A program made the translations under genes and the position numbers. This document shows, in pieces, positions 1 to 64,000 of a stretch of DNA of 64,000 nucleotides (its first letter is position 1; each line of letters opens with the position of its first letter). The stretch is from positions 83,031-147,030 of IMG/VR virus record IMGVR_UViG_3300037067_003221. One strand, 5' to 3'. This DNA is from a virus. Taxonomy: Duplodnaviria; Caudoviricetes. The notes under the pieces were generated by a model. That model ran no database searches. It had not been told where the DNA came from and was given only the letters and a program-made list of their open reading frames with translations.

Positions 1-78
1 TAGGGACAACGTCAAGACTTGGCCGACGTAAAAGGTCTCGGTTCATCACCGACCATTCAACTTGAAAATGATAGTAAC

Positions 79-447
79 TCATAGTCTTACCCAGGAAAAT
101 AGGGGATATTTTGTATCCCTGTCAAAGGATTGCATCCTATCATACCCTTCACCAAAACGGTGACGTTGAATAATGCAAAAGGTTTTTCGATTCCGGCTCA
201 TTAGCACTTCAACAGTTGTTATGTCTGTATTAGCATCTGTATGAACCGTTTCCACATATACTCTACCATCCCGCAACTCCAAAACTTTGAACTCATGTTC
301 AAAGTCGATCAACCGACTGTAGTAAAATGTAATCTGTCGGCCTTCATTGGCGGCAATGGCTTTCAAGCCGAAAGAATCAACTGTTTTCGTAGTAATCGAT
401 TCTTCGTTGTCTGCAATTGTCACAGTTGCATCCCTCTTGCGCGCCAT
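79..447 (-). CDS. hypothetical protein
   Basis: ORF with GGAGG-like RBS in the co-oriented minus-strand gene array. Confidence 0.55.
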   Translation of the reverse strand: MARKRDATVTIADNEESITTKTVDSFGLKAIAANEGRQITFYYSRLIDFEHEFKVLELRDGRVYVETVHTDANTDITTVEVLMSRNRKTFCIIQRHRFGEGYDRMQSFDRDTKYPLFSWVRL

Positions 448-910
448 TTACGGCCTCCAATCTGGAAAGAAATTCTTCAAGGCTTTCGCGGGCAGGCTGC
501 AAATCCATGTTCTTAAACCGCTCAGGCACTTCGTAACCAATCAAGTGTGCCCCATGTGCGGCCAGCAATTGATGCACCCATTCCTCTTCGATGGTATGAA
601 CCTCTCCACAAGCACAGCGGCCAATAAGCGTGTCGCAGTTACCGTGGTTGCGTATCTTCGTCCAATATTTTGGCATTGCGATACGGCCATTCTCTTCGGG
701 GGCTAGTGCCAATTGGTCAATAGTTGCGCTGTGGGTGCGAAGAAGTCGCTGAACCCACCCATCATTTTCTTGATGGACACCCCCACATGAGCAGGGTCCA
801 ACCAGCATGTCACATTTCGTGCGATACCGGGCCGACCCATCGATAATACGTTTCGGAAAGGCTTTGGGATATTTAACAAAGCCGCTGGATGCTCGTCGTT
901 TTAGTTGCAT
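377..910 (-). CDS. hypothetical protein with duplicated Cys/His zinc-binding repeat
   Basis: Two copies of CDxLxGxCxCGxVHxxxxxWVxxLL; follows promoter at 930-957. Confidence 0.7.
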   Translation of the reverse strand: MQLKRRASSGFVKYPKAFPKRIIDGSARYRTKCDMLVGPCSCGGVHQENDGWVQRLLRTHSATIDQLALAPEENGRIAMPKYWTKIRNHGNCDTLIGRCACGEVHTIEEEWVHQLLAAHGAHLIGYEVPERFKNMDLQPARESLEEFLSRLEAVNGAQEGCNCDNCRQRRIDYYENS

Positions 911-929
911 AGTTTTGTTCCTCTACACA

Positions 930-957
930 ATCATAGCATACTTTTAGAGGTTGTCAA
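930..957 (-). promoter_or_regulatory. sigma70-type promoter (TTGACA-16-TATGAT, extended -10)
   Basis: Minus strand TTGACAacctctaaaagtaTGcTATGAT in an intergenic gap. Confidence 0.75.
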
Positions 958-964
958 ATGAAAA

Positions 965-1465
965 TCAAGATTTTTTCAAAATAGGGCCAACTTCGTAGTA
1001 ACTCCCTTTAGTTTTGGTAATACCGTCAAGGGGTAAAACATCCCCTTCTTTACGCACACACTTAAAGGGAGTATTCTTTAAGCCGCATCGGCAGCGTAAC
1101 CCGCCATAAATATGGGTTGCCATTCTCATAAAGTTCGACAATGGTGCCCCGACGGCATTGCTGAATTGTTCCCACAAAGTCATTTGTAGCGGATTGTCCA
1201 GTTGTGGACACAGCATTTCTAGCAGTGCTGCCATTTCCATGCCAGTCAACTCGACAGTATATTTGCCGTTACCAAACGCATTGCCATACACTTCCAAAAC
1301 CAGCACCTTGCCGCCCTCTTCACGGGTGTCTCGGAAAGTGGAGGATTGGAACTTACCGTCTTGACAACTATGGTCTAAGACGTAAAACAATTCGGGCTGT
1401 TTATCCTTGTCAATTCGGATGACAGTCTTTTCATCGATACGAGTGTCGTGCGACTTGATAATCAT
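965..1465 (-). CDS. hypothetical protein
   Basis: ORF coupled (ATGA overlap) to upstream gene. Confidence 0.65.
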   Translation of the reverse strand: MIIKSHDTRIDEKTVIRIDKDKQPELFYVLDHSCQDGKFQSSTFRDTREEGGKVLVLEVYGNAFGNGKYTVELTGMEMAALLEMLCPQLDNPLQMTLWEQFSNAVGAPLSNFMRMATHIYGGLRCRCGLKNTPFKCVRKEGDVLPLDGITKTKGSYYEVGPILKKS

Positions 1466-1791
1466 TTTGTAACCCTCGGACGGAGTACCACAACCCGGTC
1501 GCCGGAGCGCAATTCAACTCGCTTACCATAACCCAGGCTTACACACCAAACACTGTTAAAGTGCCGTTTGGCGGGGTCAAGGTCAGTCTTAAACTTGAGC
1601 GGAACCCATGACTGAATCAAGTTCGGCACACCTTTATCGAGGCCGTCTTTGTGTGGTTGAAATTCGCCAAGCATCTTGTAGCCGTGGAATACAGTCGGGG
1701 TCTTGCCCGTGACCCAGTTATATAGGTCAGTCAGCCCACGGCCCAGGATAGTGCAGGCAACGCCAAATACAATTAAAAGGTAGATGTTCAT
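1462..1791 (-). CDS. hypothetical protein with N-terminal TM helix (likely leaderless mRNA)
   Basis: Hydrophobic N-terminus; ATG begins 7 nt after the TATAAT box. Confidence 0.65.
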   Translation of the reverse strand: MNIYLLIVFGVACTILGRGLTDLYNWVTGKTPTVFHGYKMLGEFQPHKDGLDKGVPNLIQSWVPLKFKTDLDPAKRHFNSVWCVSLGYGKRVELRSGDRVVVLRPRVTK

Positions 1792-1797
1792 ACTTCA

Positions 1798-1825
1798 ATT
1801 ATACCATAGTTTCTTAGGTTGTCAA
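1798..1825 (-). promoter_or_regulatory. sigma70 consensus promoter (TTGACA-16-TATAAT, extended -10)
   Basis: Minus strand TTGACAacctaagaaactaTGgTATAAT; shares flank ttttcatTTGACAacct with the 930-957 promoter. Confidence 0.85.
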
Positions 1826-1834
1826 ATGAAAATA

Positions 1835-1863
1835 GCCAGGAAACAGAAAATTCTGTTCCTGGC
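1835..1863 (-). terminator. intrinsic terminator
   Basis: gccaggaaacagaa/ttctgttcctggc hairpin followed by a T-rich tract on the minus strand, just after the stop of 1870..2433. Confidence 0.65.
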
Positions 1864-1869
1864 CTAATG

Positions 1870-2433
1870 CTAACAATTGGTTAATCCGTATAATCCGGCA
1901 TAATCGAAAAATCTCCAACGACCCATACAATCAATTTCTTTGTCAAAAGCGATATGACGCATATAAGCCGTAAGGTCGGACCAAGTTTCAAACATCAACT
2001 CAGGTGGTAGTTCACCCCTCACCCAATCGGGGACTGCCCACAACCCCTGCTCCATGTGGAACAAGATAGGTGCCTTTCGCCGGTTGAGGGTTGTTAGTTC
2101 CTCATGCGTTCCGGTCGAATAACAATTCATATCCAGATGCACGATAGCAAAGTCGCAAATATCACATAGACGCAAATCAATGCAGCGAATCTCTCGCATA
2201 TCGTGGGCCAGCGTTTCCCAGTCACCAATCTCTTTCAAGTGTTTACGCCGTGCATGATCTTCCAAGTCGGGGCATTCATAACCGGGGAACATCGGTTTGT
2301 GGCACGGGTCCAACGAGATAACGTGCAGCTTATCAAGTTCCTTCTTCATTTCTGTGCGCCACCCAACGCCAAAATCAACGGCGTAATCAATCGGCCCTGC
2401 CAGATAACAACGGTTGTAAAATAATCTATTCAT
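1870..2433 (-). CDS. nucleoside 2-deoxyribosyltransferase / dNMP N-glycosidase family
   Basis: YLAGP, CDFAIV and STGTHEE motifs. Confidence 0.8.
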   Translation of the reverse strand: MNRLFYNRCYLAGPIDYAVDFGVGWRTEMKKELDKLHVISLDPCHKPMFPGYECPDLEDHARRKHLKEIGDWETLAHDMREIRCIDLRLCDICDFAIVHLDMNCYSTGTHEELTTLNRRKAPILFHMEQGLWAVPDWVRGELPPELMFETWSDLTAYMRHIAFDKEIDCMGRWRFFDYAGLYGLTNC

Positions 2434-3100
2434 TGACGTAGTATCCTTTCAAAATGCTGATTAACCCATTGACCCCGACACCAATCCTAGAACATCCCGC
2501 CGTTATAAACGCTTCCAACTCTTCTTTTGTCTTTATCCCACCAGAGGCTTTGATGCCCGTGTTGGGGAAAGTCAACAATCCTTGTTTCATATTTTCAACA
2601 TCTTCGAGACTTGCGCCCCGCGAACCGAAGCCTGTGGAAGTTTTTACAAAATTCCACCCAAGAAACCCGGCGTACCAACTGAGTTGCTGAATATCTTGTG
2701 GACTGAGATAACACGTTTCCAAAATCAACTTGATGATTTCAGTCTTAAAGGCCCGTCTAAATCGACGTAATCCGTCAATACATTCATCGCGGTTATCTTG
2801 CCACTCTCGTTGATTCAAAACAACGTCCAATTCCTTTGCGCCCGATACGACTGCCAATTGGGCTTCTCCCTCTTTAGCTCGCCACGGGATATTTCCATGC
2901 GGAAACCCAATAACTGAACATAAACGGTCGTGGGGAAGGAACGGAAGTGATCGAACGGCATCTAAATTGCCACTAGCAACGCACAGGGATGCGCAGTCGT
3001 ATTTTACGACTAGATCAATACCACGTTTCAAGTCGGTAGCGGTAGCGTTTGGGGCTAACACCGCTAAATCGATGAATTTCATTACATCATAAAGTTGCAT
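2426..3100 (-). CDS. deoC: deoxyribose-phosphate aldolase
   Basis: VIGFPHG, GAKELDVV, FVKTSTGF (Schiff-base Lys), GIKASGGI; start moved to ATG at 3100. Confidence 0.92.
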   Translation of the reverse strand: MQLYDVMKFIDLAVLAPNATATDLKRGIDLVVKYDCASLCVASGNLDAVRSLPFLPHDRLCSVIGFPHGNIPWRAKEGEAQLAVVSGAKELDVVLNQREWQDNRDECIDGLRRFRRAFKTEIIKLILETCYLSPQDIQQLSWYAGFLGWNFVKTSTGFGSRGASLEDVENMKQGLLTFPNTGIKASGGIKTKEELEAFITAGCSRIGVGVNGLISILKGYYVNE

Positions 3101-3205
3101 GACATTACCTGTAAAAGAATGTATAGTTTCAAGCAGAGGTACATACAATAGGCACTGACCCCTACAAACGCTACCAACATCAACCCCTCAAGTTTTTCTT
3201 CCATT

Positions 3206-3658
3206 TTAATCCTGGCTGGGGCAAATAGGTAAATCCTCCCTACATTGCGACCCTGAAAATTCCCCAGGTTCAATTTTCCGACGAACCCGTTTCTTCCGCA
3301 CTGGTAGCTGTTTTTCCCGGCAATCTTTCTCACATTCAGCAATTGCTTTGTTGAGAGTTTTGAATGGACGTTTGACAGTTGCAAACGTCCAGGTTTCTCC
3401 GTCCCACTTAAATGCAAAGAATCTTGGCGGAAGTTTTATGCCGAAGGCTTCACTTCGCCAGTAGATTCTATACTGCTTATCCTTCGTCAGCCAATTCTTC
3501 ACCTTCTTCGGGTCGTGCTTCCCAAACTTCACCGTGCGGGAAAACTTCAATTGTGGCTTCTGGGATATTCTTTTCTTCGATGCTTTTCTCACGTTCGATC
3601 TCAACTCGTTCGAGTAATTCACCGTTGCTGTCGAAATAGTATCCAACGTACCGATCAA
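3206..3658 (-). CDS. basic hypothetical protein (start uncertain)
   Basis: Lys/Arg-rich ORF overlapping the 3' end of 3477..3821. Confidence 0.5.
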   Translation of the reverse strand: MIGTLDTISTATVNYSNELRSNVRKASKKRISQKPQLKFSRTVKFGKHDPKKVKNWLTKDKQYRIYWRSEAFGIKLPPRFFAFKWDGETWTFATVKRPFKTLNKAIAECEKDCREKQLPVRKKRVRRKIEPGEFSGSQCREDLPICPSQD

Positions 3659-3821
3659 TTAGTCCTACAAGGACTCCGAAGTTTTCAGGCGTAACCTTAG
3701 TGATAAACGTGCCTGGATTCGGATAAATATTCAGGTTGCTTGGAAGTCGAACAAAATGTGCTTCTGTCAGTATCTTAATTGCATTCTGAAAGCCGGTTAA
3801 TTTTACTTCTGGTTCGTCCAT
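3477..3821 (-). CDS. hypothetical protein with acidic C-terminus
   Basis: ORF tightly packed after 3823..4041. Confidence 0.55.
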   Translation of the reverse strand: MDEPEVKLTGFQNAIKILTEAHFVRLPSNLNIYPNPGTFITKVTPENFGVLVGLIDRYVGYYFDSNGELLERVEIEREKSIEEKNIPEATIEVFPHGEVWEARPEEGEELADEG

Positions 3822-3822
3822 A

Positions 3823-4041
3823 TTATCCCTTCATAATTACACAACGGTCTGGATGTTCCAGCTTTACTGTACGCCCAGCGTCATTAGTTCCAAGCACATG
3901 AAATACGGGTTCTGCTGCTCTAATGGTTTCAATATGCGAAACGTGCATATAGCGCAACCACATTTCCGAGCCACGTCGCACAGGATAAGCGACCTTCATT
4001 CCCGGCATAATTTCCTGTCCAGAAAAGTCCAATGCTGGCAT
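3823..4041 (-). CDS. small hypothetical protein (SH3-like beta-rich)
   Basis: RBS GAGGAG; DFSGQEIMPGMKVAY pattern. Confidence 0.65.
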   Translation of the reverse strand: MPALDFSGQEIMPGMKVAYPVRRGSEMWLRYMHVSHIETIRAAEPVFHVLGTNDAGRTVKLEHPDRCVIMKG

Positions 4042-4043
4042 GA

Positions 4044-4853
4044 TTATTTCTCCTCAAATTGTTTTCTAATGTCAAAAGGTGTCGCTATTCCAACTCCATG
4101 CTCACCCAGCCATCGGCCATTAGGCCAAAAATTACTGGTAGCTTTCTCCAAGCCCCATTCACGGGCAATATTTTCACAGTATTGCCGATCAACGTCACTT
4201 GTGATACAATCCAAACCAAGCTGCTTGCACACTCGCAGGGTCGTGCCCGTGCCCGCAAACGGATCACAAACAGTCTGCCCCGGAATGGCACTCATTCGTA
4301 GGCAGCGTTCCACCAACCCTTCATTAAGTTGTGTTGGGTGCCATGCCCTACGTTGCTTACTATTGCCCGTTACACGCGGGAAGTCAAATACGTCGCCAGG
4401 AACACGGCCTCTGGGGTCTCCTCTTGGGTCGCCGTGCTGCTGCCTCCAAGAGGGTATTCTAATGGCATCCGTGTACCAAGTCTCACCAACCCGATTTATA
4501 CGTATAAGTGGCCGATGATTATTGCCAAGGTCATGCTGATTATGTTGTCCGAACGTGAAAATTTGAACACAATTCTTTGCTTCCAAAGTTCGGTCTGAAT
4601 CGAGTAAATTTGCTACAAGCCTACCAACTTGAAACGTGTGTTTCGCGTTGTAAGAAAACCACACTACGTTGCATTTTTGCACCATCAATTTGATGATCTG
4701 GTCCAACCAAAAGATGTAGTCGAATCCACGCAATTTATCGGAGTATGTTGCATACTTTAAGCCGATATTATCGGGTGGGTCGGCAAAGCCTACTCGTACT
4801 TCCGAGAGGCTTTCCAACAATTCCATCGCATCTGTGCAGATTACTTGTAGCAT
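4044..4853 (-). CDS. DNA N4-C/N6-A methyltransferase, beta class
   Basis: FADPPDN motif IV variant, HPTQ, CDPFAGTGTT motif I near the C-terminus. Confidence 0.85.
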   Translation of the reverse strand: MLQVICTDAMELLESLSEVRVGFADPPDNIGLKYATYSDKLRGFDYIFWLDQIIKLMVQKCNVVWFSYNAKHTFQVGRLVANLLDSDRTLEAKNCVQIFTFGQHNQHDLGNNHRPLIRINRVGETWYTDAIRIPSWRQQHGDPRGDPRGRVPGDVFDFPRVTGNSKQRRAWHPTQLNEGLVERCLRMSAIPGQTVCDPFAGTGTTLRVCKQLGLDCITSDVDRQYCENIAREWGLEKATSNFWPNGRWLGEHGVGIATPFDIRKQFEEK

Positions 4854-4872
4854 TATGCAAATCCTGTGCCAA

Positions 4873-6144
4873 TCAAAAACTGGATACGTCCGCAGCCAGG
4901 GCTGTTTCTGCATCATCTTTGTGTTTTAACAATACGCCTTGTAACTGGGCCATCGATATATTATTTTCCGCAGCTTTTGCTCCAAAAGCATCAGCAAGGA
5001 ATGGATGGTTAGGAAAGAAGCGAAGGAATAAATCAGCCGCTTGTTTCTTATTTGCATTCCCTATCACAACATCCACGTCAACTCGTCCGGGGCGTGTTAA
5101 TGCTGAATCTAATACGTCTCGGCAATTGGTCGTCATAAATAATATGCGGCCTTCACTTGCCATAACACCGTCAATCGCATTCAACAAGCCAGAGAACGTA
5201 ATGTTGTCTCGGTCATCCGTTTTCTTGCGTTCTTTGAACACACAATCCACGTCCTCTACTAGCACGATGCTATGCAGTGGTACATTTGCCATAAGTTCTG
5301 ACAAGCGTTCGTCAGTTAAACTTGTTGTACTTAAATTGAGTGTGCAAATATCCAAATGTAATTCCGAAGCTACAGCGGTTACTATAGACGTTTTACCATT
5401 GCCAGGAGGGCCTGACAATAAATATCCACGTCGATAGGGAATACCTCGATCATTATACCACGCTTCTGCTTCGATGAAATTTTTCACATCTTCCAACAGT
5501 CGGTCGCCAAGTCTGTCAGCAAGTAAAACTGACTCGAATGGCCGTGGTAGCCGCCGTGCAAGTTCAACCCATTCATTATATTCAGGCCGTAAAATCTTAA
5601 TACGGTTGCTGTCGATTGGGTTCGCTAAGTCTCTTGCTTCCGTAATTAAGTCAAGCGCGATCTGTCGATTGCGGCTGAATAATTTAATGGTAAAGGTTTC
5701 ACGATACCCCAATGCTGTCGCTGAGGAGGCACCCACACTTTTACCGCCGCTGGCATTATCTTTCCGTTCTCTGTATAAGATCATTAACCGTTTCTTGTAT
5801 AACAGAAAATGTATCCCAGGAGCGGGCGATAAAATAATCTTTGCAGTTTTAGGGCGGTGGCTATATGGCTCAGTATCATCGTCATCACGTTGACGTTTTG
5901 TACTTACTGTCCACCAGCGGCAGCGTTTTTTATATGGATGTTGGGATAGCCAATAGTTCATCCATTTGAAGGCTTCGTCGCGGTCAGGAATATCTATTTC
6001 CGTCACAATACGTCGCTTAAACCATCCATAGATAGCACCCGGCAACGATTTCAAATATACTAGCAGGCTTCCAGCTATGCCTAAAATTAAACCACCGGAT
6101 AGGAAGGCATTAGACGTTAGCTGCGCCATTAAGGTATCCCACAT
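4873..6144 (-). CDS. BCS1-like membrane-anchored AAA+ ATPase
   Basis: N-terminal TM, PAPGIHF BCS1_N-like segment, GIPYRRGYLLSGPPGNGKTS, VEDVD, TFSGLLNAIDGV, MTTN, LTRPGRVD. Confidence 0.88.
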   Translation of the reverse strand: MWDTLMAQLTSNAFLSGGLILGIAGSLLVYLKSLPGAIYGWFKRRIVTEIDIPDRDEAFKWMNYWLSQHPYKKRCRWWTVSTKRQRDDDDTEPYSHRPKTAKIILSPAPGIHFLLYKKRLMILYRERKDNASGGKSVGASSATALGYRETFTIKLFSRNRQIALDLITEARDLANPIDSNRIKILRPEYNEWVELARRLPRPFESVLLADRLGDRLLEDVKNFIEAEAWYNDRGIPYRRGYLLSGPPGNGKTSIVTAVASELHLDICTLNLSTTSLTDERLSELMANVPLHSIVLVEDVDCVFKERKKTDDRDNITFSGLLNAIDGVMASEGRILFMTTNCRDVLDSALTRPGRVDVDVVIGNANKKQAADLFLRFFPNHPFLADAFGAKAAENNISMAQLQGVLLKHKDDAETALAADVSSF

Positions 6145-6167
6145 GCTTGAATCTCCTATTCCAGTAT

Positions 6168-6392
6168 TTAGTCTGTCTTAATTTCCGTCTGAAAACGGGT
6201 TAAAGTAAACGTAATGGTCGGAAGCAACTCACCAACTTTCACGTTGTCAGGGTCTTTAACAAACCCCAACGTAATGGCAGCTTGCTCAGACCCAGAGGCA
6301 ATCAATGTTTGCTCCATCGCCTTAAAGATTTCAATAATCTTATTGTTTTCAAGAGTACAGATTGCCAACTTATCAGCTAGTTGTTCGTTCAT
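6168..6392 (-). CDS. hypothetical protein
   Basis: ATGA-coupled ORF. Confidence 0.55.
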   Translation of the reverse strand: MNEQLADKLAICTLENNKIIEIFKAMEQTLIASGSEQAAITLGFVKDPDNVKVGELLPTITFTLTRFQTEIKTD

Positions 6393-6706
6393 GCTTTTGC
6401 CTTTTCAATCTTGACTTCGATTGGCAGCCGTTCATCGCGGCTAATGCCGAGGATGTTTTTAATAGCTTTACGAGCATCTGACCGGCAGTGACCTTCTACT
6501 TGGCCCCCGACCTTTTCATTCAAACTCCAATTCCAAGTCGCTGGAATCTTAGGTCCAATTAAACCCTTCCCGCGAAGATATTTCTTCGCAAGGCGATCCC
6601 AAATAACACGACGTTCGGCTTTTGTTAGTGGTTTTCGTTTTTCTTGAAAAACTTCTGAATAGGAATGTCGATCAACACGCCCCGCAACACTCTTTGGAGT
6701 TCCCAT
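6389..6706 (-). CDS. hypothetical protein
   Basis: RBS GAGG; tightly packed ORF. Confidence 0.6.
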   Translation of the reverse strand: MGTPKSVAGRVDRHSYSEVFQEKRKPLTKAERRVIWDRLAKKYLRGKGLIGPKIPATWNWSLNEKVGGQVEGHCRSDARKAIKNILGISRDERLPIEVKIEKAKA

Positions 6707-6709
6707 TAT

Positions 6710-7705
6710 TTACCTCTTAAACATTCGTTGTTCTCTGGTGATTGAAGTTATATACTGCGTCATAGGATCGTCAATCTGCATGTTGATTGCTTGTTGTTCA
6801 AGTAATCGGCAGCGTTCTTGACTTTCCTCAATTGGCAAGTCCGTGAAAATATGGTCATTGACAATCGCAGTCCAACATTCTTGGATTCGCCGAAGAAGAT
6901 TCTCTTGATGTACTTTCGAGATTCTTGCCCGGTGGTTAGCAATACGGAGTAGTGGGTATGGATCATGTGGTTTAGCAACGATCTGATCGATACAAACCAC
7001 GACGTTTTCATCCCCAACTTGTTCGCCAAGCATCCACGAATAAATCGCTAATTGGTCTGCCCAGTCCGAGTTCGATTCTTCGAGCCAGCCGGAGTGGATT
7101 TCGACCCCTTTCCAAATAATTGGGTTGTAGTTTTTGTGCGGGCCATTGCCGCCGCGAGTTGGTTTCGCCGTCTCAGCATCCCAGGAGTCTCGAATAAGCC
7201 GATAGTTTTTGCAAGGACTCGTAGGGCTTCTTGAGCAGTACCCATTGCACTTCCAGTCCAAGATAACGTGCGCCCCAGACGGGTGGACGAATCGTAAATC
7301 TGGTTTACCAAGCAACGGCACATTTTCAATCGTTCCGGTGATCTTAAATTCAAATTGGGGAGCATATTCACTTTGTTTAAGCAAGGTAAGTAGGTCATCG
7401 TAGGCTCCACATTTTCGGTAACAATCGTACACGTACTTGCCGTGTTCCAACGCCCAGTCTCGGTTGTGTTCTTCAACTTGTTCCTCGAACAGAGTTGTGA
7501 ACTCAAACCGTGGGTCTGTTTTCCCAAACAGCGTTTCAAACATTTCCGCCTTGACAAACGCATCGAAAGCTGACCCCAGGCTCATGTAATTGATTTGAGG
7601 AAGTTTAGGGGCACGTACTTCACTTAAATGTTGAAGATAATATTCCTCACGATTCGCCTCCCACAAACCTATTTGTGATGGGCTGAGGTATTCTGGTTTA
7701 CGCAT
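6710..7705 (-). CDS. PD-(D/E)XK nuclease (RecB/Cas4-like exonuclease)
   Basis: YLSPSQI, GSAFD, LLGKPD, ILDWK, QLAIY. Confidence 0.78.
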   Translation of the reverse strand: MRKPEYLSPSQIGLWEANREEYYLQHLSEVRAPKLPQINYMSLGSAFDAFVKAEMFETLFGKTDPRFEFTTLFEEQVEEHNRDWALEHGKYVYDCYRKCGAYDDLLTLLKQSEYAPQFEFKITGTIENVPLLGKPDLRFVHPSGAHVILDWKCNGYCSRSPTSPCKNYRLIRDSWDAETAKPTRGGNGPHKNYNPIIWKGVEIHSGWLEESNSDWADQLAIYSWMLGEQVGDENVVVCIDQIVAKPHDPYPLLRIANHRARISKVHQENLLRRIQECWTAIVNDHIFTDLPIEESQERCRLLEQQAINMQIDDPMTQYITSITREQRMFKR

Positions 7706-8015
7706 TAGTTTTGTCCTCGCAACGTGGTTCGGGGCCGGGTGGAACAATCACAGGTTCCGGTGGAACAATCACAGGTTCCGGTGGAACAATCACAGGTTCC
7801 GGTGGAACAATCATAGGTTCCGGTAGTGGTGGCACAGGATTATCTGGCACTACGATTACTGGATTATCTGGCACAAGAACCGGCACTGGTTTAAGTGCAT
7901 AATACCATCCTGTACAGATAATACCGAGTATCAATCCGGGCATCAAGATCGTCCAAAATAACAAGTCCTCGGTGCATTTTCTATTACGCGGGTTCATAGT
8001 TAGTTCCTTAAACAA
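7698..8015 (-). CDS. Pro-rich membrane-anchored protein
   Basis: TM helix followed by VPDNP and PPEPVIV repeats. Confidence 0.65.
   Translation of the reverse strand: MFKELTMNPRNRKCTEDLLFWTILMPGLILGIICTGWYYALKPVPVLVPDNPVIVVPDNPVPPLPEPMIVPPEPVIVPPEPVIVPPEPVIVPPGPEPRCEDKTNA
7738..7821. repeat. 21-bp tandem repeat x4 (ggtggaacaatcacaggttcc)
   Basis: Three identical contiguous units plus one variant; encodes PPEPVIV. Confidence 0.9.
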
Positions 8016-8832
8016 AAGTGCATGATTTGCACGGTTCAGAAGTTCGTACCTTCATTTGTCTCATTGCTTTAGCTTGTGGACTATTGAACACATCTAAAAT
8101 GTGGTCAGTAGTTACGTCCCCAAGTTGGTATTCACACAGCCCATCCATGCAACATAAGGCTACCTTACCGTCACAGCAGATCGAAAGTTCTTGCGTCCGT
8201 CGGCATGGCCCTATTTGAGCAGCAACAGATGGGGCATCAATATTATTGCACCACCTTCCGCGATACATCAACGCTACAATAGCTGGCTCTGGAAACATTT
8301 TTCGCCCCCAGTCTGACCATTTTCTATCCTCTTCACTATAAGAGGCCACGCGACCAATTACAAGTTGATGCTTTATACCAGCCTCAATTAGTTGTCTGAT
8401 ATTTTTGAGTGTCTTATCAAAATCTAAACCAGTTTCATCTTTATAGAGGCGACTGGTTCGTTGGTTAAGCGAAATCCAGATGTGTGTCATACGTTTGATA
8501 GCCAACAAAGTCGGAATCAAGTCGTTTGGCATGTGATTCAAATTCGTATGAAGTTCAATCCATGCCTTGGGCACTTGTTCATCAATTTGCACCAGCCGTT
8601 GTGAAAACAATGGGTCAAGCATCGGCTCACCCAGTTTGAAAGGCGATATAATAAACGGTTGTGGAATCTCTCTCGCCTCTGTAAGAATCTTCGTGAATAG
8701 TTCCGGTGACATATCGCTAGTGCGTCTAGGCGACCTGTCATGGGGACAGAACCGGCACCTTGAATTGCACCGGCCTGTCGTTTCAATGTGAATACTAGTC
8801 GGATATTCCTTCGTCGTCAAGCTCTCCATCAT
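8008..8832 (-). CDS. radical SAM / SPASM-twitch domain protein
   Basis: CNSRCRFC motif, GEP, C-terminal C..DGKVALCC..LGDV..CKSC. Confidence 0.88.
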   Translation of the reverse strand: MMESLTTKEYPTSIHIETTGRCNSRCRFCPHDRSPRRTSDMSPELFTKILTEAREIPQPFIISPFKLGEPMLDPLFSQRLVQIDEQVPKAWIELHTNLNHMPNDLIPTLLAIKRMTHIWISLNQRTSRLYKDETGLDFDKTLKNIRQLIEAGIKHQLVIGRVASYSEEDRKWSDWGRKMFPEPAIVALMYRGRWCNNIDAPSVAAQIGPCRRTQELSICCDGKVALCCMDGLCEYQLGDVTTDHILDVFNSPQAKAMRQMKVRTSEPCKSCTFV

Positions 8833-9901
8833 CTTTCGCACCCTTTCTATCCAAGTAATCGGCGGATACACTTTTCAAAATCATCCGGCCAATGTGACAA
8901 GTTTGCTCAACCAACGGAGTCACAACACAGCCTTCGCGGCCTTTGAACTTACAGGCGGGGTCAAACGTAGTTGGACCGTAAGTAAGTTCTTTCAAAATAT
9001 CCAATGAGAATGGGCCAACATACAATACTGGCACCAATTCTACGCCATAAACATTGCACCAAGTTTCCAGAACGTCCCAATTGACGTACTGACCGTTAAT
9101 CATCATGTCAAAGACACGGTAGCCCAATTGGCCGCTCGGAACACCATAGTCCAAGTCTTGTACGCCAGGGCCGAACAACTCACCATATACGACAACCTCA
9201 TTGGTTTCGTCGCAAATGTCGGTCAGCATGTGCAGGATATTTTCATACTGCAACGGCTCCCAGTAAACATTGACTTTCAATTCGTCGGCCAAGTCCGAGT
9301 AGTAACACTCATGGGTGAATTGTTTCTTCACACAATGATGCGAACCGCCAACAAACTGCCATTCACCATCGATCTTGATAAGACCAATGCGGCTATTAGT
9401 TCCGTGAATCTTTTCGGTGATTCGTACTGGCAAACCCTCCTCGATAACACTGTGATTTTTCCAGTGGTGCTGGATGCTGGTGTATTCAGGGAAATTCAAC
9501 AGCTTGTGGCTTGTCTTAGCTTGGCCCTGGCGCAGTTGTGCCCGCGTGATAGGCGGCTCATACTTTACTGCACCGTAGTAGTCGGATACATCCGTACCCT
9601 CAGCCTTACCAACCAGCGGCTCCGGTACAACTTGAATGAAGCCGTAAGACGGAGTACCCCGCAAACGGGTGGCCGCAATACGGTTGCCATGTTTCAAGTA
9701 CGCCTTGACTCCAAGGCCAATTGCTACCGGCTCTGGCAAAATCATGTCAGGCGGGAAGAATACAGCCAAGTCACCGGCCTTAAATTGGCCAATAGGTGCA
9801 AGAGTCTGAGTGCCAAGGATGGTGACAATCTCAAGCCGATCCGCATTAGGATGTGGCGAGATTCCAATTACCCGTTCAATACTTACGTTAATTTCCGACA
9901 T
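8795..9901 (-). CDS. RNA ligase (DRB0094-like, OB-fold + Rnl2 domain)
   Basis: HPNADRLE N-terminal domain; TEKIHGTN, YGELFG, VFD, EGCVV, LKSVS motifs. Confidence 0.88.
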   Translation of the reverse strand: MSEINVSIERVIGISPHPNADRLEIVTILGTQTLAPIGQFKAGDLAVFFPPDMILPEPVAIGLGVKAYLKHGNRIAATRLRGTPSYGFIQVVPEPLVGKAEGTDVSDYYGAVKYEPPITRAQLRQGQAKTSHKLLNFPEYTSIQHHWKNHSVIEEGLPVRITEKIHGTNSRIGLIKIDGEWQFVGGSHHCVKKQFTHECYYSDLADELKVNVYWEPLQYENILHMLTDICDETNEVVVYGELFGPGVQDLDYGVPSGQLGYRVFDMMINGQYVNWDVLETWCNVYGVELVPVLYVGPFSLDILKELTYGPTTFDPACKFKGREGCVVTPLVEQTCHIGRMILKSVSADYLDRKGAKDDGELDDEGISD

Positions 9902-10392
9902 GCTGAGTTCCTTGTTAATCGTTTTCTGCGTTTGTTGTTCCGCAATTTAACGTGTGTTTCTCTATGACAGTTAGCGCACAACAAATCACATTTGTCTAGT
10001 TCGTGTTTTGTTTTATTCCAACTGTTGCGTAAATGTATCGTGTGATCTTTACATTTAGGATTCCTGTGATGAAATTCCAAAGCGGCTAAGTATTTATCGT
10101 AACCGCAAAGTTTACATTTCCCACCCTTGTAATCTACAGCACGTTGCTTAAATACATCATTATGTTGCACTATACAAGCATAATTACTGCACTTATAATT
10201 ACAATAGACATGATCTTTTCTTACTGGCAAAAACCAATGCCCACAAACTTTACAACGTCGTTTTGATCGTGCAGGTTGTTTATTCCGCCATTTTAAGTTC
10301 CTCGCTAGGCGTTGACAATTATCCGTACAATACTGAGAATTATAATGCTTCGGATAAAACCAGTGTCCACAACCAATACAGCGTCGTTTCAT
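9883..10392 (-). CDS. HNH endonuclease with zinc-ribbon repeats
   Basis: Two CxxCGHWF..YCxxxC repeats; GGKCKLCGY, LEFHH, LLCANCH. Confidence 0.85.
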   Translation of the reverse strand: MKRRCIGCGHWFYPKHYNSQYCTDNCQRLARNLKWRNKQPARSKRRCKVCGHWFLPVRKDHVYCNYKCSNYACIVQHNDVFKQRAVDYKGGKCKLCGYDKYLAALEFHHRNPKCKDHTIHLRNSWNKTKHELDKCDLLCANCHRETHVKLRNNKRRKRLTRNSACRKLT

Positions 10393-10423
10393 AATCTATA
10401 CTCTGCAAATCCTGTGCCAAAAG

Positions 10424-10495
10424 TCGCTCCGGTAGGATTCGGACCTACTTCACCACTTTCGTAGAGTGGTATGCTGTCCACTGCACCACGGAGCG
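10424..10495 (-). tRNA. tRNA-Arg(ACG)
   Basis: Cloverleaf CGCTCCG/CGGAGCG acceptor, CCACT-CTACGAA-AGTGG anticodon arm, T-loop TCCGAAT (atypical); no encoded CCA. Confidence 0.82.
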
Positions 10496-10543
10496 AAATG
10501 CCCTCGGAGCGTCCCACGTCTGGGCCATTCCGGGGCCGGTAAA

Positions 10544-10702
10544 TCACATCCCGATTGCAAACTTTGCCACATAGTATGGCCAACTGGCAATCCATCCGGC
10601 TTCATACCACCCGACTGGAACTCCGTAAGCTACTAAATGAGCAGTCAAAACAGTACAACCACCAGCCCAATAGGACACAGCCGCAATAAGCAATTTCTTC
10701 AT
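10544..10702 (-). CDS. small membrane protein (52 aa, not in ORF track)
   Basis: RBS GAGGA; MKKLLIAAVSYWAGGCTVLTAHLVAYGVPVGWYEAGWIASWPYYVAKFAIGM. Confidence 0.6.
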   Translation of the reverse strand: MKKLLIAAVSYWAGGCTVLTAHLVAYGVPVGWYEAGWIASWPYYVAKFAIGM

Positions 10703-10709
10703 TTTTTCC

Positions 10710-11060
10710 TCAAATTAAACCTTGTTCTTTTAGTAGTGCATGGGAAAATACGCTCGGCTCCCATTCCACACTTACATCTATTTTGGAGTTGGCCGACTTC
10801 AACTCCTCTGTCATAACATCTAATGATTTGCGATAACCTAACCCTTCTCGCCATAGGGAAACAAAGTGGGCTGCTGCTTTACGGGCGGTACTCCCGTCAC
10901 ACCCGGCTATGGTAACTATACCATGATTCCAGATGAACCGCCAAGCAGCCATAGTTTTACATCCAGCCCTTACACCCGCCGTGACTTCGCTTACTTTTAC
11001 ATTATCATTTCTATTCAATATCTCTCTGTCTAAAATACCTCGCGTCTTTCGGGATACCAT
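10710..11060 (-). CDS. hypothetical protein (start uncertain)
   Basis: Fills the gap after the ligase gene. Confidence 0.45.
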   Translation of the reverse strand: MVSRKTRGILDREILNRNDNVKVSEVTAGVRAGCKTMAAWRFIWNHGIVTIAGCDGSTARKAAAHFVSLWREGLGYRKSLDVMTEELKSANSKIDVSVEWEPSVFSHALLKEQGLI

Positions 11061-12117
11061 CGTCGCTCAACTCCCTGTATTTGAAAGTAACTAATTGTCC
11101 AATCTTAAAATACTTTCCTTGAAATCCACTCGGCATATCCTCGCCCGGCTGCTTCGCGGCTTCCCGCGACATAGCTTCCGTTTGAAATGCTCGTTCTGGA
11201 TTAGTTAGACCAGATAATTCTAATCTCTGTCCTTTATAATCCAAAATCAAGGCTCCAATAAGGCCAAGCAATTTGCTTCCCTTATCAGTCTCGCGGCCAG
11301 ATGTAAAGCCGACTAATGTGCCCTCAGCATCATCATACGGTTTATACTTTAATACATCGTGCGACCGTTTAGGAATCCACAGTCCTTTTGGATTCCTGAA
11401 TACCAAGCCCTCGCCGCCTAATTCCAACACCCTGTTCAGTAACCCCTCTACTTCCTCTCTACGTATATTCTTGGACAATAGAGTATGCCGGTGTAAATAG
11501 GCCACACTGCCTTCCGATGGTATAGCGGCGTTAAGCAACTCCATTTCATCTTTGAAGCACGTTCCCGCTGGAATAAATCGTACATCAACTAAACGACCGT
11601 CATCTACTCGATCTAACCACGCTTTAACTTCGTCGTAAAATATCTTACGTTTGAAGTTACTGTCTTTAATCTCACCATTTCTAAATACACTCTCAAATGG
11701 TGGACTCCCAAAAATTGGATATTCAATCTGTTCCCACTCTTTATCAATTGGAACATCCTTCGATACAACCGACCGACAGAATTGGAATCTGCCACGACCA
11801 GCCCAAAGTTCGCCGTCAAGCGGCATACAAGGTAGTTGATTGAGCCACCAATCAGGGGCTACAATGGGATTTCCATACCGACTCCATAGGCCGGTAGCAA
11901 ACTCTCGCACCTTGGTCTTGATCTTCCCCGTCTTAGGGTTATGGATTCCTGCCCAAGGCACTTCCATTGTCGGTAATCCTCGACTCAGCCCACCGTCCCA
12001 AAAACAGCGGGTGCCGTCCAGTTTTTCCGAGTATAACCAGCCGCCAACATTCGTGCGGTCATTATACTTGTGTGCCTGTTGCAAAAATTCACGTCGTTCG
12101 AGATCGGATTTTAACAT
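11011..12117 (-). CDS. ATP-dependent DNA ligase
   Basis: SEKLDG, LDGELW, EGLVFR, LKYK and C-terminal OB domain (TFKY..GIPKDARY). Confidence 0.9.
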   Translation of the reverse strand: MLKSDLERREFLQQAHKYNDRTNVGGWLYSEKLDGTRCFWDGGLSRGLPTMEVPWAGIHNPKTGKIKTKVREFATGLWSRYGNPIVAPDWWLNQLPCMPLDGELWAGRGRFQFCRSVVSKDVPIDKEWEQIEYPIFGSPPFESVFRNGEIKDSNFKRKIFYDEVKAWLDRVDDGRLVDVRFIPAGTCFKDEMELLNAAIPSEGSVAYLHRHTLLSKNIRREEVEGLLNRVLELGGEGLVFRNPKGLWIPKRSHDVLKYKPYDDAEGTLVGFTSGRETDKGSKLLGLIGALILDYKGQRLELSGLTNPERAFQTEAMSREAAKQPGEDMPSGFQGKYFKIGQLVTFKYRELSDDGIPKDARYFRQRDIE

Positions 12118-12377
12118 GGGTTAATGTGCGGCTTGGCCGGTGTTGGAGTGGGTGCTTGTTTTTTCAACAACTCAAAATCAATCCGAAGGTGGTCATTGTC
12201 CTTCTGCAAAGCGTCAACACGAATTTGCAATTTGGTGGCTTTCGCCCGCATATAAATTGCTCGTTGATAGTTTAATTGTCGATCAACTTCGGCCCGTTGG
12301 TACATGAAAAATCCACCGTAGCAGATAATCGCACCAACGATTGTTCCGAAAAGCGTCCCTAGAATTGCTGTTTTCAT
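12111..12377 (-). CDS. membrane-anchored coiled-coil protein
   Basis: N-terminal TM plus heptad region. Confidence 0.6.
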   Translation of the reverse strand: MKTAILGTLFGTIVGAIICYGGFFMYQRAEVDRQLNYQRAIYMRAKATKLQIRVDALQKDNDHLRIDFELLKKQAPTPTPAKPHINPC

Positions 12378-12378
12378 A

Positions 12379-12981
12379 TTAACTGCCTTTCTTTGTAACG
12401 AGTTGTGCCTGCAACGCTTTAATCATATTCTTATTTGATTCAGCGTTATCAATCAGACATTTAACATCGTTAGCAGACGCATCCAGTTTCTTTTGCAACT
12501 CTTCAATGATAACCTCATTCTTTGCGATGGTTGCTTTAAGTTCCTCAATCTGCTTCTTTGCAGAGAAATAATCGCATTTAGATTGATCTAGCAACTCCAA
12601 ACTAACATCCAAACGCGCACCCAACTTGGCATTTTCGTCGGTTAGTTCCTTAATGGTGGTGGCACTTTCTTCCAAAACACCTTGTAACCGACCATTCTCT
12701 TCTCGCAACTGCTTCACCCCGGCAGCAAATTTTGAAAGCATATCGTCCTGCTTTTCAATTCGCCGTGCTTGGATGGTTGCAATCTCTTGGCATTTTTCAG
12801 CATACTGAATGGTGCCTGTTGCTCTGCACAAATCGACAAACTGTTCATAGTTCATCTTATTGGCTTCATCGAACTCAGTCAATACCTTGTGGGTTGTGTA
12901 GTGGTCAACAGCAACAACCGACACGGCCAAAATCGCCAATACCATATAAAGGTACTTAGTCAATTTGCTCACGATCATCAT
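12379..12981 (-). CDS. membrane-anchored long coiled-coil protein
   Basis: N-terminal TM plus extensive heptads. Confidence 0.65.
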   Translation of the reverse strand: MMIVSKLTKYLYMVLAILAVSVVAVDHYTTHKVLTEFDEANKMNYEQFVDLCRATGTIQYAEKCQEIATIQARRIEKQDDMLSKFAAGVKQLREENGRLQGVLEESATTIKELTDENAKLGARLDVSLELLDQSKCDYFSAKKQIEELKATIAKNEVIIEELQKKLDASANDVKCLIDNAESNKNMIKALQAQLVTKKGS

Positions 12982-13588
12982 AACGTCTCCTCAATGTTTG
13001 TTTAATTTGCGAACATAATTGTGTACTGATTTGTAACTTTTGAGCAATCTCTACACCAGTAAATCCTTGTACACTCATTTGTAAGATAATCTTTTCACGG
13101 TCATTTTTAGCAAGGCTCTCAATATCAATTAAGGCTTCAAATTCTTCTAATGTATTGAGACTCACCATATCTTCATTAAGTGCTTCTCTAACAGGTATAG
13201 GTACATCGGCGACAACTTGCATTCTAACCGTATTTCCTTTTAATATGAGGCTTTCGGCTGCATAGTCACTAACTGTAAATTTTACCATTTGCCAGTAATA
13301 GGACAGTGGATTTTCAATCTCAGATGTTACAGTATTATGAACCCATTCGCATGTTTTCAATGTTAGAATACTAACTAATTCTTCATATAAAATTTTCAAT
13401 TTAGGATTCTTATAGATCATACGATCTAAAATAATCTGACACGATGCCAGTAATTGTAAAATTAGTTCGTCTCTAACTTCTAAATTTCCATCCGTATATT
13501 GTTTCCAGGTTTTTAATACTTTCTCACGATTAAAAACAGGTAATTCATCAGGAAACTGGTTGCATCCGTGCCATGAAGTTGTTTTCAT
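12956..13588 (-). CDS. sigma70-like factor (region 2 + region 4 HTH)
   Basis: GNLEVRDELI region-1.2/2-like; NDREKIILQM..GFTGVEIAQKLQIS HTH. Confidence 0.65.
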   Translation of the reverse strand: MKTTSWHGCNQFPDELPVFNREKVLKTWKQYTDGNLEVRDELILQLLASCQIILDRMIYKNPKLKILYEELVSILTLKTCEWVHNTVTSEIENPLSYYWQMVKFTVSDYAAESLILKGNTVRMQVVADVPIPVREALNEDMVSLNTLEEFEALIDIESLAKNDREKIILQMSVQGFTGVEIAQKLQISTQLCSQIKQTLRRRYDDREQID

Positions 13589-14084
13589 ATTGCGGCTCCA
13601 TTTTTGTAAAAATCCATAAAGTCTGTGGGAGGAAATTCTTTCTCGGTGCGTCGTTAAACTCGTAAGACAATCCTCGCGGATCATATATCAATTGTCCGTC
13701 CCAGGCGGCAGCATGATTGCTGATTGATTTGTCTGGGTGTCTAACTAAGCCGCTAAAAATTCCACGCTGGCATTTTGCAATATAGTAGTGGAATCGTTTA
13801 ATTGCCTCTTCCAATGGCATCGTAGGTGCCTGTTCAGTTGACTCTGGATTGGGCCGCGAACCAAAATACGCCAATATCTCGGTTACGGAAAATCCGTGCA
13901 TCATTGCAACATCAATACACTCTTGGATATGGAAACCTTTTCTAGTCGTCTTGCTTTCAGGGTATGGAAACTCGTCGCCAGAATGTCCTAACTCTCGAAT
14001 CACTTCTTCAAACGGCATATCCAAGACCATCGCCAATGAAGCTGGTAAACAGGCCCAGGGCATTATATTTGTTGGAATATTCAT
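13548..14084 (-). CDS. C39-like papain-fold peptidase
   Basis: WACLPASLAMVL catalytic Cys helix; HAAAWDG..IYDP His/Asp. Confidence 0.6.
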   Translation of the reverse strand: MNIPTNIMPWACLPASLAMVLDMPFEEVIRELGHSGDEFPYPESKTTRKGFHIQECIDVAMMHGFSVTEILAYFGSRPNPESTEQAPTMPLEEAIKRFHYYIAKCQRGIFSGLVRHPDKSISNHAAAWDGQLIYDPRGLSYEFNDAPRKNFLPQTLWIFTKMEPQYENNFMARMQPVS

Positions 14085-14254
14085 AGTTCTGGTTTGGTTC
14101 CTTCTCGTCGGGCAACTGCTAAACCTTGGTTGATTGCCTTCTTCTTGGCCTTCTCGCGGCTAACTTTGTTACCGGCAGTGTATGTGTATTTTGCTCCATG
14201 TTGGCCCCACTGATACGCAGGTTTGCCATTTTTAGTCGTAGTATGAACAGGCAT
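14081..14254 (-). CDS. small basic protein (57 aa, not in ORF track)
   Basis: RBS AAGGA; MPVHTTTKNGKPAYQWGQHGAKYTY...AINQGLAV; ATGA overlap with next gene. Confidence 0.65.
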   Translation of the reverse strand: MPVHTTTKNGKPAYQWGQHGAKYTYTAGNKVSREKAKKKAINQGLAVARREGTKPEL

Positions 14255-14265
14255 GTTATCCTTTC

Positions 14266-14694
14266 TTATAAAATAGTGTTTCGTTCATCTTCTTCTCGAT
14301 TGAGTTCATCAAGCAAGTCATCGATACCATCTTCAACTTTGTCTGGGTCGCCCCATTCAGGCTTCCAATAATCTTTCCAGTTAGGTGCATGAAACAGTCT
14401 ATCATACTGTTTTTTATTGGCCTCTGTCATAATCCAGATGCCGGTGCCATACCTATCAAGTATTGGGAATTTACGCCGTTGATGTTTTGTAAATGTGTAG
14501 TGATCTTCTTGCTTAACTTCTAGCCACCGTTGACCAAATTGTGGGTGCGTGATATATAAATCTGGAAGGCCATACTGCCATCCAATACCGACAATACGTT
14601 CAACATGCCACCCTCGCTCGAAAAGATACTGTACAATTCGTGATTGTATTCCGTATTCAGGGCCGTGTTTGGCTCTGGCTTTCTTCGGGTCCAT
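14266..14694 (-). CDS. VRR-NUC-like nuclease
   Basis: E..IQ, GLPDL, WLEVK, TKHQ motifs. Confidence 0.78.
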   Translation of the reverse strand: MDPKKARAKHGPEYGIQSRIVQYLFERGWHVERIVGIGWQYGLPDLYITHPQFGQRWLEVKQEDHYTFTKHQRRKFPILDRYGTGIWIMTEANKKQYDRLFHAPNWKDYWKPEWGDPDKVEDGIDDLLDELNREEDERNTIL

Positions 14695-14697
14695 GTG

Positions 14698-15060
14698 TCA
14701 CCATTTAGGGTCAAGTTCAATGCTCTCGGCCATGATCGCAACATACTTCAAAGGCATCCAATATTGCGTATCCGGGTCGTCTGCTTTCTCAAGCACATGC
14801 ACAATTCCGCCCCGCATAATATCGTCTGCATGAATCCCAGGTAACGCCATCAATACACCATGCTCAACCCGATAAGGGTCAAGTAAAGTGATGGTAATCT
14901 TGTCGCCAGCTTTAGCATCGTCCCAATCTCCGATCAATTTATCGGGTAGGATGGTGAATGTGTCCAAAATAGGGTCGCACATTAAGGCCAGCAGTTTTGT
15001 CAGCCTATTGTTCATTGCAATAAACTCAAGTACCCGTATGCCTAATCCATTTTCACTCAT
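14698..15060 (-). CDS. hypothetical protein
   Basis: ATGA-coupled ORF. Confidence 0.6.
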   Translation of the reverse strand: MSENGLGIRVLEFIAMNNRLTKLLALMCDPILDTFTILPDKLIGDWDDAKAGDKITITLLDPYRVEHGVLMALPGIHADDIMRGGIVHVLEKADDPDTQYWMPLKYVAIMAESIELDPKW

Positions 15061-15782
15061 TGGGGTCTCCGATGCTGTTTTAGCGATGAATCAATTGCTA
15101 ATACCGGATCATACGCCGCCTGACATGGCACAGTGAACAACTTCTCTTCTTTCTTCTTTGCAGTAAATGCGATAAGAAGAAAATCCTCTGGGCAATTATT
15201 CAAAAACTGCGTTGGTGTAAAATCGGCATCATATACAACCGTTTCGCCACCTTGCGACCAATTCTTTGGGAATTTAACAATCCAGAATTTGAAATCCTCG
15301 AAGCCATTATTACGGTAAACATCGAAGAACAAAGTCATGGAAAAGTTGTAAAATCCGTGGTTAATCCAAGTCAATGGCGAACAATGAAATACTGTTCCAC
15401 CGACTTTGCATAGGTTAATCACATTCTCGAATACTTGTCGTATATCAAAAATATGTTCCATCGTTCCACATTCAAACACAAAGTCAAATTGACCTTGTGT
15501 ATTCCCGATAGGAAGATTCATATCGTGAACGATAGTCACCCCTTCATCATCATTGAAATCAATGTCCTCATACCGTTTGAATCCAAGGTCTGTAAAGAGA
15601 TTCTTACTGGTATAAGCAACTTCATCCGGCGTAGCCGGATGCCCAATTTGAGCCATATAATTGACAAAATTAGGCACATTGACAACAAGTTGTTGGCGAG
15701 CTAAACTCACCATCGAATCATGGTTCACTGACGGAAGAACCTCTTCCGCCAGCAAACGAACTAAACCTAACGATATACTCAT
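15057..15782 (-). CDS. class I SAM-dependent methyltransferase (glycan-cluster type)
   Basis: YEDID..HDMNLPI..FDFVFECGTMEHIFD..CKVGG..NHGFYNFS. Confidence 0.78.
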   Translation of the reverse strand: MSISLGLVRLLAEEVLPSVNHDSMVSLARQQLVVNVPNFVNYMAQIGHPATPDEVAYTSKNLFTDLGFKRYEDIDFNDDEGVTIVHDMNLPIGNTQGQFDFVFECGTMEHIFDIRQVFENVINLCKVGGTVFHCSPLTWINHGFYNFSMTLFFDVYRNNGFEDFKFWIVKFPKNWSQGGETVVYDADFTPTQFLNNCPEDFLLIAFTAKKKEEKLFTVPCQAAYDPVLAIDSSLKQHRRPQ

Positions 15783-18193
15783 GCTGCAACCTTTTGTAAG
15801 GCGATGTTTTCAGGATAAGTGATGTGGCGCGTTTTTGCACCACCTTTCTTTTCAGCCCAATTATCCATAGCAAGGTTCCATTTCAGCCCGATCAACGGTA
15901 CTTTCTTACGGAACGATTCAACGGACTCTGCCACGGCATCCGACACGGCATCCACCATAGTTGGGTGGGTGACGCACAAAATTTCGTCGTGGATATTCAT
16001 TGGAGCAACTAGCCAATCGTGTACGCCGTATGGTTGTAAATCCCAAATCTTGCGTTGAACGTGCTTGGTGATAGTAGCACCGGCTGATTGAATCAAATGG
16101 TTATTCGCAGCCCGCATATTTGCGGCCTGAATCTGGAAAGCCGCCCCGTACAGGGCCGAAGCCAACGCTCCGGGAGCAAGTTGCTCTCGATCACGCCGAA
16201 CCACTTTGACTTTGCATTCTTTCCATGCTTTGGGCAGGTTATTGGCCAAGTCAAACAAGGCTTTACAAATCATATTTTCCAGTGTAAAGTAACGCCGGAA
16301 ACCTAAAAATGTCTCGACATAAGCCTTTGGCTCATGCCACACAACTTGCGTTCCAATACCGCCCGGTTGGCGCATCGAACAAAAATCATCTTTGATTCTT
16401 TCGCGCGATAGACCAATGCCAGGGTATTTGGAACACCATTTATCAAACGCTTTCTTAGCTTGATCTTCTGGAATGCCCAATCGTTTATTCCAGGTAGTAT
16501 GATCGCCACCGTAAAGGAAACCAAACATACCAGACTTAGACGGACTATACCAATCAGGTGTCTTACCGTCTGAGGCTACTATTTCGTCATACGTCTTGCC
16601 AGGGTATAATTCCATACCTAGCAAGGCGTGAATCTTTTTACCTTCAAGCAATGTTTGATGCAAAATTGCATCGTCGAACACTGCGTCCGCGATAGTCACT
16701 TCAAATCCGTCAAAGTCACCGCCGCATAGAACCATGCCTTCCCAATTCAATGGGAACATCTTACGCACGTCCTTAGTTTTCTTAATACCTTGGGCATTTA
16801 ATCCATCACTACCAGACATACGAGACGACAACGCACCGATTACGTTGAAACTAGCATGAAGTCGTTCAGCTTTGAGCAACTTCGTATAAAGTTCAACTTC
16901 TTTCGCTGCAAATTTAACATCTAATATTTTCTGGGCACGGACGGCTGCTGGATGTTCTCCCGGCAATAATTTACCGAGGCCACCACAGCGTTTGCACGGT
17001 TCGCCATCTTCTATACCCGTGCCCCAACATCGGAGGCATTCTTCTTCGGCTTCAACCTTCCAATGGCTGACAACCTCTACATTTTGCTTCTTTGTGCTAT
17101 CGTCAAGGTTCGACCCAACTACTTCGGTTTCGTCCATTACTTCCGTTAAATAACGTCGAACGGCAGGTGGTTTATTGATATTGACAGGTGACTGAGCAAT
17201 GACCGCGACGGCCTTTTGCAGCAATTCTGTGATACCTTCTTTATCAATCTCATAGCCGTGCCAACGCACAGCAGCAACCATACAAGCCAACTCGCTATCA
17301 TCATCACCCGGCTCTGGACGGCCAAAATGATCGTACAAATCTCGCGTATAAACAATATCATCCGTGGCATACTCCCTGGCATTGGCATTCTCATTCCAAT
17401 GTCGGATATGCTCATGGATTAACGCAGGCCACGCCATTCCGATTAGTTTACCGTTATCGTCATAGCATTCCCAGTTGCTTGCGTCCGCTACAGCCATCGC
17501 TGTCGGTGCATATCCTAGTTCATACGGCCTCCAACTTGAATCTAATTCAATATCAGAGAAATGAAACTTAGGTTGACGCTTTAGGGCGTGTTCTGCTAAA
17601 TACTTCAAACCACCGGCTGGGTGGAACTTTAACACAACGTCTTTGAAGTCTTTGTTTACGATACCTCTCTTAGAGACAATATCATAAACCTTCCAACGTG
17701 GTGCTTCCTTATCCGCCGTCTTGGCAAAGTAAATACCATCAATGTTAATCGTGCTTTCCAGTTGTTGTGCTAAAGCATACGCCAAAGCCGTTGGCACCTT
17801 GCGGATACGAATATCTTCGCGGGCCATCAATGCTTGATACGGTCCCTTACGAGAGAACAGCATCAAGTCGCAACAACTTCGCGGCTTCAAACACGGGCCG
17901 CTCATTCCTTCGGACTCTTTCAAAGCAATCTCTTGGATATGCTGTTCAGGAATCCATTCTGGGTCTAACAAACGCCAGATCGTAAACATCTTTACCAACA
18001 TAAACCAGTCAAACGAGCAATTGAAACCGACAAATGTATTTAATGAAAAATACTCAATCAGGTCAAGTGTCCGTTGGACAGGTTCCTTCCAAGGCTCCCA
18101 AAGATGAATTAAACCATCTTCTTCGGCCCACTGAATCAGGACGGGCATACCATACAACCCGCAAGTTTCAGTATCGATATAAATTTTAGCCAT
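15779..18193 (-). CDS. polA: DNA polymerase family A with 3'-5' exonuclease and DnaJ-like zinc-finger insertion
   Basis: IDTET exo I, FNCSFD exo II, YATDD exo III, SSRMS, DFDGFE motif A, KSGMFGFLYG motif B, IHDE motif C. Confidence 0.88.
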   Translation of the reverse strand: MAKIYIDTETCGLYGMPVLIQWAEEDGLIHLWEPWKEPVQRTLDLIEYFSLNTFVGFNCSFDWFMLVKMFTIWRLLDPEWIPEQHIQEIALKESEGMSGPCLKPRSCCDLMLFSRKGPYQALMAREDIRIRKVPTALAYALAQQLESTINIDGIYFAKTADKEAPRWKVYDIVSKRGIVNKDFKDVVLKFHPAGGLKYLAEHALKRQPKFHFSDIELDSSWRPYELGYAPTAMAVADASNWECYDDNGKLIGMAWPALIHEHIRHWNENANAREYATDDIVYTRDLYDHFGRPEPGDDDSELACMVAAVRWHGYEIDKEGITELLQKAVAVIAQSPVNINKPPAVRRYLTEVMDETEVVGSNLDDSTKKQNVEVVSHWKVEAEEECLRCWGTGIEDGEPCKRCGGLGKLLPGEHPAAVRAQKILDVKFAAKEVELYTKLLKAERLHASFNVIGALSSRMSGSDGLNAQGIKKTKDVRKMFPLNWEGMVLCGGDFDGFEVTIADAVFDDAILHQTLLEGKKIHALLGMELYPGKTYDEIVASDGKTPDWYSPSKSGMFGFLYGGDHTTWNKRLGIPEDQAKKAFDKWCSKYPGIGLSRERIKDDFCSMRQPGGIGTQVVWHEPKAYVETFLGFRRYFTLENMICKALFDLANNLPKAWKECKVKVVRRDREQLAPGALASALYGAAFQIQAANMRAANNHLIQSAGATITKHVQRKIWDLQPYGVHDWLVAPMNIHDEILCVTHPTMVDAVSDAVAESVESFRKKVPLIGLKWNLAMDNWAEKKGGAKTRHITYPENIALQKVAA

Positions 18194-18295
18194 ACAAGCA
18201 AACCTCCCTAGTATTAGGATAAAAATTATGGCTTAACGACACACAAAATTAAATAGGAGAGTTTGAGGCCGTGGTATAAACTCTTCGGCTTGTCC

Positions 18296-18655
18296 TTATC
18301 TCCTGTTATTTCTTTTCTCCTCTTGCCACAAATCATAATGCCATTTGTCTTTAGTCACGCTCGCGCCTTTAATTAGGCCAGTTGTGAATCGTTGTTTTGG
18401 TAATGACAATATAAGATGATGATCGCGTAATATCTTGCCTGCAATTATCACGCCTGTCCGTGTGCTACCAATTATCGTGCAGGGTACTTTCTGTTTTTTT
18501 CGTTTGCTGCTACTAAGCATGGCTCGGCCATCTTTTAGAACGTCTAATTCATAAACAGTTGAATTTGTTTCTAAATAAATGGTTGTTCCTGATTGTAGTT
18601 TAGCCGGTTCAATAAATTCATTCGAGTGGATTTTGTCCTTCGGCTTCTGTTCCAT
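18296..18655 (-). CDS. hypothetical protein
   Basis: ORF in operon. Confidence 0.6.
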   Translation of the reverse strand: MEQKPKDKIHSNEFIEPAKLQSGTTIYLETNSTVYELDVLKDGRAMLSSSKRKKQKVPCTIIGSTRTGVIIAGKILRDHHLILSLPKQRFTTGLIKGASVTKDKWHYDLWQEEKRNNRR

Positions 18656-18875
18656 GTTTCAAATCCTTTACATACTCAGCGACTTCGTGATAGTATTCTT
18701 CATCCGGCACCCGTCCGAGACACCATGCGAGGCTTCTGGTAACTAAACCATCTGCCCCGTTACGTAGTAAATACTCAATCACCTTGTTGATCTGGAATTT
18801 CAATGGTCTCGGCATCTGTCTCTCCCATAGTTTCCAGCACGTTGGCGGCTTTATAAAGTGTCTGAGCAGCGTCAA
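18618..18875 (-). CDS. hypothetical protein (start probably internal, MPRPLK)
   Basis: Overlapping ORF in operon. Confidence 0.45.
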   Translation of the reverse strand: MTLLRHFIKPPTCWKLWERQMPRPLKFQINKVIEYLLRNGADGLVTRSLAWCLGRVPDEEYYHEVAEYVKDLKHGTEAEGQNPLE

Positions 18876-19383
18876 TCAAAGATTGTGCCGTATCGTGGCA
18901 TTCCTTTGCTCTGCTAACAAATATGGCCGTTAATATATCTGGTCGAATCTGTGTCAACGGGTGAAAATGTCTAGTTTTAATTGACCCGATAATTAAATTG
19001 CCTTCGACACGTTCTGGATTAAATGTATAGTAGGCACTGAACACGCCTAGTATTCGGATTAAAAACCGTGTCTCTCCCCACGTAATTTCTGTGCGTATTT
19101 CAAAAGAACTTGTTTGTTTATCATATACGCCGTACCATGTAGGAGCAGCGAAAGCAAAGGCCAACAATATTCGCAGGGATTCAGCACACTCGCCTTCATA
19201 GAGATTATAGATAATCTCAGGCATGTCGGCTCTTGTTTTAGCGGCTTTAACAGTGTTAAAGCACGGAAAATCTTTTGGCAATCGTTTCGATAACAGCATA
19301 TAAAAATCAATATCGTCCAGACAGCGTTTTGCCTTGACTAAAAGCCTTTTATATGTCGTATTGAGGGTGTTGATTGCATTCAT
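18775..19383 (-). CDS. hypothetical protein
   Basis: Start moved to ATG at 19383. Confidence 0.6.
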   Translation of the reverse strand: MNAINTLNTTYKRLLVKAKRCLDDIDFYMLLSKRLPKDFPCFNTVKAAKTRADMPEIIYNLYEGECAESLRILLAFAFAAPTWYGVYDKQTSSFEIRTEITWGETRFLIRILGVFSAYYTFNPERVEGNLIIGSIKTRHFHPLTQIRPDILTAIFVSRAKECHDTAQSLIDAAQTLYKAANVLETMGETDAETIEIPDQQGD

Positions 19384-19480
19384 TGCGTAAATCCTCGATT
19401 TCCCACTCTTCGTCAAATTCTTCGCCATCAATTTCTCGGCCAAGAATATCTTCGGCAGTTGTTAGGTCGTCTAAAGTCAT
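19349..19480 (-). CDS. highly acidic 43-aa microprotein (not in ORF track)
   Basis: RBS AAGGGA; MTLDDLTTAEDILGREIDGEEFDEEWEIEDLRNECNQHPQYDI. Confidence 0.65.
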   Translation of the reverse strand: MTLDDLTTAEDILGREIDGEEFDEEWEIEDLRNECNQHPQYDI

Positions 19481-19511
19481 ATATGTTTCCCTTTTGCAAC
19501 GTCGTGTTTAT

Positions 19512-19607
19512 AAAAGAGAACCTAGTAGGGAAGGTATGTTTCATACCCCCTACTAGGATGGCAAGAGGGCTGTCGCTTATATGGGACTCGCTCCATAAAC
19601 TTGCCAT
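19512..19607 (-). ncRNA. putative small RNA / attenuator leader
   Basis: Lies between a consensus promoter and a strong terminator; ATGGCAAG/CTTGCCAT closing stem, then CCTAGTAGGG..CCCTACTAGG-TTCTCTTTT. Confidence 0.5.
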
Positions 19608-19613
19608 ATATCA

Positions 19614-19642
19614 ATTATACCACACTAATTGCTGTTTGTCAA
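19614..19642 (-). promoter_or_regulatory. sigma70 consensus promoter (TTGACA-17-TATAAT)
   Basis: Minus strand TTGACAaacagcaattagtgTGgTATAAT. Confidence 0.85.
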
Positions 19643-19648
19643 GCGAAT

Positions 19649-20950
19649 TTAATCACCGATTTGGTTCATCATGTCAATTTTGTACCGCTTCGGACCTTTG
19701 AGTTCGCCGTCGGTTTTCAACTTGACTGGCAACCGCCATGTTACTCCATACTTTTCATGTACGCCGTGGATGATCTGGGTGGGTTCTGTATAACCCGAAA
19801 AACTGTTGTAAACGTAGGCATCCGATGCTATCCATGTTCCGTTAATCAACAACTCACCATCCAACTCACTAGTCGTTCCAGGCCGGTGGAAGTGCCCACA
19901 CGCATAATAACGGACCCGTGTGCCCTTCTGGATGCCCGCCAGGGCAGACAATCGTGACTGCTTGCGGCTCAAACCATACCACGGAATGCCCATGCTGGTT
20001 TTAATATCGTCGCCGTGGAACACCGAGAATCCAACACCGTTAATGTCAAGATTCACCGTATAAGTATCGGGGATAATAAAGTTGGTATTGGGAATATCTC
20101 GGCAATGTAGCCGAGCAACTTCCGCAACCATATAATCCCAATTATCTTTAGCTCCGTGATAATCTTTCTTAATCGACCGGCGACCGTGGTTTCCAGGCAC
20201 GTACAGCACATTGACTGTCTCAAAGTACGGGGCTAAGTCCCGAATCATCAGTGCATGTAGCTGGCCAATTGCAAATGAGTTCTTAAACGCATTGCGGAAA
20301 TATGATCGTTGTGTGTTCCCATGAATTTCGCCACTCGTATGATCGCCGTAGGCTAGGATAGTCAACGTGGGGAAATAAAATTGCGGAGCTAATGTCTGTT
20401 GGGTCCATTTCAAAACCGTATCAACATAATGTTCAGCCCGCCGCATACTCACGGGGAATGTGTGGTTTTCCAACCCGCCACATTCAGACGGCTTGACGAC
20501 TTGATCGTGGTGTCCGTCCGACAGGTGCATAACCAAATCCTCTTCGATTTGGCCAGCTTCTACAAGCCCACGTTCGACCGGCAAGGCACTTGGCAGCGCA
20601 TCATACGGCTTAACTACATCTTGGATTTCCTCGACAATTGCCTGGAAGATGCCGTGGTCTTTAAGCATCGCTCTGTTCTGTTTTTGCAGCGCACTCCGCT
20701 CCTCCCTCAGAAGATTTACTTCGGCTTGTAGGTCGAGGACTCGCCCATCAGTGGGGTCGTATCCCGCAACTCCACGGCCACCACGGACCCGCGTTGGCAC
20801 GTCGATCTTTACTTCGCGCCATGCGCGACCAGTCGAAATATCAGAGATCAGAGAACGGCTAACACCGAACTTTGTGGCTAGTGCCGGTTGGGTAGCTCCA
20901 CCCGCCAACTCCATCTTAATTTCGGCAACTTTGTCTTTGTCCAACTTCAT
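19649..20950 (-). CDS. HTH + coiled coil + calcineurin-like metallophosphoesterase
   Basis: N-terminal HTH (ATQPALATKFGVSRSLIS); SDGH, GD, GNHG, HGD, GHFH. Confidence 0.82.
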   Translation of the reverse strand: MKLDKDKVAEIKMELAGGATQPALATKFGVSRSLISDISTGRAWREVKIDVPTRVRGGRGVAGYDPTDGRVLDLQAEVNLLREERSALQKQNRAMLKDHGIFQAIVEEIQDVVKPYDALPSALPVERGLVEAGQIEEDLVMHLSDGHHDQVVKPSECGGLENHTFPVSMRRAEHYVDTVLKWTQQTLAPQFYFPTLTILAYGDHTSGEIHGNTQRSYFRNAFKNSFAIGQLHALMIRDLAPYFETVNVLYVPGNHGRRSIKKDYHGAKDNWDYMVAEVARLHCRDIPNTNFIIPDTYTVNLDINGVGFSVFHGDDIKTSMGIPWYGLSRKQSRLSALAGIQKGTRVRYYACGHFHRPGTTSELDGELLINGTWIASDAYVYNSFSGYTEPTQIIHGVHEKYGVTWRLPVKLKTDGELKGPKRYKIDMMNQIGD

Positions 20951-21005
20951 ATAAAACTCCTATAAAGGTTGCAAAAATGCAACAATACGTGTAAATTCAC
21001 AACCA

Positions 21006-22736
21006 TTACTTGCCTGTGCAAATGGTGTGCCTTTTGATGATAGATTTCACAGCGTCCACGAAATATTTGGGTTCATCATTATCGACTAAAATTGTTTTTA
21101 GGTCTAATGCGTCAACCCGCTTTTTCATATCATCGACCCCACAATCGGGTAGGATATTGTCGATCAGCATTAAAGCCTTGTCAATATATTCCTGTCGATT
21201 TGTTGCAATCAGATTAGTTATACCAACCTTCCGCATTACAGCCGACGATGCTCGGTTGTAAAAATAATTCCCCTCCCATGTCACAACCGGGCAGCCAACA
21301 AACAGCGAATCAACGATTGTGTTATAGCCACCAAATGGGTAGGAATCTAGGGTAAACTGTGCGGCCTCCATCTTTTCCAAGTAATCTTGGTAGGGCATAT
21401 TGCCATAGGCAATCGCGTTCTTTCCAAATAGGTCGGCCAAACCTCGCATGAACGGGATGGCATTTTGATACCGGCCAACTGTCCATGACGGGAAAAATTG
21501 GAATACAATAGGCTTACTTGCACGTTGCTGTATTTCCTGTAGCACTTGCAGCATAGGATAGTTAATCTTAGCAGAAGTCCAACAGCAATTTATCAAAAAC
21601 ATATCCGATTTCGGGTGTTTTCGAGTATAGTTAGGAAATACCGGATGCGCCCCGATTCCTGGGATAAGTACAAGTTTTTCACTATAATTTTCTTGGGCAG
21701 TTTTTGATTCCGAATCTTCGCCACCGATGAAATAATCAATTAGTGAACCATACGTACTTACAGGATGGCCATATCCAGTCACCATAATTGGAGCAAAACG
21801 TAAGTTTGCCAAGGCGACTGATTCATAGTTCATTCCAATATCAGGAAAATAGGCTAGTTGAAAATCATTTGATTTTAATGCCGTGGCATCTAAAGTTTTG
21901 AAATCCGGTGATAAGTCAACTTGTATCACTTTCTTAAACAATGACTTGTCGAGTGTTTCCAATTTTCCGCCAGAATGAACCAGCGTCAATTCATATTCTT
22001 TTGCCAAGGCTTCAATTTGATGGTAACAACTTTTATATACCGCCGTACTCGGTTGCCAACGAGCGGTGACAATCGCAATGCTCTTTGGATTAGGATTATT
22101 TGAAATCCTAATCTTTGAAACTTGGTCACGCACTTGTTTATTCATTGCAACTTTTATATCCCTGTCAGCTTCCATGTAGGTGCTTTGGAAATATAAAGGT
22201 GCTGTTCGGAAATCAGTTAAACGCAATTTTGCAGGTATATTTTTTAACTGCTTCACACATCGATCATGCACTTCTCTTGTCAATGTTCCGGGTGGTGCAG
22301 TCTGGTAATTTAGCCAGCAAATTGTACTCAAAGCCGGATTCGCATTGAACAATATATCCCAGTCAATAAGTTCTTTATTGTAGCAAGTATTAAGGGCCAG
22401 GATTTTAACAAAGTTATTTTCTTGAATAAGGACTCTTCGCAGATAACTATCTGTAGTTCCGATACAAGAAACAGCAGTCACATTAGCTACAAGGTGTCCG
22501 AGGTTGGCGTAGATTTGAGCGTCCGCCGCTGGAATCTCAAAATCTTGCTGAGTAAAAATATAAAGAAACGTAGCAACATACGTGTCTAAATCTTTCTGAT
22601 CTTCTTTGCCAATCGAACCGAAGGTTGTTTCATTGAAGTACCTAAGTTTCTCAATGAATAGTCGGCTCAGAGCCGCGTATTCTTTTCTTTGGTACATCTT
22701 CAACAAGGTATCAGTCGTCGGTAATGGTAGGCTCAT
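21006..22736 (-). CDS. GT41 protein glycosyltransferase, HMW1C/NGT-like (no TPRs)
   Basis: YFPDIGM..LANLRFAP....GHPVST...IDYFI; SAKIN; LDSYPFGGYNTIVDSL.GCPVV; helical N-terminal domain resembling HMW1C. Confidence 0.85.
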   Translation of the reverse strand: MSLPLPTTDTLLKMYQRKEYAALSRLFIEKLRYFNETTFGSIGKEDQKDLDTYVATFLYIFTQQDFEIPAADAQIYANLGHLVANVTAVSCIGTTDSYLRRVLIQENNFVKILALNTCYNKELIDWDILFNANPALSTICWLNYQTAPPGTLTREVHDRCVKQLKNIPAKLRLTDFRTAPLYFQSTYMEADRDIKVAMNKQVRDQVSKIRISNNPNPKSIAIVTARWQPSTAVYKSCYHQIEALAKEYELTLVHSGGKLETLDKSLFKKVIQVDLSPDFKTLDATALKSNDFQLAYFPDIGMNYESVALANLRFAPIMVTGYGHPVSTYGSLIDYFIGGEDSESKTAQENYSEKLVLIPGIGAHPVFPNYTRKHPKSDMFLINCCWTSAKINYPMLQVLQEIQQRASKPIVFQFFPSWTVGRYQNAIPFMRGLADLFGKNAIAYGNMPYQDYLEKMEAAQFTLDSYPFGGYNTIVDSLFVGCPVVTWEGNYFYNRASSAVMRKVGITNLIATNRQEYIDKALMLIDNILPDCGVDDMKKRVDALDLKTILVDNDEPKYFVDAVKSIIKRHTICTGK

Positions 22737-23892
22737 AGTCAACTAATTCTCCATCTTGCAAAGTCAACAGTCGTTGATATTTTAATCCACGACTCTGGAT
22801 ATCACGATAAATATCGTTGGCCCGCCACGGGGTCGTAATGACAACAGTAGGCGATTCCATACCACGAATAATCTCTGGGTCACGAATCTTTTGTCCCGTC
22901 CCTGGCACGTATTTATTCCATTTACCGCTATCGGAATCCACCACCCAAGTAAACTTAGTGGCATCAAGTTTGTGGTTGTTGATGAAGGCCGCGCTCTTAC
23001 CAGTGCCGCCCCACAGGATTACATTTCTCAGGGCTTCAAGTTGTTCTTTAACAGTGGCTACTGACTTTCTTACCTTCGCGGTAAAATTGTCGGCCAACAC
23101 TTTATTATATCGCAACGCTTGCGACTTTGGCTTAAAAATGCCAACTAACACTTCGTCACCATAGCAGCGTGAAATTTCTAACAACTCAAATCCAGACCCC
23201 ATAAACAAAGCAGCCAAACTACTCATAGTAAAGTTTGATACATGCTCATATAGGAAATCTGATAACCGTCCTAGTTCGAGTGAGTTATCCAAACATGGAA
23301 CTTCCGCCACAAAAATTGGCTCAATTCCATAGATTCCTGACCAATAAGAAATCTGTGAAACAAACTCTCGCGGATTTTCCAAATGCTCGATCACATGGCG
23401 GCAAATTAACAGCGAGGGGTTATGCCGTCGTAAATCCCGTTCTGGAATAAAGTAATCTTGTACGATAGTAAAATCACGTTGCTTACGTGCGTCAATTCCA
23501 GGTTCATAGCCTACACACCGGGCTTCTGGATAGGCTTCGCTCAACATCTGCAAAAACTGAGAGTCTCCACAGCCAATATCTATTACTTGTCCATCCTTCC
23601 ATGTTGGGGCGTTCTCCACTAGATGCTCCGCCAACCCCTTCATGTGTTCTTGCCACAATGGACCATTATTATACATCCGATTACTGTCGCCTTCATACGG
23701 CACTTGAGCGTATTGGAAGTCAACATTAAACACATGGCCGCAGACTGCGCACATCTTAAAAGACATAGGCAATCTAATAGCGGAAGTTGCATCCTCTGCC
23801 GACTTCGGTAGATTCAAAGCTACCAGTGGAGAGGGTTCAGGATTATAGATGGGAAGTAAAATGTTATTTCCACAAACAATACAAGTATTCAT
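22711..23892 (-). CDS. NDP-sugar C-methyltransferase (zinc finger + SAM + C-terminal domain)
   Basis: CIVCG..CAVCGHV zinc site, IDIGCGD, RHVIEHL, YEHVSNF, WGGTGKS..VVDSD..KW..YVPGTG. Confidence 0.85.
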   Translation of the reverse strand: MNTCIVCGNNILLPIYNPEPSPLVALNLPKSAEDATSAIRLPMSFKMCAVCGHVFNVDFQYAQVPYEGDSNRMYNNGPLWQEHMKGLAEHLVENAPTWKDGQVIDIGCGDSQFLQMLSEAYPEARCVGYEPGIDARKQRDFTIVQDYFIPERDLRRHNPSLLICRHVIEHLENPREFVSQISYWSGIYGIEPIFVAEVPCLDNSLELGRLSDFLYEHVSNFTMSSLAALFMGSGFELLEISRCYGDEVLVGIFKPKSQALRYNKVLADNFTAKVRKSVATVKEQLEALRNVILWGGTGKSAAFINNHKLDATKFTWVVDSDSGKWNKYVPGTGQKIRDPEIIRGMESPTVVITTPWRANDIYRDIQSRGLKYQRLLTLQDGELVDYEPTITDD

Positions 23893-23896
23893 TTTG

Positions 23897-24094
23897 TTAT
23901 CCTTTAATGGTGAGTACAAGTTGGCCCGTGATAAGACTCGCACCAACAATAGTTGCACAAACTAAACCGCCAACAACCAGTATTGCCGGGACTAAACTAG
24001 AGTCTCCGAGATACCCACCAGCCGCTTCAACCATCGACACTACCAGCGATAGGGCCAACGTACACACTACCGTCACTAAGAGGCAGGTCAACAT
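23897..24094 (-). CDS. small two-TM membrane protein
   Basis: Two hydrophobic segments; directly upstream of the C-methyltransferase. Confidence 0.45.
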   Translation of the reverse strand: MLTCLLVTVVCTLALSLVVSMVEAAGGYLGDSSLVPAILVVGGLVCATIVGASLITGQLVLTIKG

Positions 24095-24602
24095 TATTCT
24101 TCTCCGTTAAAATTTCTAAAACTTCTTCAAGTGAAAATGGACGTAATACACCAAAATGTGCGAAGGCTGAATCCAGCCCAACATCCAGGCGACCGATTTC
24201 CTTGGGTAGCCGGTTGTGGCAGTGCCCGTGTAGGTTCAAGCCACCATAGGCCCAACTCGACCATGAAGCCAGTGGATAGTGGCAAAGTGAAATTACTCGC
24301 CCACCAATCTTCTTAACAGCCAACATTTCAAATGTTGAGACATGCCGTGCCAATGAACTTGCATCATGGTTGCCGCGAGTACAATGAATCTTACGGCAAT
24401 TGATGCGGGACCGATAGTGGCCAGCCTTACTAGCCGTCCAACAAAAGTCGCCCAAGTGCCATAGTTCATCGTCACGCTTAACAAATTGATTGAGCGTACT
24501 AATAATCTCGTCGTCGTGATCTTTAATATTAAAAAATGCTCGACTTGTATGTTGCAGTATAGCAGCATGATTAAAGTGCGTATCGGCTGTAAACCAAATC
24601 AT
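24027..24602 (-). CDS. calcineurin-like metallophosphoesterase
   Basis: ADTHFNH, LGDF, GNHD, CHYP, HGHCH, DVGLD. Confidence 0.88.
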   Translation of the reverse strand: MIWFTADTHFNHAAILQHTSRAFFNIKDHDDEIISTLNQFVKRDDELWHLGDFCWTASKAGHYRSRINCRKIHCTRGNHDASSLARHVSTFEMLAVKKIGGRVISLCHYPLASWSSWAYGGLNLHGHCHNRLPKEIGRLDVGLDSAFAHFGVLRPFSLEEVLEILTEKNNVDLPLSDGSVYVGPIAGSVDG

Positions 24603-24829
24603 TATGAGTCCCAATATCTATGAAATTCTTCTTCGTACTCGGCATCTTGGATTGCACTAATATGGAAATGTAACCTGTCCATAATCATCTGCATACCAAT
24701 TTTAACACCGGCGTTATTTGTCATGTGCTGTAGTCTATCACATCTGTCCCAAGCCAAATGAAGTTCCCGCGTTGCCATTTTAACATGTGCTTCTGCTTGC
24801 ACGATCAAAGCTGCTTGCTCACCTTTCAT
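24602..24829 (-). CDS. hypothetical protein
   Basis: Coupled ORF. Confidence 0.55.
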   Translation of the reverse strand: MKGEQAALIVQAEAHVKMATRELHLAWDRCDRLQHMTNNAGVKIGMQMIMDRLHFHISAIQDAEYEEEFHRYWDS

Positions 24830-25044
24830 AGTGACTCCTGCTCTAAAGGCTTGGTTACTTTCCGAATCGTCTCCACCAGTTTATTCAAGGACGGGTCGCG
24901 GCTGATCTTTTGAAATGCTTCCGCTAAAAGTTCCGGCTGATTCAGTATAAGACCCGTTAATGGCATAGCTCCACTAAAGGTATCTGTCCTATAGATCATG
25001 TGAACTCCGTCAGTTTGTAATTGGAAAACTATTTCCCGGTTCAT
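24826..25044 (-). CDS. hypothetical protein
   Basis: RBS AGGAG. Confidence 0.6.
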   Translation of the reverse strand: MNREIVFQLQTDGVHMIYRTDTFSGAMPLTGLILNQPELLAEAFQKISRDPSLNKLVETIRKVTKPLEQESL

Positions 25045-25060
25045 AATTTAATCTCCTAAG

Positions 25061-25132
25061 CTGCATGGGCAGGACTTGAACCTGCAACCTTGCGGTTAAC
25101 AGCCGCTTGCTCCACCATTGAGCTACCATGCA
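25061..25132 (-). tRNA. tRNA-Asn(GTT)
   Basis: TGCATGG/CCATGCA acceptor, TAGCTCAATGG D arm, CTGTTAA loop, GGTTCAAGTCC T arm. Confidence 0.9.
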
Positions 25133-25138
25133 GTAATG

Positions 25139-25459
25139 CTACTTATCATTGAAAACAAGTTTTCGCATATCTTCCAGATGGAACTTCGTAGCGGCCAATT
25201 CGCCCTCTGCCTTGACAGTTTTGGAGGGCCTCAATCCGGCATTGAACAGTGCATCACATAATCGTTGTGCATCGTCAACATGCAGCCGCAATGAAGGTTC
25301 ACATATTTCAAACTCTTTCTTCTCAACAAACTCTGGTTTTAAGACAATCAATTTTCTGTCTAGTGTATCCCACCAGATATGTAGTTGATTCCAGCCATAG
25401 TTGACTTGGGCCGTACAACGTAAATCTCTAAGGTCTCTAAGGTCTCTAAGGTCGCTCAT
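25139..25459 (-). CDS. hypothetical protein with DLR repeat
   Basis: RBS AGGA; 9-bp repeat tctctaagg x3 at 25425-25451. Confidence 0.65.
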   Translation of the reverse strand: MSDLRDLRDLRDLRCTAQVNYGWNQLHIWWDTLDRKLIVLKPEFVEKKEFEICEPSLRLHVDDAQRLCDALFNAGLRPSKTVKAEGELAATKFHLEDMRKLVFNDK

Positions 25460-25473
25460 GGTTTATTCCTATG

Positions 25474-25815
25474 TTAAATCTTTGCAATTAACAATGTCCC
25501 TAAAGTTGGGACGTGCGCTTCAACTTCAATTATAGTCCCTTGTTTTGCAATCGAATATCCCAAGGTAACTGAAATTTCAAAATATTTTTTAGCGTTTAGG
25601 CGCGCATTTGAAATCCGCTCCAATACTCGATCACATATAGCATAAATTTTATTTAACATTACTGTGTCGTCACCTTGGTTATATTCCATGTCGGTGCATA
25701 CACCTTGCTCCATAATACTAGTATGCCCGGTCTTAAAATCAACTTTATTTAAGCTGTATTTTTCAACCCCTAGTAAAAGATACTGTTCTACTTGTGCATT
25801 AACTCTATCATTCAT
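25474..25815 (-). CDS. hypothetical protein
   Basis: ATGA-coupled ORF. Confidence 0.55.
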   Translation of the reverse strand: MNDRVNAQVEQYLLLGVEKYSLNKVDFKTGHTSIMEQGVCTDMEYNQGDDTVMLNKIYAICDRVLERISNARLNAKKYFEISVTLGYSIAKQGTIIEVEAHVPTLGTLLIAKI

Positions 25816-26003
25816 TTCTTTGGCTCCGGTTCAGTTGTCCAGTAGGACCAATTATCCCAGTTAGCAAATGTCTCAGCCAGAGCCTTACGATGCTCTTCGG
25901 CCTCTTCTCTTGATGGATATGGGCCACACTCGCCACATTCAGGCACGCGCGTGACCCACCATTCTTTATCAATCTTCTTACTCACCATGTTAGGTTTGCT
26001 CAT
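25812..26003 (-). CDS. hypothetical protein
   Basis: ATGA-coupled ORF; CGECGPY. Confidence 0.6.
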   Translation of the reverse strand: MSKPNMVSKKIDKEWWVTRVPECGECGPYPSREEAEEHRKALAETFANWDNWSYWTTEPEPKK

Positions 26004-26446
26004 AATGATAAGATAGCCTTAACTACATTCAAACCTTCTTCCAAAGTCTCAACCCGGAACCCTACAGCTTCACGAATCATTGCATGGTCGTGAACATTCC
26101 CTTCTTTCTCGATGCACAAGACAATAGGGATGCGGCATTCAAATGCCCAAGCAATCTCCATAACCGTTCCAATACTGACATTTGTAGCTCCGATTAAGTT
26201 CACAAGTAGCACATCACAACGAGTGCAGTCCCAGTGGTCGCGGGTCATAATGCCACGGGAACAACTTAGCACCGTATCATAATCACTACCGATACAATCT
26301 TCTCGGGCCAAATAACCTTTGGCCCGCATAGGGTCAAGCCCATCGTGGCCCGCGTTATACAATTCCTTAAACGCCCAATCCCGCCAGGAAGTGCAGCCTT
26401 CATACGATAGTCCGGTGATCGGGCCAGCCAAATAAACTTTATACAT
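26000..26446 (-). CDS. nucleoside 2-deoxyribosyltransferase family
   Basis: VYLAGPI, CDVLLVNL, SIGTVMEIAWA. Confidence 0.85.
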   Translation of the reverse strand: MYKVYLAGPITGLSYEGCTSWRDWAFKELYNAGHDGLDPMRAKGYLAREDCIGSDYDTVLSCSRGIMTRDHWDCTRCDVLLVNLIGATNVSIGTVMEIAWAFECRIPIVLCIEKEGNVHDHAMIREAVGFRVETLEEGLNVVKAILSL

Positions 26447-26448
26447 AA

Positions 26449-26661
26449 TTATTCCTCAACTTTACCCCATGTGATACTATTCCAAATACATTCGTGCTGG
26501 AAATAGAACAAAATCTTTACCAACAGACATGCAACAGCCAGTGCTGCACTAGAGCAAACGCTGCCCGTGAATGGGTAGCTGATTGCTGCTGTTAATACTG
26601 TTGAAAAGGACTCCCATGTAATCGCTTTTGTCAGCGTTCGTTTTCTCGTACTTTTAAGCAT
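26449..26661 (-). CDS. DUF2061-like small membrane protein
   Basis: KRTLTKAITW..T..KILFYFQHECIWNSITWG. Confidence 0.7.
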   Translation of the reverse strand: MLKSTRKRTLTKAITWESFSTVLTAAISYPFTGSVCSSAALAVACLLVKILFYFQHECIWNSITWGKVEE

Positions 26662-26674
26662 GGGTAGATTCCTT

Positions 26675-27016
26675 TCATTTCAGTCCGTCTCGGAGGATAC
26701 AAATTTCTGAATCGCCTAAAAGTTTCTTGACTTCTTCAAGTCGCGTTTTAGGCACGATAATTGGCACATAACTATCCGGGTAAGTGATAACACAGCCGCC
26801 TGGATACTTATCCATATCCAACCATTGTACTCCATCAATATTTCCGTGGTATTTAAGGAGTACAAAATCTACCGAGACATTGGCCGGTAGTTTAGGATTC
26901 GTTTCGGTGGCAGCATTTACCACCCACAACCCGCCAAAAAATGTACCCCAGAGAATAGCAATACTCCCCAGAAACATCGTAATAAATCTAGTTTTAGTCG
27001 GATACATTCTCAACAT
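26675..27016 (-). CDS. membrane-anchored hypothetical protein
   Basis: N-terminal TM. Confidence 0.55.
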   Translation of the reverse strand: MLRMYPTKTRFITMFLGSIAILWGTFFGGLWVVNAATETNPKLPANVSVDFVLLKYHGNIDGVQWLDMDKYPGGCVITYPDSYVPIIVPKTRLEEVKKLLGDSEICILRDGLK

Positions 27017-28952
27017 CCTCTACGTTTAAGACTTCTTTGAACGTGCCCATAGACATAAGTTCAAGTCGTCGGTTATCTCTTAAAACTTCCAGCACTTTCA
27101 TATCTGTTGGCAGATGAATTAGGTCAACAATAGTTGCTCCCTTATTCACATCCATCCCAATACGATGGATACGATCTTCCGATTGGGTTCGTGATTCCGG
27201 GTTGAAATCATTCGACCAATAGACAATCATCCGGGCTTCAACTAAAGTTAAAGCCATACCACCAGATTTAGGGTGCGCTACAAACACGACTCTTGGATGA
27301 TTTTCCAAATCAGCCCAGTAATCCAACGGGGCTTCATCTGTACTTGTTCCATCAACACGTTTAACGCTCCATCCACGGCCATCAACTTGGACAACATCCC
27401 AACCTTGTTTCAAACAAAGTTTAGTGACCTTATCCACACTGCCCGTGAATCCAGAGAATACGACCAATCGGCCACACTCTTCATTTTCATCGAGCAATTC
27501 AATAAGTGCCTGTTCCTTGGGGCATGGCACTTCTTTTACAATCCGTTCAACTTTATCAACTTCCCCCGTTCCATTGCATGACGCACACGGTAGTTCTTTC
27601 TGAATCAAAGTCTTGACATACTCAGGATCGAGCATATCGACCATTGTGAAAGCGCGTTCGTCATCCTCTGGATCAACCCAATAGGTTGTGGTTGTCTTGC
27701 CTTCACAAACCGGGCACGTTTCTTTTCCGACAACTTTATCCCGGTATTGGAACCCGTCACTTAATTCACGTAGCCATGTTAGGCCGGTGATAGTATTCGG
27801 AGCGGATTTTACCAATGACTGCGCCACACGCAGTATTGACGGGTTGGGCTTGCATTCAACAATACGGTATCGTTTATCAGGTAGGTCTAAACAATCTTTC
27901 TTATGTTTAACAACAACCAGACCTTTCAAACGCTCGTATAAATACGCGACTTCATTTTTGCACGGCTCAAAATTGTGTACTACTTCCCCTGGGCATGGAA
28001 TCATGCCTGGGTACGTATGTTGTCCTTCTTCCAACAATTCGCCACAGACATTGCAGCGTTCTTCGGAATCTCGCCAGCCAACTAACTTCCAGAAAGTATT
28101 TCCAATCAGTCCTTCTTCTTTTCGATGGATACCCAATCGGAACTTAAAGGAATCTGCCGTGCCCTCTCGCAAGAAACCCGGCCAAGCAATTTCCGCTTGT
28201 GCCCACCAGTCCACTGGACTCTTGGGGCTGGGTGTTCCTGACATTAGGATAACATAACCTTCATATCCATATTCTGCTCTTACGGCATCGGCCAAGGCTT
28301 GAGCAGCTTGCGTTCGTTGAGTCTTAGCAGTTTTTAATCTGCTAGATTCATCGAAGATAACGCCCTCTGGTGCCGGGTCGCCAGACTTCCAGAATCCCAT
28401 TCGTTTGACAAGACCTTCATAGGTCATCAATTCAACTTCAATATCGTCTCGAAGATTCCATCGCTTGAACTCACGTTCCACCGCATATAAACCTGAACGA
28501 GGCGCAACCCACCACCATTTCTTCTTTCCAGACTTCTCCATAACCTCAATGGCTGAGAGGGTCTTTCCGGTGCCCATTTCAGCACCCCAGATTTGATAGT
28601 GATATGTCAACCCTGCATCAGACATATCTTTCTGATGCTGCATCAACGGTCGTGTATATTCAAAATTGATTAGGTCACGGTCAAAATGTTCAAATGGATT
28701 TAAGCCCATCATTGCTTGTAACTGGAACCAGTTTCGTGTGCAATTTTCAACGGACCAAATCTTACGTGGTGGGTCGTCGAACCCGTGCCACTTACTGCCC
28801 TTCATTGCTTTAATCTCGTCTTTCGATTCAAACGGAGATTTGCGAAATTCGATGCGAGCAGGCGTAATGAAAATTTGTGCTGGTACTTTGATTCGGGAAC
28901 CTGCCTTGGTTTCCTTAATCAATTTAATATCAAGTAGTGTATTCAATTCCAT
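26994..28952 (-). CDS. SNF2-like SF2 helicase with zinc-finger insertions
   Basis: EMGTGKT, FDESS, MSGTP, SGGMALTL, QSEDRIHRIG; CPVC..CASCNGTG insertion. Confidence 0.88.
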   Translation of the reverse strand: MELNTLLDIKLIKETKAGSRIKVPAQIFITPARIEFRKSPFESKDEIKAMKGSKWHGFDDPPRKIWSVENCTRNWFQLQAMMGLNPFEHFDRDLINFEYTRPLMQHQKDMSDAGLTYHYQIWGAEMGTGKTLSAIEVMEKSGKKKWWWVAPRSGLYAVEREFKRWNLRDDIEVELMTYEGLVKRMGFWKSGDPAPEGVIFDESSRLKTAKTQRTQAAQALADAVRAEYGYEGYVILMSGTPSPKSPVDWWAQAEIAWPGFLREGTADSFKFRLGIHRKEEGLIGNTFWKLVGWRDSEERCNVCGELLEEGQHTYPGMIPCPGEVVHNFEPCKNEVAYLYERLKGLVVVKHKKDCLDLPDKRYRIVECKPNPSILRVAQSLVKSAPNTITGLTWLRELSDGFQYRDKVVGKETCPVCEGKTTTTYWVDPEDDERAFTMVDMLDPEYVKTLIQKELPCASCNGTGEVDKVERIVKEVPCPKEQALIELLDENEECGRLVVFSGFTGSVDKVTKLCLKQGWDVVQVDGRGWSVKRVDGTSTDEAPLDYWADLENHPRVVFVAHPKSGGMALTLVEARMIVYWSNDFNPESRTQSEDRIHRIGMDVNKGATIVDLIHLPTDMKVLEVLRDNRRLELMSMGTFKEVLNVEDVENVSD

Positions 28953-29086
28953 TAGTCGTCCCTCTCTCCCATTGCATCGTCGATTAACGCATCCAACTCT
29001 CCATCGAGATCGTCGTCATAGTCATCCCAATCTTCTTCTCCCCAAGCGTCTCGGTCGTCCATATCGTCATACGGAAATGCTGGCAT
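28952..29086 (-). CDS. highly acidic 44-aa microprotein (not in ORF track)
   Basis: RBS GAGGA; MPAFPYDDMDDRDAWGEEDWDDYDDDLDGELDALIDDAMGERDD; TAATG overlap with helicase start. Confidence 0.75.
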   Translation of the reverse strand: MPAFPYDDMDDRDAWGEEDWDDYDDDLDGELDALIDDAMGERDD

Positions 29087-29088
29087 GG

Positions 29089-29613
29089 TTATTTCCTCTC
29101 GTCTGTAATTAAAAGAAATGTGTGATCTGGGGCTTGTTTTTTGCTTGCCCCGAAAAGTTCCGTTAAACCTAAATTACCAAATGCTGTGTATAGGCTATCA
29201 AAAGCACACCTAGTTTGGGTGGTCTGATCTGCCCTACAACCTCTTAATATTGCTCGCCGCCATTGTCTCAATGACCCAGATACGATAATGGCTTGAATAC
29301 CACGCACCACCGTCTCTGCCAGTGCAAATGGCATACCGGAGGTAATTTCCAGTATGGGAATCATATCTCGTTCATCTGAGGCGAAAAGACAACAAAAGTG
29401 TAGTAAATCGTAAACATCTGTTGCGCCTCTAACTCCGGGCGGCACATTCTCGTTTCGGAAGCCAGCCAGAATAGTCATCAAGTGAGGTATCTCTTTGAGA
29501 TTTGCCCCATCGGCTTTTCGGGCTGGTGAATATCCAAGCATTTCTCTGCATAAAGGCAGAAAGATGTTTTTATCCAAATCCGGTTTCGTGATTATAATTG
29601 CTACTGGATTCAT
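29089..29613 (-). CDS. hypothetical protein, possibly degenerate ThyX-like fold
   Basis: IIVSGSLRQWRRAI resembles the ThyX C-terminal motif; RHRxxS motif absent. Confidence 0.45.
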   Translation of the reverse strand: MNPVAIIITKPDLDKNIFLPLCREMLGYSPARKADGANLKEIPHLMTILAGFRNENVPPGVRGATDVYDLLHFCCLFASDERDMIPILEITSGMPFALAETVVRGIQAIIVSGSLRQWRRAILRGCRADQTTQTRCAFDSLYTAFGNLGLTELFGASKKQAPDHTFLLITDERK

Positions 29614-29806
29614 GGTATCGTTCCCAGAGTTTATCCATCGCTTCATCTAACGTATGGATTGAGTAAATCAAAATATGTTTCTTTCCGTAGGCGAACAATC
29701 TTCGATACTCTAACGAAGAATCCCTCACCTTAATCGTTTGTACGTCAAGGCGAAGGATGCGTTCTTGTCCATCAAGCGGTCCACCTATAAAGTAGGCCGT
29801 TATCAT
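29570..29806 (-). CDS. hypothetical protein
   Basis: FIGGPLDG motif typical of small phage proteins. Confidence 0.6.
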   Translation of the reverse strand: MITAYFIGGPLDGQERILRLDVQTIKVRDSSLEYRRLFAYGKKHILIYSIHTLDEAMDKLWERYHESSSNYNHETGFG

Positions 29807-30012
29807 TGCTTTCTCCATTTCCAGTAGTTGACGATGGCAAGTCCAACGGCAATGGCATCTACTGCAAACATATCCCACATTTGTAATTGTGTGGCATAAA
29901 TACACCACAACACGTTTCCAATGAAGGAAAGTACCCAGCCAGACTTCTTCTTACAGCCAATCAAATACATGGCTCCAAAGATCAGTATATTTGCAATCCA
30001 GCCGAGTGTCAT
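29803..30012 (-). CDS. small PnuC-like membrane protein
   Basis: Three short TMs; GWVL..GNVLW..Y..NYWKW. Confidence 0.6.
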   Translation of the reverse strand: MTLGWIANILIFGAMYLIGCKKKSGWVLSFIGNVLWCIYATQLQMWDMFAVDAIAVGLAIVNYWKWRKQ

Positions 30013-30015
30013 GGT

Positions 30016-30237
30016 TTATTCCTCTGGGAAAGGATAAATTGCCTCTGGTGGCGGCGATTTAATATCCAGTTTCTTTTCAGCCCGTTCCATACGTAATTGC
30101 AATTTTATAATTGCAAATTCAATCTTTGACATTGGTTGCGGCCCAAGAACTTCGCGGTTATTATTATATTCAAACCATAAGAAATTACCCAGGAATGCAC
30201 CCAACAAGCAACATAGAATATATGCTATGTGTCTCAT
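30016..30237 (-). CDS. membrane-anchored hypothetical protein
   Basis: N-terminal TM. Confidence 0.55.
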   Translation of the reverse strand: MRHIAYILCCLLGAFLGNFLWFEYNNNREVLGPQPMSKIEFAIIKLQLRMERAEKKLDIKSPPPEAIYPFPEE

Positions 30238-30611
30238 TTGTCGTCCTTAAATCTACAATAAGGGTTAATAACTGTTAAAGGTCCGGGGCCAGTATATAAT
30301 GGATTCCGATATAGTGTAGGCCGATCTTCAACAGTCGTCTCTCGCCAGTGCCGATCTACAATCGTATTGACGCGAACAATATTTCCAGGCCAATATTCTT
30401 GGTCTAGTTTTGACTTGGCTTCCGAAGCCGCTTTAGCGGTCGCATTCTGTTCCGTGGCCCATGTGAAAAATTCTGCATCAGACATTGCCTTCACTTCTTG
30501 CGAGTAGGTAATGGGTGGTGGAAGATTTTCACTGATTGTGATTTTCAAATCAGCCGCGCTCACAAAACTGGTACAAGCGACCAGCAGCATACTAAACAGT
30601 AGGCGGTACAT
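30234..30611 (-). CDS. secreted hypothetical protein
   Basis: Sec-type signal peptide ending VSA/A. Confidence 0.6.
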   Translation of the reverse strand: MYRLLFSMLLVACTSFVSAADLKITISENLPPPITYSQEVKAMSDAEFFTWATEQNATAKAASEAKSKLDQEYWPGNIVRVNTIVDRHWRETTVEDRPTLYRNPLYTGPGPLTVINPYCRFKDDK

Positions 30612-30822
30612 TATTCCCTCCGAATAGACTCTTGATTTTTAGCACAATGTCCTTAATCTTGATGGCGGCGACCGTGCCTAACTTAACCAATGCAACCGAC
30701 ACAGGAATTGGATACGCTACGGCCTTAATAATAACCTCAGTATTCAAGCCCTCGGCTGAGTCAGAATCTTCCGTCAACTTGACGATCAATCCCGCAATGT
30801 ACGCAACTAAAATATAACTCAT
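30592..30822 (-). CDS. hypothetical membrane protein
   Basis: RBS GGAG. Confidence 0.55.
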   Translation of the reverse strand: MSYILVAYIAGLIVKLTEDSDSAEGLNTEVIIKAVAYPIPVSVALVKLGTVAAIKIKDIVLKIKSLFGGNNVPPTV

Positions 30823-30849
30823 ATAAACTCCAATTTGTAAAAGAAATAT

Positions 30850-30871
30850 GGGGCCTAGTTGTCTAGGCCCC
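30850..30871 (-). terminator. intrinsic terminator
   Basis: ggggcctag-ttgt-ctaggcccc hairpin, T-rich tail on the minus strand. Confidence 0.65.
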
Positions 30872-30925
30872 GAAAAATATACCTGTCGTTAAGCCGCATT
30901 ACATGGCCAACAGGTAGGGCTATAA

Positions 30926-31666
30926 TTAACGTGCGCGTTTCTTCGTGGTCGTTTCCTCAACTTTTTCGATCTCGGTATTTTTCAACGCCATGAAATTTTC
31001 AATCTCAGTTTTCAACGCCTCAATAGGAGGTAGGTTGCTGAATGGCTCTGAACAGCCTGAACAAACAGGAACGTGCCAGCCCCAATCACCCTTTGTCACG
31101 TACTTGGCTTTTAACGTGCAGGGTAGTGGTCCATGTGCCTTACATGGTTTGCCAGTCTTGGTTTCCAGGGCTTCCGCCGTGGCCTCTGACATTGGCAAGA
31201 AGGCTCCAATCTTACCACATTCATTTCGCATTGACTTCGTGCCGCAGAAAAGTTCATAGAACTTTCCAGTTGACCGTTCAAAAATCAAGAACGTCAGGCC
31301 GAACATGCAACCTGAATTAGCCGTTTTTCCGGTTGTTTCAATTTCACGAAACTGTTCCGAAGTGGGGTCGTAGTTCGTGACGATGGCATCCTTGTCTCGC
31401 ATATCCAACGCCTTTGGGCGGCAGCAAAGCGGAAGAATGTCAATCTCCGTGCCCAAATCTTCAATGTTGTCGTCGCTGTGCGGAACACCATAACGACCTG
31501 GGCCAATCAGTCCTTGATCGATGGCTTTACCTTTCGTGTAAAGCTGTAGGCGTTCAAGGTACTCACTCGACTTAGACAGGCCGAGGAACACTTCGGATGC
31601 CATGTCGATGCCTAGTGCCGGTACGCCAGCCACGTCTTTAACTGCCAATTCTGTACTCTTCGCCAT
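30926..31666 (-). CDS. putative ssDNA-binding / replication accessory protein
   Basis: Strong RBS, followed by terminator; beta-rich with YGVP, RPKALD, WHVP; function inferred from context. Confidence 0.45.
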   Translation of the reverse strand: MAKSTELAVKDVAGVPALGIDMASEVFLGLSKSSEYLERLQLYTKGKAIDQGLIGPGRYGVPHSDDNIEDLGTEIDILPLCCRPKALDMRDKDAIVTNYDPTSEQFREIETTGKTANSGCMFGLTFLIFERSTGKFYELFCGTKSMRNECGKIGAFLPMSEATAEALETKTGKPCKAHGPLPCTLKAKYVTKGDWGWHVPVCSGCSEPFSNLPPIEALKTEIENFMALKNTEIEKVEETTTKKRAR

Positions 31667-31736
31667 AATCAAATCTCCAAAAACTAAAGGTAAAACCAGC
31701 CGCCGAAGTAGCGACTAAATAGGTTACACAATAAAG

Positions 31737-31819
31737 CGGAAGGTGTGGGACTCGAACCCACAACCCCTTTCGAGGCACCACGTTAGCACCGTGGCTGCTT
31801 GCCAATTCGCTTACCTTCC
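31737..31819 (-). tRNA. tRNA-Ser(GCT)
   Basis: GGAAGGT/ACCTTCC acceptor + G73, long variable arm CCTC-GAAA-GGGG, GGTTCGAGTCC, anticodon loop GTGCTAA. Confidence 0.85.
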
Positions 31820-32734
31820 TTGTGGCTTAGGCTTCATCAAATCAGGACGCGCCGCGAACTTCCGTGCTTTTCTTTGTTGTCGTTTAATTGCCGTGTCTTT
31901 CTTCTTCTGGACCGAAATTGGGTCTAAATGCAACGTCCATGCAAGAGCCATTTTCCAGATTTGTAGTGGGTCTAAATTTTCAAGTCCAGCTAAAATCTTA
32001 GGTGCGTCCTGCAAATTATTGTATTCAGTTTTAATCTGATTCAGTGTACGTAAATGATCGTACACAACTCCCATATCAACTTGGCTCAGATATTTTACCA
32101 TCTTGCCTTGTTTCATAGATTCACGAAATGACTTTAGAAATTCCCTAATATATTGGATGAATATTTTGACTGGCATTTCTGCTGCTTTTGGCAACAAATC
32201 ATCTTGAACTCGGTAAGGTAACTTTGCTAATAAATGTGCGGACCCAAGCGGTATCTTATCCATATCAAGTTGCTTCTTTGCCTCATTAGACAAATAATTC
32301 AACTTGAGCATTTGCTTAATCCATTTTGGTCCTTTATGCAAACGAGTAGAGAGTTCCTCCATTGTTAATTCTGGATTATCCACAAAAAACATCTTTAAGC
32401 GCGCAGCATATTCCGCTGGGCGAGTTTCATGGTGGATTGCGTTTTCTTCTACTTGACACTCTAATAACTCTCGGTCGTCAGCCCCTTCTTTTATAATACA
32501 GGGGACTTCTTTGAGTTCAAGGTCAAGAGCGCAACAGAATCTATGTAGGCCAGCAATAACTTCAAACTTACCGGGCTGCCGGTAAGAGGGCCTCACACAC
32601 AACGAACATAAGAATCCATGTGCCTGTATAGAGTCCCGCATTTCCAAGTAGTCTAGGCTGGTCTTATCGATCAACCTTAACAAGGCATACGGGGGCACAA
32701 TTTGTTCGACAGGGATATTTGCTAATTTTTCCAT
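31811..32734 (-). CDS. ParB/RepB/Spo0J-family protein
   Basis: SIQAHGFL, FEVIAGLHRF (GxxR), VPCII, EEN, HTH LTMEELSTRLHKG. Confidence 0.85.
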   Translation of the reverse strand: MEKLANIPVEQIVPPYALLRLIDKTSLDYLEMRDSIQAHGFLCSLCVRPSYRQPGKFEVIAGLHRFCCALDLELKEVPCIIKEGADDRELLECQVEENAIHHETRPAEYAARLKMFFVDNPELTMEELSTRLHKGPKWIKQMLKLNYLSNEAKKQLDMDKIPLGSAHLLAKLPYRVQDDLLPKAAEMPVKIFIQYIREFLKSFRESMKQGKMVKYLSQVDMGVVYDHLRTLNQIKTEYNNLQDAPKILAGLENLDPLQIWKMALAWTLHLDPISVQKKKDTAIKRQQRKARKFAARPDLMKPKPQGR

Positions 32735-33000
32735 AATTTACAAGCAGAACATAAATTCACAGAAACTAAAGGTCTAATGTCATCAATGTTATTAACTGGG
32801 TGGCCGCAGAAGAAGTCAGCACGGTTGCACTGGCAATCTTTGTCCTTATATACTTGGTACGTCCTAAATGGGCAGAAGGTCCACTCAGGAACCAATATCC
32901 ATTTTGAGCTACCAACCTTGTACCCCTGTGGTGGGGTGGGCGGTTTTCCCTTTGGAGGATAAACTAATGTACCATCGGGTAATACTCTCGGCGCACTCAT
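32722..33000 (-). CDS. Cys-rich hypothetical protein (paralog of central part of 38296..39030)
   Basis: DGTLVY..P.PPQGY...W..CPFR..CSAC. Confidence 0.65.
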   Translation of the reverse strand: MSAPRVLPDGTLVYPPKGKPPTPPQGYKVGSSKWILVPEWTFCPFRTYQVYKDKDCQCNRADFFCGHPVNNIDDIRPLVSVNLCSACKLWKN

Positions 33001-33021
33001 AGTTTTATTTCCTCGCTACTA

Positions 33022-33398
33022 TATTAGACGCAATTCAGTGGTAATTATCCAGTGATTTTCAGAAATTTTCCAAAAATAAATCGGCGCAACACTTCACTCC
33101 CGGTCAAAACACACCTAAGTCCTTATTTGGTAAGGGTTTAAGTATGTAGGCTGTTTTTTGCAAATTCAAAACAAACTGTTTCCCTATAGAATTTTTTATG
33201 CCTCTCAGAAAATCGTTCTCGTTGGGAACTTTGTTTTTTTAAGTTTGCAAAAAACAGCCTACATACCTAAGTCCTTGTATATCAACAACTTAGATACGAT
33301 TTAACCGGGGATGAAGTGTGAGGTTTTCAATGTTGAAAAAATACAACACGGTATTTTTCAAAATCTTCTGGATAATTACCACTGAATTGCGTCTAATA
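33022..33398. repeat. nested inverted-repeat region at the divergence point (putative origin / twin promoters)
   Basis: Perfect 31-bp IR 33022-33052/33368-33398, 17/20 IR 33089-33108/33300-33319, perfect 23-bp IR 33142-33164/33244-33266. Confidence 0.9.
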
Positions 33399-33427
33399 CT
33401 ATATACGAACCTTGGTACGGAGATAAT

Positions 33428-36160
33428 ATGATGCTGTTGACTGAACAATTAACTCGATTCTTTCAAGTTGTACCGCACAACAATAGTCGAGTAGCCGGTT
33501 GGTATAACCCCTCTATGGAAGTACAAGTTCTCGTTGCGGCAGGCGACGGAGAAGCTGTTGCCGGTAAGAATGGGGTATTCTGTGGCAACCAATATGCCTA
33601 CGACTGGTATAATGTGCGTATGCCAAAGAACGCAAACTCAGACCCTATCAATAATGACCATGAGTTGCGGTATCCATTAGATATACACGCCGACAGCATT
33701 GGATTAACAGGTTGGAATTGGGCAGATAAGAAATCCGTGCGCATAGGTTTTGATTATGACTCAATTACTGGACATGCCGAAGGTGTTGGTGTAACCGATG
33801 AAGATTTACAACGTGTCACTGAGAAATTAAACGAGATTCCAGAAGCGTTGGTTCTTCGCAGCACCGGCGGTTCTGGCCTTCACGTCTATTTCGAGTTTGA
33901 CCCAGACAATCTACCTACAACAAACAACCACACAGAACATGCTGCGCTCGCGCTTGCCTGTCTTAAAGAGATTTCCTTGAAGGTTGGATTTGACTTTCAA
34001 GCCTCAATGGATGTTGGTGGCGGAAATATGTGGGTATGGGCACGACGCACCACATCTGAAAATCAAGGTCTGACGACTTTGAAAGATAATGTCAATGCAG
34101 ACGGTAGCCCAGCCTATCTAGTCCCACCAGCAAATTGGGAAATGTATATTGACGTGGCAAATCGCCGCCGTACTAAAGTACGGATTGCGGGCCTGACTGA
34201 TGCAGACCAACAGGAATTAGAAGATAAGTCTGCCGGACAAAAGATCACATTTGACGATAGACACCGTAAAATTATTTCTGAACTAACGTCGTACACTAAT
34301 TATACGACTGTTCTAGTTTCAGAATATAAACTTGTTCAGACACACACTCGACTACTAAAAGAACTCTTTGATAGTAAGGTGGACTCTGATGACCCAATTT
34401 TAGGCTCGTTTGAAACAAATTCAACTGGCCGAGAGCCAAGTAAACCAAACTGTTTTATGTTCCCGTTGGAAGATGGGGCGTTTCGAGTATTGCGCTTTGG
34501 TAAAGGTGCCTCAGAGCATCCTTCATGGAAGTGCGATAAAAGTGGTTGGACTTACTGTTTCTACAATAAACCTTTAACATTAGATGGAGCGGCCTCGGCC
34601 TTTGACGCATTACAAGATGACGTTAAAGGTGGTGGCTATAACTTTCCTGATGGAAGTAGTGCAGTTGCAGCAATCCGATCAATGGGTCACAGGATTGAAA
34701 TTCCTGATGAAATCATAGATCGAAAAGTACGCCTATCACCAGTTAAGGGTGGAAAACTATTAGTTGAAGTTGTTAAATTGGAAGAAGAGAAAGATGAACC
34801 AATCGGTTGGTTAAAGAAGAAAGATAAGTTTTATAAAATCTTTTCTATCGATGTTCGTTCAACAACTGCCGTGCCTCTTGAAATAGAGGATATGGATAAA
34901 AAAATTCGAGCGTTGATTTCGACCGATAAGAAAGCGGCTGGCTGGATGGTTTCCCATACCTCTGGAAGCTGGATTCAAACAAATAAGGATGATGGTCGCT
35001 CACGGTTAAAAGCGGCTGGGTATGGTGATGCAACGGAAGCAGCGTTAGGAGAGGCATTTATGAATGCCTGGACTGTTGTGAATATTCCTTTTCAAGATGA
35101 ATTTCCTGGCAATCGTCAGTGGAATCTTAATGCACCTTCATTACGATTCAAATCTGAACCTTATGAACCTGGGGATTCGCCCCACCCGCACTGGGATATG
35201 ATCTTAGAGCATGTGGGCGCAGATTTAACGCCTAATTTGAAACAATTGAGTTGGGCACAGAAGAATGGAATTGTGACTGGAAAGGATTATTTGCTGCGAT
35301 GGATTGCATATATGATTCGTGAACCTTTTACAAAGTTACCCTATATTTATTTATGGGGTAATCAATGTACTGGAAAATCGATGTTGCATGAAGCAATCCG
35401 ACGACTAATGAATGGCGGATACATGTCGGCTGATTCAGCTTTGACAAATACTAGTGACTTCAATGGTGAATTAGCAGGTGCCGTATTGTGTGTGGTGGAA
35501 GAAAAGAACATCACTAAGAATGCAGCACAAGTTTATAACAAGATCAAGGAACTTGTAACATCAGAAATCATTTCCATTCATGCAAAGTATAAACAGCCCG
35601 TACTTCAAAAGAATGCAACGCACTGGATTCAGTGTGCAAATAAGCGAGATAGTTGTCCTATTTTTTCAGGCGATACCCGTGTAACAATGATCTATGTGGA
35701 TACGTTGCTAAATGAAGAAATCCCGACACATAAGATGTTTGAATTTCTTGACGCAGAAGCCCCGTATTTTATGTACACGTTAATGAACACGCCGCTACCT
35801 GATATTGACCACCGACTGAAACTACCAGTAGTCGATACGGCAAGTAAGGAACAACTTATTTTGGCAAATATGAACGCACTTGAAAGCTATCTGGATGAAC
35901 ATTGTTTCTTGATTTCAGGGTATTCAATTCCGTTCGACGATTTTGTAGATAAGTTCTTAGAGAAATTAACTCCAAGAGACAGAGATTTATGGGATAGACA
36001 GACTATCATCAACAATCTACCTGTCAACTGTGTTGTGGGAAAAGCCAATGGTACGATGTATATTGGGAATCTTTCCTACAATGACCAAACGGCTCCAAGA
36101 CAAAAACTAATTTGTGAAAATGGAATGCTAGTACCTGACTTACAAGGGAGGTCTGAATAA
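33428..36160 (+). CDS. primase-helicase (AEP-like N-terminus + D5/DUF5906 P-loop helicase)
   Basis: FDYD, STGGSGLHVYF; WGNQCTGKS Walker A, FNGEL, VVEE, DTR. Confidence 0.85.
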   Translation: MMLLTEQLTRFFQVVPHNNSRVAGWYNPSMEVQVLVAAGDGEAVAGKNGVFCGNQYAYDWYNVRMPKNANSDPINNDHELRYPLDIHADSIGLTGWNWADKKSVRIGFDYDSITGHAEGVGVTDEDLQRVTEKLNEIPEALVLRSTGGSGLHVYFEFDPDNLPTTNNHTEHAALALACLKEISLKVGFDFQASMDVGGGNMWVWARRTTSENQGLTTLKDNVNADGSPAYLVPPANWEMYIDVANRRRTKVRIAGLTDADQQELEDKSAGQKITFDDRHRKIISELTSYTNYTTVLVSEYKLVQTHTRLLKELFDSKVDSDDPILGSFETNSTGREPSKPNCFMFPLEDGAFRVLRFGKGASEHPSWKCDKSGWTYCFYNKPLTLDGAASAFDALQDDVKGGGYNFPDGSSAVAAIRSMGHRIEIPDEIIDRKVRLSPVKGGKLLVEVVKLEEEKDEPIGWLKKKDKFYKIFSIDVRSTTAVPLEIEDMDKKIRALISTDKKAAGWMVSHTSGSWIQTNKDDGRSRLKAAGYGDATEAALGEAFMNAWTVVNIPFQDEFPGNRQWNLNAPSLRFKSEPYEPGDSPHPHWDMILEHVGADLTPNLKQLSWAQKNGIVTGKDYLLRWIAYMIREPFTKLPYIYLWGNQCTGKSMLHEAIRRLMNGGYMSADSALTNTSDFNGELAGAVLCVVEEKNITKNAAQVYNKIKELVTSEIISIHAKYKQPVLQKNATHWIQCANKRDSCPIFSGDTRVTMIYVDTLLNEEIPTHKMFEFLDAEAPYFMYTLMNTPLPDIDHRLKLPVVDTASKEQLILANMNALESYLDEHCFLISGYSIPFDDFVDKFLEKLTPRDRDLWDRQTIINNLPVNCVVGKANGTMYIGNLSYNDQTAPRQKLICENGMLVPDLQGRSE

Positions 36161-36354
36161 TGGATTATATAATTAAGGTCTATCGAAAGTTTGGTGGAGA
36201 TCGTATCCGCTTAGTTGCTGAGATACGTTGGTCTGGTGAATTTACTAAGAATCCAACCCGCTTTGCTCGTAAACATGGCGGCGATATTGTCGAGATTGTC
36301 CCAGCTATGACGGGGCGTTTTGGCGATGATGATTTTGGCGATACTAACTTTTAA
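36160..36354 (+). CDS. hypothetical protein
   Basis: TAATG-coupled ORF. Confidence 0.6.
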   Translation: MDYIIKVYRKFGGDRIRLVAEIRWSGEFTKNPTRFARKHGGDIVEIVPAMTGRFGDDDFGDTNF

Positions 36355-36368
36355 TTGGAGATTTTGAT

Positions 36369-36824
36369 ATGGCGAAGTATGGTATGCAAGATGGTGGAAA
36401 GAAACAATCTTTCGGTAAAGGCATGGCTATTCGGGACACGGCTGATGATAAACCGCGTCCAGATTTAATCTCGCCATTTGCAAAAGAACGTCAAGGCCAC
36501 TGGCTCGCTATGGGCGCGCGCAAGTACGCGGAGCGGAATTGGGAGCGAGGAATGCCCTTCTCCCGGTGTGTAGCTTCACTTGAGCGGCATACAATGAAGT
36601 TTGAGCAAGGATTGAAAGACGAAGATCATCTTGCAGCAATCATGTTTAACGCAATGGCTCTAATCCATTATGAAGAAATGATTGAGCGAGGAGTATTGCC
36701 CGCCACTTTGAACGATATGCCTAACTACCGTGCTGCAATTAAGCGAGCAAAGCGTGTGGTAAAGAAAGTTAAACGCAAGACTGCAAAGAAATCTACAGTC
36801 CCGCGTAAACGGAGTAAGAAATGA
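36369..36824 (+). CDS. dATP/dGTP diphosphohydrolase (DUF5664-like)
   Basis: RD..DKPRPDLI, GARKYAERNWERG, SLERH, EDHLAAIMFN. Confidence 0.85.
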   Translation: MAKYGMQDGGKKQSFGKGMAIRDTADDKPRPDLISPFAKERQGHWLAMGARKYAERNWERGMPFSRCVASLERHTMKFEQGLKDEDHLAAIMFNAMALIHYEEMIERGVLPATLNDMPNYRAAIKRAKRVVKKVKRKTAKKSTVPRKRSKK

Positions 36825-37396
36825 AGTATATAAGTATTGATCTTGAAACAACCGGCCTCGACGATAGTTACTGCCAGATTCTTGAGTTCGGGGCTGCGTA
36901 TGATGATGAAACCTCACACATCAGCCAACTTAAAACATTCAGACGAATTGTACTTCATAAGAAGATAGTCGGAGAGCCTTATGCTCTCTGGCTCAATGCC
37001 GAACTTTTGAAAGAGATTGCCGAATATAATCCAATTACTAGTCCACGAAATCTGTTCTGTCAGGAAGATCAACTTCTACCAGAATTTGCAGATTGGCTTT
37101 CTAGTATCGGTTTGAATCCGTTAAGTGTGGTTGTAGCAGGAAAGAATTTTGCAAACTTTGATTTGCAATTTATCAACCGTTTGCCCGGTTATGGGTGTCG
37201 AGTTAATTTTCATCGTAGAATTGCCGACCCGGCCACATATTACCTGCTGCCCACGGACAAGGAATTACCTAACACGCAGACTTGCTTGAAACGAGCAGGG
37301 CTGCCAGAGTTCGTCGCTCATAAAGCTGTGGACGATGCTATTGATGTAATCAGATTGCAACGGCATGGACAAGAGCGGCTTTGGGAGAAACTATAA
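36821..37396 (+). CDS. DnaQ-like (DEDDh) 3'-5' exonuclease
   Basis: IDLETTGL, GKNFANFD, HKAVDDA. Confidence 0.85.
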   Translation: MKYISIDLETTGLDDSYCQILEFGAAYDDETSHISQLKTFRRIVLHKKIVGEPYALWLNAELLKEIAEYNPITSPRNLFCQEDQLLPEFADWLSSIGLNPLSVVVAGKNFANFDLQFINRLPGYGCRVNFHRRIADPATYYLLPTDKELPNTQTCLKRAGLPEFVAHKAVDDAIDVIRLQRHGQERLWEKL

Positions 37397-37629
37397 TGGT
37401 TCCAAATGAAAATACACAAGCAGCCCGACGTTTAATTGCGGGCGGTATTGCTGATTTTATTATGTATCTTGCGGCTTTAGAAAGTCCAATTATTGTGGGG
37501 AAACAATACCCACGTAATCGACTAGTTAAGGCATACAATGAATGGGCGACTTCTCGCCGGTTTAGCACAGATGACGCAGATGTAAATCTGTGGCTCAATG
37601 CCTGCCAGAAAGGTTTTATGAGGAAGTAA
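37396..37629 (+). CDS. hypothetical protein
   Basis: TAATG-coupled; start moved to 37396. Confidence 0.6.
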   Translation: MVPNENTQAARRLIAGGIADFIMYLAALESPIIVGKQYPRNRLVKAYNEWATSRRFSTDDADVNLWLNACQKGFMRK

Positions 37630-37631
37630 CA

Positions 37632-38252
37632 ATGACCAAAGTATATAAAGGGCTATTGAGTCTGAACTACAATTTGCTAGCATCCGTGGATGTTGAGACG
37701 ACCGGAAGAATGCCCGGTTACCATGAGATTATTCAGATTGCCGTACAACCTCTTGACAGCGATTTTGAACCGCTGGCTGGGGTCACGCCCTTCTATATGA
37801 ATATTGCACCAGAGTTCCCAGAACGGGCTGAGAAAGAGGCTACAGTGGTCCACGGCCTTAACCTCAAGGAACTTCAAGAGACAGCGATGCCCGCAAGTAA
37901 AGTCATTGATATTTTTGGAGAGTGGTTCCATGCTCTGGATTTGCCATTCCGAAAAAACATTGTTATGTTAGCTCATAACCATTCATTTGAAGTCGGCTTC
38001 CTAAAAGCGTGGCTCGGTGTCAATCTATATGATGAATATTTTAATCCACTTATTCGTGATAGCATGGGGCTGGCGATTGGATTAAATGACCGAGCATATT
38101 GCCGAAGTGAAGAACCGCTATTCACTTCCTACGGTCTTACAGCTTTGTGTAAACAATTTGGGATCGAGAATCTACATTCCCACGATGCACTGGCAGACGC
38201 GCTAGCCGAGGCAAAGATATACAAAATCTTAATGCAATTACCCGTCGTCTAA
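37632..38252 (+). CDS. DnaQ-like (DEDDh) 3'-5' exonuclease
   Basis: VDVETTG, AHNHSFE, HDALADA. Confidence 0.85.
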   Translation: MTKVYKGLLSLNYNLLASVDVETTGRMPGYHEIIQIAVQPLDSDFEPLAGVTPFYMNIAPEFPERAEKEATVVHGLNLKELQETAMPASKVIDIFGEWFHALDLPFRKNIVMLAHNHSFEVGFLKAWLGVNLYDEYFNPLIRDSMGLAIGLNDRAYCRSEEPLFTSYGLTALCKQFGIENLHSHDALADALAEAKIYKILMQLPVV

Positions 38253-38256
38253 ATAA

Positions 38257-38292
38257 AAATAGCCCACCATAGAAATCTATGGTGGGCTATTT
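38257..38292. terminator. bidirectional terminator between convergent operons
   Basis: aaatagcccaccatag-aaat-ctatggtgggctattt with A/T tracts on both sides. Confidence 0.88.
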
Positions 38293-38295
38293 GTT

Positions 38296-39030
38296 TTACC
38301 AAAACTCTCTTGGGCAGTGTTCTGTTGCCATCTTAATTTTGTTCAGCATTGCTGCTCCTGCTGCTTTAACTTTGCAGCCACACCCTTTGCAGCGTTTGGA
38401 CTCGGCATCATACCAGTCACACTTGGAACAAAAGTTTTTATGTATATCGGCTACCTGTGCGTCTGTTCTTTCTGGGCGACCAGCCGCAATCCATTTCTTC
38501 AAAGCTACCCAGTAGTTACTTAATTGTTTTCCTATGCTAGGTATTTCTGGCACAGTGCTGTCTGGGTCTCCACCCAGATTTTCAATATCTATCAAACAAG
38601 CATTGCAATCTGCAAAGCAAATCTTTTTATTGAGAACCACACATCTGGTATCTAAGACTAATGCTCCATCTTGTCCAAGTCTATTAAGATAGGCTCGATA
38701 GGGACATACTTTCCAATGTGATTTATACACCCATGCGGATTCTCGTTCAAAACCATCTGGAATCTCAGGTTCGGGTGCGTCGATTTGTTCGTAAATTAAC
38801 TCGCCTTCTGGACCCCAGACAGGTTGTTTATAAATAGGGTTGGTGGGTTTAGAGGTTGCACAACTACTTAGTTGATATAAGATTGGTACTCGTAGAACAC
38901 ACAAGCCACAATCTACCTCTTCAACAGTCTTTCCATACGTACACGCTTGACCGTGGGCGCACTTCCACTTCTGATCGCGGGAGCCATCCTTGGATACAAC
39001 AACTACATTTCTACGCCGTTCGCAATCCAT
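38296..39030 (-). CDS. Cys-rich protein
   Basis: Multiple CxxC; C-terminal CSKC..CKGCGC..K..EHCP..W. Confidence 0.7.
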   Translation of the reverse strand: MDCERRRNVVVVSKDGSRDQKWKCAHGQACTYGKTVEEVDCGLCVLRVPILYQLSSCATSKPTNPIYKQPVWGPEGELIYEQIDAPEPEIPDGFERESAWVYKSHWKVCPYRAYLNRLGQDGALVLDTRCVVLNKKICFADCNACLIDIENLGGDPDSTVPEIPSIGKQLSNYWVALKKWIAAGRPERTDAQVADIHKNFCSKCDWYDAESKRCKGCGCKVKAAGAAMLNKIKMATEHCPREFW

Positions 39031-39033
39031 AGA

Positions 39034-39414
39034 TCACCATAATTTAAGCGGACAATGAAAATGTTCTAATCTCATTCGTTCTCGAACAGGTATATTACTG
39101 CCGGGGCAGTCACATACCGCACAGAGTTTTTCCTTCTCATTATACTTTGCACATTTGGCACAGTACGTTTTGAAGAAATAGTCTATTTCGGCTTGTGTCC
39201 GCTCCGGGCCTTCGGACTCGGAGCCGTTGAAGTGAAGTAGCCAATCGGCTATCTGTGCTTCATCAGGCAAGACCCGGAGTGGACAAGTCTCACAAAGTTC
39301 GGGAGCAAGAACCTGTACAAAGAGGCGACAATTATCGTTGCCGCATCTTGATACTTTTATTCCAAGGTTACTAGCAAAAACAGTCTCTTGAAATTTACAA
39401 AGCATTGTTTTCAT
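39034..39414 (-). CDS. Cys-rich protein (paralog of 38296..39030)
   Basis: PERT.A.I...CAKC..CAVCDC..HCPLKLW. Confidence 0.7.
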   Translation of the reverse strand: MKTMLCKFQETVFASNLGIKVSRCGNDNCRLFVQVLAPELCETCPLRVLPDEAQIADWLLHFNGSESEGPERTQAEIDYFFKTYCAKCAKYNEKEKLCAVCDCPGSNIPVRERMRLEHFHCPLKLW

Positions 39415-39422
39415 TTGTCACC

Positions 39423-42374
39423 TTAGTATGCCTTTGGCTCGTATGTCTCCCCGGAGCCTGCTAATTTCTTAGTTGGATCGCCAGGGGGATTAGATTCACA
39501 AGCACCACCTAATGGATCAGTAGGGTCTGCGAATCCTTTTGGTTCGGAAACCGTATAAGGATCACTTTTACCAGGGGTATAATTACAATGTAACCCCGCG
39601 ATAGTTGCTTTCATAGAAGAATAAAATGACCATGCTGCAAATAATGCTCCAAATATATGGCAGAAATTATTCATACTGCCATCACAAGGTTGCCCTGTGC
39701 CTGTATGGGCGCATGGACCACTATCACAACCAGCCCCAGATTTACCAGTAGTTACTATAGTAGGTGTAATATAAGTTACATTTACTTCATAACTACAACC
39801 CAATCGATAATTTGGTTCGCCGCAGGCTGTAGGTTTTTCTTTCTTCTTATCCTTTTGACCACCACCACCAGTTTGATTTTTGTTCATTTGGTTGTCTGTA
39901 TTTTTGTAATCTGAACTTACAGCACGTTTCCATGCTTCAAATACAGGGTCGGGTTCTTCAATATCCATAACGTCAGAAATCTGACAGACCACCACTGGAT
40001 ATGTATCTCCATAATCTGATGGAAATTGATCGCCAGATGAAAGAATAATTCTTCTTTCATCTTGCAACACAACGTCGCCACCACGTAGGATATGCCCAGC
40101 AGGTGGAGTCACTGTAAACGCATAACCAGCACCAGCATTTGCTTCTTCTGCTGTCAGCGGAAAGATCATAGCGGGATCGATAGCTGCTGGCCAGAAGAAT
40201 GGATAAGGTGCCGTTTCACCAGAACGTATTGGAGTCAAGCACTCAAAATGTATTGTATTATTTTCATTATTATATTGGGCACTAGTGATAATCACCTTTA
40301 CAGGTGTTGCTGACAAGTGAGAAATATTTAATGTAATACAATCGAATACATCTAAATCCAACATGCTTAGTGGTGTATCAAACTCTACTGTTTTCCAAGT
40401 ATTTGCCGTTCTTATAAGCCAGAACGTAGCAGATTTCAAAATTGTATCAAATGTATTTTGTGTATAATAGTTATGGTCCTCCGTATAAATACCATACTTT
40501 GACACATTATGTTTTAGAACAATTTTTTGATCCGGGTCGGTTTCCCTTAATATTGGAGCGTCTGTTTGTCTCCAAGAGATAACTTGTTTGGTCCCTAGAT
40601 TCTCAGTCTCAGTGTACTGAATCTTAAAGGAACTTACTACAATATCATCGGTCGTTAAAGTGCGAACGGATGTTGGTTCTAATGCAAGGTACTTAATGTA
40701 CAATGTATCGCCACGAATATAAACAGCACATCTTGATTGATATGCAATATCCTGAATAGTTTGAAAAACACTTTGTTTGGTTTTTACATAAAAATTAGTA
40801 GGATAGTTTGTTAGACTAGTTTTTACTGCCGCAAAAGATGTTGCATCGATGCTCATTGCAGGCAGATATTTGTCAACTAACCACTCTATAATATCGCAGG
40901 GATTTGGTCCAACGTCGGATGTGAATGAAACATAAATTTCATCGCTCCATTTTTCATCCGTGCTACTTAGTTTTTCTGCAAAACCAATTTCAACTACTGT
41001 ATAACCATCGTAGTCAGTTTCATAAACAGTGTAAAGAGAAGTCGGGACAGTCATCAATAGTTCTCTATTGGACTTTTCACCTTGTTTCTTATACGCTGCG
41101 ACGTTGTTAATAGTGCCTGGAATCAAACTCACAATATGTAAAATCTCAGCCTCAGCCTCCAAGAATACTTCTGTACCAGCCGGGAGCCAACAAAAGTTGG
41201 ACGTGGCCATGTCATCGTAGGCTTTCTGAGAAGCAGTCGGACCACCTTCATTAGTGATATTTAGACCGCCAACAGTGTCACAAGTCTCTTCTTCGGCATT
41301 CCGTGGATACTTCCAAGTTAAAGACGTTGTATCAAAGGTCCAAGCGTCTGTCCAAGCTGTTCGTTGTAAACTATAACCTCTGTCGCCTGGATCGTGACAG
41401 TCTAGGTCAGCAGGGTCGGTTTTAGCAAAGTCTGGGTGCCAGCGAGATTGTACATGGAAAGTATTCCCAGTAAAATATCCTCTAAATTTAGCACCTTCAA
41501 TATTTAATGTTACGACAGTTGTTTGAGGAAACTTGTCTCCTCCGATAACAGTAAAAGATGAATGTTCATAAGCTACCTGTTGATCGTACAGTGTTAGTAA
41601 TGCACAGATTGTATCAAATCTATTTGCAATACAAGTAGGATCAGGTTGTGTTCGAGCCACAGTTACAGTGCCCAAAGCACCCGTGCCGCTACCGAGAGTT
41701 GGTATTGTTGTTTCCCCATCTGGAACGTCAGGACAACTGATATAACGAGCCTGACAAATTCTAGGCTCTAAAGTAAAGTCATGTACGCCTTCGCCCGCAT
41801 AGAGATACCCTTTGCGAGGGGATCGAACTTGTACTGCTTCCATATTACAAACAGTACCAAAAACTAATGGCCATACTTTTCCTAACGCATCGCTAGGAAC
41901 ATTTGGGAAGTCTCCTTCTTCCATTGAGAAAGCAACTTCATTATCTTGATTGGTTGTAGCAATATCAAAACTAAGGGTACGTGCGCCTTCGTCCCAAACA
42001 ATTGGGCTTGAAATTTCGCCCTTGAAAATCAGGAACTTTTGTCCATCGGCGAGTCCTTTGAAAGTTTGATATAGCCAACATGGGCGTTTATGAATATCTT
42101 GAGTATCAAGAATTGCCTTGATACCACCATCAATATCATCCAATACAACGGAGATTGCCTGAGAATCACTTGCTCCTGTTAATTTTAGAGCAGTATCAAA
42201 GTTGCTGACAGAAACAATAGCGGGGGACGGATAATCACTGCCGTTAATTTTTTGGTCGGCATAAGCCACTTTCACACTGTCGCTAGTGGACCATGCTACT
42301 TCAAGAATAAAGATAGGTTCTGTCCCGTAGTGTGTCTGTAGTTTTAATAAAGCCTCTGGCGATATAACTCTCAT
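39423..42374 (-). CDS. tail tip / baseplate hub protein with Cys-rich insertions
   Basis: Position after Dit-like genes; PLVFG, GPNPCDII, ID..SF tail-hub-like motifs. Confidence 0.65.
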   Translation of the reverse strand: MRVISPEALLKLQTHYGTEPIFILEVAWSTSDSVKVAYADQKINGSDYPSPAIVSVSNFDTALKLTGASDSQAISVVLDDIDGGIKAILDTQDIHKRPCWLYQTFKGLADGQKFLIFKGEISSPIVWDEGARTLSFDIATTNQDNEVAFSMEEGDFPNVPSDALGKVWPLVFGTVCNMEAVQVRSPRKGYLYAGEGVHDFTLEPRICQARYISCPDVPDGETTIPTLGSGTGALGTVTVARTQPDPTCIANRFDTICALLTLYDQQVAYEHSSFTVIGGDKFPQTTVVTLNIEGAKFRGYFTGNTFHVQSRWHPDFAKTDPADLDCHDPGDRGYSLQRTAWTDAWTFDTTSLTWKYPRNAEEETCDTVGGLNITNEGGPTASQKAYDDMATSNFCWLPAGTEVFLEAEAEILHIVSLIPGTINNVAAYKKQGEKSNRELLMTVPTSLYTVYETDYDGYTVVEIGFAEKLSSTDEKWSDEIYVSFTSDVGPNPCDIIEWLVDKYLPAMSIDATSFAAVKTSLTNYPTNFYVKTKQSVFQTIQDIAYQSRCAVYIRGDTLYIKYLALEPTSVRTLTTDDIVVSSFKIQYTETENLGTKQVISWRQTDAPILRETDPDQKIVLKHNVSKYGIYTEDHNYYTQNTFDTILKSATFWLIRTANTWKTVEFDTPLSMLDLDVFDCITLNISHLSATPVKVIITSAQYNNENNTIHFECLTPIRSGETAPYPFFWPAAIDPAMIFPLTAEEANAGAGYAFTVTPPAGHILRGGDVVLQDERRIILSSGDQFPSDYGDTYPVVVCQISDVMDIEEPDPVFEAWKRAVSSDYKNTDNQMNKNQTGGGGQKDKKKEKPTACGEPNYRLGCSYEVNVTYITPTIVTTGKSGAGCDSGPCAHTGTGQPCDGSMNNFCHIFGALFAAWSFYSSMKATIAGLHCNYTPGKSDPYTVSEPKGFADPTDPLGGACESNPPGDPTKKLAGSGETYEPKAY

Positions 42375-42757
42375 TATTCAGCCTCCTCAAAGTCAAATGC
42401 GACATCCATAATCTCTCGCCCCGGGAAATTTAAGGCTCGACCAGTGCCACTCAATTCAAATGGATTGGTTTGAAAATATCCTATCCATACATTTGCTTCG
42501 TGATCTGTAATACGGACAATAGAACCAAAGTATGATTGAAAGAATGCTTCCAATTCTAAGGCTTTATTACGTGATAATTGGAATGCCCAATGTAATTTTT
42601 TACGATCACCCTTGGCATGTCTATATGTATAGAGTTTCCCTGTCATCGTTCTCATGGTTTTAACCGTCGCCACAACAGCACTCGAATCTCCCCAGTTTGG
42701 ACTGGGGAGGATGACGGTGGTTTGCATCGAAGGATATGGTGCTTCTATACGGAACAT
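42374..42757 (-). CDS. distal-tail (Dit)-like protein
   Basis: Similar to the C-terminal domain of 42760..44244; position. Confidence 0.55.
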   Translation of the reverse strand: MFRIEAPYPSMQTTVILPSPNWGDSSAVVATVKTMRTMTGKLYTYRHAKGDRKKLHWAFQLSRNKALELEAFFQSYFGSIVRITDHEANVWIGYFQTNPFELSGTGRALNFPGREIMDVAFDFEEAE

Positions 42758-42759
42758 AA

Positions 42760-44244
42760 TTAAACTACCACGTATGATACTGTTTCATTGAGAGTAAGAT
42801 TATTTCCTGGCACTATGTATTCAACAATAACGCCTTCAAACTCAAAACCAACACTCCATTTATTTTTACCATCGTGAGTGGCCGGTTCGTTAGGAGTTGT
42901 TATAACTCCAATCCATTCTCGACCTTCCCAATCAGTGATATTTATTTCTTCACCTAGATGTGTTTCAATAAATGTTTGTAAGACATATACTTCGTTAGAA
43001 GTTAAACCAGTAAAGTTACAAACAACCGTATTTATCTTAGGCCAATTAGGATCGGCGAATACACTTAGTTTACCGCCTCTTGTTTCACGGCTTATTCTTG
43101 TAAAATTAAGTCTATCCCTATTTTCAAATTCAGGGGCGGGGAGTGTAACTGTGTCAGTAAATTCGCCTGTGGCTGGGAAAGACATTTGAAATCTTTCCGT
43201 TGAATTACTATTCACTGCGACAGGTAGGGTAATACTTGGAGCATCCGGGATTCCTGATACAGTTGATTCTCCGACAAAAGGTGTGTATTGTTTATTTGTA
43301 CACGGCCGTATTAAATAGTAGGCCAAAGAATGTCCTATTGCAAGCGACTCAACAACTGATCTTAAAAAATCTGCATGGTATTCTACGACACCATATAGTG
43401 TCATCGAATCAACTAAGGCTTGATAACGGCCAAATGCTACAGTCTCATTGAAGGTCAAAGAGTCTGTGACCGAAATAATAAGGTGTGAAGCCGACCCAGT
43501 AAATGTTAGCGTATCAGAAATCGTATAGGTACGAGTTCTTGATATTAAATCAACTAGCGTTAAAACGTCGTTGATTGTTTGTCGGATATTGGGATTATAT
43601 CCTGTCGCCGTGCCATTGAAAAATAAATTCTGGGCAACAACACCCCAACGAGTCGCATTGTATCCCGTGGCAACTTCTGTAAATGAGAAGCTGTCATATA
43701 CATATCTGGCTGTCGGTTTTTCCGCAACCACGACTTCGTTAAATGTTAAAGAGTCCCCTGTTGGATTAAAATCATTTGGTACGTGTAAATGGATGACTGT
43801 TTCATCAAAAGTTAAATCCTCAGTAACGTCTCCTAATTTAACAATTGAAACGCCATCAGTTAGACTCATTGAATCATTAACTGAACGATTCCACACCATA
43901 TTTGCTGTGGCGACAGTATCATTAAATGCTAATGAATCTGTAACTGTTCGTGGATGCCATAATTCTGATGTTGCTACTCCGTTCAAAGAGAACGAATCAT
44001 TTACTACTTTTGTACTCCCTGAAACTAGTTCATAAACAACTGTTTCATTGCATGAGAGTGAATCAGTAACAACGCGAGGACCAGCTAATAATGTGAAGGT
44101 TGCTACATCATTAACTGAGAAAGAATCAAAGACTGTCGGAGAAGTCAATGATAATAGCACGTAGGCATATTGGCGTGTAACTCGCAACTTTCCGCTGCCG
44201 GGTCCAAGCACAGAAACGTATTGTCGAGTTACTCGTTGGGTCAT
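42760..44244 (-). CDS. tail protein with VTDSLxFNETV repeats + Dit-like C-terminal domain
   Basis: More than 10 degenerate ~20-aa repeats; 14 N-X-S/T sequons by manual count. Confidence 0.7.
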   Translation of the reverse strand: MTQRVTRQYVSVLGPGSGKLRVTRQYAYVLLSLTSPTVFDSFSVNDVATFTLLAGPRVVTDSLSCNETVVYELVSGSTKVVNDSFSLNGVATSELWHPRTVTDSLAFNDTVATANMVWNRSVNDSMSLTDGVSIVKLGDVTEDLTFDETVIHLHVPNDFNPTGDSLTFNEVVVAEKPTARYVYDSFSFTEVATGYNATRWGVVAQNLFFNGTATGYNPNIRQTINDVLTLVDLISRTRTYTISDTLTFTGSASHLIISVTDSLTFNETVAFGRYQALVDSMTLYGVVEYHADFLRSVVESLAIGHSLAYYLIRPCTNKQYTPFVGESTVSGIPDAPSITLPVAVNSNSTERFQMSFPATGEFTDTVTLPAPEFENRDRLNFTRISRETRGGKLSVFADPNWPKINTVVCNFTGLTSNEVYVLQTFIETHLGEEINITDWEGREWIGVITTPNEPATHDGKNKWSVGFEFEGVIVEYIVPGNNLTLNETVSYVVV

Positions 44245-45269
44245 GGCACCATTACTCCAAATTGAGCAGCATTAAAATTGCTCACGGACCAAGCACTATT
44301 TGTGTTAGGATCAGTTTCTAAAATATTACTGACAGTTGTGTAACTGGTTATTACAGTTAAATTTGCACTATTTACAGTAGTCGCACCTGATACACATTGA
44401 ACCTGTAATGTACTATTAGCAGAAGTATCCTCACAGTCAACACAAACCATTGCACCTTTAATTGAATTTAATACACTTAGATTTGCAAAATCATATAGAT
44501 CAATATGGCCACTTGTAGAATCCTCTACATAGGTTGTATTGTCGTCAACAGGATTTTCATCTACCAGCGTATAATGAGTACCATTTGCCGAAGGTGTCCA
44601 TTGAACAGTCCCAGAGTCTCCACTGGGGTATATGGTTTCAACTCTTACATTGCCTAAAAATCCAGTAGCTCCGTTCGTGGCATATACATCATCAACTGTT
44701 AGAGTACCTTTCCAGTTATACCCATAAATCCAAAAACCATCAATATATGTATGGGCACCAAGTTTATGGGTGTCACTTCCACTGAATACAGTAGTACCAC
44801 CTAAACGCAACTCATAGTTAAAATTAGTCGCACTAGTACAAACTATTTGTATTTCAAAATAGTACCAAACATTGGCATTTAATATAAATGTTGAAGTAGC
44901 AATTGTTTGCCAAGCACTTGAATAATAGGTTTTTAATTTTAACTTACCATCCATCGTCATACAGATTTGAATCGCTTCGGTAGTTCCATCAATTAAAGAT
45001 AAAAATGAAGCCTCTGTTTCAAATTGTGACCATTTACATGCAATGCCGACGGTAAAGGTAGCATCTGTCGAACCAGCCAAACTTTGTTTTTTAAGAGTAT
45101 TTGTCCAAGTACCTGCTCCGAGTTGAAGTGCATATCCAGTACCGAATCTTCCAGTGACAAGATTAGCTGTACCAGCATTTGCCATTGTATATTTTCGGGC
45201 TAGGATGGTTGCTCCGGCTACAGTCGTCGAGCCAAACTCATCAAATCCGTCACACCATAATAAAGCCAT
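44241..45269 (-). CDS. LamG/concanavalin-like tail-associated protein (paralog B)
   Basis: MALLWCDGFD..WYYFEI..VDDVY..FLGNVRV..P.GD..FG. Confidence 0.65.
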   Translation of the reverse strand: MALLWCDGFDEFGSTTVAGATILARKYTMANAGTANLVTGRFGTGYALQLGAGTWTNTLKKQSLAGSTDATFTVGIACKWSQFETEASFLSLIDGTTEAIQICMTMDGKLKLKTYYSSAWQTIATSTFILNANVWYYFEIQIVCTSATNFNYELRLGGTTVFSGSDTHKLGAHTYIDGFWIYGYNWKGTLTVDDVYATNGATGFLGNVRVETIYPSGDSGTVQWTPSANGTHYTLVDENPVDDNTTYVEDSTSGHIDLYDFANLSVLNSIKGAMVCVDCEDTSANSTLQVQCVSGATTVNSANLTVITSYTTVSNILETDPNTNSAWSVSNFNAAQFGVMVP

Positions 45270-45277
45270 AATTGCAC

Positions 45278-46312
45278 CTACGAAAGTATGAATCCAAACT
45301 TAGCGGCATTAAATGCTGTGTCGGACCACAAACCACCTGTTTCTGGGTTTGTTTCAAAAATTTCATTTCGTGTAGAATATGTGCTAGAACCGCATAATTG
45401 CGTAGCACCATTTGCCGTAGTGGCTCCTGATACGCATTGTATTTTGTAATTAAATGGCGTTGTATCAGTTTCTCCACTCTCTACGGATACTACTACTCCT
45501 TTTATTACTCCAATAGATGTTACATCCTGGAATGTAAAAAGTTCAGCATGGCCGGAAACATTGTCCTCGACATAAGTAGTGAGGTCGCTGATTGCTTCAT
45601 TTAATAATGAATAATGACTTGCTCCATTTGAACCCGTCCACTCATTAGGACTCGCATCGCCATCAGGATATACTAATTGTACAACAATATTTCCGAGAAA
45701 ATCATTGTTATAACTTCCACTCCCATCACAAATATATAGATCATCGACGGTCATGCCATAATGCCAACTATAACCGACAAGAGCGATGCCGTTATGGTAA
45801 GCATGTGACCCACCTTTATGGGTATCAGACCCGTTAAAAATTAAGGTTTGGCCAATATGTAATTCATAATCATAGTTTGTTGCAGATGTGCAAGTTATTT
45901 TTAGCTCCACATAATACCAAGTCCCTGCTGTTAATGCAAAAGTCGATGTATTAACAGTTGTCGCACCTGCTTTTAGATATATAGTTCCATTTGCATTAAG
46001 ATGTAGTCCGAGTCCCAAAGTTCCTTCATCTGTAAATTGTAGGAACGGTTGTGAGGCATCAAAACTAGTCGCAATTTTAATACCTACACCGCAAATAAGA
46101 GTCGCATTAGTTGTATTTACTGCTTTTCTTAAAGTAGCATTCCAAACGCCTAAGTCTAGTGAATATAAACCAGTTCGACCAGCACGAATGTATGTTGAAC
46201 TTTCCGACCCTGAACTCATAACATAGTTACGACTCACAATGCCAGCAGGTGAAGGCGCAGAGCCAGCGGTGGTTCCGTAATTATCAAAACCATCAACCCA
46301 GAGTAGAGCCAT
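45278..46312 (-). CDS. LamG/concanavalin-like tail-associated protein (paralog A)
   Basis: MALLWVDGFD..WYYVEL..VDDLY..FLGNIVV..PDGD..FG; same upstream aggtgcaattATGGCT as paralog B. Confidence 0.65.
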   Translation of the reverse strand: MALLWVDGFDNYGTTAGSAPSPAGIVSRNYVMSSGSESSTYIRAGRTGLYSLDLGVWNATLRKAVNTTNATLICGVGIKIATSFDASQPFLQFTDEGTLGLGLHLNANGTIYLKAGATTVNTSTFALTAGTWYYVELKITCTSATNYDYELHIGQTLIFNGSDTHKGGSHAYHNGIALVGYSWHYGMTVDDLYICDGSGSYNNDFLGNIVVQLVYPDGDASPNEWTGSNGASHYSLLNEAISDLTTYVEDNVSGHAELFTFQDVTSIGVIKGVVVSVESGETDTTPFNYKIQCVSGATTANGATQLCGSSTYSTRNEIFETNPETGGLWSDTAFNAAKFGFILS

Positions 46313-46375
46313 AATTGCACCTTAAAAAACACCCCGGCGTAGATTGCTCTACGCCAAGGTGGGAACAGAGGGAGT

Positions 46376-46870
46376 TTAGGGTACACTTAACGTGTACGTG
46401 ACTTTAAGTGTGTCTCCGTTTGCAACGGTGACAGTTGAACTAAAGGCCGCTTCCGACCACATAGTTCCATTTGATCCACCTTTCGTACTGTTGCTTGTAA
46501 TGAAGATACCCTTCAAAGTAGCAGACGCATTACAAGTAAAGTCAACTGTACTGGCGTTAGTAATTGATCGCGTGGCAGCCGCACCGCACGTCCATGCTGG
46601 GCGAGTCGCATTTGAATAGCAAGTAGATTGTTCCGTCCAACCTGCATGGGATGCCATCGTATGGGCAGCAGCCCAAGTTGTCCAACCAGCATTATCGACT
46701 AAACCGATATACCAAGTTGCAACTGCCGCCCCGCTGTTAAATTCAGTATCTAGGATGTGATTTACACCCTCAGTGACAACTGCATTAGGTGCTTTGTAGA
46801 TACCTAAGAGTCTGCCATTCGCATCACGGTGTTCTACCGTGAACAGACCACAAAGTCTGAATTGAGTCAT
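46376..46870 (-). CDS. virion/tail structural protein
   Basis: NAVVTEG..WYIGL..GWTE..GDTLKVTYT pattern; 5 sequons; own RBS and terminator. Confidence 0.65.
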   Translation of the reverse strand: MTQFRLCGLFTVEHRDANGRLLGIYKAPNAVVTEGVNHILDTEFNSGAAVATWYIGLVDNAGWTTWAAAHTMASHAGWTEQSTCYSNATRPAWTCGAAATRSITNASTVDFTCNASATLKGIFITSNSTKGGSNGTMWSEAAFSSTVTVANGDTLKVTYTLSVP

Positions 46871-46953
46871 AATAGTCTCCAAATATGCGGACTTTAAGTT
46901 ACCAGTACCATTCGGGTGGAAAGTCCGCAAACTTCCAACTAGGTACTACAAAT

Positions 46954-49900
46954 TTAGTTCAATTTTATTGTGCCACGTTTAATTTCACGTCGCAACTGTT
47001 GTCCGATCTGACGAACGGTTTGTTTAACATTATCCCCACCTGTGAGATTAACTGTAATATCACCAACAGTGGTTACTGGGCCACCAGCCGCTCTAAAGTT
47101 TGGCGTGACCCCCGCATTCATTGCTTGTAGTTGTGGATAAAATTTCGCGGCTTGCGAATCCTTTACCACATACTCTCCCGGAGACAACATAGCTGGGCGC
47201 GTATCTTTCCATTGTGGAGCCATACCACCAGCCGCAAAACGTATTACACCGCCATGTGCAGCGTTTTGAGAACCACCAGCAGCTTCCGCAGCCATGACAG
47301 CATACATTGCTTGTATTGCCGCTGCTTCGATTGCATACATAGCTGATTCAACACCGTAAGCAGCCCCTTCAACATTTCCTAATGCACCTACCATTCCTGG
47401 AAGTGGACCATTACTAATAGAGGTAACTGTTACGCCAGTCTGATCTAAGCCAGCGTTCATATTGATGATACTCTGACGAAGAGGTTCTGTAATCAATTTA
47501 AGTTTTTCTATATCCGCTTCAATTGATTCTGCTTTGATCTTCAATTCCATTTGTGCATTGGCTTCGCCAAAAATCTTCTTGGCTTCGTCAACCATCGATC
47601 TGAATGGGTCTAAAGTTTCAGGCTTAATACTGCTTGCGAACTTTTCCGCCCAATTCATTTTACCAAATGCTTCATCAAAATTCTTTAATTGAGTACTTAA
47701 TCGACCAAATGCCTGACTAAATTCATCAGTGCCGGGTTTTGCTTCCTGCAATTTTTTAGCCGCCATTGCAATATCCACAAATGCTTGTGAAATTGCCGGG
47801 CCACCCGTATTTTCTTGGGTAATATTAAGTAGATCAACTAATTTTTGACCAGATGGTAACTGTTCAAAAGCGGCGGTGACAGCATTGCGGAAGTTGACTA
47901 AATCTTTATCAGTAGCACCGATTTGGTCATTAACCTTCTTTAATTCATCGCCCAACTCTTTACTCTTAGTAGCAGCACTTCCAAATAGATTCGAGGTATC
48001 TAAATCTAAATCTTTAGCCACCTGAGTTTGTTCAGGAGTCAATGATCTGCTAGGGGCAGTTAAAAGTTCTTGTTCTGCATTTACCTTGGCCTGAATTTGA
48101 ATCTTATACCCTTGTAGGGCATTAAACTGTGAAGTAATTTGTTCTTGCAGGTGATAAACACCAAGCATATCTGCTGCTTGGGGTGTTCTATCCTTCATTA
48201 GGGTAAACACTTGTTCCCAGGCTTCTGCAACTTTCTTTTGACCTTCTTGCCACTGAGCCGTTGTCTTATCGACACCAGCCTTTGTTTTTCTATTGTTACC
48301 TTCTTCGATAATCTTAAATAGTTCGGCAGTTTTTTCAAGAGATTGTTGTTCTTTTAATGCTTTGTCAGCATTGGCCGCAGTTTGTTTCTTGATTGTATTT
48401 ATTTCCTGCTCGCCAAGTACATTACGTTGACGATCAATGTTTAGACCTACTTCATGTAGTCTATTTAATTCGGAATAATTAGCACCCTGTTGCTGTGCCT
48501 GTGAGGTTGCCTTTTCATTCAAAGCAGCCGCACGATCTAATAACTCGTTGACTCTAGCCACATCCTCTGGTGATTGTACCTGAGTTGTTTTAGCCTTGGC
48601 CTGAGATAGTAATTCTTCTGCACGTTGTTCTTCCAGAAATGCTTGACGACGTGCATCAAAACGACTTATAGAATATTCAAATTCCTTATCAGCAATCTTT
48701 TGTTTACGGTTTGAAATTTGTTCTTGAATTGCAACAATTTTCTTCTGGCCCTCAGCCTCGCTATTAACAAGGGCTTGGATATAAGATTTTTGTGCATCAA
48801 GAATTTTATTAAAACGGTCCTTAGTCATTGCGACAATTGCCGCATTTTCGCTGGCTACTGTTGCAGTTTCTTTACTGAGTAAGACCTTTGCTCTAGTTAG
48901 AACATCGATCATTTGTCCAGTGCGTTTATCGATTGCGTCATTTTGTACGCGAGTTCGCTTGGCAACTTCTTCAATTTCAACCTTTGAAAGTTCCTGTGTA
49001 CGGGCTGTAATTGTATCAATTAGTTTTTTATGCCGAGCCTCAATGCTATCGAAGGCACCTGACCATGCGAGTAGCATGGTTGCACCTAAAGTAATCATCA
49101 CAGCAATGCCCGCAGGAGTTGCAAGAAATGCCGCTACAAGACCCCAGGTTGCTGTTGTAGCTCCTATCGCAGCCGTGCCATACGTCATCACTGCGTATGT
49201 AAGTCCACCGATAATTGCTGTTATTGATACGATTGCAGCCGCAGGGCTGCTAGCGAAATTGATTAGTAAGCCAGCAACTTGTGCTAGTGTGGTTTTAATG
49301 GGCAGCATTTTTTCGCCCAGTTGTTCCCACGCAAGCGTTAAGTTGTTAAGGGCAACTCTTGCTTTACCACCTTCCGACTCAAGGTTAAGTTTAGCGGCTG
49401 CTTCTGCGGCCCCTTCTGACCCTGTTTTTAATCTGTCGAAGGCTTTAACGGCTAGATCAGCGTTATCGCCCATCAAGCCCATTTCACCACGGATAGCACG
49501 GACGTTGGCTGTTAATTTAGCCATTTCGTCAGACGTGCCGCCACCAGCCTTTTCTAATTCTCGCAATAGACCTAAAATGCCGCCAAATTTAAGAATGGCT
49601 TGTTCTGCATTCTGAACTCCCCACTGCTCATTCATTAGTTTCTTGAGTGCGTCAGTTGGCTTAATTAAGGCCGTCATCACTGCATTTAATTGTGTGATAG
49701 CTGTATCAGCCTTCACACCTTGCTGTGTCATAATAGCCACAGCCGCCATTGCTTCTTCGACACTGATGCCCATTGCGTGAGCAGTCGGACCAATACGACC
49801 TAATGTATTTGCGAGATCAGAAGCCTCAAATCGACCGATCTTAATAGCCTCGAAGAATACATCACTTAAATGCTTAGATTGGTCAACATTAAGATTCCAG

Positions 49901-50796
49901 CCTTTGATTGCAGCCGTAATAACGTCAATTGAATCTCCTAATGGCACATTATTAGCGGTAGCCAAATTGGCGGCTTCTTTGAATACCATCAAAGAATCTG
50001 CTGCTCCACCGACTTGATTCTGCATAGTCTGATAAAAGGCTTGTGCAGCTTGGTCTAATGGCATACCAAATGCTTTTGACGTGGCCAATATCGCGGCCCT
50101 AACGTCACTCATTTTCATGGATGTGTCATCCATGATGCCTTGTATCTGGGCAATTTTAATACTAAAATCTTGTGCAGCCTGAATACCTTCGGTGAAGCCT
50201 TGCTTCAATTCTACAAGCGCAGATAAGAAAGCACGTAGCGCAACGATCTTACCGATCTGGCCCATAAACGCCATAACACCACCAGCCGCTTGTTGGGCTG
50301 CTGGCACTAAGGACGTATATTGTGTTTTTAGATTTCCTACTTGGGTATTTAACTGGCCGAGTATCGGCGTAGTATTAGCTAGCGTACCCGCGAAGGCTTG
50401 CGTGACTTGTTGATTTGAAATCTTATTTGTTGTCACGTAATCAGCCAAGGCGGCTTTTGCGGCACCAAAATCAACACTAGCCTGTCCCTTCGGTACACGA
50501 CCCCACTCAGAAGTTAAGTCCTTAATCTGCTTTAGTGCCGCAGATGTATCGACTGTTAAACTTGGTGGTTGTACGGTAGAAAGAGAATTAAACTTGCTTA
50601 GCATTTGATCTACTTTGGCATTCATATCCTGTATGGATTTGCCAAATGCGGACCCTGCTGAGTTATATTCTCGTAGAGAGGTAGCTACTGTTGAGATAGA
50701 CCCATTTAGATTGTCTAAAGCGGTCTTTAGGGCATTCAAATTTGAGAGCGAATCCCCTGTATCAAACCCCATTCGTTGAATTATTTCTTCGGCCAT
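46954..50796 (-). CDS. tape measure protein (TP901-like core)
   Basis: 1280 aa Ala-rich helical, TM-like segment, C-terminal AAGG..DT.PAMLSPGEYVV. Confidence 0.9.
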   Translation of the reverse strand: MAEEIIQRMGFDTGDSLSNLNALKTALDNLNGSISTVATSLREYNSAGSAFGKSIQDMNAKVDQMLSKFNSLSTVQPPSLTVDTSAALKQIKDLTSEWGRVPKGQASVDFGAAKAALADYVTTNKISNQQVTQAFAGTLANTTPILGQLNTQVGNLKTQYTSLVPAAQQAAGGVMAFMGQIGKIVALRAFLSALVELKQGFTEGIQAAQDFSIKIAQIQGIMDDTSMKMSDVRAAILATSKAFGMPLDQAAQAFYQTMQNQVGGAADSLMVFKEAANLATANNVPLGDSIDVITAAIKGWNLNVDQSKHLSDVFFEAIKIGRFEASDLANTLGRIGPTAHAMGISVEEAMAAVAIMTQQGVKADTAITQLNAVMTALIKPTDALKKLMNEQWGVQNAEQAILKFGGILGLLRELEKAGGGTSDEMAKLTANVRAIRGEMGLMGDNADLAVKAFDRLKTGSEGAAEAAAKLNLESEGGKARVALNNLTLAWEQLGEKMLPIKTTLAQVAGLLINFASSPAAAIVSITAIIGGLTYAVMTYGTAAIGATTATWGLVAAFLATPAGIAVMITLGATMLLAWSGAFDSIEARHKKLIDTITARTQELSKVEIEEVAKRTRVQNDAIDKRTGQMIDVLTRAKVLLSKETATVASENAAIVAMTKDRFNKILDAQKSYIQALVNSEAEGQKKIVAIQEQISNRKQKIADKEFEYSISRFDARRQAFLEEQRAEELLSQAKAKTTQVQSPEDVARVNELLDRAAALNEKATSQAQQQGANYSELNRLHEVGLNIDRQRNVLGEQEINTIKKQTAANADKALKEQQSLEKTAELFKIIEEGNNRKTKAGVDKTTAQWQEGQKKVAEAWEQVFTLMKDRTPQAADMLGVYHLQEQITSQFNALQGYKIQIQAKVNAEQELLTAPSRSLTPEQTQVAKDLDLDTSNLFGSAATKSKELGDELKKVNDQIGATDKDLVNFRNAVTAAFEQLPSGQKLVDLLNITQENTGGPAISQAFVDIAMAAKKLQEAKPGTDEFSQAFGRLSTQLKNFDEAFGKMNWAEKFASSIKPETLDPFRSMVDEAKKIFGEANAQMELKIKAESIEADIEKLKLITEPLRQSIINMNAGLDQTGVTVTSISNGPLPGMVGALGNVEGAAYGVESAMYAIEAAAIQAMYAVMAAEAAGGSQNAAHGGVIRFAAGGMAPQWKDTRPAMLSPGEYVVKDSQAAKFYPQLQAMNAGVTPNFRAAGGPVTTVGDITVNLTGGDNVKQTVRQIGQQLRREIKRGTIKLN

Positions 50797-50798
50797 TA

Positions 50799-51308
50799 TT
50801 ACACCTTGCGATTAACCAGTGTTATGTACGTCCACGGGGACGGTAAACTTACATTCGCCGCTGTGTATGCTTGGAATGCAGCGTTTGCTTGTTCTTGAAA
50901 TCCATAAGGACCGGGGCGAATCAATCTACTATAGACATGCGCCGCTTCTTTATTGGCATTACCATCATTATATTCATTATAAATCAAATGCCACAATGTA
51001 GTCGAATACTCTGCTACATATACACCATTCCATGTGGTTAATCTACCTTGACTTGCACGTTGCCCCTCGGCGGGTCCAACGAATCCTGGCATGTTAATGC
51101 CGCCGACTGAAAATGTTTGGCCGATTTTACCCGCTAATTTAATAAAGGTTGCGTGTGATGCGCCTGTCCAGACAGGTATAAGCGATACTGCTGTATTTAT
51201 CCATAGGCCCACCGCCTCACGCAAATGTTGATTCATTATTCGGTCTAGCTCTTTTCTATAGGCTGAGACCGAAAATCTGATTAGACTGTACTCGAATGTT
51301 GCTTTCAT
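50799..51308 (-). CDS. HK97 gp10-like neck/tail completion protein
   Basis: IPVWTG motif, YNEY; start moved to 51308. Confidence 0.5.
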   Translation of the reverse strand: MKATFEYSLIRFSVSAYRKELDRIMNQHLREAVGLWINTAVSLIPVWTGASHATFIKLAGKIGQTFSVGGINMPGFVGPAEGQRASQGRLTTWNGVYVAEYSTTLWHLIYNEYNDGNANKEAAHVYSRLIRPGPYGFQEQANAAFQAYTAANVSLPSPWTYITLVNRKV

Positions 51309-51333
51309 GGTCAGCAATCCAAAACTGGCTGGC

Positions 51334-51998
51334 TTATTCACTGCCACCAGCCAGTTTGATTTTCATTTCAGTTTCATCGTGTTCTGCGATTTGGTCATAC
51401 GCTAAGATCATAGCTTGTGCCCACACATCGCAATCGTCCCAGGAGTCTTTGACTCCTGGCGGTTTTATTCCGAGTCGTTGGCAGGCTCGCCAGATGGCGT
51501 ACTCTGCGGTTCGGTAGTCGGGGTAGAGGATTTTTCTTGAACCGGATGCTGACCACGTATAAAAACCTCGCGGGCCTTTTCGAGTTTCTTTTCATCCAGT
51601 GCGTTGGCTTCCATTACGGCACCAACAATCCGATTGATTTCAACTGAGGAGAATCCTGCATTCTTGAAATCGTTAATGTAATTAGTCCAGGTTGAGGGGT
51701 TGTTAATATCGGTAGTGTCCCACTCGATATTACTTGGCTCAAGGGACTTAATCACAAGGAAAGCAATTCGTTGCTCCATGTGCCGCATGAGGCAGAATTG
51801 ATAATTTTCATCGTCTTTGTTTGGCTCCCAGCCATTTTTAGTTAGCCGTCCTGGCGGTTTTGGTTCTGGACAAATATTATAAAATGAATCCAAGTCCAGA
51901 ATAGCTTTTGCGCGAATAATAACTTCTTCTTCTACTCCGCGAGGTAGAACAAGGATAACTTCATGCACACCAGAAATTTCACGTCCACCAATCTTCAT
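51334..51998 (-). CDS. tail assembly chaperone G (51465..51998) and -1 frameshift product GT
   Basis: Between tail tube and TMP; slippery G-GTT-TTT-A at 51560-51567; -1 frame open to TAA at 51334. Confidence 0.7.
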
Positions 51999-52024
51999 AA
52001 TTTTCTCCCTCAAGAAAGTGAAAA

Positions 52025-52052
52025 GATTGGGTCGAGGTTACTCGACCCAATC
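52025..52052 (-). terminator. intrinsic terminator after tail tube gene
   Basis: gattgggtcgag/ctcgacccaatc hairpin + TTTT. Confidence 0.8.
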
Positions 52053-52065
52053 ATCTTAGTTCCAA

Positions 52066-52812
52066 TTAACCACGGGTAACGATGGCAGAAGATGCCATGC
52101 ACTTACCACTAACAGAGATCGTAGCATCCTTCAAGCTAAAGTCCAGTTTCTCATAACGGAAGTCTGGTAGCAAGGTCGTTTCATCCTGATTCGTGCCACA
52201 AGGTTGAACCTGTTCGATTTCCAAATCGACACAATACGGTTCACACAAGTCCGCAGATGAACTTACCCATTCGTCAGCCGCCCCAATTTTCTTCAAAGCG
52301 TCAACGGGACTCATGGACTCGGAAGTACCAGTCGTCACATGTTCATACACGAATTGTAGATCAACGTCGATAGGTTTCTCGTCACCTTCCCGAACCGTAT
52401 CCAGATCACCACGATCAAGTAAATAATCGTAGTTCTTATTCTCCGAATACTTCAAGTTACCATCGCCGATCTTAATCTCCAATTCCTGCGCGTGGAAAGT
52501 TACCACGTCATTTACAACTGACGCACCGCCCGTCCAGATAGGACTGACAGTAACATTAGTCGTCGGACTAGTAGAGACACCATTCACATCGGCAGGTGTT
52601 CGAGCAGTAACGATATACGTACCTGTGTTGTTAGCTGAATTAACAGTTAAACGCGCACCAATCGGAATAAGATCAGTATCGGTCGTATTGAGTACAATAG
52701 TATCGACATTGATATTCGTATCATTCACTGCTGCATTTGCACTAATTTTCGCCGTGCCGGCGAGACCGTCCTTTAGACGAATCGTAGCATCACGTAGTTC
52801 AATTCTGGCCAT
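52066..52812 (-). CDS. major tail tube protein with Asn-rich inserted domain
   Basis: Position, strong RBS, terminator; IGDGNLKYSE..DRGDLD. Confidence 0.7.
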   Translation of the reverse strand: MARIELRDATIRLKDGLAGTAKISANAAVNDTNINVDTIVLNTTDTDLIPIGARLTVNSANNTGTYIVTARTPADVNGVSTSPTTNVTVSPIWTGGASVVNDVVTFHAQELEIKIGDGNLKYSENKNYDYLLDRGDLDTVREGDEKPIDVDLQFVYEHVTTGTSESMSPVDALKKIGAADEWVSSSADLCEPYCVDLEIEQVQPCGTNQDETTLLPDFRYEKLDFSLKDATISVSGKCMASSAIVTRG

Positions 52813-52887
52813 GTAATATTCTCCTTTTGCAAAAGATTGTTTATTTATAAGGGATTTGGCCTACACCCTTGTCTAACGCAACTGCGT

Positions 52888-53388
52888 TTAATTTGAAACA
52901 GTTATATAGCAAATAAATGCGCCATCCACCATTGATTGGCGAACCCGATCTGTTTTGCTGATCTGACCAAAATGAAAGATTCGATTAGGGTCAAATTTTG
53001 ATCTTTGTGGGGTTAAACATTCAAACCAAGCACTGTCATCAACGCCCCCTGTATCCGGGCCGTAATGATAGAGATTGATTGGGCCATCCATTGCTACTTC
53101 AAATGCACCACACCAGTCCTGTAGATCATACACATTTGTTCGGTCCATCAATTCAGTCAGAAGTACATTTACTCCCACTACAACTCTAAAGTATCCTCGG
53201 CTTAATTCTACAATAGATGGGCCGTTAATTCTTAGTTCTGCATGGTCGTAATGTTCTTTGTCTCCCATACGTTCATCCACACCTTCGACAAGCAAAGGTA
53301 GTGGAATCGCTTGAGCAGCGGTCTTAAAATAATCGGCAATTGAAGCCATTATCCATCGAGGCCAGTTTTTATTAGGTTGCATCGTCAT
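52888..53388 (-). CDS. tail terminator-like protein
   Basis: Position before tail tube; size and acidic composition. Confidence 0.5.
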   Translation of the reverse strand: MTMQPNKNWPRWIMASIADYFKTAAQAIPLPLLVEGVDERMGDKEHYDHAELRINGPSIVELSRGYFRVVVGVNVLLTELMDRTNVYDLQDWCGAFEVAMDGPINLYHYGPDTGGVDDSAWFECLTPQRSKFDPNRIFHFGQISKTDRVRQSMVDGAFICYITVSN

Positions 53389-53968
53389 TCATCCCCATAA
53401 CGTCTGTCACTCTTACCATCGGGTCAACAATTCTTTGAGTCTCATTGAATCCCAAACTATCCGTAACTGTGGCAGCGGGGCCTTTTACAGAGGTTTCTGA
53501 CGGGGTTATATTTTCAACCAAATCTAACCTAATTGTAGCGGGTCCAACAACTGATTTACCAGAAATCAACCAACCAGTTTTTTGTTCTAATTCAACAACA
53601 TTTTTCATTTCAAACCGCTGGTCATTATATACGAGGTAATCATTTTGCCGTGGCGAGTATCCGCGAGGTAAATCACGGGCATCAATCACGAAGTCACGGG
53701 AGTCACTATCGTAAGAACCACCATAAACGAAATTTTTATTAGCGGATATTGCAGATACGGACTGCACTACTTCTCTCGTAATCTTTACTGGTAAGACAAT
53801 ACATTTTCGTACTATATGCGTCTCGGTTGTGTTGCTTTTGACACCAGTTTTATAATCTGTCGTAGATTCTAGGAATCTATAGATTGTCACCATATTCCCA
53901 AACGCTCGTTTAAGAACATAGAGAGTTTGTCTAATTCTACGGTTCAGACTTAAATTGGTGGCATTCAT
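53372..53968 (-). CDS. head closure protein with C-terminal VTDSLGFNET repeat
   Basis: TDYKTG..P..NDYLVY..RF pattern; position. Confidence 0.55.
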   Translation of the reverse strand: MNATNLSLNRRIRQTLYVLKRAFGNMVTIYRFLESTTDYKTGVKSNTTETHIVRKCIVLPVKITREVVQSVSAISANKNFVYGGSYDSDSRDFVIDARDLPRGYSPRQNDYLVYNDQRFEMKNVVELEQKTGWLISGKSVVGPATIRLDLVENITPSETSVKGPAATVTDSLGFNETQRIVDPMVRVTDVMGMNDDAT

Positions 53969-54252
53969 TTTAGACTTTCTGGTTTCTCGCAATCATCGCC
54001 AACCATTCGTGGGCAAACTCGCGTCAGACGTTCAATTACACGACCAATCCATTTGATACATTCTGCACTTTGCGTGAGTGCTGTCACGGCATCTTGTACC
54101 AGACTTTGTAGCACTTCTCGTTGATATTTTTCAAGTCTCTCGACTCTTCGATTCATTGATTTCTCTCGTTGCCAATCTCTCCAAAAGAAGAATAGAATAA
54201 CAGTGAGAGTAGGTCCGCCAATTTTTAAGGTTTCCATCCAAGGGAAGTCCAT
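53965..54252 (-). CDS. putative holin-like membrane protein
   Basis: Single TM + coiled coil. Confidence 0.4.
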   Translation of the reverse strand: MDFPWMETLKIGGPTLTVILFFFWRDWQREKSMNRRVERLEKYQREVLQSLVQDAVTALTQSAECIKWIGRVIERLTRVCPRMVGDDCEKPESLK

Positions 54253-54279
54253 TTTATTTCTCCTTTAGAAAACACCCAC

Positions 54280-54303
54280 ACCCAGAGTCTTTCGACTCTG
54301 GGT
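54280..54303 (-). terminator. intrinsic terminator after capsid gene
   Basis: acccagagtc-GAAA-gactctgggt on the minus strand, T-rich tail. Confidence 0.75.
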
Positions 54304-54321
54304 TGGGGTAATTGGCAGGTC

Positions 54322-55746
54322 TTAGCCGAGTAGAACGCAACCGAGGTTGAGGTCTAGCAAGGCAACGCCACCGAGTAAATCGCAAGTAACGATTGTACCC
54401 TGTGTGGTAATATCGTATTGCATGGTAACACGCATTGCGATATTGTTATAGGACGCAACTGCTGACCGAACACCGAAAGCGGAGTTTGGAAGAGCTAGTG
54501 GGCGGCTAACGAAAGCCAAAGCGTCCCGGTGGAACAATAGGTTCAAGGCACCGGCTGGGCCTGGGAACATATCTTGGTTATCAACCAAGTTAGCACCTGC
54601 AACGTCCAACGGACGGTCCAACCAAATGATCGTTTGGTTAGCGTTGGCAGGATTCTCGTAAGCCTCGATGATGGTGTACGTGCAGCGGGAAGTACCAGTG
54701 CCGGTAGCGATTAGCTGACCAACTTGTGGCACCTTTCCAGCGGTGTAACCGTCAACGGTAATACCCTTTGAGTAACCAGTCGCATAAGCACCGTCGCAAT
54801 CAACCTTGTTGTATTGCGTAACCGTTGCATTCACGCCAGGAACGCCTAGCGGACCAGAAGCGTACTTCAAGCCTTCGCTCAACGTAATGGACGTGTTGGC
54901 CACGGAGTTGGTGGCATAAACTGGCTGCATGTCGTTTTCGACAGTGATGAACTCACCGGCGACCACGGCTTGGGCCATATTCACTTCAATCAAAGTCGCA
55001 CCGATTGCTTCCGCATTGGTGGCAATGCCGGTCTTAACATCGGCATTGGTAATCGTAATACCCGGTTGGTTCTGAGCCATGTAGCTGTCAAAACCGAACA
55101 CCCGACCTAGAGCCGCTTCCCGAAGGGCCTGACCCTGATCGCCACGTTCATTCGCGGCGGTAAATAGCTGAGTCTGCAACATGGCAGTTTCAGACGATGG
55201 AGCAAGAACCATGTTACGACCACTTGGGTAGGCGAGGTTCTTGTTTAGTTTTTCACGACCTTCGAGCAAGTAATCCTTTGCGTTTGCGCTGCTCAACCCA
55301 CCTAGTTTACCAACGCGGTTGGCAAGGAACTTGTGGACTTGACCGCAAAGAGCGCGATCAACACCGCGAGCAATACCCTGCATGGCAGGGGCGAGGTACA
55401 CTTGCACCAAGTCTTGGAAAGACTTGCTGGCTTCGCCGTCCTTGATGGTGAAGCTGATATAGAAGTGCTGGTCCAAAGGAACCCGCACGTCATCAGTCGT
55501 AGCGTCTTGCAACGCGATGCTGTCGGCATCAACCTTACGTTTCACCTTGAAAGCCCCTGGCCGACGGGTATTAACCACGTCACCAAAGTTAGCAACTTCT
55601 GCGGAAAAGTCACGGTGAACTAGGTTCGCCATAACCATGTTTTCCTCAAGAATAGCAAGACCTTCATTGGCCCAAAGTTCCGGCACGAATGCGTCGGTGT
55701 TGTTTTCGTAGCAAGCGACACTGGTTTGTAGAATAAACATTCTCAT
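54322..55746 (-). CDS. major capsid protein (P22 coat-like) with large inserted domain
   Basis: FVPELWA..L..N.V...VHRD..GD.V; FHRDALAFVSRPL..D.L.G. Confidence 0.88.
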   Translation of the reverse strand: MRMFILQTSVACYENNTDAFVPELWANEGLAILEENMVMANLVHRDFSAEVANFGDVVNTRRPGAFKVKRKVDADSIALQDATTDDVRVPLDQHFYISFTIKDGEASKSFQDLVQVYLAPAMQGIARGVDRALCGQVHKFLANRVGKLGGLSSANAKDYLLEGREKLNKNLAYPSGRNMVLAPSSETAMLQTQLFTAANERGDQGQALREAALGRVFGFDSYMAQNQPGITITNADVKTGIATNAEAIGATLIEVNMAQAVVAGEFITVENDMQPVYATNSVANTSITLSEGLKYASGPLGVPGVNATVTQYNKVDCDGAYATGYSKGITVDGYTAGKVPQVGQLIATGTGTSRCTYTIIEAYENPANANQTIIWLDRPLDVAGANLVDNQDMFPGPAGALNLLFHRDALAFVSRPLALPNSAFGVRSAVASYNNIAMRVTMQYDITTQGTIVTCDLLGGVALLDLNLGCVLLG

Positions 55747-55978
55747 AGTCTCCATAAATTGTTTGGTTTGTTTTGTTTCGTCTCACAAACCCTACAATAC
55801 ACACTAGTCGGACTCCAAAATGTAGGTCTTTCGGCGACTGGCCTGATTTAACGTCACCAGTAACGGCCTTTCGGCTAAATCTCTAAAAAACCCGGCCTCG
55901 CCGGTGCTTGCAGTCATCTGCAAGGATAATCAAGTGCTGTTCACTCTAAACAGCGAGCAGCACTTGATAACATACTTC

Positions 55979-56863
55979 TTAACGCCGTGTTGGAATACCC
56001 AATTTGGCTGGGTCTTTACGACGCATTTCCATATACTGTTCGGTTGACAACTTACCTGGGTCAATCGTTCCTGAGCGATTTCCGCCAGGGGCCGTACCCG
56101 CACCAATGCCACTCACGACATTAGAACTAAATAGTCCGCCGTACTCAGGCAACTCTTTCATACGCTTCACAGCATCCTCTGGGGTACGTCGCGTAACAAT
56201 CGTTTCCCCGGTCTTTGCATCCACGTCAGTTAGATCGACGATTGTGGTCCACTCTCCGGTGCCACGTCCTTGGTCGTCAGTCTTTTCCACGACCTTTGAC
56301 ATTGTTTTCAAAAGAGTCGTCAAGACGTTTGGATTGTGAGCATCATGCTTCACGGCTGCGTCCTGCAATTTTTGTTCGAGCATCGTATTCTTGAACAAGG
56401 TTTCCCAATGTTGAGCAGAATCTTTATAAGAAACTAGTTCCTTGGAATATTTTTCTTCCAATTGTTTCCGCTCATGTTCCAATTGCTGTTCCTTGGAACG
56501 GAAGGTTTTTTGCAAGTCCTCCAACTTTTCCTCTAACTGAACACGTTGTTCTTGAGTTAGATTTTGATTGGTTAGTGCTTCTTTATACGCACCTTCCAAT
56601 TGCTGATATTTTTGTGTCGTCTTACGCCGTTCATCGGCTAAGAACTTATTCACTTCATCTTGAGTGAAAATCTTCACACCTTTGCGGCCCGCATTTGGGT
56701 CGCCACCACCATTGGCAACAGGTTCACCGCCTGCGTTTGGGTCGCCATGAATATTGGCAGAACCACCGGCACCAGCGTTGGGGTCGATATTCTCAAGACC
56801 AAAACCATCGCCTTCACCATCAAACATAGCCACAGAACTTTGTAAAACGTAATTCATCAACAT
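55979..56863 (-). CDS. capsid scaffolding protein
   Basis: FTQDEVN, coiled coil, C-terminal LSTEQYMEMR; directly upstream of MCP. Confidence 0.8.
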   Translation of the reverse strand: MLMNYVLQSSVAMFDGEGDGFGLENIDPNAGAGGSANIHGDPNAGGEPVANGGGDPNAGRKGVKIFTQDEVNKFLADERRKTTQKYQQLEGAYKEALTNQNLTQEQRVQLEEKLEDLQKTFRSKEQQLEHERKQLEEKYSKELVSYKDSAQHWETLFKNTMLEQKLQDAAVKHDAHNPNVLTTLLKTMSKVVEKTDDQGRGTGEWTTIVDLTDVDAKTGETIVTRRTPEDAVKRMKELPEYGGLFSSNVVSGIGAGTAPGGNRSGTIDPGKLSTEQYMEMRRKDPAKLGIPTRR

Positions 56864-56950
56864 TCTCAATCTCCTAATTGTCCCTACAATGTTTTGCACC
56901 TGAATCTGTCGTAGGTTTCCAGAGGCGCATCCTTAGTCGCGGACCAAGTA

Positions 56951-57469
56951 TTATACACGCGAAATTTTCACTATTCGACTAAATGTTAGATAAGGTTTTA
57001 ACATTCGCCAAGCTAGTGAACTTGCAATTCCATTTGACAAGTGTTCGATAGGGGCCGATAGTCGATCAAAACTATTTTTAACGCCAGCAAAAGATGTGCT
57101 GGTTAAACCTAAGTTTTCAATCTCCATTTCAGGGTCCACGCCATCGAGTAATGAAAAGGCTATTTCATAACACGCTTGTTCAATTTCTATTGGCACGGTA
57201 GTATCACCATCCCGTGGAAATTCAAGTTCCTGTGTTAAATTAGCAATTCGTATATCATCGTCAGTTACGTCATTCGGGTCTGTAACTGCTAGATATAAAT
57301 TATATGCCGGGGTTTTATTTCCTTTGAAGTTAAGTCGATCTATACTTCTAGTCGCGGTGTACAAGGCTTTTGCCTTGTCAACAGCAGAGGATAAATCCCA
57401 GGCTTCTGAATGCAAGCGGGTTGTAAAATAAGCATCCCCACCTACAACACTACCATACATACTTGCCAT
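56951..57469 (-). CDS. head-tail connector (DnaT-like/adaptor)
   Basis: AYF..R...W..KAKAL..AT..ID...F.G; QELEFPR; VP.EI..AC.E.A; LKPY. Confidence 0.75.
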   Translation of the reverse strand: MASMYGSVVGGDAYFTTRLHSEAWDLSSAVDKAKALYTATRSIDRLNFKGNKTPAYNLYLAVTDPNDVTDDDIRIANLTQELEFPRDGDTTVPIEIEQACYEIAFSLLDGVDPEMEIENLGLTSTSFAGVKNSFDRLSAPIEHLSNGIASSLAWRMLKPYLTFSRIVKISRV

Positions 57470-57471
57470 AA

Positions 57472-59322
57472 TTATTTCCCCTCTCCTCGGACAGCCTTCT
57501 TACCATCTGATTGGACGGCGGCATCCTGTGATAGTGCCTTCTCATTAGCAGCCGCATTCGGGTCAACTGCCATATCTTTCACACCCCTGGCAGCGGGGTT
57601 ATCTAAGGCTGCTCCATCAGCATCTTGTGCGGCGGCTCCTGCACCCGCACCCTTTTGTTGGGCTTGTGCAATCCGCATAATTCTAGCAAGATTATCTTCG
57701 CGGGCTTTTAGGTATTCATCATCATTGAACCCAAGAGCCATTGAAGCTGTCTGATCGCTACAACTACCTTGTGCTTGTGCAGCCAAGATTGTTTCTGGTA
57801 CACTAGTCGTATAAGGTGCTTGGTCGATCTCGTCGTTGATTGTTTCTAAAGTATCAACAGAAACTTTCCCGGTAAACAGTGAAGTCACAATGCACTTCGC
57901 TAGCTCGCGCTTCACAGTTTGACCGGGGACGGAATACATAAGTTCGCTTAATTTCTTAGCTTCATCAATTCGTGAAACATCTGATTTTAAGCTATATCTA
58001 TCTGGATATTTAATAACGGGAACTTGTCGCCGTATTGGATTTTTCTCTTCATAGGATGCCCAGTGTTCAGCGATTTTTCGTTCGCTATTTTCTAGTATCA
58101 ATCCAATGAATGATAATCCAGCTTCCAGACCTTGATTATCCATATCCTTTGCTTCTGCGGATATAGATCGACCAGTCTTATTAGCTACTGCTAAATTGAC
58201 TAGTTTTCGTATGTCATCTTCCAGTTTTTCTTGAAGTTTTAGGGATGCGACCAATGGTTCAGAGGACGGACTGATAAACTCAGGCCGGTCCATGCCCATG
58301 CCATACGCAATACCCTGTGCTGCACTAACTTGTAATTCCGTAGGGCCGGAAGCATTCCCAGCCGCCCCGGTCGTGCTACCGGACATACCATCATGTTTTA
58401 GATGGCTTCCAAATGCCTTCAAATCTCGTTGTTCAGTGTAGAACGGGAAGTTTGCTTTCAAAGCATACGCCACGTCGCTAGAACCTAGATTTAATAAAGC
58501 AATTTGATGTTTGCAAACATCTTTCAAGACGCTATCACCAATGTCCATTAGAACAAATGGTATGCGAGTAAGTTGTAGTTCAATTGGATATGGTCCAACT
58601 GTTAAATTGTTATGCGAGTCAGTTGGGTCTCCATTTGAATTATAAAACTGTACGTTTACTCGCCCAGTATTTGGATTGATATAAACCAATCGATACCGTT
58701 CATAACTGCCCGATGGGAGTGAAATCGGGAGATTAAATCCCATGTCACCTACACTATTATAATCTACACATTGATCGCGTAGAAGAATAGCTTGGTAATC
58801 AGATTCCGCATCAGGTAAAGAAGAGGACCAAGATAAAATATCTTCGACACTGTACATATATAAATATGGTCGTGCGCCTTGGACTTCTGCTAACGTAGTA
58901 GCATTCAATTCTGGCATATCAATATAAATGCCAACTTTACCCATCACAAGAAGTTCTGTTAATGCCTGATAGCCCATAAAGGCCGTCATATTAGAACCTC
59001 GCATATCTACACCGCCCAACGCGCCTTCAACGGCGTTGAGATAATTTTTACTTCCACCCTTTCTTAACACGTCTCGCATACGTTGGAAAATTGAATTTCG
59101 TATGTCATTGACGGCTGCTTTTGCAAAAGAAGGAACCGGAGTAATTGACCGACGCAGGTTAAAATCTACTACAGTTTCTCGCATAGAAAACTGTTTCAGA
59201 TTTTGCATTGTATAATCATCCCCACCGGCATACGTCAATCGCCATTCATCCCAGTAGGTCATATCGGCCCAATAATTTGGATGCCGAATATTGATTAGCA
59301 AATTTTTATTATCTTGTGCCAT
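57472..59322 (-). CDS. portal protein
   Basis: Directly after terminase; HPNY..W...Y.GG, IPFV, SAEAK motifs. Confidence 0.82.
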   Translation of the reverse strand: MAQDNKNLLINIRHPNYWADMTYWDEWRLTYAGGDDYTMQNLKQFSMRETVVDFNLRRSITPVPSFAKAAVNDIRNSIFQRMRDVLRKGGSKNYLNAVEGALGGVDMRGSNMTAFMGYQALTELLVMGKVGIYIDMPELNATTLAEVQGARPYLYMYSVEDILSWSSSLPDAESDYQAILLRDQCVDYNSVGDMGFNLPISLPSGSYERYRLVYINPNTGRVNVQFYNSNGDPTDSHNNLTVGPYPIELQLTRIPFVLMDIGDSVLKDVCKHQIALLNLGSSDVAYALKANFPFYTEQRDLKAFGSHLKHDGMSGSTTGAAGNASGPTELQVSAAQGIAYGMGMDRPEFISPSSEPLVASLKLQEKLEDDIRKLVNLAVANKTGRSISAEAKDMDNQGLEAGLSFIGLILENSERKIAEHWASYEEKNPIRRQVPVIKYPDRYSLKSDVSRIDEAKKLSELMYSVPGQTVKRELAKCIVTSLFTGKVSVDTLETINDEIDQAPYTTSVPETILAAQAQGSCSDQTASMALGFNDDEYLKAREDNLARIMRIAQAQQKGAGAGAAAQDADGAALDNPAARGVKDMAVDPNAAANEKALSQDAAVQSDGKKAVRGEGK

Positions 59323-60986
59323 TATAGAAATGCTCCTATCGGTCTGTTAGTTGCACAGGATGCAGCCAACGGTAAAGCTATCTCAGCGTAGTTCAAAGCA
59401 TGGCCGTAGTGGTCTGCACCAGTCTCTACGTATCGTGCTTGTTGATTGCCGTATGTATCTTTAATATACGTGCGAACAAATGCCTTTATATGTTCTTTGA
59501 ACTCGTCTCCCGTATCTTTGGGGATAGCAATACGCCTGGAATTAAAGCGTCCTAAAGACGCATCTAACCAATTTGTCCGATCAACAGTGGCCATAGGTGC
59601 GCCATCTTCATCGGATATGGAAATTTCTTTTCCGGTCACGCCACTTCTATATCGACATAGGGTTACGAACCCTGGAAATCGTCTCGCAAATCGTCGAGCG
59701 TCGTTTGTAAATGGGTCAGCATCGATAACACAATGGGATACCTGCCACTCCCGCATCAACATATCTAATCGCTCAAATTCTGACCCTAAAATAGTTCCGT
59801 GCCATAATATCTTGCCAAAGGCTGAGACATTGATATCGTGGTCAAACTTATCCGGGGAGAACTCCATGATGACGACGTTGCATCTTTTACCAACATCGAC
59901 ACCCATTACAATGGGTTTTGATTCACTATATAAAGCTGGAACCAATTCGCCGTTGCAATAGTTTGCAAGACAATTCTCAATCATAGCGTCTGTTACTTGT
60001 GCGCCTTCTCCAATATAGGGTTGACCTAATTTAGAATTGTGAAACTCGGTCGCAGCACCTTCGTCGCATTCGCCGCGAAAGAAGGCTTGTACAAGTTCGC
60101 CAGGATTGACTGTAAATGAGTATAGCTGACTGACGTGAAAACTGCGGTGATCTGGGTTATTGTCGTGATTTGTCACTACCCAATGTCCACTTCGCAGGAA
60201 CTCAGGTTTTTCTGCCTGTTCTAATCTATGGCCACATTCCTTACATTTTAGGAATGATTCCATACATTTCGGGTCGGTCACACTCTCGCCGCGTATTTCA
60301 ATGCAATCCGGCCATGTAAGCATTGTTTCCCTGCCGCAGTGTGGGCAGTTAAACATCCATTGCTCTTGAGTACCTTGTAGGTATAAAGCATGTATGCCAA
60401 ATTTAGGGATTGTCGGGGTCGAAATGGACCAGATATTTTTTTCAACCTGACCACTAAGACGCTCATACGCTAACCAAATTTGTTTGTCGTCCATTTCGTC
60501 CAATTCATCGAGAATCATTGTCGATGCTGGACAGGACTTTAAGTTGATGTTTCCTCTTGAACCGCGAATGTACAGACTCACTGACCCGGCGATTTTTAAC
60601 CGATCAGTATTAGTCTTAGTGAAAATGGACGCGATATATGGGCTAAGTGAAAGTGCCCCACTAAATCGTGTCTTACTAAAATCCGAAGCAGCAATAGCTG
60701 TCGGCAATACATATAGCACATCGCGTTTCAAAATATCAATCGTATATAAGGCTCGATTGATGGCGGCTTCTGTTAAGCCTGTCTGCGCACCCTTCATAAC
60801 TGAATTGAAGGAAGTTTGGGAATCCGATACGTCTCTTGCCCAAGGATGGTACTTGAAAGTGTATGGACCTGGAAACGGTGCGCCCATGATTCTACGGTGT
60901 TCTGCCCATCGTGAACAGCTAGTCAACGTATTGCTCTTTAGGCCAGCGGCCAGAGCGCGTCTAAATTCTTGTGCTAAACTGTTCAT
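59322..60986 (-). CDS. terminase large subunit (GpA-type)
   Basis: KGAQTGLTE, LDELDEM, STPT, CPHC, GVDVG, DHYGHA. Confidence 0.9.
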   Translation of the reverse strand: MNSLAQEFRRALAAGLKSNTLTSCSRWAEHRRIMGAPFPGPYTFKYHPWARDVSDSQTSFNSVMKGAQTGLTEAAINRALYTIDILKRDVLYVLPTAIAASDFSKTRFSGALSLSPYIASIFTKTNTDRLKIAGSVSLYIRGSRGNINLKSCPASTMILDELDEMDDKQIWLAYERLSGQVEKNIWSISTPTIPKFGIHALYLQGTQEQWMFNCPHCGRETMLTWPDCIEIRGESVTDPKCMESFLKCKECGHRLEQAEKPEFLRSGHWVVTNHDNNPDHRSFHVSQLYSFTVNPGELVQAFFRGECDEGAATEFHNSKLGQPYIGEGAQVTDAMIENCLANYCNGELVPALYSESKPIVMGVDVGKRCNVVIMEFSPDKFDHDINVSAFGKILWHGTILGSEFERLDMLMREWQVSHCVIDADPFTNDARRFARRFPGFVTLCRYRSGVTGKEISISDEDGAPMATVDRTNWLDASLGRFNSRRIAIPKDTGDEFKEHIKAFVRTYIKDTYGNQQARYVETGADHYGHALNYAEIALPLAASCATNRPIGAFL

Positions 60987-60998
60987 AATGGTATCCAA

Positions 60999-61481
60999 TT
61001 ACATTGAGGCTGAATTTTTTGAGTCCAGTTTGCGTTGTTTCTTCTTTGCTTCAACTGGTGCAGCCTCTTGTTCATTTAATGCACTTAACTTCTCACAACC
61101 CTTTTCTGGGATGTTGACTGTTTCTTCAAATGTCATTGGAAGAGCAGGAACTTCATCTTGTGGTTCAATCTCAGGTTCAGGTTCAAGTTTAAGTTCAGGC
61201 TTTGGTGCCAACTCTGCCCTGAGTAATTCAATGTCGTGTAACTCAGGGTCAAATTTTCGCCACAAGCCGTCATGTTCCTTAAATGATAAACCCCAAGAGT
61301 TAATCATTTGTTTCCCGGCTGAGTAGGCATCAACCACAATAAGAATTGTGTCGTCATCAACTGAAATTGACTTATGGACGAGCGGACTCATTGTACATTT
61401 GATTGTTTTTTCGAGACTAGAAATCTCAACATTGAGTGATGCTGCACCGAGCGAAGAGGGTAATTGGATATTTTTCATCAT
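60999..61481 (-). CDS. hypothetical protein
   Basis: ORF upstream of terminase; Pro/Glu-rich C-terminal half. Confidence 0.55.
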   Translation of the reverse strand: MMKNIQLPSSLGAASLNVEISSLEKTIKCTMSPLVHKSISVDDDTILIVVDAYSAGKQMINSWGLSFKEHDGLWRKFDPELHDIELLRAELAPKPELKLEPEPEIEPQDEVPALPMTFEETVNIPEKGCEKLSALNEQEAAPVEAKKKQRKLDSKNSASM

Positions 61482-61487
61482 TGTTCC

Positions 61488-61769
61488 TTATAAAAGTAGA
61501 AGCAGGCTTAAAAGTAGTTTTAATACTTCTGGCCAATTTTCTTTGAACCAGATTACTAACTTTTGCCAGAAGGATTGTAAGTCGCCCTTAAAGGCATTTT
61601 CCTTGACATGTTTTTCAAGTTCTTCCATGAGATTTATTCGTTGCCCATCCTTTGTAGTTCGACGTGGGCATTTACAGGCATCCATTAGAGTCGTATAATC
61701 TTGTAAGGATAATAACCCCTCAGCCATACTCTCTTGTAGTGCTTGTCGGTATAATCTTTGAAATCGCAT
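61488..61769 (-). CDS. hypothetical protein with C-terminal amphipathic/hydrophobic tail
   Basis: W..L..WFKENW..VLKLLLSLLLLL. Confidence 0.6.
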   Translation of the reverse strand: MRFQRLYRQALQESMAEGLLSLQDYTTLMDACKCPRRTTKDGQRINLMEELEKHVKENAFKGDLQSFWQKLVIWFKENWPEVLKLLLSLLLLL

Positions 61770-61772
61770 AAT

Positions 61773-62042
61773 TCACCATATAATATAGTCAGGGTTTTTA
61801 CGAGACATAGAGGCTCGTACTTGTTCTTCTGTAAACCTACCAGTAAATCGTTTGATTTCCTTGTCACCATTTAGAATGACAAGGGTTGGTAGGGATATTA
61901 CGCCGTATTGTTTTTCTTTCTCTTTGGAATCGTCAACATCTACCTTTTCAATATCATAGCCATCCTTTTGTAATTTGACTACAATTGGTGCGATAGTACG
62001 GCAAACGGAACACCACTTAGCTGTAAAATATAGTGCGTTCAT
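61773..62042 (-). CDS. thioredoxin
   Basis: FTAKWCSVC, VDVD, YGVISLPT. Confidence 0.85.
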   Translation of the reverse strand: MNALYFTAKWCSVCRTIAPIVVKLQKDGYDIEKVDVDDSKEKEKQYGVISLPTLVILNGDKEIKRFTGRFTEEQVRASMSRKNPDYIIW

Positions 62043-62044
62043 TA

Positions 62045-62305
62045 TTACACCTTGTACAGTGACGAAAGAGCAGCACGTAACTCAGCCTCGGTAAAAGTTT
62101 TAATTAGGCGTTGAACTTCATTGTCTGCCCAATCTTTAACAATCAGTGTCGGTACAACCTTGACATTATTTTGTCGTGCCTTATCAGCATAACGAGCAAT
62201 ATCAAACATTGTAATATTGACACCTTCTTTCTTCAATCGCAATACAATTGGAGTTGTTAATTTACATGCAGGCGAGACAATCGAGAAAAAATAAATAGCT
62301 TTCAT
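62045..62305 (-). CDS. thioredoxin-like protein (SxxC monothiol)
   Basis: YFFSIVSPACK, NVKVVPT; paralog of 61773..62042. Confidence 0.75.
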   Translation of the reverse strand: MKAIYFFSIVSPACKLTTPIVLRLKKEGVNITMFDIARYADKARQNNVKVVPTLIVKDWADNEVQRLIKTFTEAELRAALSSLYKV

Positions 62306-62541
62306 TGTTTTTTCCTAAATTTCTTAAATAAATCCCGAAGTCGAAATTTTGTAGTGCCAACCATATCATAGTCGGGAATCATATTTATTGGTTTTGTAGG
62401 GTCTTTCGTTTTATCGTTGACCTTCTTGGCAATATCTAAGACTTCATCAATTTCTTTATGCCAATCAATTGGTTTCTTTGTCATCCATGCAAGCAACAAA
62501 GTTCTTAACCAGACAACAAAGACTCTCCATATTGAAAACAT
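62302..62541 (-). CDS. hypothetical protein
   Basis: RBS GAGGA; ATGA overlap with next gene. Confidence 0.55.
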   Translation of the reverse strand: MFSIWRVFVVWLRTLLLAWMTKKPIDWHKEIDEVLDIAKKVNDKTKDPTKPINMIPDYDMVGTTKFRLRDLFKKFRKKQ

Positions 62542-62552
62542 AATGATTCCTC

Positions 62553-63557
62553 TTAGAATATATCGTAATCTAGTTTTGGATATCCAGCATACGCACTAAT
62601 TGCGACCGTATCCATTTGTTTGGCCATTCGGTCGATAACACTCGCATCTGCCCAGAAACTTCCGTCAGGCTGTCCAAGTCTCTTAGGACCGGACACCCAA
62701 CTGATTGGCCATGAGTTCTGAATGAGGCACCCTGGACGTTTAGGGCTATCATCTACACCAACGATGCACATGCAGTGATTCCACTCTCCTCGCGGAGCTA
62801 GAAAACCTTCTTGATCTCGCTTGGTTGTAAAACCTTGGTTAGAGCAAATAGGCACTGGATAACCATTATAAATACAGTCACGTATTTCTTCATACGTTGT
62901 CACAACAGCAGCACTTCCTACAGGATGTAGTTTGCAGAGAAGTTGCAACTCTTTTGGTAGGCCAGTACGACCTAATTGGTCGGCCTTCGCCCCACTGTAT
63001 TTAGTAAAATCATAGTTCAAATACTTCTGACGAAGTAAAATACCGTATTCCTTTACAAATTCGCCGGTATGTAAACCAATCGCACCCGCACCGGGGATAC
63101 GCATCTTGTATCTGCCCTGGCTGATTTGGATACGACTACCACCGTAGATGGCTTCTGTAGCGGATTCAGCTACCCAGCGTTGCGGCGAGTTTCGTTTAAC
63201 AATTTGAATTGCTGTTAGCAAGTCAACGCCCAATCCAAAACCGTGACTGACACAATCGCCAGTGTCTTGGATATGGGATATAAAAGTGTGATTTTGTAGT
63301 TTTTCAAGGAAGGGGAAGAGTAAGGATGTTTTACCTGCGCCTGTGCCACGAATTTCTTCGTCGAATTTATTTAGGTATGGGTTGTCATTTTCATCCATCC
63401 AGATTTCACGGGCGGCTGGGTCATTTACCCAGCCCATATAAATTGGATGACTAGCTTCAATCTCTTGTGCCAGTGCGCGAATCGGGGTAAAAAATCTTGC
63501 CCCTACAATACCAAGCCCTGCTAATGAGGCTAATTTAAGAAACTCTCGCCTATCCAT
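62553..63557 (-). CDS. Tat-exported papain-like (C1) cysteine peptidase
   Basis: MDRREFLK twin-arginine signal; QDTGDCVS catalytic Cys, WNHCM His, QNSW Asn. Confidence 0.85.
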   Translation of the reverse strand: MDRREFLKLASLAGLGIVGARFFTPIRALAQEIEASHPIYMGWVNDPAAREIWMDENDNPYLNKFDEEIRGTGAGKTSLLFPFLEKLQNHTFISHIQDTGDCVSHGFGLGVDLLTAIQIVKRNSPQRWVAESATEAIYGGSRIQISQGRYKMRIPGAGAIGLHTGEFVKEYGILLRQKYLNYDFTKYSGAKADQLGRTGLPKELQLLCKLHPVGSAAVVTTYEEIRDCIYNGYPVPICSNQGFTTKRDQEGFLAPRGEWNHCMCIVGVDDSPKRPGCLIQNSWPISWVSGPKRLGQPDGSFWADASVIDRMAKQMDTVAISAYAGYPKLDYDIF

Positions 63558-63568
63558 GATATATCCCT

Positions 63569-64000
63569 TTACTTCGCTACAAGTTTTAGTCCTTCGCTAA
63601 TTTGTTTCCACATGGTAGCGTGTTGGTCTGCCGTAACCAGTAGGCCAGCTTGCGCTTGATTCTTCATTTCAGTCTGCAAACCTGTTAGGAATGGAAGCCA
63701 ATTATTGATATTGTTTCCAAGGGCGGTTTGATTAGCGGTCTTTTGAGCCGCAATGATTTGGTCAGCAGTCGTCAAGGTGCCAGCGTTAATTTGTGCAACA
63801 GTAGCGTCAAAGCCTGCGGCTAATGCCAAGGCTTCGGCTTTCTTATTTGCACTATTTACTGGGGTTGCTAGTTCTGTAACTCTTCCAATGAATCCACCTG
63901 GATTAGGAGGAATTGGTCCGGGTCCGGGAGGAACAACACCGTCACTAGTTACCTTAACGATAAAATATTTCAAATCCTGTTCGTTATCATTTAGATCGGA
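63569..64000 (-). CDS. hypothetical protein, 5'-truncated by window edge
   Basis: Frame open to 64000; PPGPGPIPPNP linker + helical domain. Confidence 0.65.
   Translation of the reverse strand, partial: SDLNDNEQDLKYFIVKVTSDGVVPPGPGPIPPNPGGFIGRVTELATPVNSANKKAEALALAAGFDATVAQINAGTLTTADQIIAAQKTANQTALGNNINNWLPFLTGLQTEMKNQAQAGLLVTADQHATMWKQISEGLKLVAK

Follow-up and report, generated by a model that had tools for sequence, protein, structure and literature searches.

Genomic context

The analysed window (64,000 nucleotides) belongs to the 147,030 bp record of an uncultured phage, for which CheckV estimates 100% completeness. The genome is that of a tailed phage, with the major capsid protein, portal, large terminase and scaffold all recognised. 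The terminase is only ~25% identical to that of SPO1-like phages, so there is no cultured relative to turn to.

A first-pass annotation had described two overlapping genes, a nucleotide-sugar C-methyltransferase (MT) and a GT41 glycosyltransferase, and both open reading frames are indeed found overlapping on the minus strand (Table 1). The MT start codon is preceded by a Shine-Dalgarno-like AAAGGA, and GGAG lies ~13 nt upstream of the GT41 ATG. The overlap, together with this GGAG, suggests that the two genes may be co-translated. A TTG occurs at 22742, two codons 5' of the GT41 ATG.

Table 1. Coordinates, within the window, of the gene pair and its two flanking genes
Feature	Position	Strand	Details
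NDP-sugar C-methyltransferase (MT)	22711..23892	-	ATG at 23892, stop 22711, 393 aa
TPR-less GT41 glycosyltransferase	21006..22736	-	ATG at 22736, stop 21006, 576 aa
Overlap of MT 3' end and GT41 5' end	22711..22736	-	26 nt, read from sequence
Calcineurin-like phosphoesterase, upstream flank, outside cassette	24027..24614	-	Pfam Metallophos; replication-module backbone
Mre11/SbcD-like exonuclease with N-terminal HTH, downstream flank, outside cassette	19649..20950	-	PHROG phrog_284 exonuclease, 4.9e-34

The cassette is surrounded by a replication/recombination module that includes an SNF2 helicase, the phosphoesterase, the exonuclease and PolA. A phosphoesterase of the same family is also encoded upstream of MT in related phages, and the exonuclease is a backbone gene found downstream of GT41 in ~37 phage loci. 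A nucleoside 2-deoxyribosyltransferase-like ORF occurs nearby. The nearest structural gene is ~17 kb away, and no terminator was found between the cassette and the adjoining replication genes. Neither a flagellin gene nor a tyrosine integrase was found in the phage genome.

The methyltransferase and its sugar supply

The MT has Pfam matches to Methyltransf_23 (8e-12) and to Methyltransf_14 (2.7e-7), the C-methyltransferase C-terminal domain. It has three domains: a Zn ribbon with four cysteines at the N-terminus is followed by a class-I SAM domain and, at the C-terminus, by a domain that binds the NDP-sugar. The best PDB sequence matches are MtmC (4rv9, 3.5e-10), KijD1 and TcaB9, and the top 18 Foldseek matches of the AF2 model (pLDDT 92.3) are all C3-methyltransferases, aligned over ~420 columns. 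The Zn cysteines C4/C7/C48/C51, the GxGxG motif, H166 and E216-H217 are invariant across 24 homologues. H166 and E216-H217 align with the RH and EH motifs of MtmC and are the equivalents of the catalytic His (H181) and the Glu-His pair (E224/H225) of TcaB9, as numbered in the titles of mutant PDB entries. The protein is confirmed as a Zn/SAM NDP-sugar C-methyltransferase of the TcaB9/KijD1/MtmC type.

No 4,6-dehydratase, 4-ketoreductase or nucleotidyltransferase that could feed the MT was found in the phage genome, where the sole SDR enzyme is a UDP-xylose synthase encoded about 93 kb from the cassette in the record. A UDP-xylose synthase plus UDP-glucose dehydrogenase route was considered as an obligate donor pathway and rejected, as only 3 of 13 cassette-bearing genomes encode an SDR sugar enzyme. 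Because most cassette-bearing phages lack a dehydratase or reductase, an NDP-4-keto sugar from the host is needed. The original proposal that the phage makes a methyl-branched sugar is thus incomplete.

The glycosyltransferase

The GT41 protein matches Pfam PF13844 (3.9e-11, 42.3 bits against a gathering cut-off of 25), and the motifs on record for it, FPDIGM..LRFAP..GYGHP, TSAKIN and YPFGGYNT, are all present. In agreement with the initial description, Pfam detects no TPRs, and in the AF2 model (pLDDT 92.6) the N-terminal domain (about residues 1-210; 10-208 in the model) is entirely helical and is followed by a GT-B fold. Sequence and structure searches favour the HMW1C/NGT architecture over that of OGT/SPY, with PDB E-values of 1.4e-26 for AaNGT and 4e-22 for ApNGT versus 1e-10 for OGT, and Foldseek TM scores of 0.78-0.83 to ApNGT/AaNGT (3q3e, 8p0q, 8j30; full length) versus 0.52-0.62 for the OGT/SPY type. 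Alignment to EtpC-type NGTs by hhalign spans 557 columns (probability 100, E 5e-47), and identity to NGTs is 18-24%. Against the NCBIfam NGT equivalog NF049992 the protein scores 109.4 bits, far from the cut-off of 1000.

On these comparisons the enzyme falls in a large sister family of HMW1C/NGT, outside the NGT group proper, that comprises 1,294 clusters at 50% identity with E ≤ 1e-30. Some family members are fusion proteins that also contain GT4, GT14, sulfotransferase or class-I MT domains, which fits with an enzyme that initiates a glycan and is followed by tailoring steps. No fusions to the exact MT type encoded here were found, only generic class-I ones.

Residues K392, G325-H326, N474, D478, Y454 and Y189 show little or no variation across the family (K392 is the same in 135/135 members). 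They match K440, G369-H370, N520, D524 and Y500 of AaNGT and Y222/H371 of ApNGT, whose roles have been described (PMC10507012, PMC10466321), and the donor site is intact in the alignment. The glucose and uracil contacts by which NGT accommodates UDP-Glc, H276/S277 and H494/S495, are replaced by T233/A234 and N448/M449 and vary within the family, so the donor cannot be named.

Is this, then, a true HMW1C/NGT-type enzyme that N-glycosylates N-X-S/T sites of the phage's own virion proteins, providing a glycan shield? NGTs are its closest relatives of known structure and share its whole fold, and the residues that flank the acceptor Asn, Y222 and H371 in ApNGT (PMC10466321), are retained as Y189 and H326. 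However, two AaNGT residues that are conserved in active NGTs and read the +2 Ser/Thr of the sequon, Arg177 and Asp215 (of the DVYM motif), correspond to Pro151 and Pro182; their replacement in R177A and D215A inactivates the enzyme (PMC10507012). Both positions are variable across the family, with Asp at the second in only 12 of 135 sequences. Pro151 is placed opposite Arg177 by both hhalign and MAFFT L-INS-i, whereas Ala181-Pro182 is opposite His214-Asp215 in the MAFFT L-INS-i alignment and inside a 6-residue gap in the hhalign alignment. The HMW1C/NGT type is matched in fold, in architecture and in the phosphate, ribose and acceptor-pocket residues, and is not matched at the equivalog cut-off, at Arg177/Asp215 or at the glucose and uracil contacts.

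Distribution among phages and bacteria

In 39 related phage loci, from 38 IMG/VR contigs and one NCBI contig, the MT and GT41 genes are immediate neighbours; one further phage-like contig, assigned to a bacterial genome bin, also carries the pair. MT is the gene immediately upstream of GT41 in 38 of 44 viral loci and in locus L002, even as GT41 identity drops to 30%. In the related phages the end of the MT match and the start of the GT41 match lie within 1-222 nt of each other. Every related phage locus with either gene (39/39) has both, side by side, which indicates a functional link. Of 62 loci anchored on the exonuclease and extending 5 kb or more upstream, both genes are absent from 58 and none carries one alone. 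GT41 is also missing from the entire genomes of 14 sister phages with capsid proteins 42-59% identical to that of this phage. Given its absence from many sister phages, the cassette is accessory within the replication module. A DNA search and tblastn of 50,697 deposited phages gave no match to GT41, in line with the novelty first claimed for it; MT found only weak matches there (21-22% identity).

The closest cellular homologues are MT-GT41 pairs of Planctomycetota (Pirellulales and Thermoguttaceae), with 37-45% identity to the phage GT41 and 34-48% to the phage MT. In six of eight such loci the pair adjoins flagellar genes: giant flagellins in L049, L052 and L057, and FliD, with or without FliS, in L051, L059 and L064.

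These neighbours raise the possibility that the phage cassette is directed at the host, glycosylating flagellin, FliD or another exported protein, as its planctomycete counterpart probably does, and thereby masking a receptor against superinfection or altering motility. Placement in a run of replication genes of the early or middle type, unbroken by a terminator, would suit such a role, as would accessory status: the O-antigen Gtr systems are likewise accessory phage genes that modify receptors. Lysogeny does occur in the wider group, as shown by the IMG/VR provirus flag on 7 of the 14 sister records. The present genome, however, has no tyrosine integrase, and assembled filaments are out of reach of an enzyme that acts on new protein before export. 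Modification of newly made host flagellin would bring a phage little benefit in a lytic cycle. Moreover, the GC content of cassette-bearing phages ranges from 35 to 58%, which points to diverse hosts that are not necessarily flagellated, and a literature search found no phage-encoded flagellin glycosyltransferase. We regard a host-directed role as unlikely.

To our knowledge, all characterised GT41 enzymes (OGT, SPY, NGT) glycosylate proteins. A location beside the exonuclease, the helicase, PolA and the deoxyribosyltransferase-like ORF might nevertheless be taken to mean that the substrate of the pair is phage DNA or an RNA, glycosylated as a defence against restriction, and the glycosyltransferases that phages direct at DNA form a diverse group (Pyle et al. 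2024, as cited in PMC12619734). Against this reading, the all-alpha domain that binds peptide is still present and is conserved, the bacterial homologues have flagellar genes as neighbours, and the MT-GT41 pair is missing from sister phages whose replication genes are the same. No ThyA-like hydroxymethylase that would supply 5-hydroxymethyl pyrimidines was found. Modification of nucleic acids thus appears highly improbable.

Sequons in phage and flagellar proteins

Were the enzyme directed to sequons, as first proposed, its acceptors might be expected among proteins rich in N-x-S/T. In the structural blocks the observed/expected ratio of N-x-S/T is 1.11 in phages with the cassette versus 0.83 in those without (p=1e-4), and the replication block has no such difference. 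However, shared ancestry means that the phages compared are not independent of one another, and GC content is not the same in the two groups. Enrichment of the reversed control S/T-x-N is equal or greater (1.26 versus 0.99 overall; 1.25-1.96 per orthologue group), and the D-x-S/T control shifts in the same way. The structural-block excess was rejected as a sequon-specific signal, as the controls move with it.

The protein encoded at 42760..44244 has 14 sequons versus 6.7 expected, but it is one ORF of 233, and its p value of 0.006 does not survive correction for multiple testing. Across the whole proteome there is no enrichment (263 observed, 251 expected), capsid sequon counts do not differ between cassette-bearing and cassette-free phages (p=0.23), and no aligned sequon is common to at least 40% of orthologues from cassette phages. 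Nor was any cassette-specific insert or extension found in the structural proteins common to both phage groups. Flagellins beside the bacterial homologues have 11 sequons versus 16.9 expected, a tendency to depletion, and the test on flagellin and FliD shows no enrichment.

With prolines in place of Arg177 and Asp215, a score of 109 bits against the 1000-bit cut-off, a sequon excess that is not motif-specific and adjoining bacterial flagellins that are not sequon-enriched, the description of the enzyme as a sequon-directed NGT is not supported. N-glycosylation of N-X-S/T sites in the virion is, in our judgement, improbable. An NGT-like acceptor rule is not supported for the phage GT41, and the linkage may instead be to the oxygen of Ser/Thr or to the nitrogen of Asn in another context.

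A proposed role for the cassette

So, what does the cassette do? It is likely to be an accessory two-gene unit for cytoplasmic protein glycosylation with a C-methyl sugar. The MT would take an NDP-4-keto sugar, presumably supplied by the host, and C-methylate it with SAM, as TcaB9, KijD1 and MtmC do. The putatively co-translated GT41 would then move the methylated sugar, or a related NDP-sugar, onto protein in the cytoplasm of the infected cell. We infer both the identity of the sugar and the protein nature of the acceptor. Virion proteins of the phage are a plausible acceptor, at somewhat less than an even chance; host flagellin or another exported host protein would be a rather doubtful one, and other intracellular proteins are slightly less likely again. 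One point against the proposal is the position of the cassette in a replication/recombination module, as opposed to beside structural genes as in mycobacteriophages.

Glycosylation by a single cytoplasmic enzyme of the NGT type is prized in glycoengineering and is known only from a narrow group that modifies adhesins. Delineated here is a sister family of the NGTs that is large and uncharacterised; it keeps the NGT fold and the donor site intact, differs in its acceptor groove, and its donor is probably an unusual branched sugar. One branch of this GT41 family is carried by phages, which acquire and lose it together with the MT gene. If virions are decorated, glycosylation of phage particles would extend past the actinobacteriophages and to a new enzyme family; if host flagella are modified, phages would be converting receptors in a new way. 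In both cases the cassette offers a small, testable gene pair toward new acceptor rules and new donor sugars. Tentatively, it may represent the first GT41-based protein glycosylation in bacterial viruses: a mobile MT-GT41 cassette, common to planctomycete flagellar loci, that would let the phage put a C-methyl-branched sugar on its virion (or on the host flagellum). The enzyme, HMW1C-like in fold, would follow a new acceptor rule, perhaps with linkage to Asn outside the canonical sequon.

Comparison with known systems

The phage MT shares with TcaB9, KijD1 and the MtmC/TylC3-type 3-C-methyltransferases the Zn ribbon, SAM and C-terminal domains and the catalytic His and Glu-His, at about 18-20% identity. 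Unlike them, it lies outside any antibiotic deoxysugar pathway, in a locus with no dehydratase or ketoreductase, and its partner is a putative protein glycosyltransferase, whereas theirs are natural-product glycosyltransferases.

The glycosyltransferase resembles the HMW1C, ApNGT, AaNGT and EtpC enzymes (NF049992) in its three-domain architecture, which combines an all-alpha domain with a GT-B fold and no TPRs (TM about 0.8), and in keeping the donor phosphate and ribose ligands (Lys, Gly-His, Asn, Asp) and the acceptor Tyr and His. It differs in having neither Arg177 nor the DVYM Asp215, in its altered sugar and uracil contacts and in being paired with a C-methyltransferase. Whereas the plasmid NGTs that we inspected adjoin ShlB/FhaC and FHA genes, no two-partner-secretion adhesin of the HMW1A/B or EtpBA type is encoded near the phage GT41.

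Flagellin glycosylation islands are known to include GT41 genes, frequently as fusions with methyltransferase domains (De Maayer & Cowan 2016, PMC4875605), and the same association of GT41 with a methyltransferase is seen in the planctomycete pairs beside flagellin or fliD/fliS. The GT41s of the enterobacterial islands are described as SPINDLY-type (COG3914) and are mostly fused to a generic AdoMet methyltransferase domain, whereas the phage MT is a separate, three-domain NDP-sugar C-methyltransferase. The phage cassette also differs from these islands in its location among replication genes, in a genome that has no flagellin gene.

Among phages, the virion glycosylation of mycobacteriophages reportedly involves other glycosyltransferase families. 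There the glycosyltransferases are phage-encoded (Freeman et al. 2023, PMC10527164, as cited in PMC12619734), and the glycans are placed by the latter account at the C-termini of capsid and tail-tube subunits. The cassette described here is made up of replication-module genes with no cassette-specific acceptor tail found; if the virion is its target, the mycobacteriophage system would be its functional analogue.

A conserved two-gene cassette in a tailed phage

The NDP-sugar C-methyltransferase (MT) and GT41 glycosyltransferase genes, which the first-pass annotation had read as overlapping, share 26 nt. Their source, an IMG/VR record of 147,030 bp, is rated 100% complete, and the window is its right-hand 64 kb. 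The major head protein, scaffold, portal and large terminase were identified by PHROG matches, and the virus is therefore a tailed phage. Its terminase is only ~ 25% identical to those of SPO1-like phages, and no cultured relative occurs in INPHARED. The tail tube gene is at 52066..52812. The largest structural cluster common to related phages consists of two neighbouring paralogues, each a phrog_2448 structural gene (function not known).

Positions of the features discussed, in window coordinates unless a locus is named
Feature	Position	Strand	Remarks
MT ORF	23892 (ATG) to 22711 (stop)	-	393 aa
GT41 ORF	22736 (ATG) to 21006 (stop)	-	576 aa
Major head protein	54322..55755		PHROG match
phrog_2448 paralogues	44241..45269; 45278..46312	-
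Outlier ORF in sequon counts	42760..44244
Nucleoside 2-deoxyribosyltransferase-like ORF	26000..26446	-
Sigma-70 consensus promoter	19614..19642	-	TTGACA, 17 nt, TATAAT, extended TG
ORF facing the promoter	18775..19443		222 aa
UDP-glucuronate decarboxylase and overlapping UDP-glucose 6-dehydrogenase	G000:C1:11381-13652		phage record, outside the window; pair also as L129:1489-3682 and L132:11381-13652
Bacterial flagellin loci	L049:1006-4203; L052:442-3651; L057:2583-5324
GT41 paralogue locus on 5.18-Mb contig	L003:6196-9758		one of several

A profile scan of IMG/VR yielded 44 viral loci, in 38 of which MT lies immediately upstream of GT41, with GT41 identity as low as 30% within this set. A phrog_284 exonuclease gene follows in nearly all 38 (36, plus one fragment at a contig end). 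The same arrangement occurs on a 136-kb NCBI contig (L002) and on a contig of phage-like character that had been binned as Anaerolinea (L048). The surrounding replication module is conserved, in the order SNF2-type helicase, nucleoside-deoxyribosyltransferase-like ORF, phosphoesterase, MT, GT41, exonuclease and PolA, and no convincing promoter or terminator was seen between the cassette and its neighbours. The deoxyribosyltransferase-like ORF has Pfam matches (E ~ 5e-6) just below the cut-offs. A promoter that matches the sigma-70 consensus perfectly lies just downstream of the exonuclease gene and points toward a 222-aa ORF.

Among 62 exonuclease-anchored loci with at least 5 kb of upstream sequence, 58 have neither gene, four have both and none has one alone, and GT41 is absent throughout 14 of these sister contigs, which share 42-59% capsid-protein identity with the window phage. 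The two genes thus come and go together, as an accessory cassette. Seven of 14 records without the cassette (G016, G017, G019, G021, G022, G024, G025) are classed as proviruses by IMG/VR, against none with it, and temperate phages may exist within the wider group. In some phages (L012-L016, L014/L019, L025/L026), MT is followed by two tandem divergent GT41 paralogues that are 29-36% identical to the window protein; these hint at a disaccharide or at two acceptors.

The methyltransferase and its sugar supply

MT matches Methyltransf_23 and Methyltransf_14 (the domain at the C-terminus of sugar C-methyltransferases) in Pfam, and MtmC, KijD1 and TcaB9 among PDB sequences. The 18 best Foldseek matches of its AF2 model (pLDDT 92.3) are all enzymes of these types, aligned over ~ 420 columns; generic methyltransferases rank next (E ~ 1e-7), over the Rossmann core only. 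Four Zn cysteines, GxGxG, H166 and E216-H217 are invariant in 24 homologues, and the original assignment as an NDP-hexose C-methyltransferase is borne out.

The phage genome encodes no nucleotidyltransferase, and MT would rely on an NDP-4-keto sugar from the host. Among SDR sugar enzymes the phage has only a UDP-xylose synthase (UDP-glucuronate decarboxylase; 2.6e-109 to human UXS1), which forms a UDP-xylose pathway with the overlapping UDP-glucose 6-dehydrogenase (TIGR03026, 3e-133). SDR sugar enzymes occur in only three of 13 cassette genomes (and in none of 14 without it), so the UDP-xylose genes were rejected as an obligate partner.

An NGT fold without the sequon readers

PF13844 (GT41) is the sole Pfam domain of the glycosyltransferase, and no TPRs were detected. 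Among PDB sequences it is closest to the N-glycosyltransferases (NGTs) AaNGT (1.4e-26) and ApNGT (4e-22), the best alignment covering both Rossmann lobes, whereas OGT, SPY and XcOGT score only 1e-7 to 1e-11. The AF2 model (35 homologues as input; pLDDT 92.6, pTM 0.90) superposes on ApNGT and AaNGT over its full length, including the all-alpha N-terminal domain (TM 0.78-0.83, versus 0.52-0.62 for OGT and SPY). In its ESM Atlas neighbours, part of the members are annotated with HMW1C_N and HMw1_D2, and hhalign joins the phage family and bona fide NGT alignments with a probability of 100 (E 5e-47, 557 columns). The family is large, with 415 matches in a word-indexed search and 1,294 clusters (50% identity) at E ≤ 1e-30 in an exhaustive one, >150 of them full-length.

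For a residue-level comparison, bona fide NGTs were taken from plasmids, where their genes adjoin those for ShlB/FhaC and FHA-type adhesins. Residue roles follow the AaNGT ternary complex (PMC10507012) and, for the acceptor pocket, a study of ApNGT (PMC10466321).

NGT functional residues and their counterparts in the window GT41
Role	NGT residue	Window GT41	State in family
Donor	AaNGT K440	K392	conserved
Donor	AaNGT T437	T389
Donor	AaNGT G369-H370	G325-H326	conserved
Donor	AaNGT N520	N474	conserved
Donor	AaNGT D524	D478	conserved
Donor	AaNGT Y500	Y454	conserved
Acceptor-Asn pocket	ApNGT Y222 / H371	Y189 / H326	conserved
+2 Ser/Thr reader	Arg177	Pro151	variable
+2 Ser/Thr reader	His214-Asp215 (DVYM motif)	Ala181-Pro182	variable; Asp in 12/135
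Sugar contact	H276 / S277	T233 / A234	variable
Uracil contact	H494 / S495	N448 / M449	variable

Pro151 stands opposite Arg177 both in hhalign and when 139 sequences are aligned independently with MAFFT L-INS-i; His214-Asp215 is paired with Ala181-Pro182 by MAFFT L-INS-i, and hhalign leaves this dipeptide in a six-residue gap. The enzyme thus combines a working-looking donor site with an NGT fold and is without the NGT apparatus for reading N-X-S/T. With sugar and uracil contacts changed, it probably uses a donor other than that of NGTs. In NCBIfam only the NGT equivalog is matched, with a score of 109 bits where its cut-off is 1000. Of the initial HMW1C/NGT typing, the fold and the lack of TPRs stand, but membership fails on this score and on the residue test: the window GT41 belongs to a sister family, outside HMW1C/NGT proper.

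No sign of selection for sequons in virion proteins

The first-pass annotation had proposed sequon-directed N-glycosylation of the virion. All phage ORFs together hold 263 N-x-S/T sequons against 251 expected from shuffles, and the structural block holds 72 against 58.8; one ORF is the sole outlier (14 versus 6.7 expected, p = 0.006 among 233 ORFs). Across 20-kb structural blocks, the observed/expected ratio is 1.11 in 12 genomes with the cassette and 0.83 in 13 without (p = 1e-4), a difference not seen in replication blocks (0.86 versus 0.99). However, the controls shift likewise: reversed S/T-x-N from 0.99 to 1.26, and D-x-S/T from 0.86 to 1.05, in genomes without and with the cassette, respectively. 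In every orthologue group rich in sequons, enrichment of the reversed motif equals or exceeds that of the sequon, and no aligned sequon is common to ≥ 40% of cassette-phage orthologues. Shared structural proteins are equally long with and without the cassette, and capsid sequon counts do not differ. Planctomycete flagellins and FliD encoded beside the cassette show no sequon enrichment. Because the controls move together, the signal was rejected as sequon-specific and gives no evidence of selection for N-X-S/T; it stems from Asn/Asp and Ser/Thr clustering together locally, plus composition and phylogeny. Residue, motif and comparative tests alike leave the proposal unsupported.

Cellular counterparts and possible targets

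Scanning species-representative genomes gave 80 loci, mostly in Planctomycetota and Cyanobacteriota, only eight of which also have MT. These MT-bearing loci contain the bacterial sequences closest to the phage proteins (37-45% identity for GT41, 34-48% for MT). When the family tree (FastTree) is rooted on NGTs, the phage and planctomycete sequences that are associated with MT fall outside a large MT-less clade, with a long root branch and a poorly resolved branching order among the MT-associated sequences.

At L049 and L052, a flagellin of 1,065-1,069 aa with Flagellin_N and Flagellin_C domains is encoded directly upstream of the MT-GT41 pair, and at L057 a 913-aa flagellin precedes GT41. FliD follows the pair at L051/L128, L059 and L064, with FliS too in two of them. 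The giant flagellins (913-1,069 aa, ~ 11% Thr) come from Pirellulales and Planctomycetaceae MAGs, and their setting suggests a planctomycete flagellin glycosylation island, a description of which we did not find in the literature. Elsewhere in the family, GT41 is found fused to, or next to, GT4, GT14, sulfotransferase, O-methyltransferase and nucleotidyltransferase genes. Guilt-by-association evidence thus points to a family that glycosylates proteins, in Planctomycetes those of the flagellar filament, with the glycan then tailored. A single bacterial chromosome (5.18-Mb contig) encodes at least six GT41-family paralogues (P0078, P0101, P0104, P0108, P0120, P0127), among them a tandem pair and a double-GT41 fusion of 1,237 aa.

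What, then, does the phage cassette modify? Glycosylation of phage DNA is unlikely, because the GT41 retains the peptide-binding domain, its homologues occur in a flagellar context, the phage has no ThyA-like hydroxymethylase, and sister phages share the replication genes yet are without the pair. The same homologues suggest host flagellin as the target, although the phage genome contains neither a tyrosine integrase nor a flagellin gene.

The MT-GT41 cassette holds up as a genuine, conserved feature that is new among phages; searches of the literature yielded no phage GT41 system. In bacteria, GT41 genes are a known part of enterobacterial flagellin glycosylation islands, often fused to methyltransferase domains (PMC4875605). 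The phage pair is best viewed as a mobile cassette, kin to the flagellar glycosylation loci of planctomycetes, in which a C-methyltransferase and a GT41 of HMW1C fold probably serve to glycosylate proteins in the cytoplasm.
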